From: a virus
Taxonomy: Duplodnaviria; Heunggongvirae; Uroviricota; Caudoviricetes
Direction: 5' to 3' (one strand)
Length of the DNA: 18,529 bases
Virus record (IMG/VR): IMGVR_UViG_3300042869_000717
Span: 78,208-96,736 of that record
Shown: positions 1 to 18,529 of the stretch, one piece after another
Position numbering within the stretch: the stretch's first letter is position 1
Layout: every line of letters begins with the position of its first letter
Notes under the pieces: model-generated
What the model was told of the DNA's origin: nothing
Seen by the model: the letters and a program-made list of their open reading frames with translations, nothing else
Database searches by the model: none
Translations under genes and position numbers: made by a program

Positions 1-230
1 ACACCATCATAAATTAAATCATCAACAAAACCTTCCAAATGTATTTTGAAATGTTCTAACTTTTTTTCCGGGAGGGGTGATAAATCATTAACAATATCGT
101 TAATGTCGTTTATACTTCTATAATCCTCCACAACACAATACAAAACCTCTAAATAGAATTGACGAACAACATCAATATCTAATTGACCTTCCACTAGTTG
201 TGATATGTCTGTTATTTTTACTTTATTCAT
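1..230 (-). CDS. Hypothetical protein, 3' end truncated by window edge
   Basis: Manual translation from ATG at 230 (MNKVKITDISQLVEGQLDIDVVRQFYLEVLYCVVEDY...) stays open to base 1. ATGA overlap with the stop of 227..514. Confidence 0.7.
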   Translation of the reverse strand, partial: MNKVKITDISQLVEGQLDIDVVRQFYLEVLYCVVEDYRSINDINDIVNDLSPLPEKKLEHFKIHLEGFVDDLIYDG

Positions 231-514
231 TCTTCATTGCATTTACTTATTTCGTCCCAAATTTCTTGTGATGTTGCAACTTCATCCATTTCTCCGGCAA
301 ACCCTTTAATTCCTTTTCTATATCCGTTTGGAAACCATTCTCCTTCACCATTTAATCTAATAAATGTTGTGAATGAGTTTAGGTTCCAACGAGGTTCAAT
401 TTCACTATTTGGGTTATAAGCACAATCACCATACCAAACATCAATACATCCTTCAACACAAGGTATTCGTGAAAATTTAACCCACCCTTCTTGTAAGTTT
501 TCAAAATTTACCAT
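227..514 (-). CDS. Hypothetical phage protein (95 aa)
   Basis: ORF track; abuts both neighbours in a co-directional run; no recognisable domain. Confidence 0.7.
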   Translation of the reverse strand: MVNFENLQEGWVKFSRIPCVEGCIDVWYGDCAYNPNSEIEPRWNLNSFTTFIRLNGEGEWFPNGYRKGIKGFAGEMDEVATSQEIWDEISKCNEE

Positions 515-516
515 AA

Positions 517-930
517 TTAAATAGGTTTAGCAAATTTCCAATAATCGATTGATTCAAATTCCTCTTCTGTATGTAAACACGTTTTTCTTCCTTCAGAGGT
601 AATATAGATTCCTTTTGACAATGCAATTACATTTCTTCTTTCCCAATTTTTCCCATCCATACTAACCATCATTGGTATGTTGACTAATTCGGGAAGTGTT
701 TCTTGTTTTGATATAGGCATCGGTACTTCCAGTACTCCCAATTCTTGGATGGGCTCTCTTACTATAAAATACATAAATTCAAGACATTCATAAACACTAA
801 TATTCTTTTCATAACAATCAATAATATGGTAAATGTAGTTTTTAAAATCCTCATCACTGTATTTGTAATCTCCTTCGGTGCGTCTGTCTTTTAATCTCTG
901 TAAGTATTCTTCAAATGTCTCTTTTTCCAT
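517..930 (-). CDS. Hypothetical phage protein
   Basis: ORF track starts at a TTG at 948; the ATG at 930 (MEKETFEEY) avoids overlap with the upstream gene. No recognisable domain. Confidence 0.7.
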   Translation of the reverse strand: MEKETFEEYLQRLKDRRTEGDYKYSDEDFKNYIYHIIDCYEKNISVYECLEFMYFIVREPIQELGVLEVPMPISKQETLPELVNIPMMVSMDGKNWERRNVIALSKGIYITSEGRKTCLHTEEEFESIDYWKFAKPI

Positions 931-940
931 TTCTTTATTA

Positions 941-1126
941 TTAATCAATTTTCTCTTCCCATTTATCTTCTAATTCTTTAAATATTTTTAACATTTCAGG
1001 GTCTGTCTCATTATAATATCTACGATTCATATCATCCCAATGTTCTTTAATCTCACTTGGTACTAAACAACACCATTGCAAAAATACATAAAATAAATTA
1101 ATTCTTAATTTTATTTTTTCTTTCAT
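941..1126 (-). CDS. Hypothetical protein (61 aa)
   Basis: ORF track; TAATG stop/start overlap with the upstream gene at 1126. Confidence 0.65.
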   Translation of the reverse strand: MKEKIKLRINLFYVFLQWCCLVPSEIKEHWDDMNRRYYNETDPEMLKIFKELEDKWEEKID

Positions 1127-1302
1127 TATCGATACGTTTCTCTAATTTCATTATCATCTAAATCGTCCCAATCCAATTCATCATCTTCTAATTCATTTGC
1201 TTCAAATATTTTAGAAGAACTTAAATTGTATAGAACATCTCCCAAACTATCCTGTGATAGGATGTACTTCCTAATCTCATCTATTGTAAATGTTTCTCTC
1301 AT
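1126..1302 (-). CDS. Hypothetical acidic protein (58 aa)
   Basis: Start reassigned from 1377 to the ATG at 1302 (MRETFTIDEIRKY), which follows the upstream stop directly (TAAGATG). Confidence 0.65.
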   Translation of the reverse strand: MRETFTIDEIRKYILSQDSLGDVLYNLSSSKIFEANELEDDELDWDDLDDNEIRETYR

Positions 1303-1303
1303 C

Positions 1304-1561
1304 TTATATGTAGGTATTAACTTTATACGCTTCATAATCATAAAGATTTGCGGAGTAATGTGAATATTTTGGGTCAACCAAATAATTGATTGTTTTACCT
1401 GTTTTCATATTTTCACTTTCCCATTCATATTGACCTGACTCGTTTATTCTTGGTAAGGTTGTTACTTGACATTTAATTCCCATACCATAGTCATATTCAT
1501 AATGAATATCACCAATTTTAATCTCCTCAACAATTACGCTTCCTTTTGTGTGTGTTTTCAT
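1304..1561 (-). CDS. Hypothetical protein (85 aa)
   Basis: ORF track; ATGA overlap with the 50-aa ORF upstream. Confidence 0.7.
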   Translation of the reverse strand: MKTHTKGSVIVEEIKIGDIHYEYDYGMGIKCQVTTLPRINESGQYEWESENMKTGKTINYLVDPKYSHYSANLYDYEAYKVNTYI

Positions 1562-1710
1562 TTTTTCTTTTTAACTTTAGGGGTTAATTCACTTATTGGT
1601 TTACCGCATTTGGTACAAACCGGGTCTTTCTCAAGGTCCCACACCTCTTCCATAATAAATGAATGGTTACATTTAACATCAGAGAACTTCTTGAATAATT
1701 TCTTGAACAT
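1558..1710 (-). CDS. Small putative zinc-ribbon protein (50 aa), not in ORF track
   Basis: Manual translation MFKKLFKKFSDVKCNHSFIMEEVWDLEKDPVCTKCGKPISELTPKVKKKK. Has CxH...CxxC, fills the gap between neighbours, and has an ATGA overlap downstream. Confidence 0.7.
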   Translation of the reverse strand: MFKKLFKKFSDVKCNHSFIMEEVWDLEKDPVCTKCGKPISELTPKVKKKK

Positions 1711-1715
1711 ATTAA

Positions 1716-2126
1716 TTATTTTCCATTTGGTTCAAGTTTATGATATTTGTTCTTTAGACGCTCATACTCTATTCTCTCTTTTTCTTCTGTTTGTTCTATT
1801 AATAATTTGTCTTTATTCTCTTTAATTTGTCTAGTTTTTTCTTTGTCAAATTCAATTATTCTATTAGCATCTTCTATAATTTCATCATCCGACATAAACA
1901 AATAATCCGAATTAAAGTCCATTGACGTTGAATCATAACTTCCTCTAAAATAATCGTGAGTGTTTAATGAAACTGAATCATCATAAAAATACATCTCTCC
2001 GGAATCTGAATACATTCCCCACATTGACGAATTTAATTTATTTAATAGAGTTGATACCTCATACGCTCTATTTTCTACCACTTCTTTAGTTTTAATTAAA
2101 TCTAAATACTTTTCTTTTGTTATCAT
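1716..2126 (-). CDS. Hypothetical protein (136 aa) with C-terminal coiled-coil-like segment
   Basis: ORF track; 4-nt gap to the upstream stop. Confidence 0.75.
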   Translation of the reverse strand: MITKEKYLDLIKTKEVVENRAYEVSTLLNKLNSSMWGMYSDSGEMYFYDDSVSLNTHDYFRGSYDSTSMDFNSDYLFMSDDEIIEDANRIIEFDKEKTRQIKENKDKLLIEQTEEKERIEYERLKNKYHKLEPNGK

Positions 2127-2130
2127 CTTA

Positions 2131-2739
2131 TTACACGTTTAATATTCTAATTGATTTGTTTGTACATTCATTCGTTAATCCATATCCGATGTCCAACGCA
2201 TCCGGATGATTGATATTGTTTGCCGTTCTAACAAAATTACCTCGTTGGTGGGGTAAGAAATCGTTATCATCATCTAAGATAACATATCTTTCCACTTCAG
2301 GATGTTCATCCAACCAATATTGTACTTCGTGACCTCTTTCAACTTCATCTATCCATTCAAATAAACCTTCATTATGTAAGTAAGTACAATCCGGTGTGAT
2401 ATCAATCACCTCACCAGGTAAGTTCCTCTTTTCCCACATATCTTTCATCCTCTGTAATCCACCATATCTCCAAGTTGATGATATTACAATCTTGGCACCC
2501 GTTTCTTCAATAACTCGTTTAAGGTTATTAACAAATTGGGGTTGAAATTGACTACCAAACTCATCGTGGTCGTGGGAGTAAACATTAAGAACTCCATCGA
2601 TATCAAGGAATATTATTTTAATCTTTTCCATCTTATTTATTATTTTAGTTGAATTAAACCTCTCATTATCGGTTAATCCCTGACATTTCCAACACCATTC
2701 ATCAGATGTGGTATCAATATGTTGATAACATTTAACCAT
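2131..2739 (-). CDS. HAD-superfamily phosphatase-like protein (resembles the Swiss-Army-knife RNA-repair HAD family)
   Basis: Motif I KIIFLDIDGVLN, motif II IVISSTWR, motif IV YVILDDDNDF. Start is either 2739 (overlaps the upstream stop) or 2631 (MEKIKIIF). Confidence 0.8.
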   Translation of the reverse strand: MVKCYQHIDTTSDEWCWKCQGLTDNERFNSTKIINKMEKIKIIFLDIDGVLNVYSHDHDEFGSQFQPQFVNNLKRVIEETGAKIVISSTWRYGGLQRMKDMWEKRNLPGEVIDITPDCTYLHNEGLFEWIDEVERGHEVQYWLDEHPEVERYVILDDDNDFLPHQRGNFVRTANNINHPDALDIGYGLTNECTNKSIRILNV

Positions 2740-3145
2740 TTTTTTTCTTTGGTATTTCGTAATTATTATCCAACCATTCAAATAATTCGTCAGGTAATTG
2801 ACACGGGTAAAAATCTATAAAATCAAATAAGATTTCTTCCCAATCCATTATAATAACATCAACATTAATGTTATATATTTCCTCCATTTCTTCCGGCATA
2901 ATGCCGTATAATGTGTTGATTCTTTCACTATTACCACCTTTGAAGTATTCCCGAACCATATCTCGTCTTCTTCCCTCAGTTTGGTTTAACCACCAAGTTC
3001 TAATTTCTTTATTGGTATAGGTCTCTTCATACCCCATATTTCTCATTTCAATTTCAGTTGATTCCAACTCTTCCGGAGTAATGTTTGATAATACATCTTC
3101 TAATATTTTTGAATGATATACTCTTGGTTTTTTGTTCTCACCCAT
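2732..3145 (-). CDS. Hypothetical protein (137 aa)
   Basis: ORF track; abuts both neighbours. Confidence 0.7.
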   Translation of the reverse strand: MGENKKPRVYHSKILEDVLSNITPEELESTEIEMRNMGYEETYTNKEIRTWWLNQTEGRRRDMVREYFKGGNSERINTLYGIMPEEMEEIYNINVDVIIMDWEEILFDFIDFYPCQLPDELFEWLDNNYEIPKKKNG

Positions 3146-3148
3146 TCC

Positions 3149-3880
3149 TTACTCTTTATTTAATTGTTCAATAATATATTGAATACCTTTTTCAGTTAAT
3201 TTATAACTATCAGGGAATTCTCCATGACCATTACTTGTCATTTGTAAATGGGCGGGATTGACTAAACTTAAATCTTTTAAAACTTTATGTTGATGAATTA
3301 CTCTTTTAACCCCTTCTCTTTTCTCATCGTTGAAGACATCCTCAAATTTGATTTTTTTTACTAAAGCAGTACTACCTTTTGTAACAGGATTATTTTGGTC
3401 GATTTGTTCATACAACCCCAATTCTTCATCATCCTTCATCATATCAATTAGATGTTGTTTTTGTTCTTCTTTTCCAAAATATTCTTTTGGAATCATAGTT
3501 GCTCGAACCATCTCATCACTAACCCCAATTCCCATTTTGGTTGTATAACCCAAATCTTCTTTTTCCGATAAAGAGGGTCTGGCATACCATATACATTTTG
3601 AGTGATTTTGACCTAAATTATTTGGGTCAACTTCTCTACCTATAGAATTAACCAATACTTCGGTAAATTCAACTTCATAACCATCGTAAAATTTGTATCC
3701 TTTAACCCAAACATAATCTGTCATTGTAATAAAATTGGGGTGTAATGGTAAAGTTTTTTTACATACTTTTTTGGTGTAACTACCTAATTGTTTTGGATTG
3801 CCACCACTATATGAAATACCGGAGTATTCAACAACCCACTTATCATCTATTTTCTTTAATTTACCTTTCATTTCACGCAT
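3149..3880 (-). CDS. Hypothetical protein (243 aa), first gene of the leftward run
   Basis: ORF track; a TAnnTTTG element lies 11 nt upstream of the ATG. Confidence 0.75.
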   Translation of the reverse strand: MREMKGKLKKIDDKWVVEYSGISYSGGNPKQLGSYTKKVCKKTLPLHPNFITMTDYVWVKGYKFYDGYEVEFTEVLVNSIGREVDPNNLGQNHSKCIWYARPSLSEKEDLGYTTKMGIGVSDEMVRATMIPKEYFGKEEQKQHLIDMMKDDEELGLYEQIDQNNPVTKGSTALVKKIKFEDVFNDEKREGVKRVIHQHKVLKDLSLVNPAHLQMTSNGHGEFPDSYKLTEKGIQYIIEQLNKE

Positions 3881-3891
3881 ATTTTATCTTG

Positions 3892-3899
3892 CAAATATA
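3892..3899 (-). promoter_or_regulatory. Bacteroidota-type -7 promoter element (TATATTTG)
   Basis: Exact TAnnTTTG just upstream of the leftward gene run; no matching -33 TTTG found. Confidence 0.5.
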
Positions 3900-3937
3900 A
3901 ATAAAAAAAATGGATATAATGATATGATTTTAGAAAA

Positions 3938-3983
3938 TTAATAAAAAAAAAATCCATCATATGATGGATTTTTTTTTTATTAA
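3938..3983. terminator. 46-bp perfect palindrome; likely intrinsic terminator of the tmRNA
   Basis: TTAATAAAAAAAAAATCCATCAT|ATGATGGATTTTTTTTTTATTAA; begins 2 nt beyond the tmRNA discriminator base and has A10/T10 tracts in its arms. Confidence 0.75.
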
Positions 3984-3985
3984 AG

Positions 3986-4395
3986 TGGAGATGCCGATTT
4001 CGAAATCGGGTGTTGTCCATCCTAAGTGTTTAGGTCTACACGTTTATTCAATTAATTCTCAACTGACAAATAAGAAGGTTTTAATTTTTCCATCATTACC
4101 TACAACTGTGGGAGGTTCACTTTAATAGGTAGACCCTCAAACGAGACCTTGACACTCTTCGGGTGGTATCACACCTTAAGATATTTCTGTTGCAAGGTAC
4201 ATATATCCGTCGACCCCAATGTGTGTTTGCTTACGCTACGTTCACAAGCTCATCTTGACGTACAAGACCTACTAGAGCCATTTTGTTTAAAATGTTGCCA
4301 TTTATAATTTTGTCATCCATAGATTTAAGTGATAGGAAACTTCTCACTACGTGCCCTAAATAAGTAGATATGTCAGTCAATTCCATTTCATCCCC
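3986..4395 (-). ncRNA. ssrA: tmRNA (transfer-messenger RNA)
   Basis: 5' GGGGATGAAATGGAATTGAC pairs with 3' CATCTCC-A, giving a 7-bp acceptor stem with G3.U70 and discriminator A (tRNA-Ala identity). A TTCGAA T-loop-like hairpin is present. TTTAGG/CCTAAA and CACGT/ACGTG pair as in helix 2. There is an internal tag ORF after ATAAAT|GGC. Confidence 0.93.
4231..4299 (-). other. tmRNA tag reading frame, (A)GNILNKMALVGLVRQDELVNVA*
   Basis: Resume codon GGC at 4299 inferred from the TATAAAT|GGCAAC context; 22 sense codons to TAA at 4231-4233. Confidence 0.75.
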
Positions 4396-4409
4396 CTATT
4401 ATTATGGTA

Positions 4410-4440
4410 CAAAGATAAACATAAATATTGAAATTCCAAA
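4410..4440 (-). promoter_or_regulatory. Bacteroidota-type promoter for the tmRNA
   Basis: TTTG (4440-4437), N19, TATCTTTG (4417-4410): an exact match to TTTG-N19-21-TAnnTTTG, 14 nt upstream of the mature 5' end. Confidence 0.75.
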
Positions 4441-4448
4441 CAAAAAAA

Positions 4449-4458
4449 GTATTTATTG
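4449..4458 (+). promoter_or_regulatory. TATTTAT motif, putative late promoter
   Basis: GTATTTATTG 13 nt before ATG 4472; the same core precedes five other plus-strand genes. Confidence 0.5.
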
Positions 4459-4471
4459 TAAAATCATTTTA

Positions 4472-5611
4472 ATGAAAGTAATAAAATTAACTGAATCAGA
4501 CCTTAATCATATTATCAGAAGGGTCATACAGACAGAGCAAGACACTGAAAAAGAGGAAGATAAGAACTTAGTTGTCGGTCTTAGAAATTTTTCTAAAGGT
4601 AGAATTAGTACTGACGAGTTATATAATATCGATAATACTATAGACTATATTCAAACTAAGGAACCTTTAGGTCAATCTATTATAACCATTAAATTTGAAG
4701 ATGATAAAGAATTTTTAGAAGAAATTGACATGGACGAATCAGATGTTTGGTTCATGCAAGCTATTAATTCATACAATGGATATGATTTTCAAGATTCATA
4801 TCAAATAGAACAAGATTTTAAAGAAGGGTACAATGTGTATTATGAATTGAACGATGAGAATAAAGAAACTCTTAAGGACATCGCATCCACAATATTACCT
4901 GAAAAAGAATTTAATCTCGAGAGTGAAGAATACAGACAAGAATTATCCGAAATGTTACTTGATTTATTTCCTAATGAAATTGATTATATCCTCGGGGATT
5001 TTCAATCTGAAAAAGAGCACGAAATGAATACTGTCGCAAAAAAGGCAATCGAAGATGAATTTAATAAACCGTTAGAGGAAAATGGTATTAACCTTAATTA
5101 CAATATGGATGAAGTGGAAATCACTCTTGCCGATTTATATTTGGGTGCGTTACAACTAAATTTATTTAATTCTAATGCCAAAGAGATTGTTACAAAAATA
5201 ATAAATAAGTCTTTTGGAGGGTCAACTCCTGGTGGTTGGTATGAGAAAATTTACGAGTTTCAAGATGAACAATATTTCGATTCAGTATCATTTAATAATG
5301 AGGTTACAAGACAATTTGAAAAGATTATTGAAAAATTAGATGAAAAAAGTGACGAAGAATATACAATTCAAGACTTTGTTGAATTTAGAAACCGAGTTGT
5401 ATCTAAATATAAATTAAAAACTTGGTATGAAACCCCTAAAGACGACAATATTATTTTTCAAATTGAATCGTTTAATCCGGGTAATATGTCAGTTAAATTA
5501 ATTGTCAAAACTAAAGATACCGGATTATTTAAAAAACTTGAATTGGAAGAAGAAGAATTTAACAATTTTTTATATCAAAATACCTTATTTAATTTGGATG
5601 ACATGTATTAA
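4472..5611 (+). CDS. Acidic hypothetical protein (379 aa), possibly virion-associated
   Basis: Start reassigned from 4370 (inside the tmRNA) to ATG 4472 (MKVIKLTESDLNHIIRRVI). No catalytic motif recognised. Confidence 0.8.
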   Translation: MKVIKLTESDLNHIIRRVIQTEQDTEKEEDKNLVVGLRNFSKGRISTDELYNIDNTIDYIQTKEPLGQSIITIKFEDDKEFLEEIDMDESDVWFMQAINSYNGYDFQDSYQIEQDFKEGYNVYYELNDENKETLKDIASTILPEKEFNLESEEYRQELSEMLLDLFPNEIDYILGDFQSEKEHEMNTVAKKAIEDEFNKPLEENGINLNYNMDEVEITLADLYLGALQLNLFNSNAKEIVTKIINKSFGGSTPGGWYEKIYEFQDEQYFDSVSFNNEVTRQFEKIIEKLDEKSDEEYTIQDFVEFRNRVVSKYKLKTWYETPKDDNIIFQIESFNPGNMSVKLIVKTKDTGLFKKLELEEEEFNNFLYQNTLFNLDDMY

Positions 5612-5624
5612 TTTATTACCTTTG
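5593..5624 (+). promoter_or_regulatory. Bacteroidota-type promoter for the peptidase gene
   Basis: TTTG (5593-5596), N20, TACCTTTG (5617-5624); ATG at 5629. Confidence 0.7.
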
Positions 5625-5628
5625 TCCC

Positions 5629-6471
5629 ATGACAAACGATATATTATTACTAAAAGAAGTTCTTAGTGTTCCAACCGTAACTTATAAAGAAGACCTAATG
5701 GTTGAATTTTTACAGAATTGGTTGACCGAAAACAATATAGAACATTATGTTGATGAACACAAAAATGTTTATGCAACCAAACAAGAACTTGAAACACTTC
5801 CTGAGGACTTTTACTTCCCTTGTGTTATTGCACATACTGACACAGTCCACAGATTAGACAATATAATAGTTCATGAAGAACAATTACCTAATGCTCAAGG
5901 TGAGATTAAAGATTCGTTGAAAGCTTACAACTTACATGGATTACCAACCGGAATCGGTGGTGATGATAAATGTGGAGTATTTGCTTGTTTAAAATTACTA
6001 AAAGAATTACCAAATTTAAAAGCCACTTTCTTTGTATCTGAAGAAACCGGATGTCACGGTTCCAAAAAGGCTGACCCTGAATTCTTCACTAATGTTGGTT
6101 ATGGAATTCAATTTGACGCTCCGGAGAACTGGATGATTACCGAAAAATGTTTCAGTCAAGATTTATTTGATAGAGAGTCAGAATTCTTTGAAGTTTGTGA
6201 CCAAGTATTAACCGAAGGGATGCATAACGAAGATATGCAATACATGGTTCATCCATATACTGATGTTTATGCGTTGAGAAGTAAATTTAGTTTTTCTTGT
6301 ATCAACTTTTCAATTGGGTATTACGATTACCACACACCAAACGAATATGTGGTGATTGAGGATGTTTTCAAAGGGATTGAAATGGGAAGACAAATGATTG
6401 AAAAACTTGGGAATAAGTTACACTACAAAGAAGTAGTTGAGATTCCAAGATATAATCACAGATTCTTCTAA
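5629..6471 (+). CDS. Co-catalytic zinc peptidase, clan MH (M20/M28/M42-like)
   Basis: Metal-ligand motifs IAHTDTVH, GIGGDDKCG, VSEETG, QFD and the C-terminal YHTPNE. Confidence 0.88.
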   Translation: MTNDILLLKEVLSVPTVTYKEDLMVEFLQNWLTENNIEHYVDEHKNVYATKQELETLPEDFYFPCVIAHTDTVHRLDNIIVHEEQLPNAQGEIKDSLKAYNLHGLPTGIGGDDKCGVFACLKLLKELPNLKATFFVSEETGCHGSKKADPEFFTNVGYGIQFDAPENWMITEKCFSQDLFDRESEFFEVCDQVLTEGMHNEDMQYMVHPYTDVYALRSKFSFSCINFSIGYYDYHTPNEYVVIEDVFKGIEMGRQMIEKLGNKLHYKEVVEIPRYNHRFF

Positions 6472-6476
6472 AATAT

Positions 6477-6502
6477 AAAAGAGACCAAATGGTTTCTTTT
6501 TT
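6477..6502 (+). terminator. Intrinsic terminator after the peptidase
   Basis: AAAAGAGACC-AAAT-GGTTTCTTTT hairpin followed by a T run. Confidence 0.65.
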
Positions 6503-6510
6503 GTTTTAGG

Positions 6511-6520
6511 GTATTTATTA
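6511..6520 (+). promoter_or_regulatory. TATTTAT motif, putative late promoter
   Basis: GTATTTATTA 2 nt before ATG 6523 and just after a terminator, so the gene needs its own promoter. Confidence 0.55.
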
Positions 6521-6522
6521 AT

Positions 6523-6864
6523 ATGAAAATATTAATTAACGAAAATAGGGTTGATAGTCTAATCAACAAGTGGTTGGAAGATGAATATGGAGGGTTAAAA
6601 CACAAAGTTTCTGTTGATTATCCTGACCTTTATTATTTTATGAAAAATGGTGATGTTGTTATGGAATATTATGAAAAATACGGTAGACTCGGACTTGATG
6701 ATAGTATTATAACTTTCATTATGAAAATGTTTAATAAACCGTGGTTGGAAACTAAAGAGATGGTTGCAGTATGGTTCCAAAATTCATATAATTTAGATGT
6801 TGATATTGTCATAGAACCATTATCAACTACAAGGACTATTTGGAAGTCATATTCCGACAATTAA
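6523..6864 (+). CDS. Hypothetical phage protein (113 aa)
   Basis: ORF track; bounded by terminators; N-terminus MKILINE. Confidence 0.75.
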   Translation: MKILINENRVDSLINKWLEDEYGGLKHKVSVDYPDLYYFMKNGDVVMEYYEKYGRLGLDDSIITFIMKMFNKPWLETKEMVAVWFQNSYNLDVDIVIEPLSTTRTIWKSYSDN

Positions 6865-6870
6865 CCATAT

Positions 6871-6898
6871 AAAAAAAAGGGGATTTTCATCCCCCTTT
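6871..6898. terminator. Bidirectional terminator between convergent genes
   Basis: A8-GGGGAT-TTTC-ATCCCC-CTTT between the stops at 6864 and 6903. Confidence 0.75.
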
Positions 6899-6902
6899 CT
6901 TA

Positions 6903-8918
6903 TTATTTTCCTTTTTTCTGAATTGTGATGTCCTCACCCTTCATTTTGATTTGGTAGGATTTACCCTCAACCATTTTACCGGTTAATACTTCTTCGGATA
7001 ACAAATCCTCAATTTTGTCTTGGATTGCTCTCTTCAATGGTCTTGCACCATATACTTCATCGTATCCAATTTTAGATAGGTATTTAACAACCTCATCATC
7101 GTAGGTTACGGTGTATTTCATCTCACCAAGACGAGTCATTAATTTCTTTAACTCAATATCGGTGATTTTATCGATATCTTCAGGAGTTAATGAATTAAAG
7201 ACAATAGTGTCATCAATACGGTTAATGAACTCAGGAGAAAAGAAATTCTTCATCTCTTTCATCAAGATTTCTTTCTTAGCTTCTTCGTCGGCGTAAGAGT
7301 TATTAGAGAATCCAATACCAGTACCGAAGTCTTGTAATTTCTTAACACCTAAGTTAGATGTAAGGATGATTAAGGTATTCTTGAAGTTAATCTTTCTACC
7401 TAAACTATCGGTTACGTGTCCATCATCTAATATTTGAAGTAATACCGTGAAAACATCTTTGTGAGCTTTTTCAACCTCATCAAATAAGATTACAGAATAT
7501 GGTTTGTTTTTAACTTTCTCAGTTAATAAACCTCCTTCTTCGTAACCAACATATCCCGGAGGTGCTCCAACCAATTTAGAGATGGTGTGTTTCTCTTGGT
7601 ATTCTGACATATCCACACGGATAAGTGAATCTTCTGTTCCAAACATCTCTTTAGCTAATTGTTTGGCCAAGTGAGTTTTACCAACACCGGTTGAACCTAA
7701 GAAAATAAATGAACCAATAGGTCTGTTAGGGTCTTTAATACCTAAACGGTTTCTCTTGATTGATTTTGCAATCTTAACAACAGCAGCATCCTGACCAATC
7801 ACTTTACCCATGATTGATTTATCTAAATTCATCAACGCTTTGGAATCATCAGCATCCATTTTACTCACAGGGATTTTAGTCATACTTGACACAACTTGAT
7901 ATACGGTTTCAAGAACAATAGTTTGTTTCTCCAAATCCATTTGTTTTGCAAACTTATCTTTTTCCGCCTCAAGTTTAATCAATAACTTTTTCTCCTTATC
8001 TCTAAGTTGTGCTGCTTGTTCGTAGTTTTGTTTTTTAACCACTTCCATTTTTTCAATCTTAATCTCAGCGGCTTTCTTTTTTAATTCCTCAATAACATCA
8101 GGAACTTTAATCTCGGTTTGCATACGAGCACCAACCTCATCTAAGATGTCAAATGCTTTATCCGGGAACTCACGGTCGGTGATGTAACGGTCAGCCAACT
8201 TAACACAAGTTTCCACAACTTCGTCACTATACAACACTTTGTGGTATGATTCGTATTTATCACGAACATTCTTAAGGATTTCGATTGTTTCTTCAACTGT
8301 GGATGGCTCCACAATTACTTTTTGGAATCTTCTTTCCAAGGCTCCGTCTTTCTCAATGTTCTTACGGAACTCATCAAGAGTTGTCGCACCAATACATTGA
8401 ACCTCTCCACGGGCAAGTGCCGGTTTGAAGATGTTTGAACCATCCATTGAACCTGAAGAATTACCGGAACCAACCAATGTGTGAATCTCATCGATAAACA
8501 CAATGATATTTGGATTAGCACTAAGTTCCTCGATAATCACTTTCATTCTTTCCTCAAATTGTCCACGATACTTTGTACCAGCAACAACTGAAGTTAAATC
8601 AAGGTTCACGATTCTTTTGTCCACTAAGTTTCTTGGACATTCTCCACTCACAATTTTCATAGCCAAACCTTCAACCAATGCGGTTTTACCACATCCGGGT
8701 TCACCTATGATAATAGGGTTATTCTTTTTTCTACGAGAAAGGATTTGTGCGATTCTCAAAATCTCGGCATCTCTACCAATAACCGGGTCTAATTTACCCG
8801 CCTCAGCTAGTTTATTTAAATCTCTACTGAAGTTGTCTAATACAGGTGTGTTTGTATCCATAGCTTGTTTTTGTGCTTTGTTCCCTGATTTGTCGTTGTC
8901 GTCCATTAAGTCGTTCAT
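6903..8918 (-). CDS. clpC: ClpC-type AAA+ unfoldase lacking the N-terminal Clp-repeat domain
   Basis: Two AAA+ modules (GEPGCGKT/FIDEIH and GSTGVGKT/LFDEVEKAH), pore loops KYRG and GYVG, a short UVR-type middle domain (KQNYEQAAQLRD) and the ClpP-docking loop GIGF (7308-7319). ATG 8918 preferred over the track's TTG 8951. Confidence 0.9.
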   Translation of the reverse strand: MNDLMDDNDKSGNKAQKQAMDTNTPVLDNFSRDLNKLAEAGKLDPVIGRDAEILRIAQILSRRKKNNPIIIGEPGCGKTALVEGLAMKIVSGECPRNLVDKRIVNLDLTSVVAGTKYRGQFEERMKVIIEELSANPNIIVFIDEIHTLVGSGNSSGSMDGSNIFKPALARGEVQCIGATTLDEFRKNIEKDGALERRFQKVIVEPSTVEETIEILKNVRDKYESYHKVLYSDEVVETCVKLADRYITDREFPDKAFDILDEVGARMQTEIKVPDVIEELKKKAAEIKIEKMEVVKKQNYEQAAQLRDKEKKLLIKLEAEKDKFAKQMDLEKQTIVLETVYQVVSSMTKIPVSKMDADDSKALMNLDKSIMGKVIGQDAAVVKIAKSIKRNRLGIKDPNRPIGSFIFLGSTGVGKTHLAKQLAKEMFGTEDSLIRVDMSEYQEKHTISKLVGAPPGYVGYEEGGLLTEKVKNKPYSVILFDEVEKAHKDVFTVLLQILDDGHVTDSLGRKINFKNTLIILTSNLGVKKLQDFGTGIGFSNNSYADEEAKKEILMKEMKNFFSPEFINRIDDTIVFNSLTPEDIDKITDIELKKLMTRLGEMKYTVTYDDEVVKYLSKIGYDEVYGARPLKRAIQDKIEDLLSEEVLTGKMVEGKSYQIKMKGEDITIQKKGK

Positions 8919-8975
8919 AGTTTCTAATTTTATTTTACAAAGGTGTATCAAATTTTATTCTTATCCTAATTTTTA

Positions 8976-9017
8976 GACAAATTGTCAGTAAGTTTTTTTT
9001 AACCTGACATATTGACA
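8976..9017. promoter_or_regulatory. Operator-like TGACA/TGTCA repeats in the divergent clpC/UVR intergenic region
   Basis: GACAA-A-TTGTC (8976-8986), TGTCAG-N15-CTGACA (8983-9009) and the direct repeat TGACATA x2 (9005, 9013). Confidence 0.45.
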
Positions 9018-9040
9018 TATTTTTTGGTTTGGTATATTAT
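9012..9040 (+). promoter_or_regulatory. Sigma70-like promoter upstream of the UVR gene
   Basis: TTGACA (9012-9017), N17, TATTAT (9035-9040). Could be chance in AT-rich DNA. Confidence 0.4.
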
Positions 9041-9050
9041 TTGAATAATA

Positions 9051-9058
9051 CAAAGGTA
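9051..9058 (-). promoter_or_regulatory. Bacteroidota-type -7 element oriented toward clpC
   Basis: TACCTTTG on the minus strand, the same octamer as in the peptidase promoter; no exact -33. Confidence 0.5.
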
Positions 9059-9088
9059 TAAAATAAATTTGAATTAAAAAATAAAATT

Positions 9089-9469
9089 ATGTTTGGAAAC
9101 AGAAAAAATTTTAATGACATTTTGAGAGAATTTGATAATATGTTCTCTCAGTTTGATTCTTCTCAGTTAGGGGAATGGAAATCAGAAACAAGAGTATCTG
9201 AAGATGGTACGATAAAAGTGACTTCATTCTATAGAAGTTCAGAACCAAAAACACCTAAAGGTAGTAATGGTTTAAAACGACAACTTGAGTTGGCAATCGA
9301 AAATGAAGACTTTGAGAAAGCGGTTGAGATTAGAGACCAAATCAGAAAAATGGAAACTAATCAAGAATCTATCTCTAAACTTGAAGAAGAATTAAAACAA
9401 TCAATTAAAGACCATAACTTTGAACGGTCAATTGAAATTCGTGATGAATTAAAAAAATTAAAACTTTAA
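9089..9469 (+). CDS. Tandem UVR (UvrB/UvrC motif) protein, McsA-like C-terminus; candidate Clp adaptor
   Basis: Two UVR repeats, LKRQLELAIENEDFEKAVEIRDQI and LEEELKQSIKDHNFERSIEIRDEL. No Cys, so no McsA zinc fingers. Confidence 0.8.
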   Translation: MFGNRKNFNDILREFDNMFSQFDSSQLGEWKSETRVSEDGTIKVTSFYRSSEPKTPKGSNGLKRQLELAIENEDFEKAVEIRDQIRKMETNQESISKLEEELKQSIKDHNFERSIEIRDELKKLKL

Positions 9470-9473
9470 AATC

Positions 9474-9499
9474 AAACCCCACCCTCACCGGTGGGGTTT
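9474..9499 (+). terminator. Intrinsic terminator after the UVR gene
   Basis: AAACCCCACC-CTCACC-GGTGGGGTTT, perfect 10-bp stem. Confidence 0.75.
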
Positions 9500-9517
9500 C
9501 TTATTCTAATATACACC

Positions 9518-9527
9518 ATATTTATTA
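9518..9527 (+). promoter_or_regulatory. TATTTAT motif, putative late promoter
   Basis: ATATTTATTA 2 nt before ATG 9530, just after a terminator. Confidence 0.55.
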
Positions 9528-9529
9528 AT

Positions 9530-9862
9530 ATGAAACCATTTGAAAAATTTTTAAATAGTAGCGTTGGTTTACAACGATTAAGTGAATTATATCTTGAAAT
9601 TAGACAATATTTTCAATCTCAAGGATGGAGTGAAAAAGATTTAGAAAAACCACCGTATTACGAAAATCGTTTAATGAAATTATATCATAATTTTGGTGAT
9701 GAACAAAAAGCTTTATTTCAACAGGTAAAAGACTTAGGTTTTGATGTAGATTGGAATGACTTCACTAGTTATTTAACACCTATATTACAAAACATAAACG
9801 AACTAACACCACTAAGCGATGGGGATTACGAGAGAGGAAATCAAGGGGACGAAGATTATTAA
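9530..9862 (+). CDS. Hypothetical protein (110 aa)
   Basis: Start reassigned from GTG 9491 (inside the terminator) to ATG 9530 (MKPFEKFLNSS); overlaps the KTSC gene by 44 nt. Confidence 0.75.
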   Translation: MKPFEKFLNSSVGLQRLSELYLEIRQYFQSQGWSEKDLEKPPYYENRLMKLYHNFGDEQKALFQQVKDLGFDVDWNDFTSYLTPILQNINELTPLSDGDYERGNQGDEDY

Positions 9863-10061
9863 TGAAATTAAATCGTCAAACATTAAAAGAACAGAATACG
9901 ATACTGAAACAAAAAAATTAGTTGTTGAATTTAACAATGGATTGAAGTATGAGTATGATGAAGTTCCACACCAAACATACACTAAATTTAGGGCTGCAGA
10001 ATCCCAAGGAAAATTTTTTGTAACAGAAATATCAAAAGCCTACAAGTATAAGAAAGCGTAG
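9819..10061 (+). CDS. KTSC domain protein
   Basis: IKSSNIKRTEYD...LVVEFNNGLKYEYDEVP...FRAAESQGKFF...I...Y matches the KTSC pattern (SS.I...YD...L.V.F..G..Y.Y..VP......A.S.G.YF). Confidence 0.88.
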   Translation: MGITREEIKGTKIINEIKSSNIKRTEYDTETKKLVVEFNNGLKYEYDEVPHQTYTKFRAAESQGKFFVTEISKAYKYKKA

Positions 10062-10070
10062 TATTTATAA
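10061..10070 (+). promoter_or_regulatory. TATTTAT motif, putative late promoter
   Basis: GTATTTATAA 2 nt before ATG 10073. Confidence 0.55.
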
Positions 10071-10072
10071 TA

Positions 10073-10804
10073 ATGAGTAAATTCCAACAAATACTTAATA
10101 GTTTTTCTATTAAAGAAACCCTTAACCCAAAAGTATGGGAAAATCCGGATAACCCGAAGAAGGCGACTATGATTCCTAAGGTTAAAGAAGCCCTTGAGCG
10201 TATCGCCGAAGAGTTTGTAGATTATTTGGGTGATAATGTATTTGTTGAAGATGTCGTTCTAACCGGTTCATTATCAAATTTTAATTGGTCTGAATTTTCA
10301 GATTTTGATTTACATGTTATTGTGGATATGGATGAATACGGAGACGAGGATGAATTATACAAAGAACTTTTCAATTTAAAAAAACAACTTTTTAATATAA
10401 ATCATAACATTAAAATCTTTGGTTATGATGTGGAATTATATGCTCAAGACGCCGAAGAACCCCATATTAGTTCAGGAGTATACTCTATTATGAATAATGA
10501 ATGGATTAATGTTCCAAAAAAAACAAATTTAGAAATAAATAAAAAAGCTCTTGAAGATAAAATCAAAAATTGGACTGAGAAAATTGATACTTCCGTTGAG
10601 AATGGGGACATTAAAATTCTTGAATCAATTAAAGATAAATTAAAAAAATATCGTCAATCAGGATTGGATGATGGCGGAGAACTATCTTACGAAAATTTAG
10701 TGTTTAAATACCTAAGAAGGTCAGGACATGTTAAAAAATTATTCGATTCGATTAATAAAGGGACAGATAAAAAACTATCTATTGAAAGAAAAATTGAGGA
10801 TTAG
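10073..10804 (+). CDS. DNA polymerase beta-superfamily nucleotidyltransferase
   Basis: hGS-x9-DhDh signature (VLTGSLSNFNWSEFSDFDLHVIV) and a third acidic residue in YDVELY. Substrate unknown. Confidence 0.85.
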   Translation: MSKFQQILNSFSIKETLNPKVWENPDNPKKATMIPKVKEALERIAEEFVDYLGDNVFVEDVVLTGSLSNFNWSEFSDFDLHVIVDMDEYGDEDELYKELFNLKKQLFNINHNIKIFGYDVELYAQDAEEPHISSGVYSIMNNEWINVPKKTNLEINKKALEDKIKNWTEKIDTSVENGDIKILESIKDKLKKYRQSGLDDGGELSYENLVFKYLRRSGHVKKLFDSINKGTDKKLSIERKIED

Positions 10805-10836
10805 GTACTAAATTTTCAATAATTGTTAATATTCAT

Positions 10837-10849
10837 ATATTTATAAATA
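10837..10849 (+). promoter_or_regulatory. Palindromic TATTTATAAATA; contains both TATTTAT and the T4 late consensus TATAAATA
   Basis: 12-bp palindrome 10838-10849 upstream of ATG 10858. Confidence 0.55.
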
Positions 10850-10857
10850 AAAAAAAA

Positions 10858-11064
10858 ATGGCGGAAATTAGTGTTAATTCTCAATATGAGTACTCAGTTG
10901 GTATATTAGGTAATTTTAGTGGCGGGTCTATTAATGTTGGAGGGCCAGCAAATGGAGTTGCACCACATCCAGTTGCTATGTCGACATCAACAGGTCTTAC
11001 AGGGAATACCGTAACCGATTTGAGTGCAATCGCTCTTGGAGGTTTTAACGGACTAAATAATTAA
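10858..11064 (+). CDS. Small Gly/Asn-rich protein (68 aa), possibly structural
   Basis: ORF track; first gene of the run leading to terminase and portal. Confidence 0.7.
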   Translation: MAEISVNSQYEYSVGILGNFSGGSINVGGPANGVAPHPVAMSTSTGLTGNTVTDLSAIALGGFNGLNN

Positions 11065-11087
11065 AAACAAAAACAAATTAATATACG

Positions 11088-12596
11088 ATGGGAAATTTAA
11101 AACCAATTGGTAGTGAAAAACTAACAGGGGACCAAAAACTAAAAAGAATAATGGAAATTGCTCGTTTTAACGAAGTAATACCAAACCGTATAAATGAAAC
11201 TGCGAAATCAGAATATTCTATTGGTCTTGCAGATGGTAATAAATATGAAATTGTTAAAGAGAGACAAGGGTATATTATTAAAAAAACAATTTCAGAATCT
11301 GAAACTGATTATATTGAGCCGATGAAAAATAGAAAATACTATTCTTCATATTCTCAAGCATTCAAAAGGTTAAATCTTGTTGCGGGTGAGTTAAATCGAC
11401 TTAATGAAAATGAAGAAGGTTTGTCTCTTTATGGTGAACAAAAAAAATTCACCTTGAAAACCCCAAAACCTCAAATGGATATGCCGTCACCTGCTGAAAC
11501 CCCTTCTGCACCACCATCGGTTCCGACACCGGAATTACCTCCATCCCCAATGGATGATATAGGTATGGAAGATGATATGGGTATGGAAGATGATATGGGT
11601 ATAGACACTGAAATCGATACTAATGTTGATACGGATATTGAAGATGAGGGTGGTTCTAACGGACAAGTAACTTTTAAAACAATCCAAAAGTTAACAGGTA
11701 AATTAACTCAAAAAATCAGAACATTAGAAAGTGAGGAAGGTTTGACTTCTGAGAATATTAAATATGTTATCAATATGGTACTATCTTCATTTGATTTAAG
11801 TGAATTAAGTGAAGAAGATAGAGAAGATATTTTATCTAAATTTGAAGATGAAACTGAAGATTTAGGTGGAGATGACATGGATGGTGAGGATTTCACTGAT
11901 GATAGTGAAGTTGAAGATATTCAATCTGACATGGACATTCCAATGGAAGGTGAATTGGATGAGTTTTTCTATGATGGTGTTGATATAAATTCTGATGAAA
12001 TAAGTGAACCATATACTCGTAAGTCAAGTAAAGGCAATAAATTTGGTTCATTTGATGATGAGAATTGGTATGACAATGATGATGTTAACTATAGTGGTGA
12101 TTTTGACTTTGATTATGATGAAGAAGAAGTTCATGATTTTCCTTCATTTAAAGAAAAACACGGTGATACTAGATGGTTTGGAAATGGAGACCAAGGTGAA
12201 AAATGGTTTAATAGATATAAACAATTATCAGGGGGAAAACCATTCAAAGTTAGAACTAAAAAACCTAGTTTAGGTAATGGGGCAATCTTTGATAGTATCT
12301 TTGGAGAATCCAAAGTAGATAAAGTATTGTCAAGATATTTTGAAGTTTCTAAAAAAGAAATTGTTGAAAATAGACAGAAAACTGCATCGAAAAAAACAAA
12401 ATCAATTACTGATGTTAGAAGACAAATGAAATCGGTTATTAAATTAACAGAAACTATTGAACAAGAATTAGCTTCTCAAAAATTTTTAGAAGAAAATTCA
12501 TCAGCTAAAATTATTGGGAAAACAAACAAAAATAATTTAATTTTTGAAAATAAAGGAAAAGAAATTAAAATCACACCTGAAGGGTTATTATCATGA
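11088..12596 (+). CDS. Acidic, low-complexity hypothetical protein (502 aa); candidate head core/scaffold-like protein
   Basis: ORF track; Pro-rich linker and long Asp/Glu tracts. Function inferred only from position and composition. Confidence 0.8.
   Translation: MGNLKPIGSEKLTGDQKLKRIMEIARFNEVIPNRINETAKSEYSIGLADGNKYEIVKERQGYIIKKTISESETDYIEPMKNRKYYSSYSQAFKRLNLVAGELNRLNENEEGLSLYGEQKKFTLKTPKPQMDMPSPAETPSAPPSVPTPELPPSPMDDIGMEDDMGMEDDMGIDTEIDTNVDTDIEDEGGSNGQVTFKTIQKLTGKLTQKIRTLESEEGLTSENIKYVINMVLSSFDLSELSEEDREDILSKFEDETEDLGGDDMDGEDFTDDSEVEDIQSDMDIPMEGELDEFFYDGVDINSDEISEPYTRKSSKGNKFGSFDDENWYDNDDVNYSGDFDFDYDEEEVHDFPSFKEKHGDTRWFGNGDQGEKWFNRYKQLSGGKPFKVRTKKPSLGNGAIFDSIFGESKVDKVLSRYFEVSKKEIVENRQKTASKKTKSITDVRRQMKSVIKLTETIEQELASQKFLEENSSAKIIGKTNKNNLIFENKGKEIKITPEGLLS
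11553..11602 (+). repeat. 18-nt intragenic tandem repeat (GGTATGGAAGATGATATG x2 plus partial copies)
   Basis: Encodes DDIGMEDDMGMEDDMGI. Confidence 0.85.
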
Positions 12597-12988
12597 GCTA
12601 TTTGATTTACGTAAATGGTTTAGGTCCTAATTATAAAGGAGACAATCTTTACGAATTCATATTTTCTAATAATTTGGATGTGTGGGGCGAATCGTGGGAC
12701 AATCGTCCATCTAATGGATACCCTCAACCACCTGATTTAAAATATATTAAAAAAGTAGGAGTTTTGAGAGATACTGATGTAAAATTGGAATTGATTCAAA
12801 ACTCCGATTTTTTTTCCATAACAGATGCAATGGATGATGTTATCGCATTAGCCTGGGAATCGGACGATGATAATATCAAAAAAAGAATGGTATTTAGATT
12901 CGGAACTCCGGAACAAGAAATAAAAGACAAACTTTATGAAAAAGATTTGTTATTAGAATTTGAAAAGAAAGTTATTTATGAAAATTAA
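12593..12988 (+). CDS. Hypothetical protein (131 aa)
   Basis: ORF track; ATGA overlap with the upstream gene. Confidence 0.8.
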   Translation: MSYLIYVNGLGPNYKGDNLYEFIFSNNLDVWGESWDNRPSNGYPQPPDLKYIKKVGVLRDTDVKLELIQNSDFFSITDAMDDVIALAWESDDDNIKKRMVFRFGTPEQEIKDKLYEKDLLLEFEKKVIYEN

Positions 12989-13814
12989 TACGAAAGCATT
13001 AGAGCTTATTGAAAAAGGACTATCGTCAAAAACTGTCAGTAATTTAACTGAATCTCAAATTAATGTGTTACACAGTAAGCTTGTGAATGAACAAGTAGTT
13101 CAAAAACAAACTACAAAATACGAGATAGGACCTCAAGGGGGGAGCTTACCTTCAGCACCTAAAGGTTACGCTGTTAAAACAGACCCTGTCACTAAAAAAA
13201 CAATTGCGGTTGCAGCGGAAGGGGAAATTGAAGAAGATGAAACTCTTAATGTCACTAAAGACCCTGATGCGACCGACGATGGAATGGGTATTTTTGAAAC
13301 TGAAAAAACAGGAAAATCAAACCCATGGGCTATTTGTCATGCACAAGTTGGTCCAAAAAAAACAAGAAAATTTGAAAGATGTGTACAATCTGTAAAAAAA
13401 CAGTTGGGGGAAGGAAAAAATGTTGTATCTTTGTTCCTTGAAAATGAAATTATGAAAATAGTAGAGAGAAATTTACCTCCAAGAATTACTAAAGGTGAAC
13501 TTGTTAAATATCTTACAGAGGCCGAAACGGCACCTGCACCAACAAGAGTGAAACCGACAACAAAACCGGGAACAAGACCAAGTCATCCGGGTAAAAATCC
13601 AAACCCTGGTGTTAATCCAGCCCCAAAAGCTAAAGGAGATACTGAAGTTGCACCAACAAGAGTGAAACCGACAACAAAACCGGGAACAAGACCAAGTCAT
13701 CCGGGTAAAAATCCAAACCCTGGTGTTAATCCAGCCCCAAAGGCTAATAGACCTTCTCCGGAAGAAGCTAAAGATAAAATCATGGATGTAATTATGCAAA
13801 TCTTAGAAAAATAA
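12978..13814 (+). CDS. Hypothetical protein with a duplicated Pro-rich repeat (278 aa)
   Basis: Start reassigned from TTG 12960 to ATG 12978 (MKINTKALELIEKG). Confidence 0.8.
   Translation: MKINTKALELIEKGLSSKTVSNLTESQINVLHSKLVNEQVVQKQTTKYEIGPQGGSLPSAPKGYAVKTDPVTKKTIAVAAEGEIEEDETLNVTKDPDATDDGMGIFETEKTGKSNPWAICHAQVGPKKTRKFERCVQSVKKQLGEGKNVVSLFLENEIMKIVERNLPPRITKGELVKYLTEAETAPAPTRVKPTTKPGTRPSHPGKNPNPGVNPAPKAKGDTEVAPTRVKPTTKPGTRPSHPGKNPNPGVNPAPKANRPSPEEAKDKIMDVIMQILEK
13535..13747 (+). repeat. Direct repeat, 2 x 99 bp, period 114 bp, one mismatch
   Basis: 13535-13633 versus 13649-13747; encodes APTRVKPTTKPGTRPSHPGKNPNPGVNPAPKA twice. Confidence 0.95.
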
Positions 13815-13816
13815 TA

Positions 13817-15118
13817 ATGGCAAAGAAAATTAAAGAACAATTAGATTACGGGAATAGACCTGAAAGAATGGACCCAAATTTGGAAAGAAAACTTGCAAGT
13901 CCTGAGGGGTTATACGCTCAGAATCCTGCAATGAAAAAGAAAGAAGGTGATGTTCAAAGATTAATTAGTAATCGTTTCCAAAAAGTTGCGGAAAAATTAA
14001 GTGAAGTTACAGGTATTGAAAATTTAAGTTCTCAACAAACTCAAGGTATGATATACCAAGAAATGATGAGAAAATTACCAAACATCATGAGAATTGAGGC
14101 CGCTCATAGAGACGAGTTAGAACAATTGGCTATTGATGCATCTTTAGAAGAATCTGAAGTTCCTGATGATTGGTATAAAATTGAAGCTTATTTAAATCGA
14201 GAACCAATAGATACTTCAAACTTTAGAATGAAACCTGAAGAGGAAGAGGAGGATGAAGAAGAAAAAGAAGAAGGAATTGAAATCCCATCTTTTGAGGTTG
14301 AGGATTTAACTAAGGATGAAATTTTTGAATTAGAAAAACATAAAAGAAATATCATCAACGCAATTATTCAAGGTGCCGCAAAGAAAGGACATTATATGTT
14401 CCAAAAACCGGATATTAAGGCAAGACTTGATGAAATTGACCCATCTCTTTATAGAGATTATTTAGGGATTATGGCAATTAATGACTTCCTATATTTTAGT
14501 ATGGAACAAATGATTGAAATGATGAGTCAAACAGGTCAAGGAGTTGCAGGTAAAGTTGAGTTAGGTAGTAATGATGATGAAGATGGTGAAGAAGGAGAAG
14601 AAGGGGAAGAAACTCCTGATACTGTAATCAAAGCATTTGGTATGATTTTCCCTATTTTATGTCATGAAATTATTAAAGGTTTAGAAGAAGCCAAAGGTAG
14701 ACATGGATTACCAAAAGACCCTGAAATGGCTCAAAAAGTTATGGGACAAACAGATGTATTGAGTAATGAACCAATGCAACTAAGAATCGGTCCTGAAATT
14801 GTTGAACGAATTAGGTTTGCTTTACCTGATGATATATACGAACCTGAAAATAAAGGTTTGATAAACTGGTTTCATACTGTTTTATACCAAATTGAAGCTC
14901 AAGAATTTTTAGACATTATTGGAAATGCAATCTCTGAAGACTCTTCAAAAGTATCAAAAGCAACTTCAAGATTTAAAGAAATCATGAAAGAGGCTATTAA
15001 AATGAAAGAAGAGTTTGAAAACTACAAAGAAGAAGAAGGGATTGAATCTGATGACGAAGATGACGACGATGGATTAGATGATTTCTTGGGTAGTTTAGGT
15101 ATATCGAGACCTAAATAA
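13817..15118 (+). CDS. Acidic hypothetical protein (433 aa) directly upstream of terminase
   Basis: ORF track; poly-Glu/Asp tracts; contains HEIIKG. Confidence 0.85.
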   Translation: MAKKIKEQLDYGNRPERMDPNLERKLASPEGLYAQNPAMKKKEGDVQRLISNRFQKVAEKLSEVTGIENLSSQQTQGMIYQEMMRKLPNIMRIEAAHRDELEQLAIDASLEESEVPDDWYKIEAYLNREPIDTSNFRMKPEEEEEDEEEKEEGIEIPSFEVEDLTKDEIFELEKHKRNIINAIIQGAAKKGHYMFQKPDIKARLDEIDPSLYRDYLGIMAINDFLYFSMEQMIEMMSQTGQGVAGKVELGSNDDEDGEEGEEGEETPDTVIKAFGMIFPILCHEIIKGLEEAKGRHGLPKDPEMAQKVMGQTDVLSNEPMQLRIGPEIVERIRFALPDDIYEPENKGLINWFHTVLYQIEAQEFLDIIGNAISEDSSKVSKATSRFKEIMKEAIKMKEEFENYKEEEGIESDDEDDDDGLDDFLGSLGISRPK

Positions 15119-15132
15119 CCAAAAAACAACTC

Positions 15133-16890
15133 TTGAATAAAGAACAATTAATTATTGAAGTAACGAAGTGCATGAGGAATACTCCCTACGCACTTCGTAC
15201 TTATTTACAGACATACGATAATACGGTCTCAAAATACGTACCGTTAGACCTATTCCCCGACCAAATTACACTTATTGAGGATTATGATAATCACAATGAA
15301 AATGTTGCACTAAAGTATCGACAAGCGGGTGTATCGACCGTAACTGCCGCTTGGGCATCAAAAAAATTGGCCTTTGCAAAAAAAACTAAACCTGAAAAAA
15401 TATTAATCATTGCCAACAAGTTAGATACTGCGGTGGAGATGGCTAATAAAGTTAGAGGGTTTACTGAACAATGGCCCGCGTGGGTTGGTGTTGGATTCTC
15501 TCAAGAAAAAAATGCTCAACGTCACTTTAAACTAACTAATGGATGTGAAGTTAAAGCAGTTGCAACCTCTCGAGATGCTCTTAGGGGTTATACCCCAACT
15601 ATTCTGATATTTGATGAGGCGGCTTATATTGAGGCGGATGGAGATTTTTGGGCTGCTTGTATGGCATCCTTATCCACAGGGGGTAAGGTTATAGTTGTTT
15701 CCACACCTAACGGATACGACCCAATCTACTATGAAATTTATGACCAATCACTTAGAGGTATGAATGACTTCAAAGTGACTGAAATGTTTTGGCATCGTGA
15801 CCCACGATATACAAAAGATTTATATATGGTGAAAACAAATGACTTAGTCCATTTCTTATTAAATCGTGAAGAATATAATCTTGATGAGGTTGTAATTAAC
15901 CTATCAACGCCTAACCCATTTGAAAGAGACCATTCAATAGTGACAAACTATATAGAACAAGGGTATAAACCATGTTCATCATGGTTTGAAGGGATGGTTA
16001 AGAAATTAAAATATGATAGACGTAAAGTTGCACAAGAGTTAGAATGTAACTTTTTAGGTTCCGGAGATAATGTATTTGATTCGGATATGATGCAAGATAT
16101 TTCTAAAAACCAAGTTAAAGACCCGCAGGCTAAAATGATGGGTGGAGGTCTTTGGATATGGAAAGAACCGGAAAATGGTCATAAATATGTAATGGGTGTT
16201 GATGTATCTCGAGGAGATTCCGAAGATTTCTCAAGTATTGAAATAATTGATTTTGACGCCCGTGAACAAGTATTGGAATATGTTGGAAAAATTCCACCAG
16301 ATGTATTGGCAGAAATAGCTTATAAATGGGGAACCATGTATAGCGCCTTTTGTGTTGTTGATTTAACTGGTGGTATGGGAGTTGCAACCGCAAGAAAACT
16401 CCAAGAAATGAATTACCAAGGTGGATTATATGTTGATGGTGTTGATATGACCAATAAATGGAAATACGACCCAAAAATAAATGAAAAAATCCCGGGAATT
16501 AACTTTAACTCAAAAAGGGTTCAAATTATAGCCTCGTTTGAAGAAGCGATGAGACATAAGTTTAGAATTTATTCGAGTCGTTTGTATAATGAAATGAACA
16601 CATTTGTTTATATTAATGGACGACCTGACCACCAAAAAATGCATCACGATGATTGTATAATGAGTATTGCTATGGCAATATATGTTGCTGAGAAATCATT
16701 CCAATCACTAGAAAAAGTTACTAATCACACAAGAGCAATGTTAAACTCTTGGTCGACAGCTGTGACTGAAAATAAAAACTCCTCAGAATTCTTTAACCCG
16801 ATGGTGCCTCAAATGGGTAGACAACATCCAATGAATCAGGGGTCAACGAGAGAAGACTATCAAAAATACGGGTGGTTATTTGGCGGGTAA
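15133..16890 (+). CDS. terL: Terminase large subunit (T4 gp17-like)
   Basis: Walker A LKYRQAGVST, Walker B LIFDEAAY, motif III VSTPNG, RNase H-like nuclease MGVDVSRGDSEDFS and HHDDCIMS. TTG start. Confidence 0.93.
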   Translation: MNKEQLIIEVTKCMRNTPYALRTYLQTYDNTVSKYVPLDLFPDQITLIEDYDNHNENVALKYRQAGVSTVTAAWASKKLAFAKKTKPEKILIIANKLDTAVEMANKVRGFTEQWPAWVGVGFSQEKNAQRHFKLTNGCEVKAVATSRDALRGYTPTILIFDEAAYIEADGDFWAACMASLSTGGKVIVVSTPNGYDPIYYEIYDQSLRGMNDFKVTEMFWHRDPRYTKDLYMVKTNDLVHFLLNREEYNLDEVVINLSTPNPFERDHSIVTNYIEQGYKPCSSWFEGMVKKLKYDRRKVAQELECNFLGSGDNVFDSDMMQDISKNQVKDPQAKMMGGGLWIWKEPENGHKYVMGVDVSRGDSEDFSSIEIIDFDAREQVLEYVGKIPPDVLAEIAYKWGTMYSAFCVVDLTGGMGVATARKLQEMNYQGGLYVDGVDMTNKWKYDPKINEKIPGINFNSKRVQIIASFEEAMRHKFRIYSSRLYNEMNTFVYINGRPDHQKMHHDDCIMSIAMAIYVAEKSFQSLEKVTNHTRAMLNSWSTAVTENKNSSEFFNPMVPQMGRQHPMNQGSTREDYQKYGWLFGG

Positions 16891-16892
16891 TA

Positions 16893-16902
16893 CTATTTAT
16901 AT
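16893..16902 (+). promoter_or_regulatory. TATTTAT motif, putative late promoter for portal
   Basis: CTATTTATAT 27 nt before ATG 16930. Confidence 0.5.
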
Positions 16903-16929
16903 TACTGAGGAAATAAGTAAATTTAAATC

Positions 16930-18529
16930 ATGAGCGAACAACAAAATAATATGACGGTATGGCAGAGATTATCCCAAACATTTGGGCCTAATTCTCAATT
17001 AAACCAAGATTATCCAACTTTTAAGTTTGATAAAAAGGAATTACTACGTACCAAAAGTAAAGAAGAATACGAGAAAGAAAAGTTACAGGCGCAACAAACC
17101 TTTTATTTAACCAATCAATGGGCAAAAGTTGAGAATAATTTATATTCTCAGGCAATATATTATGAACCGTCAAGATTATCGGCACAATACGATTATGAAA
17201 GTATGGAATATTGCATCGCCGGAGACACAAAAATAGCAACTCCTGATGGTTTTATAACCATAAAAGAACTTGCTGACAAAGGCAGAGATTACGAATTTAT
17301 CACTTATTCGTATGACCACAATTTGAAAAAAGTCGTACCCTCAAAGGCTCGAAATGCACATTACACTCGAGATGAAATGACATATAAAGTTATTTTTGAC
17401 GATGGTTCATTTATTATCACAACATGGGAACACCAATTAATGAAAAGAGATGGGTCATTTGAGAGAGTTATGAACCTCAAAGACGGGGATTCTATGATGC
17501 CGTTTTATCGTAAATCATTTTATAATAACCAAAACTATAATTGGGTTTACACTTGCAATAAAGATGAAGGACACCATGGGTGGGTATCAGAACATAGTTT
17601 AATTGCAAAATGGTATAATGAAGTAGAAATAAAAGACAACGAAGAAGTACACCATATTGATTTTAATGGGAAAAATAATCTTCCTGAAAATTTATTAATT
17701 ATGGATATTTCAGAACATAGAGCATATCATGCAAGATTGAATAATGAAAAATTATGGTCTAATCCTGAGTATAGATTAAAAATGTCTGAAGTTGCCAAAC
17801 GTAAAGGTAAAATGACTTGGGGTGGAAAACGTAAAGGTAATAAAAATCCAGCATATTTTTCGATACCTTTTGACAATATCATTGAAACGGCGAGAATTGA
17901 GAAATCTTTGAAAAAAACATCTTTAAAGTTGAATGTTTCATACAGGAAATTACAAAGAGATATTACAAATTCCGGTTACAAAGATTGGTCAACATTCCTC
18001 GACGCTTATGGTATTGAAAAATCAAAATACTCTACGTCAAAAAGTGTGGGGTCTTCAATTAATTTGAATCATAAAATAGTGTCAATAGAACCTAATGGAG
18101 TTATTCCTGTTTATGATTTAACAGTTCCCGGATATAAAAACTTTGCAACAGATACTATATTTTCCCATAACACTCCTGAAATATCAGCAGCGTTAGACAT
18201 TTATGCGGAAGAATCAACCACAACAAATGAAGATGGGTTTATATTACAAATTTATTCAGAGTCAAACAGAATAAAAGGGGTATTAGCCGACTTGTTTAAT
18301 AACTCACTTGACATTAACACTAACCTACCAATGTGGACAAGAAACACTTGCAAGTATGGTGATAACTTTATTTTTTTAAAATTAGACCCTGAAAAAGGAA
18401 TTGTAGGTGTTCAACAATTACCAACAATCGAGATTGAAAGACATGAAGTAGGGGTAAGTGCAAAAATATCGACTGACATAACTAAAGAATTAGATAAAGA
18501 CAAAAAATCTCTTCATTTTACTTGGAAGA
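16930..18529 (+). CDS. Portal protein (T4 gp20-like), intein-interrupted, 3' truncated by window edge; missing from ORF track
   Basis: Manual translation from ATG 16930 (MSEQQNNMTVWQRLSQTFG...) is open to the end. The spliced junction YDYESMEY|TPEISAALDIYAEEST, followed by WTRNTCKYGDNF, fits T4-like portal N-termini. Directly follows terL. Confidence 0.85.
   Translation, partial: MSEQQNNMTVWQRLSQTFGPNSQLNQDYPTFKFDKKELLRTKSKEEYEKEKLQAQQTFYLTNQWAKVENNLYSQAIYYEPSRLSAQYDYESMEYCIAGDTKIATPDGFITIKELADKGRDYEFITYSYDHNLKKVVPSKARNAHYTRDEMTYKVIFDDGSFIITTWEHQLMKRDGSFERVMNLKDGDSMMPFYRKSFYNNQNYNWVYTCNKDEGHHGWVSEHSLIAKWYNEVEIKDNEEVHHIDFNGKNNLPENLLIMDISEHRAYHARLNNEKLWSNPEYRLKMSEVAKRKGKMTWGGKRKGNKNPAYFSIPFDNIIETARIEKSLKKTSLKLNVSYRKLQRDITNSGYKDWSTFLDAYGIEKSKYSTSKSVGSSINLNHKIVSIEPNGVIPVYDLTVPGYKNFATDTIFSHNTPEISAALDIYAEESTTTNEDGFILQIYSESNRIKGVLADLFNNSLDINTNLPMWTRNTCKYGDNFIFLKLDPEKGIVGVQQLPTIEIERHEVGVSAKISTDITKELDKDKKSLHFTWK
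17212..18171 (+). mobile_element. Intein (320 aa) with an HNH homing endonuclease
   Basis: Block A CIAGDTKIATPDG, block B IITTWEHQLM, block F/G IVSIEPNGVIPVYDLTVPGYKNFATDTIFSHN, +1 Thr. HNH core EEVHHIDFNGKNNLPENLLIMDISEHRAYH (17641-17730). Confidence 0.93.

Follow-up and report, generated by a model that had tools for sequence, protein, structure and literature searches.

The standard one-piece tmRNA (SsrA, RF00023) has a tRNA-like domain with a G3:U70 pair as well as a tag frame with its resume codon, and it works with SmpB. In Flavobacteriales, the tags have 9 residues and end in [LM]AA (GENNYALAA type). Bacterial ClpC, as represented by the S. aureus (6em8), B. subtilis (3j3s) and Bacteroidota proteins, is built from two AAA+ rings, whose Walker A/B motifs are intact and whose pore loops read KYRG and GYVG, a short M-domain that contains a UVR motif, an IGF-type ClpP loop, and an N-terminal Clp_N domain of ~150 aa, which is a double repeat in Flavobacterium. 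McsA, whose gene lies beside clpC, has Cys zinc fingers and one UVR motif, and partners the McsB kinase.

Phage tmRNAs, ClpP and Clp ATPases are each on record (PMC7162821, PMC7824862, PMC12484599), the tmRNAs in huge phages (PMC7162821). Phage G possesses a tmRNA (tag ending QVA) together with ClpP and ClpX (PMC12484599). The phage described here likewise encodes both a tmRNA and a ClpP; its Clp ATPase, however, is a ClpC without the N-domain (N-less ClpC) rather than ClpX. That this phage owns a ClpCP protease and a tmRNA is well supported, and a coupling of the two is plausible but unproven. An earlier, sequence-only reading had proposed a tag-and-degrade route using borrowed host ClpP; overall, its interpretation is partly supported.

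Results

Source phage and gene inventory

The window, the whole stretch of 18,529 nucleotides analysed here (positions 78,208 to 96,736 of IMG/VR record IMGVR_UViG_3300042869_000717), is from a T4-like freshwater jumbo phage of ~320 kb. The phage belongs to a large clade, and the tmRNA, peptidase, clpC and UVR genes are part of the core block that is collinear in that clade. Gene order is collinear over the entire region in 80/80 relatives. Synteny is thus not specific to the tmRNA, peptidase, clpC and UVR genes, and their linkage in close relatives is uninformative. Megablast gave no match to the interval among GenBank phages; the stretch was present in at least 18 DNA runs from lake water, and the clade is abundant in lakes. 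The host probably belongs to Bacteroidota, judging only by the promoter type and the nearest ClpC homologues.

The four components named in the earlier reading, a tmRNA, a peptidase, a ClpC with an IGF loop and a UVR-repeat protein, are all present (RF00023, PHROG 4191, the S. aureus ClpC alignment and PF02151, respectively; Table 1).

Table 1 Features of the tmRNA-clpC interval (positions in the window)
Feature	Position	Strand	Basis or remark
Intrinsic terminator after tmRNA	3939..3982	-	
One-piece tmRNA (ssrA)	3983..4395	-	RF00023, ARAGORN -ps90, sequence
Tag reading frame, 22 codons + TAA, GNILNKMALVGLVRQDELVNVA	4231..4299	-	ARAGORN -ps90
Bacteroidota-type promoter of tmRNA	4410..4440	-	TTTG 4437-4440, 19 nt, TATCTTTG 4410-4417
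orf413, probable start M35	4472..5611	+	Conserved in relatives
Lid-less M20/PepT-like metallopeptidase	5629..6471	+	Pfam, PHROG, PepT alignment
Terminator after peptidase	6477-6500		
orf113	6523..6864	+	Only in closest relatives
ClpC-type double AAA+ unfoldase without N-domain	6903..8951	-	Profiles, alignment to S. aureus ClpC
clpC -7 box TACCTTTG	9051..9058	-	Upstream of clpC
Cys-free twin-UVR protein, 126 aa	9089..9469	+	Two PF02151 motifs
Terminator after twin-UVR gene	9474-9499		

A one-piece tmRNA with a conserved tag

The tmRNA in the window scores 50.6 bits with the Rfam covariance model (RF00023 gathering cut-off, 47), and ARAGORN, which missed it at default settings, recovered it at -ps90. 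The 7-bp acceptor stem, GGGGAUG/CAUCUCC, contains G3:U70, and the T-arm, with the T-loop UUCGAAA, is legible directly in the sequence. The gene does not encode the whole 3' CCA, as the acceptor stem is followed by A-C-U-U where relatives encode ACCA; CCA would therefore need to be added post-transcriptionally. An encoded CCA is not universal among tmRNA genes. The tmRNAs of relatives score 54.8–98.6 bits, with 43/50 records above the cut-off, and nhmmer located the gene in all 68 related loci that extend far enough. Loss of the tmRNA in four long relatives, as suggested by Rfam misses, was rejected, for the tmRNA is there with a divergent tRNA-like domain. SmpB (PF01668) was found neither in the phage fragment nor in two complete relatives and host SmpB is therefore assumed, a difference from the standard system.

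In metatranscriptome contigs of relatives (90–95% alike), word depth was 65–132 for the tmRNA versus 3–8 for clpC and the peptidase gene. These values come from two runs in a single freshwater study, genes cannot be ranked by contig depth, and DNA was possibly present; we take the contigs only as a hint that there is a tmRNA transcript and draw no conclusion on timing.

The tag frame has a GGC resume codon, 22 codons and a TAA stop. Among relatives, the tag frame is open over 20–22 codons in 54/56 distinct tmRNAs, and codon entropy is highest at third positions (0.88 vs 0.59 and 0.46), a pattern indicating that conservation acts on the encoded peptide of 21–22 residues. G1, K6 and G11 are invariant, and conservation covers the N-terminal and middle parts; the tag ends, as in standard tmRNA tags, with a hydrophobic stretch and Ala, with the penultimate residue variable. 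Such freedom at the penultimate position is not expected of a host ClpX-type LAA end. The length and the conserved peptide, unlike the 9-residue GENNYALAA-type tags of Flavobacteriales, agree with the earlier description of the tag as 'private'.

Promoters and transcription units

The host-type TAnnTTTG elements reported previously for the tmRNA, the peptidase gene and clpC are conserved. For the tmRNA, the -7 box TATCTTTG, 14 nt before the 5' end, is found in 42/51 distinct upstream sequences of relatives at 8–21 nt from the 5' end. For the peptidase, TACCTTTG stands 5 nt upstream of the ATG, and in relatives TAnnTTTG is kept at 58/61; for clpC the figure is 37/45, and this promoter is unlike the motif preceding late genes. 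The UVR gene has an upstream TAnnTTTG in only 1/37 relatives, which is to say that it is not conserved. The two intervening genes do carry TATTTAT as claimed (15 nt upstream of orf413, 4 nt upstream of orf113). Nevertheless, the shared promoter fails as a module-specific signal, since 24–37 of the 161 ORFs in the fragment are preceded by the same element. In the window as a whole, TAnnTTTG occurs 44 times against 28 expected, a number reached by 0 of 200 shuffles. The tmRNA, peptidase, clpC and UVR genes form four transcription units, and each ends in a terminator of its own.

An N-less ClpC and a phage-encoded ClpP

The likely start of clpC is the ATG at 8918, giving a protein of 671 aa that aligns to residues 144–800 of S. 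aureus ClpC (E 5e-222). Over this region it shares ~50–60% identity with bacterial ClpC; the nearest cellular homologues are from Bacteroidota, mostly Flavobacteriales, with 56–61% identity. It has the AAA, AAA_lid_9, AAA_2 and ClpB_D2-small domains and, like its bacterial counterparts, two AAA+ rings with intact Walker A/B motifs and KYRG and GYVG pore loops. The short M-domain, with one UVR motif (PF02151, 23.5 bits), aligns to that of S. aureus, and the ClpP-docking loop, G-T-G-I-G-F, sits at the S. aureus loop position in D2. What sets the phage protein apart is the lack of the entire N-domain, as deduced from the alignment beginning at residue 144. Clp_N (PF02861) was not found in five genomes, nor is it encoded elsewhere in the phage genome. 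Without Clp_N, docking of MecA, ClpS or phospho-arginine should not be possible on phage ClpC.

The earlier statement that neither smpB nor clpP is present holds for the window. For the genome it holds in part: SmpB was again not found, as described above, but the phage's own clpP lies ~23 kb upstream of the window, and the claim of a borrowed host ClpP falls with it. The encoded protein is a full-length CLP_protease (S14; Pfam 171 bits), whose best solved match is 1y7o (E 2.4e-47), to which it aligns at the Ser-His-Asp positions, and it is separate from the gp21-type S77 prohead protease of relatives. ClpP occurs in 5/5 long relatives, and TAnnTTTG precedes clpP in 6/6. A ClpC of N-less size (open frames of 672–714 aa) accompanies it in 13/15 ClpP-bearing jumbo-phage records. 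clpC is the sole AAA_2 ATPase gene per genome, which leaves phage ClpP no other possible ATPase to pair with; we infer that the two assemble. Judged from the IGF loop, the single AAA_2 ATPase and the genuine ClpP, the phage could thus run a Clp degradation route of its own, as had been proposed.

Peptidase and intervening ORFs

The peptidase matches PHROG 4191 'peptidase' (3.7e-31) and, marginally, Pfam M20 (24.8 bits vs a cut-off of 24.6). The metal and catalytic residues of Peptidase T (HxD, DD, EE, D and H) are aligned in the phage protein; in contrast to Peptidase T and the M20 family, it has no lid or dimerisation domain, which accounts for a length of only 280 aa. No Pfam or PHROG match was obtained for orf413, which is outside the proposed system.

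The twin-UVR protein and its replacement by Hsp20

The twin-UVR gene is divergent from clpC, and this pairing is kept in about two thirds of relatives. In about one third the slot is occupied by Hsp20, for example at L010:9427-9828(-), with an alpha-crystallin domain (PF00011, E 6.8e-13). In the complete genome G039, Hsp20 is present and the twin-UVR protein is absent. The twin-UVR protein is therefore not the fixed partner it was taken for. Derivation of either protein from the other was rejected, no homology being found by BLASTP or hhalign. In the ClpC tree, only 1–2 switches between the two are required, so that a test of whether tag type and partner type change together has no statistical power.

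JGI automatic annotation names the twin-UVR protein McsA, and both indeed carry a UvrB/UvrC motif beside clpC. The likeness does not go much further. First, the phage protein has two UVR motifs and no Cys, the latter in all 23 aligned members. Second, McsB (PF00217) was not found in five genomes. Third, phage ClpC lacks the N-domain that reads phospho-arginine. Among the 120 matches listed, no cellular homologue appeared, all being of the same metagenomic family. The AlphaFold2 model has a mean pLDDT of 64.5, too low to base a fold search on, and prediction of a complex with ClpC residues 12–682 scored 0.13 against a mark of 0.32, a value that we count neither for nor against an interaction.

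Linkage of tmRNA and Clp genes across phages

Three linked arrangements were found. In the source clade, clpC and the tmRNA are 2.4–8.5 kb apart. In two other genomes (G058 and G059), clpC, peptidase, tmRNA and clpP follow one another in about 13 kb. In another lineage, the tmRNA lies 113–700 nt after clpP, beside DnaJ, on the same strand in the 113-nt case. These may derive from one ancestral cluster and hence not be independent. Co-occurrence, which the earlier reading suggested testing, holds for the tmRNA in the related loci but not throughout: the twin-UVR protein is optional, and no tmRNA was detected in four near-complete distant jumbo phages (344–483 kb) with N-less ClpC and ClpP. In the huge phages LR745206, LR756508 and LR756501, ClpC, ClpP, tmRNA and SmpB are scattered or missing, with 362 kb between tmRNA and ClpC in LR756508.

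Discussion

We lean towards the view that the interval is part of a phage proteostasis and translation-rescue toolkit, working as follows. The tmRNA would be made from the host-type promoter and would presumably rely on the host's AlaRS for charging and on its SmpB for delivery. It would free stalled ribosomes and append the 22-residue phage-specific tag. The IGF loop would let the N-less ClpC dock on the ClpP that the phage encodes, and the resulting phage ClpCP protease would be blind to the N-domain-dependent host controls (MecA, ClpS and phospho-arginine). The twin-UVR protein would be an exchangeable accessory, most likely a holder or adaptor, or otherwise a regulator of the M-domain. The conserved lid-less M20 peptidase next to them may or may not act downstream.

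That tagged chains are among the substrates of phage ClpCP is a tentative proposal, and we would sooner doubt than assume it. Less likely again is the stronger form, in which the tag would serve the phage as a private degron: the phage tmRNA would write it on host ribosomes, N-less ClpC and phage ClpP would read it, directly or via the twin-UVR protein or Hsp20, and host ClpXP would read it poorly; the last point is drawn from the freedom of the penultimate residue.

Among the alternatives, the one that we take most seriously, and consider possible without preferring it, holds that two unrelated modules are neighbours by descent. The tmRNA would then belong with a translation-maintenance set and only free ribosomes stalled by host nucleases or mRNA decay, whereas ClpCP, alongside DnaJ, Hsp20 and the twin-UVR protein, would handle other clients, for instance misfolded proteins of the virion, or host proteins, and tagged chains would go to host proteases. 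The surroundings of the tmRNA suit this explanation: at least 23 tRNA genes are located 7–24 kb upstream of the window, and a gene with the HAD_SAK_2 RNA-repair domain lies 1.2 kb away, in synteny kept in relatives. So do the separate transcription units, the distant phages that have ClpC and ClpP with no tmRNA detected, the wide separation in LR756508, and the presence of Hsp20 in the partner slot, which suggests general misfolded clients. It is less easily reconciled with the tmRNA 113 nt from clpP in another lineage, or between clpC and clpP in G058 and G059, and with a tag that keeps its N-terminal and middle residues while its penultimate one is free, unlike what a host ClpX-type LAA end would lead one to expect.

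It is improbable that ClpC works for the most part without ClpP, unfolding or disaggregating proteins in virion assembly together with Hsp20 and DnaJ, ClpP having a separate role. Assembly roles have been proposed for ClpA and ClpX in a jumbo-phage review (PMC7824862), clpC adjoins the late/structural block, TerL and portal included, and DnaJ is encoded in complete relatives, as is Hsp20 beside clpC in a third of relatives. Yet the IGF loop is kept, ClpC and ClpP occur together in nearly all ClpP-bearing records, phage ClpP has no other possible ATPase, and the clpC promoter is of the host type rather than the late motif. Finally, a system of borrowed host ClpP, obligate twin-UVR partner and product-recycling peptidase, as first envisaged, would fit the IGF loop and the frequent divergent UVR-clpC pair, but is very hard to credit given the conserved phage ClpP, the lack of the twin-UVR protein in G039 and the host-type promoter not being conserved before the UVR gene.

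Returning to the toolkit that we favour, the clade offers a test case with one Clp ATPase devoid of its regulatory domain, one ClpP, and a tag unlike that of the likely host lineage, together with natural variants that have Hsp20 or the twin-UVR protein and clpP adjacent or distant. With a private degron, if that reading is true, the phage would possess a quality-control channel shielded from host regulation. If the phage protease reads the tag, the pathway would be the first of the tag-and-degrade kind to be owned by a virus; if not, the N-less ClpC-ClpP pair would still be a recurrent jumbo-phage protease.

Source phage and probable host

The IMG/VR fragment whose final 18.5 kb make up the window is 96.7 kb long, has a G+C content of 31.7% and an estimated completeness of about 32%, and carries 23 tRNA genes. 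Since the stretch is contained in at least 18 lake-water DNA runs, the window includes genes for a large terminase of T4 type and for a portal protein, relatives possess a gp21-type prohead protease, and related contigs reach 321-326 kb (one with terminal repeats), the source is a freshwater T4-like jumbo phage. The closest cellular homologues of its ClpC (56-61% identity, N-domain present) are nearly all from Bacteroidota, chiefly Flavobacteriales; these homologues and the promoter type make a Bacteroidota host likely.

Coordinates of features in the window, in G000:C1 (the source fragment) and in related contigs
Feature	Location	Strand	Remark
tmRNA	window 3983-4395	minus	Rfam 50.6 bits, cut-off 47
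Peptidase	window 5629-6471	plus	Pfam M20 barely passed; PHROG 4191 at 3.7e-31
clpP	G000:C1:54784-55527	minus	Pfam 171 bits
Peptidase TAnnTTTG box	window 5617-5624
TATTTAT	window 10062-10068, 6512-6518, 4450-4456, 9519-9525, 10838-10844, 16894-16900		4-30 nt ahead of plus-strand start codons
orf413, probable N-terminus	window 4472-4504		MKVIKLTESDL
Site in 284-aa ORF	window 13470-13800		~35-residue tandem duplication, proline-rich segment (APTRVKPTTKPGTRPSHPGKNPNPGVNPAPKA)
Site in portal gene	window 17212-18171		Apparent in-frame intein with HNH-type segment (from ORF translation only)
Four-base-anticodon (gtaa) tRNA	G000:C1:71388-71464		Within tRNA array, outside window (ARAGORN)
Divergent tmRNA	L035:15254-15671		Related locus
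Apparently split CCA-adding enzyme	L254:13993-16074		Contig of the lineage with tmRNA next to clpP

ClpC, ClpP and the peptidase

The four features on which the sequence-only reading built a candidate phage tag-and-degrade system are real: a tmRNA recovered by Rfam and ARAGORN, an M20-type peptidase, a ClpC lacking the N-domain and a twin-UVR protein. The phage ClpC aligns with residues 144-800 of S. aureus ClpC (E 5e-222), with Walker motifs and pore loops intact, a UVR motif in the M-domain and a G-I-G-F loop; no Clp_N domain was found anywhere across five related genomes.

That reading suggested that the unfoldase borrows the host's ClpP, which is wrong: extending the search beyond the window uncovered a phage clpP, present in all five long relatives. 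Among solved structures, S. pneumoniae ClpP is the best match (2.4e-47), and the positions of the catalytic Ser, His and Asp line up between the two. A role as head protease was ruled out, as relatives carry a separate S77 enzyme. Because each genome encodes no AAA_2 ATPase other than ClpC, the latter is the only candidate partner of the phage ClpP. A predicted phage ClpC-ClpP protease is well supported. Within the same genomes (L028/L225 and other same-contig locus pairs), ClpP has diverged much faster than ClpC, with ~60% versus 84% identity to the window's proteins.

Compared with Peptidase T, the peptidase aligns at every metal ligand and is missing the lid domain; its role in the proposed system is unsupported.

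The slot opposite clpC

The twin-UVR protein (126 aa, two UVR motifs, no cysteines) had been taken for a fixed partner of ClpC and proved optional. The divergent neighbour of clpC is twin-UVR in about two-thirds of relatives and Hsp20 in about one-third (38 versus 25 distinct sequences); the two share no detectable homology, are mutually exclusive in both complete genomes, and require one or two switches on the ClpC tree. Judged by position, the twin-UVR protein thus looks like an exchangeable proteostasis accessory. Its automatic JGI name, McsA, is contradicted by the missing zinc-finger cysteines and the lack of McsB in the phage.

The tmRNA and its tag

ARAGORN at default settings missed the tmRNA; with a relaxed threshold it recovered the gene and read the tag as GNILNKMALVGLVRQDELVNVA. 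The acceptor stem contains G3:U70, the pair that confers alanine identity, and the T-loop sequence is UUCGAAA. Upstream lies a promoter of canonical Bacteroidota type (TTTG, 19 nt, TATCTTTG), its end 14 nt from the 5' end of the tmRNA, and a strong terminator lies downstream. The full CCA end is encoded in relatives' tmRNAs, not in the window copy.

A tmRNA was found in all 68 related loci long enough to include its position. Four apparent Rfam misses (loci L035, L028, L077 and L079) are tmRNAs that keep body and tag and have a replaced, divergent tRNA-like domain, with a non-canonical T-loop (GGCGGUA) and compensatory changes that preserve the acceptor stem.

The tag frame is open, at 20-22 codons, in 54 of 56 distinct tmRNAs. 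Variation is highest at third codon positions, and residues G1, K6 and G11 are invariant, which points to selection on the tag as a peptide; the penultimate residue varies among A, G, T, V, E and K. In four genomes picked from the ClpC hits, belonging to Flavobacteriales and allied Bacteroidota, the tags have nine residues (GENNYALAA, GEYNYAMAA, DNTSYRLAA). No SmpB turned up in the fragment or in two complete relatives, so the phage tmRNA would presumably rely on host SmpB.

Promoter motifs and transcription units

Two promoter classes had been proposed, and both are real. TAnnTTTG is over-represented in the window (44 observed, 28 expected) and is kept in relatives upstream of tmRNA (42/51), clpC (37/45) and the peptidase gene (58/61), as well as 15-17 nt from the ATG of clpP (6/6); ahead of the UVR gene it is not conserved (1/37). 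The peptidase box lies 0-9 nt ahead of the ATG in 55 of 61 distinct relatives, implying either a leaderless mRNA or a different role of the motif. TATTTAT, without overall enrichment (16 sites versus 13 expected), stands upstream of orf413 and orf113, genes of no known family between tmRNA, peptidase and clpC, and of a nucleotidyltransferase-like gene, where it occurs in 64 of 64 relatives.

The co-timing read from these motifs is weak evidence of a dedicated module, because 24-37 of the fragment's 161 ORFs have the host-type box, making the timing common to some thirty other genes, and each of the four genes has its own terminator.

Linkage of tmRNA and Clp genes

The four genes do sit in a conserved block; however, their linkage is not specific, since the 80 best ClpC loci (78-97% identity) are all collinear from terminase to tmRNA. 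Evidence against an obligate tmRNA-Clp coupling comes from four near-complete jumbo phages (344-483 kb) with ClpP and a ClpC of N-less size, where a tmRNA was detected neither genome-wide by Rfam nor in the vicinity of clpC, and from three GenBank huge phages in which ClpC, ClpP, tmRNA and SmpB are dispersed or partly missing.

Other arrangements are suggestive of a link. In another lineage, reached through ClpP (53-56% identical), the tmRNA starts 113-700 nt past clpP on the same strand, encodes different tags of 25-26 residues, and has DnaJ and a metallopeptidase just upstream. On two contigs, clpC, peptidase, tmRNA and clpP all fall inside ~13 kb, and in ClpP-bearing large genomes with a detected tmRNA the distance to clpC is always 2.4-8.5 kb. 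These arrangements may all descend from one ancestral cluster and so need not be independent. In the clpP-adjacent lineage, a DUF559 endonuclease-like ORF apparently splits the CCA-adding enzyme between its head and RNA-binding domains.

Huge phages have been reported to encode tmRNAs and SmpB (PMC7162821), and jumbo phages ClpP, ClpA or ClpX, ClpS and Hsp20 (PMC7824862); in phage G, ClpP and ClpX accompany a tmRNA with a tag ending in QVA (PMC12484599). That the tag of the present phage feeds its own protease is a reasonable and testable hypothesis, which we hold only tentatively and consider rather doubtful.

Follow-up and report, generated by a model that had tools for sequence, protein, structure and literature searches.

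Long tmRNA tags of a conserved family in freshwater phages that carry their own ClpC and ClpP

In Escherichia coli, the ssrA tag has the sequence ANDENYALAA and belongs to a system that includes SspB and ClpXP. The native tag of Bacteroides, GETNYALAA, has 9 residues (10.1101/2025.03.18.644028), while the tag of Mycoplasma and Mesoplasma has 27 residues and is read by Lon (PMC8403727, PMC9382460), the protease with which the long Mollicutes tag has co-evolved (PMC8403727). tmRNA genes are also known in phages, namely in the mycobacteriophage Bxz1 group, in Bacillus phage G, in huge phages and, in a two-piece form, in pelagiphages and Melnitz (marine myophages) (PMC4131195, PMC9004378, PMC7162821). 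Phage tmRNAs and, in Mollicutes, long non-canonical tags are therefore known, and what appears to be new, as judged from sequence comparison, is the conserved phage tag family described here. A search of the published literature found no paper that describes this family or connects the tag of a phage with a Clp system encoded by phages.

The tmRNA gene lies in a stretch of 18.5 kb (the window, to which all coordinates refer unless another record is named) that forms the last part of a 96.7-kb IMG/VR virus record with a CheckV completeness of 32%. The source is a lake-water phage, and the genomes of its freshwater clade measure about 320 kb. The host of the clade is probably a member of the Bacteroidota, since the window contains more TAnnTTTG boxes, the Bacteroidota-type -7 element, than expected (44 versus 28 +/- 5, and none of the shuffles reached 44). 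Relatives were collected in two ways: the neighbouring Clp ATPase led to 80 loci, and a search with the tag as a degenerate DNA pattern added more than 115 contigs. The resulting tag family comprises 183 related phage loci or contigs, in which the tag DNA occurs in 75 distinct versions and the peptide in 54. Whole genomes were compared for five complete relatives, which measure 317-326 kb. Neither the tmRNA nor the whole window had a match by blastn or megablast among 50,697 phage records, and the family tag had none there by tblastn.

Anatomy of the tmRNA gene and its RNA in the environment

The gene is a one-piece tmRNA (ssrA) at 3983-4395 on the minus strand, which matches Rfam RF00023 over the full model (1-374) with 50.6 bits, above the gathering threshold of 47 (E 1.5e-17); its relatives score 62-76 bits. 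ARAGORN called no tmRNA on the whole window, and among 39 family sequences it detected four and missed 35, calling the same long tag in three of the four. As ARAGORN is the standard detector and misses around 90% of this abundant freshwater tag family, surveys of phage tmRNAs undercount.

The tRNA-like domain is built on an acceptor stem whose 5' strand (4389-4395, minus strand), including G3 of the G3:U70 pair, pairs with the 3' strand at 3987-3993 (minus strand). The seven base pairs are fully formed in all 37 sequences for which both ends are available, with eight covarying stem variants, and the G3:U70 pair and the discriminator A (position 3986 in the window) are unchanged in all 37. The discriminator is followed by CUU instead of CCA in the window copy, which encodes no CCA, whereas most relatives encode ACCA. 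Candidates for a CCA-adding or tailing enzyme matter for this reason. A search of the 96.7-kb record for the CCA-adding enzyme domain PF01743 (PolyA_pol) gave only a sub-threshold match, at G000:C1:3575-3637 of that record, and a weak NTP_transf_2 match (E 5.6e-4) lies at 10073-10804 (plus strand) of the window; judging by these domain matches either protein could be such an enzyme. The T-arm (3994-4009, minus strand) has a 5-bp stem, which covaries with that of relative L009, and a 6-nt loop, UUCGAA, one base shorter than the canonical 7-nt loop with UUCGA found in most relatives. The short loop on the covarying stem is a trait of the subgroup of the window. In a second subgroup, a G-rich loop of the G-G-C-G-G type replaces UUCGA and the tag is intact (L043/L038, which correspond to the complete genome G001, L036, L034 and L031 are among the T-loop variants); RF00023 had no match in G001 at E <= 0.001. 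In a tmRNA that presumably works, both variants of the tRNA-like domain are unusual.

Upstream of the tag, pseudoknot 1 occupies 4312-4348 (minus strand), with P3 formed by 4348-4344 and 4332-4328 and P4 by 4340-4335 and 4318-4312. Compensatory changes are seen in both helices among 39 sequences, with G-C and C-G in a ratio of 13:19 in P3 and T-A and A-T in a ratio of 9:26 in inner P4. Directly behind the 3' end of the gene is a hairpin with a T run that resembles an intrinsic terminator (3939-3982, minus strand; one found against 0.2 expected), and a TAnnTTTG box at 4410-4417 (minus strand), which precedes the mature 5' end by 14 nt, is conserved ahead of the tmRNA in the family alignment. 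Boxes of the same type precede the peptidase gene (5617-5624, plus strand) and clpC (9051-9058, minus strand), and the host polymerase may express these two genes and the tmRNA at the same time. In the window, the tag frame is also open in the upstream direction to an ATG in the acceptor/P2 region, which gives a 51-codon open reading frame (4231-4386, minus strand); as an annotatable protein this frame is an artefact, and relatives break it.

RNA of this kind is present in the environment. Indeed, contigs from freshwater metatranscriptomes of separate studies, 389-419 nt in length, match positions 4032-4363 at 90-95% identity, and one has a depth of 252, a value that, like the rest of these data, belongs to an assembled contig, from which RNA ends, CCA addition, DNA carry-over and expression level are not readable. 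The contigs derive from close relatives of the window phage and not from the window phage itself. Inside the tag frame they carry two synonymous and two conservative changes, and all indels are outside it. No metatranscriptome contig covers 3942-4025 or 4383-4500, and contigs bounded near the length of the gene are what an abundant and stable RNA would give. Taking stem pairing, pseudoknot covariation and metatranscriptome RNA together, the tmRNA presumably works, with alanylation and trans-translation as predicted activities.

A long tag peptide under selection

The original prediction had read a tag of 22 codons at 4231-4299, about twice the usual length, and this reading is confirmed. The frame comprises 22 sense codons (4234-4299, minus strand), from the resume codon GGC at 4299-4297 to a TAA stop codon read from the sequence at 4231-4233. 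The Infernal check that had been proposed, an alignment to RF00023, puts the consensus resume codon on the same GGC at 4299-4297, which gives the peptide and coordinates first proposed, and the relatives support this frame. The pentanucleotide that sets the frame (4300-4304, minus strand) has U at -5 (4304) and A at -4 (4303); the A is invariant in 39 family sequences and the U is common. They correspond to A86 and U85 of E. coli, where A86 is the ruler by which the frame is set (PMC2481249). As the outcome that would overturn the prediction, a resume codon located more downstream, leaving an ordinary short tag, had been named, and the conservation of the frame in relatives speaks against it: the proposed comparison with related phage tmRNAs gives 21-22 residues in the same frame across 183 contigs. 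A +1 reading, which starts at GCA and meets a stop after three codons, was rejected because it is not conserved among the relatives.

Purifying selection acts on the tag at the level of the peptide. The tag frame is open for 21-22 codons in 39 distinct family sequences, whereas the other two frames contain stops in 38 of the 39. The summed entropy is 12.4, 7.4 and 16.3 for codon positions 1, 2 and 3, respectively, the third position being the most variable and the second the least, and pN/pS over the 75 distinct tag DNAs is 0.44 in frame versus 0.91 and 1.12 in the shifted frames. Codons of the six-fold families are swapped synonymously within the tag (CTT/TTA for Leu, CGT/AGA for Arg), and indels with a length not divisible by three are seen immediately ahead of GGC and never inside the tag frame.

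All 54 distinct tag peptides have 21 or 22 residues. Positions 1-15 follow the pattern G-N-[TVI]-[LF]-[AND]-K-[ML]-[AS]-x-[LIV]-G-[LF]-[TIV]-[RKA]-[EQ], where Lys6 and Gly11 are invariant in 54 of 54 peptides, and an acidic or small stretch follows position 15. The core (M-A-x-L-G-L-V) is hydrophobic and has charges on both sides. At the other extremity, the 21-residue tags end in Val-any-Ala, with Val in 45 and Ala in 43 of the 47 distinct peptides, and the 22-residue tags in Val-any-Val-Ala. Of the 54 peptides, 50 have Ala as their last residue and the others Ile or Ser. The position before it varies freely (V, A, G, T, K, E or L); among the 47 distinct peptides of 21 residues, 12 have Ala there and thereby end in -A-A. 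The rule for the end of the tag in the family is thus aliphatic-x-Ala or x-V-A, with -AA, -VA, -TA, -GA and other ends. The peptide therefore has a layout in two parts, a conserved upstream segment (1-15) and a separate C-terminal end in which the residue before the terminal Ala is free. The tag of the window ends in -V-A with Asn at the third position from the end, and has neither the two alanines nor the aliphatic residue of the L-A-A-COOH degron. That the tag ends in VNVA and has no terminal AA, as had been remarked at the outset, accordingly stands for the window copy and fails as a trait of the family, in which several relatives end in Ala-Ala.

Among the collections searched, the tag was found only in phages. 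The degenerate tag pattern matched at least 118 viral contigs, and no tmRNA in 185,579 genomes of bacterial and archaeal species. A single bacterial match, in a metagenome-assembled genome of Gracilibacteria, is located inside an open reading frame of 1814 residues with no Rfam tmRNA, and was discarded as a chance match. A six-frame translation of the 96.7-kb record contains the core motif at no other place, so that no natural protein of the record carries the same address.

Protease genes beside the tmRNA

The genes near the tmRNA follow a constant order (clpC, a variable small gene, peptidase, p379, tmRNA), with three genes on the opposite strand lying between the tmRNA and clpC. Next to the tmRNA and divergent from it is the gene of p379 (4472-5611, plus strand), a conserved protein without a known family, which is found in 85 of the 92 tag loci whose flank is long enough. 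The protein had no family in Pfam, PHROG or NCBIfam and no feature match in Atlas. AF2 predicts with confidence (pLDDT 89.4) a largely helical structure that has a beta sheet at its C-terminus; Foldseek returned nothing at E <= 0.001 against the PDB, and VIA-align gave a best Z of 5.2 to generic helical bundles, which is no convincing fold match. Across tag loci the identity of p379 falls to 26%, and the gene block is therefore kept over considerable divergence. The following gene (5629-6471, plus strand) encodes an M20-like, PepT-like metallopeptidase (phrog_4191, 3.7e-31; a weak match to PF01546 and a sub-threshold NCBIfam match to PepT-like proteins), which is present in all 76 tag loci with enough flank.

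On the minus strand, positions 6903-8951 encode a double-ring AAA+ unfoldase of the ClpC type with an IGF loop (Pfam AAA, AAA_lid_9, AAA_2 and ClpB_D2-small). Its best PDB match is 6em8, Staphylococcus aureus ClpC (E 5e-222), and since the alignment begins only at ClpC residue 144, the phage protein is without the N domain. Its two Walker sets and two pore loops are retained, together with the M-domain and a loop reading G-I-G-F, a type that docks on ClpP. The clpC gene lies within 7 kb of the tag in 36 of 37 loci with enough flank; conversely, the tag is present in 68 of 80 ClpC loci, and the other 12 end too early downstream to tell. Facing clpC, a small protein with twin UVR motifs is encoded at 9089-9469 on the plus strand (two stretches of PF02151; a sub-threshold NCBIfam match to the C-terminal region of McsA).

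ClpP is encoded in the same record, around 27 kb away. Each of the five complete relatives has one ClpP and one Clp ATPase; no second AAA_2 protein was found in them, and hence no ClpX, and searches of the same five genomes found neither Lon nor SspB (PF04386). SmpB was not found in the 96.7-kb record, which is 32% complete. Among the five complete relatives one encodes SmpB, adjoining the tmRNA, as do around 20 of the collected loci, and the lineage of the window presumably uses the SmpB of its host; an SmpB gene in the phage is no defining trait of one-piece tmRNAs. The SmpB of the sister lineage is a full protein (NF003843, 154 bits) located 0.5-1.5 kb from the tmRNA, for instance at 8494-8931 (minus strand) of L209, which corresponds to G003:C1:262496-262912.

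Three other features were observed in the 96.7-kb record. A HAD_SAK_2 domain, from the 'Swiss Army Knife' RNA-repair proteins (PF18143, 6e-29), is encoded at 2131-2781 (minus strand), 1.2 kb from the tmRNA. After the large terminase, an open reading frame of more than 533 residues (16930-18528, plus strand) has an HNH endonuclease domain at residues 190-280, according to several PHROGs, and runs off the end of the record. Outside the window, a cluster of 23 tRNA genes in the same phage includes a tRNA to which ARAGORN assigns a four-base anticodon, gtaa, but no identity (G000:C1:71388-71464), and which could be quadruplet-decoding or otherwise non-canonical.

Candidate readers of the tag and comparison with known systems

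These observations can be brought together in a proposed route. Host RNA polymerase would transcribe the tmRNA from its TAnnTTTG promoter up to its own terminator, and the transcript would be trimmed, provided with CCA and charged with alanine by virtue of G3:U70. Together with SmpB, which would be that of the host in the lineage of the window and phage-encoded in the sister lineage, the tmRNA would enter stalled ribosomes, where translation would resume at GGC 4299-4297 and append the tail of 22 residues. The tail would then act as a degradation signal in two parts, private to the phage family: its last three or four residues (aliphatic, any, Ala-COOH) would be ssrA-like and engage the pore of a Clp unfoldase, and its first 15 would form an address that raises affinity or specificity, like the SspB-binding half of the E. 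coli tag. The two-part signal is proposed because selection on the upstream 15 residues exceeds what a pore signal alone explains; its nearest precedents are that half of the E. coli tag and the long tag of Mollicutes. The reader would be the phage ClpC that lacks the N domain, acting with ClpP, and the adjacent M20-like peptidase would finish the fragments.

The steps of this route differ in strength. That the tail is a degron at all is quite likely. The further step, in which phage ClpC-ClpP is its main reader, is more tentative and somewhat less likely than not; ClpC is ranked as the most likely reader because it is the only unfoldase that the phage itself brings. The complete chain with the phage-protease step included is proposed with somewhat less than even confidence. 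Several features count against it. Related large phages broadly keep the gene order, and the linkage between tmRNA and clpC is for this reason weak as an argument for joint action; moreover, the two are separated by the three opposite-strand genes, and the ClpP gene is some 27 kb distant. The ClpC of Firmicutes normally depends on adaptors docking on its N domain, a domain that the phage protein lacks. Finally, the window copy itself has Asn at position -2, a 6-nt T-loop and no encoded CCA.

It had been suggested earlier that the tag might redirect rescued proteins to another protease or adaptor, and this is a reasonable hypothesis, since a ClpC-type unfoldase and ClpP are encoded by the clade itself, and in conserved linkage. 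In its strongest form, the route would be a private system for tagging and destruction, orthogonal to that of the host, in which the address is read directly by the ClpC lacking the N domain or by an unrecognised phage adaptor such as p379, and truncated proteins are passed to ClpC-ClpP and the M20-like peptidase to yield amino acids for the phage. This version is unlikely, though worth stating. If phage ClpC-ClpP does read the tag, this would be the first virus to install its own pair of degron and protease on host ribosome rescue.

The other suggestion made from the window alone, that a missing terminal AA lets the tag avoid ClpXP, is not supported, as members of the family end in AA, VA, TA or GA and -LVA ends are strong degrons for ClpX. 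In E. coli, such ends are recognised by ClpX, and a pentapeptide screen enriched FKLVA more than any other degron (PMC10862746). Host ClpXP therefore remains a serious rival reader, and host ClpAP, FtsH or Lon are equally conceivable readers of the ssrA-like end. The tag would then be an ordinary degron of the ssrA type for host proteases, ClpXP in the first place, with an N-terminal part that only adjusts the rate or serves to bind a host factor, and phage ClpC would have other clients. The recurrence of the aliphatic-any-Ala-COOH end across the 54 tags, several of them with -AA, agrees with such a reading, as do the strength of -LVA and FKLVA ends as ClpX degrons in E. coli (PMC10862746), the G-N start of the tag, which resembles the G-E-T/N start of Bacteroidota tags, and the dependence of four of the five complete relatives on host SmpB. 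However, ClpX needs the last three residues only, which leaves the invariant Lys6 and Gly11 and the pN/pS of 0.44 over the first 16 codons unexplained, and as no bacterial tmRNA with the motif exists among the 185,579 species genomes, a host factor adapted to it is unexpected. Reading by host proteases is considered improbable on the whole, although it deserves real weight.

A role other than degradation is less probable still. The tail could serve for capture by chaperones, for sequestration in aggregates or at the membrane through an amphipathic hydrophobic core, or for inactivation, with ribosome recycling as the activity under selection. The hydrophobic core with its flanking charges would suit these functions, and in E. 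coli phage plaque assays require ribosome release and not the tag itself (PMC2481249). Conversely, a conserved small or aliphatic C-terminal residue and a constant length are typical of degrons, and the clade always carries ClpP and ClpC, which makes it doubtful that the tail is kept for such a purpose. As for the view that the conservation stems from RNA structure or from factors that bind the tmRNA, or that translation in fact resumes downstream and yields a short tag, the downstream start picked by ARAGORN in one relative (L063) and the frequent location of the 3' part of the frame within helix 5 are outweighed by the variable third codon positions, the synonymous swaps of six-fold Leu and Arg codons, a pN/pS close to 1 only off frame, the confinement of non-triplet indels to the region upstream of GGC and the invariant A at -4, so that this view is largely refuted and very improbable.

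The preferred reading, a two-part tail addressed to phage ClpC-ClpP, can finally be set against the systems already described. With the known phage tmRNAs (PMC4131195, PMC9004378, PMC7162821) the family shares an ssrA gene in large, tRNA-rich genomes, some of them with SmpB; the present tag family is not described in those studies, in which the detector used was ARAGORN. The resemblance to the SsrA of Bacteroidota concerns the one-piece form, G3:U70, pseudoknot 1, A at -4 and the TAnnTTTG promoter, as well as a tag that starts with Gly and ends in a small aliphatic residue. In contrast, the phage tag has 21-22 residues instead of 9 and is without Y-A-L-A-A, its K-M-A-x-L-G-L core is absent from the 185,579 bacterial species genomes, and the window copy differs by its 6-nt T-loop and the absence of an encoded CCA. 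An upstream address combined with a C-terminal pore signal is what the phage system, as proposed, would have in common with ssrA, SspB and ClpXP of E. coli. It differs in that the five complete relatives have no SspB and no ClpX, and in that the candidate reader is a ClpC without the N domain; any adaptor would have to belong to a family other than SspB, since PF04386 is absent from these genomes. With respect to the SsrA of Mollicutes, where Lon reads the tag and ClpXP is missing, the phage tag is without the aromatic N-Y-A-F-A end, the phage genomes encode ClpC and ClpP and not Lon, and the reader of the phage tag is a predicted one. The two have in common a long, non-canonical tag rich in hydrophobic residues, and in both the change of the tag goes together with a different repertoire of proteases. 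If the proposed reading is true, the phage tag and its ClpC would represent a compact and naturally orthogonal pair of degron and unfoldase, useful in the same way as the Lon tag of Mesoplasma.

Follow-up and report, generated by a model that had tools for sequence, protein, structure and literature searches.

ClpC on its own is normally inactive and is switched on by MecA, by McsB and phospho-arginine, or by ClpS, through its N-terminal domain and its middle domain. McsA is the activator of the protein-arginine kinase McsB and is encoded in mcsA-mcsB-clpC operons, and CLPF acts jointly with ClpS1 and the N-domain of ClpC. In the middle domain, the UVR motif with its residue F436 is the activity switch of ClpC and a contact site for MecA, and ClpC1 without its N-terminal domain still unfolds an SsrA-tagged substrate (PMC6274998). 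Plastid UVR-domain proteins (CLPF, UVR2-4, EXE1/2) are enriched in CLPC1 traps (PMC8889267), and the SPO1 phage protein Gp53 modulates host ClpC in an adaptor-like way (PMC6873191). Our literature search returned no paper on a phage ClpC lacking the N-domain (N-less), nor on what the UVR domain of McsA does.

The window analysed here, a stretch of 18,529 nucleotides from an IMG/VR record (IMGVR_UViG_3300042869_000717, positions 78,208 to 96,736), belongs to a family of T4-related jumbo phages of about 320 kb, found in lake water and equipped with Clp machinery of their own. No GenBank phage matched the region by Megablast. Its clpC-like gene stands head-to-head, at a distance of 170 bp, with a small gene encoding two UVR hairpins (Table 1). 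New here is the exchange of this clpC-facing gene between the twin-UVR type and Hsp20. Because this single-gene cassette carries twin-UVR in some relatives but a small heat-shock protein gene in others, the product of the facing slot is probably an exchangeable helper of the protein-degradation machine that the phage itself encodes.

Table 1. Features of the clpC region, with positions counted from the first nucleotide of the window.
Feature	Position	Strand	Description and basis
Phage tmRNA	3983..4395	-	clpC strand; 2.5 kb from clpC; Rfam
tmRNA tag ORF	4231-4299	-	22 codons
M20/M42-like peptidase gene	5629..6471	+	between tmRNA and clpC
clpC-like gene	6903..8918	-	671 aa + stop; class I Hsp100 unfoldase without Clp_N; alignment and start of relatives
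Putative ClpP-docking loop	7305..7325	-	G-T-G-I-G-F-S; aligned with S. aureus ClpC loop
D2 catalytic motifs	7461..7697	-	Walker A GSTGVGKT, pore loop GAPPGYVGY, Walker B VILFDEVEKAH
Middle domain, short ClpC type	7941..8105	-	alignment and PF02151 match within clpC
UVR core of ClpC middle domain	7998-8027	-	N-Y-E-Q-A-A-Q-L-R-D; Tyr at position of S. aureus ClpC F436
D1 Walker B	8481-8504	-	S. aureus ClpC alignment, motif location
D1 pore loop	8547-8573	-	KYRGQFEER; S. aureus ClpC alignment, motif location
D1 Walker A	8682..8705	-	GEPGCGKT; S. aureus ClpC alignment, motif location
N-terminal tail	8850..8918	-	23 residues (M-N-D-L-M-D-D-D-D-K, then basic stretch); occupies N-domain position
Divergent intergenic region	8919..9088		palindromes and sigma-70-like site
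TGACA-N3-TGTCA palindromes	about 8975-8988 and 9001-9021		kept in both UVR-type and Hsp20-type loci
Sigma-70-like site	9012-9040	+	TTGACA-17-TATTAT, upstream of twin-UVR gene; strong, predicted promoter
Exchangeable cassette	9022..9518		~500 bp; no DNA homology to Hsp20-type relatives, both flanks homologous (blastn)
Twin-UVR gene	9089..9469	+	126 aa, zero Cys; Pfam UVR and AlphaFold2 model
UVR hairpin 1	9272-9355	+	predicted
UVR hairpin 2	9371-9466	+	predicted
Terminator-like hairpin	9474..9499	+	3' of twin-UVR gene

The phage ClpC and its missing N-terminal domain

The closest described counterpart of the phage unfoldase is Firmicutes ClpC (B. subtilis and S. aureus; PDB 6em8, 3j3s), which works with ClpP. 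Identity between the two is 50-54% from D1 through the middle domain to D2; both have the short UVR-type middle domain with an aromatic residue at the F436 position, and their ClpP loops lie at the same place. Unlike the Firmicutes enzyme, the phage protein is phage-encoded and has no Clp_N, and neither McsB nor ClpS is encoded with it. The listed open reading frame spans 6903-8951 (-) and begins with TTG, but the ATG at 8918 (MNDLMDD...) is the start in 73/73 full-length relatives, and for this reason we give the protein a length of 671 residues, whose numbering is the ORF numbering minus 11. By phmmer, residues 19-674 (ORF numbering) align in a single stretch with residues 144-800 of S. aureus ClpC; since the alignment begins at 144, residues 1-143 of the latter, which form the N-domain, have no phage counterpart. 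The match to PHROG 4871 runs from profile position 155 of 764. The first ten or so residues of the short tail that takes this place are near-invariant among relatives, and about 23 residues precede the linker 'TPVLDNFSRDL'. A reading made from the sequence alone had counted about 25 and had described a ClpC without N-domain that keeps the UVR-type middle domain and the GIGF loop, a description borne out by Pfam and phmmer.

Pfam assigns the domains AAA, AAA_lid_9, AAA_2 and ClpB_D2-small, and both AAA+ modules are intact, with Walker A and B motifs and pore loops present (Pfam AAA, AAA_2; motif location). The alignment with the S. aureus middle domain is interrupted by one one-residue gap only. 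Since ClpB structures align only as two pieces split at this point, the domain is of the short ClpC type and not of ClpB's long one. The GTGIGFS loop, in which G-I-G-F corresponds to residues 534-537, lies opposite the 'AGFGG' ClpP loop of S. aureus ClpC; the G-I-G-F consensus is retained in the alignment of the ClpC family (A3), and an IGF-type loop is also kept in the N-less ClpCs of other phages. Identity as a ClpB disaggregase was rejected on account of the IGF loop and of an NCBIfam ClpB score of 835, below the cut-off of 1232.

No Clp_N domain (PF02861) was detected by Pfam in this ClpC, elsewhere in the 96.7-kb record, or in four relatives, two of them complete and two partial, and the truncation is not peculiar to this genome, as the N-less start is common to all 73 full-length relatives. 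N-less ClpCs also occur in other huge phages, where neither a twin-UVR nor an Hsp20 gene adjoins, and in one Spirochaetia MAG; for the nearest cellular ClpCs, the clusters carried almost no taxonomy. Being without Clp_N, the phage ClpC is therefore without the known binding sites for MecA, McsB/phospho-arginine and ClpS.

The gene facing clpC and its exchange

The protein encoded head-to-head with clpC had been read from the sequence as a cysteine-free protein with two UVR hairpins, which was confirmed: none of its 126 residues is Cys, and Pfam UVR (PF02151) matches with an E value of 1.1e-14 in two stretches, residues 62-89 and 95-126. An AlphaFold2 model (mean pLDDT 64), used for its secondary structure alone, predicts an N-terminal helix (8-22), a beta-hairpin (30-49) and helix-turn-helix hairpins, with both UVR motifs linked by a single long helix; a Foldseek comparison of the model with the PDB gave no match at E <= 0.001. 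The hairpins share the signature [D/N]-F-E-x-[A/S]-[V/I]-x-[I/L]-R-D with the ClpC middle domain, and their conserved Phe residues are F75 and F111. Prediction of a complex between ClpC residues 1-350 (A3) and the twin-UVR protein (A1), run without controls, scored 0.19 where the mark was 0.32, and we give it no weight either way. The family of twin-UVR proteins is confined to viruses, with about 250 IMG/VR loci.

The closest sequence relatives of the two hairpins are those of McsA. The best NCBIfam match is the C-terminal UVR of McsA, at 41 bits against a family cut-off of 210, and weak matches to the C-terminal regions of UvrB and UvrC were also obtained. Of 71 cellular tblastn matches, 48 are followed, about 1.6-1.9 kb downstream, by a clpC-like gene, at the spacing of mcsA-mcsB-clpC operons; the single locus inspected, L190, is such an operon. 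Both McsA and the phage protein are small and encoded beside clpC, but McsA combines four CxxC zinc-finger motifs with one UVR, whereas the phage protein has two UVRs and no cysteine. Identity as McsA was rejected on this difference in zinc-binding motifs, and because no partner McsB (PF00217) is found in the record itself or in the two complete relatives. The plastid proteins trapped with CLPC1 are likewise recognisable by their UVR motif and associated with ClpC, as the twin-UVR protein is UVR-defined and clpC-adjacent, but in them a single UVR is fused to YccV or DUF151, and the ClpC N-domain that CLPF uses is absent from the phage enzyme.

Conservation of the head-to-head pair, which the sequence-only reading had left to be checked in relatives, was found, though with an exchange of partner. 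Where ClpC loci include the upstream flank, the divergent slot holds a twin-UVR gene in 48/76 and an Hsp20 gene in 28/76, with no third type of occupant among the 76; conversely, twin-UVR is adjacent and divergent to clpC in 75/76 scorable twin-UVR loci. The Hsp20 genes of the slot (PF00011, E 7e-13 and 1e-11) encode an alpha-crystallin domain and a C-terminal I-x-I/L motif, the proteins ending in ...R-I-S-L-L or ...R-I-N-L-L. The two occupants are mutually exclusive: outside the slot, Hsp20 has no match in the complete UVR-type genome, and in the complete genome of Hsp20 type no further UVR protein exceeds the Pfam threshold. ClpC of the 28 Hsp20-type relatives likewise has no N-domain and agrees in its tail, its middle domain and its IGF loop. 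These loci recall the small heat-shock proteins that work with Hsp100 disaggregases (IbpA/B, ClpB-DnaK), as an Hsp20 gene lies opposite an Hsp100 gene in the 28 sister loci and twin-UVR takes the same slot; in the phages, however, the partner is of ClpC type with a ClpP loop and not ClpB, no Hsp70 is encoded, and the twin-UVR protein has no alpha-crystallin domain.

Cassette boundaries were set by blastn against Hsp20-type (L010, L013, L063) and UVR-type (L009, L037) loci. The tree requires 4-5 switches of occupant, and Hsp20 is probably the ancestral one. The DNA that adjoins clpC on its 3' side varies as well (blastn), and the neighbourhood may merely be recombination-prone, an observation that we count against the explanation preferred below. 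Within ClpC, substitutions tied to the neighbour type are mildly enriched within and after the middle domain, with 7/22 high-MI columns in this domain compared with about 3 expected, a signal confounded by phylogeny. We also considered whether twin-UVR could be a remodelled form of the small heat-shock protein, given a shared N-terminal 'F-x-D-x-F' region and an 'E-D-G-x-x-x-V' strand, and dropped this because hhalign of the two families gave a probability of only 0.6%, over 8 columns.

The sequence-only reading had further suggested that the UVR protein may dock on the middle domain and so replace control through the N-domain. The conserved pairing speaks for this, but the replacement is not obligatory, since N-less ClpC adjoins Hsp20 in 28 relatives and neither gene elsewhere, and the UVR protein is at most an optional, exchangeable partner. 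None of the sequence-level findings that this reading had named as counting against it was made, as the pair is conserved, the truncation is shared, and no N-domain is encoded elsewhere in the record or in the two complete relatives.

Loci of both types keep the palindromes of the intergenic region, suggesting that their regulation is shared. In metatranscriptomes, contigs match parts of clpC (run X19) and parts of the UVR gene (run X21) with full identity, but this is weak support for expression, since DNA can be present in such RNA libraries; the contigs cover parts of the stretch and are uninformative for the remainder.

ClpP, tmRNA and other proteostasis genes

Each complete relative encodes one ClpP of cellular type (PF00574, E 6e-52), with an intact Ser-His-Asp triad by alignment to 1y7o and a score of 227 bits for the cellular ClpP model but 60 bits for that of head-maturation ClpP; both relatives also have, as a distinct gene, a T4-type S77 prohead protease. 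McsB, ClpS and Hsp70 were found nowhere in these two genomes of about 320 kb (G001, G002). In this phage family, clpP lies about 20-30 kb from clpC, outside any common operon, and coupling of the two products is inferred from the IGF loop alone because the genes are unlinked; in another phage-like contig, clpP stands immediately upstream of an N-less clpC.

The tmRNA scores 50.6 bits with Rfam and was not found by ARAGORN; we accept it because seven relatives score 73-91 bits. Its tag is unusual, with 21-22 residues (G-N-T-F-A-K-M-A-A-L-G-L...V-V-x-A). The proximity of the tmRNA to clpC possibly reflects a functional link.

Possible roles of the exchangeable gene

The best explanation, which we put forward tentatively, is that these phages carry a Clp machine made of N-less ClpC and cellular-type ClpP, together with a small exchangeable ClpC helper that docks on the middle domains. 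The slot product would be this helper, and the twin-UVR protein would take over the role that the small heat-shock protein has in sister phages; the argument for the same job is a purely positional one, since the two families are not detectably homologous. The UVR hairpins may dock on one or two ClpC middle domains, in a manner modelled on the middle-domain contacts of resting ClpC and on the binding of MecA at F436, and docking would hold or switch the hexamer into its active form. The variable 50-residue N-terminal module, with its helix and beta-hairpin, could bind client or aggregated proteins. The motor itself would be independent of its twin-UVR partner, because it presumably also works with Hsp20 or with neither.

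Several other explanations have to be weighed against this helper. That the slot is a recombination hot spot swapping functionally unrelated accessory genes, the shared UVR motif being incidental, is improbable: the clean cassette swap with its repeated switches, the lack of homology between the two families and the variable 3' side of clpC all fit it, but just two occupant types, both from proteostasis families, occur in the 76 loci, a viral-only family sits at this very slot in all but one of its scorable loci, and the intergenic palindromes are common to both locus types. An action on the host is likewise unlikely, whether on the middle domain of host ClpC, as a xenogeneic modulator in the manner of SPO1 Gp53, or on the UvrB-UvrC interface as an excision-repair decoy. 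Phage proteins that hijack host ClpC do exist (PMC6873191), PF02151 is the UvrB/UvrC interaction motif and is accompanied here by the weak UvrB and UvrC matches, and the gene has a strong sigma-70-like promoter; nevertheless, it adjoins the phage's own clpC almost without exception, its best motif matches are of the McsA type and not UvrB or UvrC, and the other occupant of the slot is a chaperone. Gp53, a small phage protein acting on ClpC as the twin-UVR protein may do, targets the host enzyme, whereas the present phage brings its own ClpC and ClpP.

Two further explanations concern the phage enzyme itself. The hairpins could act as a brake, cross-linking the middle domains of neighbouring subunits or hexamers into an inactive store of ClpC until clients accumulate, which we regard as distinctly unlikely. 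Head-to-head contacts of UVR motifs do stabilise the inactive resting state of ClpC (PMC6274998), two such motifs are predicted on one long helix, and the N-less ClpC has no other known control points, but sister phages carry a pro-chaperone factor, the small heat-shock protein, in the same slot, which a helper fits better. Still less probable is a ClpP-independent ClpC that serves mainly as a disaggregase or remodelling chaperone, for example in virion assembly, with Hsp20 or UVR, and leaves the phage ClpP to a different ATPase. Disaggregation systems typically include an Hsp20 partner, clpP is remote from clpC, and AAA+ chaperones of jumbo phages have been proposed as assembly aids (PMC7824862); against this stand the IGF-type loop, conserved here and among N-less ClpCs of other phages, the clpP-clpC arrangement of the other contig, and the short middle domain. 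An unlikely but more comprehensive reading, argued by analogy, is a self-contained tag-and-destroy pathway, in which the phage tmRNA would tag stalled products, N-less ClpC would recognise the tag directly via its pore or D1 and feed phage ClpP, and the slot would supply an interchangeable client-holding cofactor, in one lineage a previously undescribed partner on the middle domain made of UVR hairpins only. ClpC1 without its N-terminal domain, acting on SsrA, is the analogy for direct tag recognition.

The natural, widespread and strongly conserved N-less ClpC offers a test system for what the middle domain alone does and for how the motor is targeted. The exchange of small heat-shock protein and twin-UVR protein at one position is a natural experiment, and it nominates a viral-only family as a candidate ligand of the ClpC middle domain. 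Together, ClpP, ClpC and a tmRNA with an unusual tag suggest that some jumbo phages bring a complete quality-control or degradation module of their own instead of hijacking that of the host.

ClpC without an N-terminal domain

An IMG/VR viral record of 96.7 kb, with an estimated completeness of 32% (CheckV), ends with the 18.5-kb window. Its close relatives include complete genomes of 326 and 321 kb, of which the smaller has direct terminal repeats, and near-identical DNA to 6903-9520 occurs in no fewer than 17 metagenome runs of lake water, dated 2020-2024, a tally that leaves out the likely source sample.

As listed by the ORF tool, clpC starts at a TTG codon; in all 73 full-length relatives the start is the ATG at 8918, which yields the N-terminus M-N-D-L-M-D-D-D-D-K. 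These ten residues are nearly invariant among relatives and residues 11-23 are variable; the constraint could reflect a functional peptide or act at the RNA level at the gene start.

Features of the window around clpC
Feature	Position	Strand	Remarks
tmRNA	3983-4395	-	Rfam RF00023, 50.6 bits (gathering score 47)
tmRNA tag ORF	4231-4299	-	22 residues, ending V-N-V-A
Non-conserved stretch	6434-6867		between clpC 3' end and M20-like peptidase gene
ORF in that stretch	6523-6864	+	113 aa, no family
clpC, listed ORF	6903-8951	-	TTG start
clpC, from ATG	6903-8918	-	671 aa
clpC codons 1-10	8889-8918	-
TGACA-N3-TGTCA palindromes	8975-8988, 9001-9021		two to three copies
Sigma-70-like promoter	9012-9040
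Twin-UVR gene	9089-9469	+	126 residues, zero Cys; two PF02151 stretches, E 1.1e-14 (Pfam)
KTSC-domain gene	9819-10061	+	kept in both locus types
Nucleotidyltransferase-like gene	10073-10804	+	PHROG 36119

Pfam matches AAA, AAA_lid_9, AAA_2 and ClpB_D2-small in the protein but not Clp_N, and the match to the PHROG 'ATP-dependent protease' profile begins only at position 155 of 764. Among solved structures, S. aureus ClpC is the top match (742 bits), its residues 144-800 aligning continuously with 19-674 of the listed ORF (P0001), whose numbering runs 11 above that of the 671-aa protein. Since the alignment begins at residue 144, the entire N-domain is without counterpart. Both rings keep intact Walker A/B motifs and pore loops. 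The middle domain is short, of ClpC type, with ClpB and Hsp104 aligning in two pieces only, and bears a UVR signature with Tyr in place of S. aureus F436; a G-I-G-F loop occupies the position of the ClpP-docking loop. The sequence-only reading had described this combination of absent N-domain, UVR-type middle domain and G-I-G-F loop accurately. It had also named a separately encoded N-domain, or a truncation peculiar to this genome, as grounds against its interpretation, and neither was borne out. The 96.7-kb record lacks PF02861, as do two complete and two partial relatives, in a search in which control genomes gave matches, and all relatives share the 23-residue N-terminal tail.

In huge uncultured phages (635 and 484 kb), more distant ClpCs also lack the N-domain and have IGF-type loops. 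Of the 150 best cluster representatives at 50% identity, about 10 lack the N-domain. On a phage-like ENA contig (L178:2782-6022), clpP (223 aa) lies directly upstream of such a clpC (673 aa), surrounded by a DnaB helicase and numerous small genes without annotation. A Spirochaetia MAG (L176:2474-6031) encodes one of 676 aa with a short tail (M-F-K-E-M-E...), directly after mcsA and mcsB in a canonical mcsA-mcsB-clpC operon, the mcsA itself being canonical (four CxxC, one UVR). This is odd, because the ClpC N-domain is the reader of phospho-arginine.

One-gene exchange opposite clpC

The main new result is the exchange of the gene facing clpC. Of 80 IMG/VR loci showing 78-97% ClpC identity, 76 include the upstream flank. 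A twin-UVR gene stands head-to-head with clpC in 48, and an Hsp20/alpha-crystallin gene (~130 aa) takes exactly the same position and orientation in the other 28. Conversely, among the 76 twin-UVR loci whose flanks are long enough, 75 have an adjacent, divergent clpC, so that the pairing, suggested earlier as a point to check, is indeed conserved. Twin-UVR identity at the 48 loci is only 40-85%, and the gene thus evolves much faster than ClpC.

The two genes are mutually exclusive in complete genomes: Hsp20 is found nowhere in the complete UVR-type genome, and above-threshold PF02151 occurs only within clpC in the complete Hsp20-type genome. Homology between the two families is not detectable. 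At the DNA level, the window and Hsp20-type loci are homologous across clpC as far as 9021, where the match is lost until 9519; the exchange is therefore a clean one-gene cassette of ~500 bp. With distant homologues as the root, the ClpC phylogeny has the Hsp20-type loci at its base and nests the UVR-type loci within it. It implies four to five switches, but these are weakly supported and there may have been only one origin. The intergenic palindromes are kept in both locus types (alignment A4) and overlap the promoter -35; this is compatible with a shared operator, and they likely serve a regulator in that role. At the non-conserved stretch on the 3' side of clpC, relatives have 0.7-1.8 kb of unrelated DNA instead.

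Twin-UVR protein, ClpP and tmRNA

A low-confidence AlphaFold2 model of the twin-UVR protein (mean pLDDT 64) comprises a helix (8-22), a beta-hairpin (30-49) and three further helices, with one long central helix common to both UVR hairpins. The protein is not McsA: it scores 41 bits where the cut-off is 210, it lacks the four CxxC motifs and the McsB partner of McsA, and it has two UVRs where McsA has one. The family is viral-only in ESM Atlas clusters, and 185,000 prokaryote genomes gave 71 matches, at motif level only. In 48 of these 71, a clpC-like gene follows downstream after ~1.6-1.9 kb, as it does in mcsA-mcsB-clpC operons, and the one inspected (L190) is such an operon; the hairpins thus look McsA-derived.

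One clpP per genome, ~20-30 kb from clpC, is present in the record and both complete relatives. Its product has a Ser-His-Asp triad that aligns with S. pneumoniae ClpP, and scores 227 bits on a cellular ClpP model versus 60 on the model for ClpP-related head maturation; both complete relatives encode a separate S77 prohead protease of T4 type. Relative to solved ClpPs, the phage ClpP (G000:C1:54865-55392; L001:1420-2163, minus strand) carries extensions of ~31 N-terminal and ~25 C-terminal residues, and its best NCBIfam model, PRK14514, spans nearly the whole N-terminal one, from residue 5. Searches of the two complete relatives found no McsB, ClpS or Hsp70.

The tmRNA, missed by ARAGORN, lies 2.5 kb past the clpC 3' end on the same strand, and recurs there in 8 of 13 relatives tested, seven of which score 73-91 bits. 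The relatives' tags are conserved (21-22 residues, G-N-T-F-A-K-M-A-A-L-G-L...V-V-x-A), ending in V-V-x-A or V-V-T-I. One Hsp20-type relative (L077:8753-8969) has a group I intron (RF00028, 72.5 bits) and a tRNA in its place. As M. tuberculosis ClpC1 still unfolds an SsrA-tagged substrate without its N-terminal domain (PMC6274998), a pathway joining phage tmRNA, ClpC and ClpP is conceivable.

A possible role for the exchangeable neighbour

The sequence-only reading, sound in its observation, had proposed that the UVR protein may dock on the middle domain in place of N-domain control, a proposal that the sequences partly support. A required substitute it cannot be, because N-domain-less ClpC faces Hsp20 in sister phages, where its tail, middle domain and IGF loop are the same, and has neither neighbour in other phages. 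A functional link between the twin-UVR protein and phage ClpC is nevertheless the best reading of the sequences, since the gene strictly adjoins clpC, the sole alternative occupant is a proteostasis protein, the hairpins appear McsA-like in origin, and their signature matches the middle-domain UVR motif, a known ClpC switch (PMC6274998). The hairpins would dock on the phage ClpC middle domain. The enrichment of UVR-domain proteins in plastid CLPC1 traps (PMC8889267) offers a loose precedent, and both clpC and the UVR gene have stretches with identical contigs in RNA libraries, which weakly suggests that they are expressed. The whole is best described as a phage-borne ClpC-ClpP system lacking the N-domain, whose exchangeable small partner is Hsp20 in some phages and a viral-only twin-UVR protein in others. 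The proposed mechanism is plausible, and the system is of interest to Clp biology and phage proteostasis.
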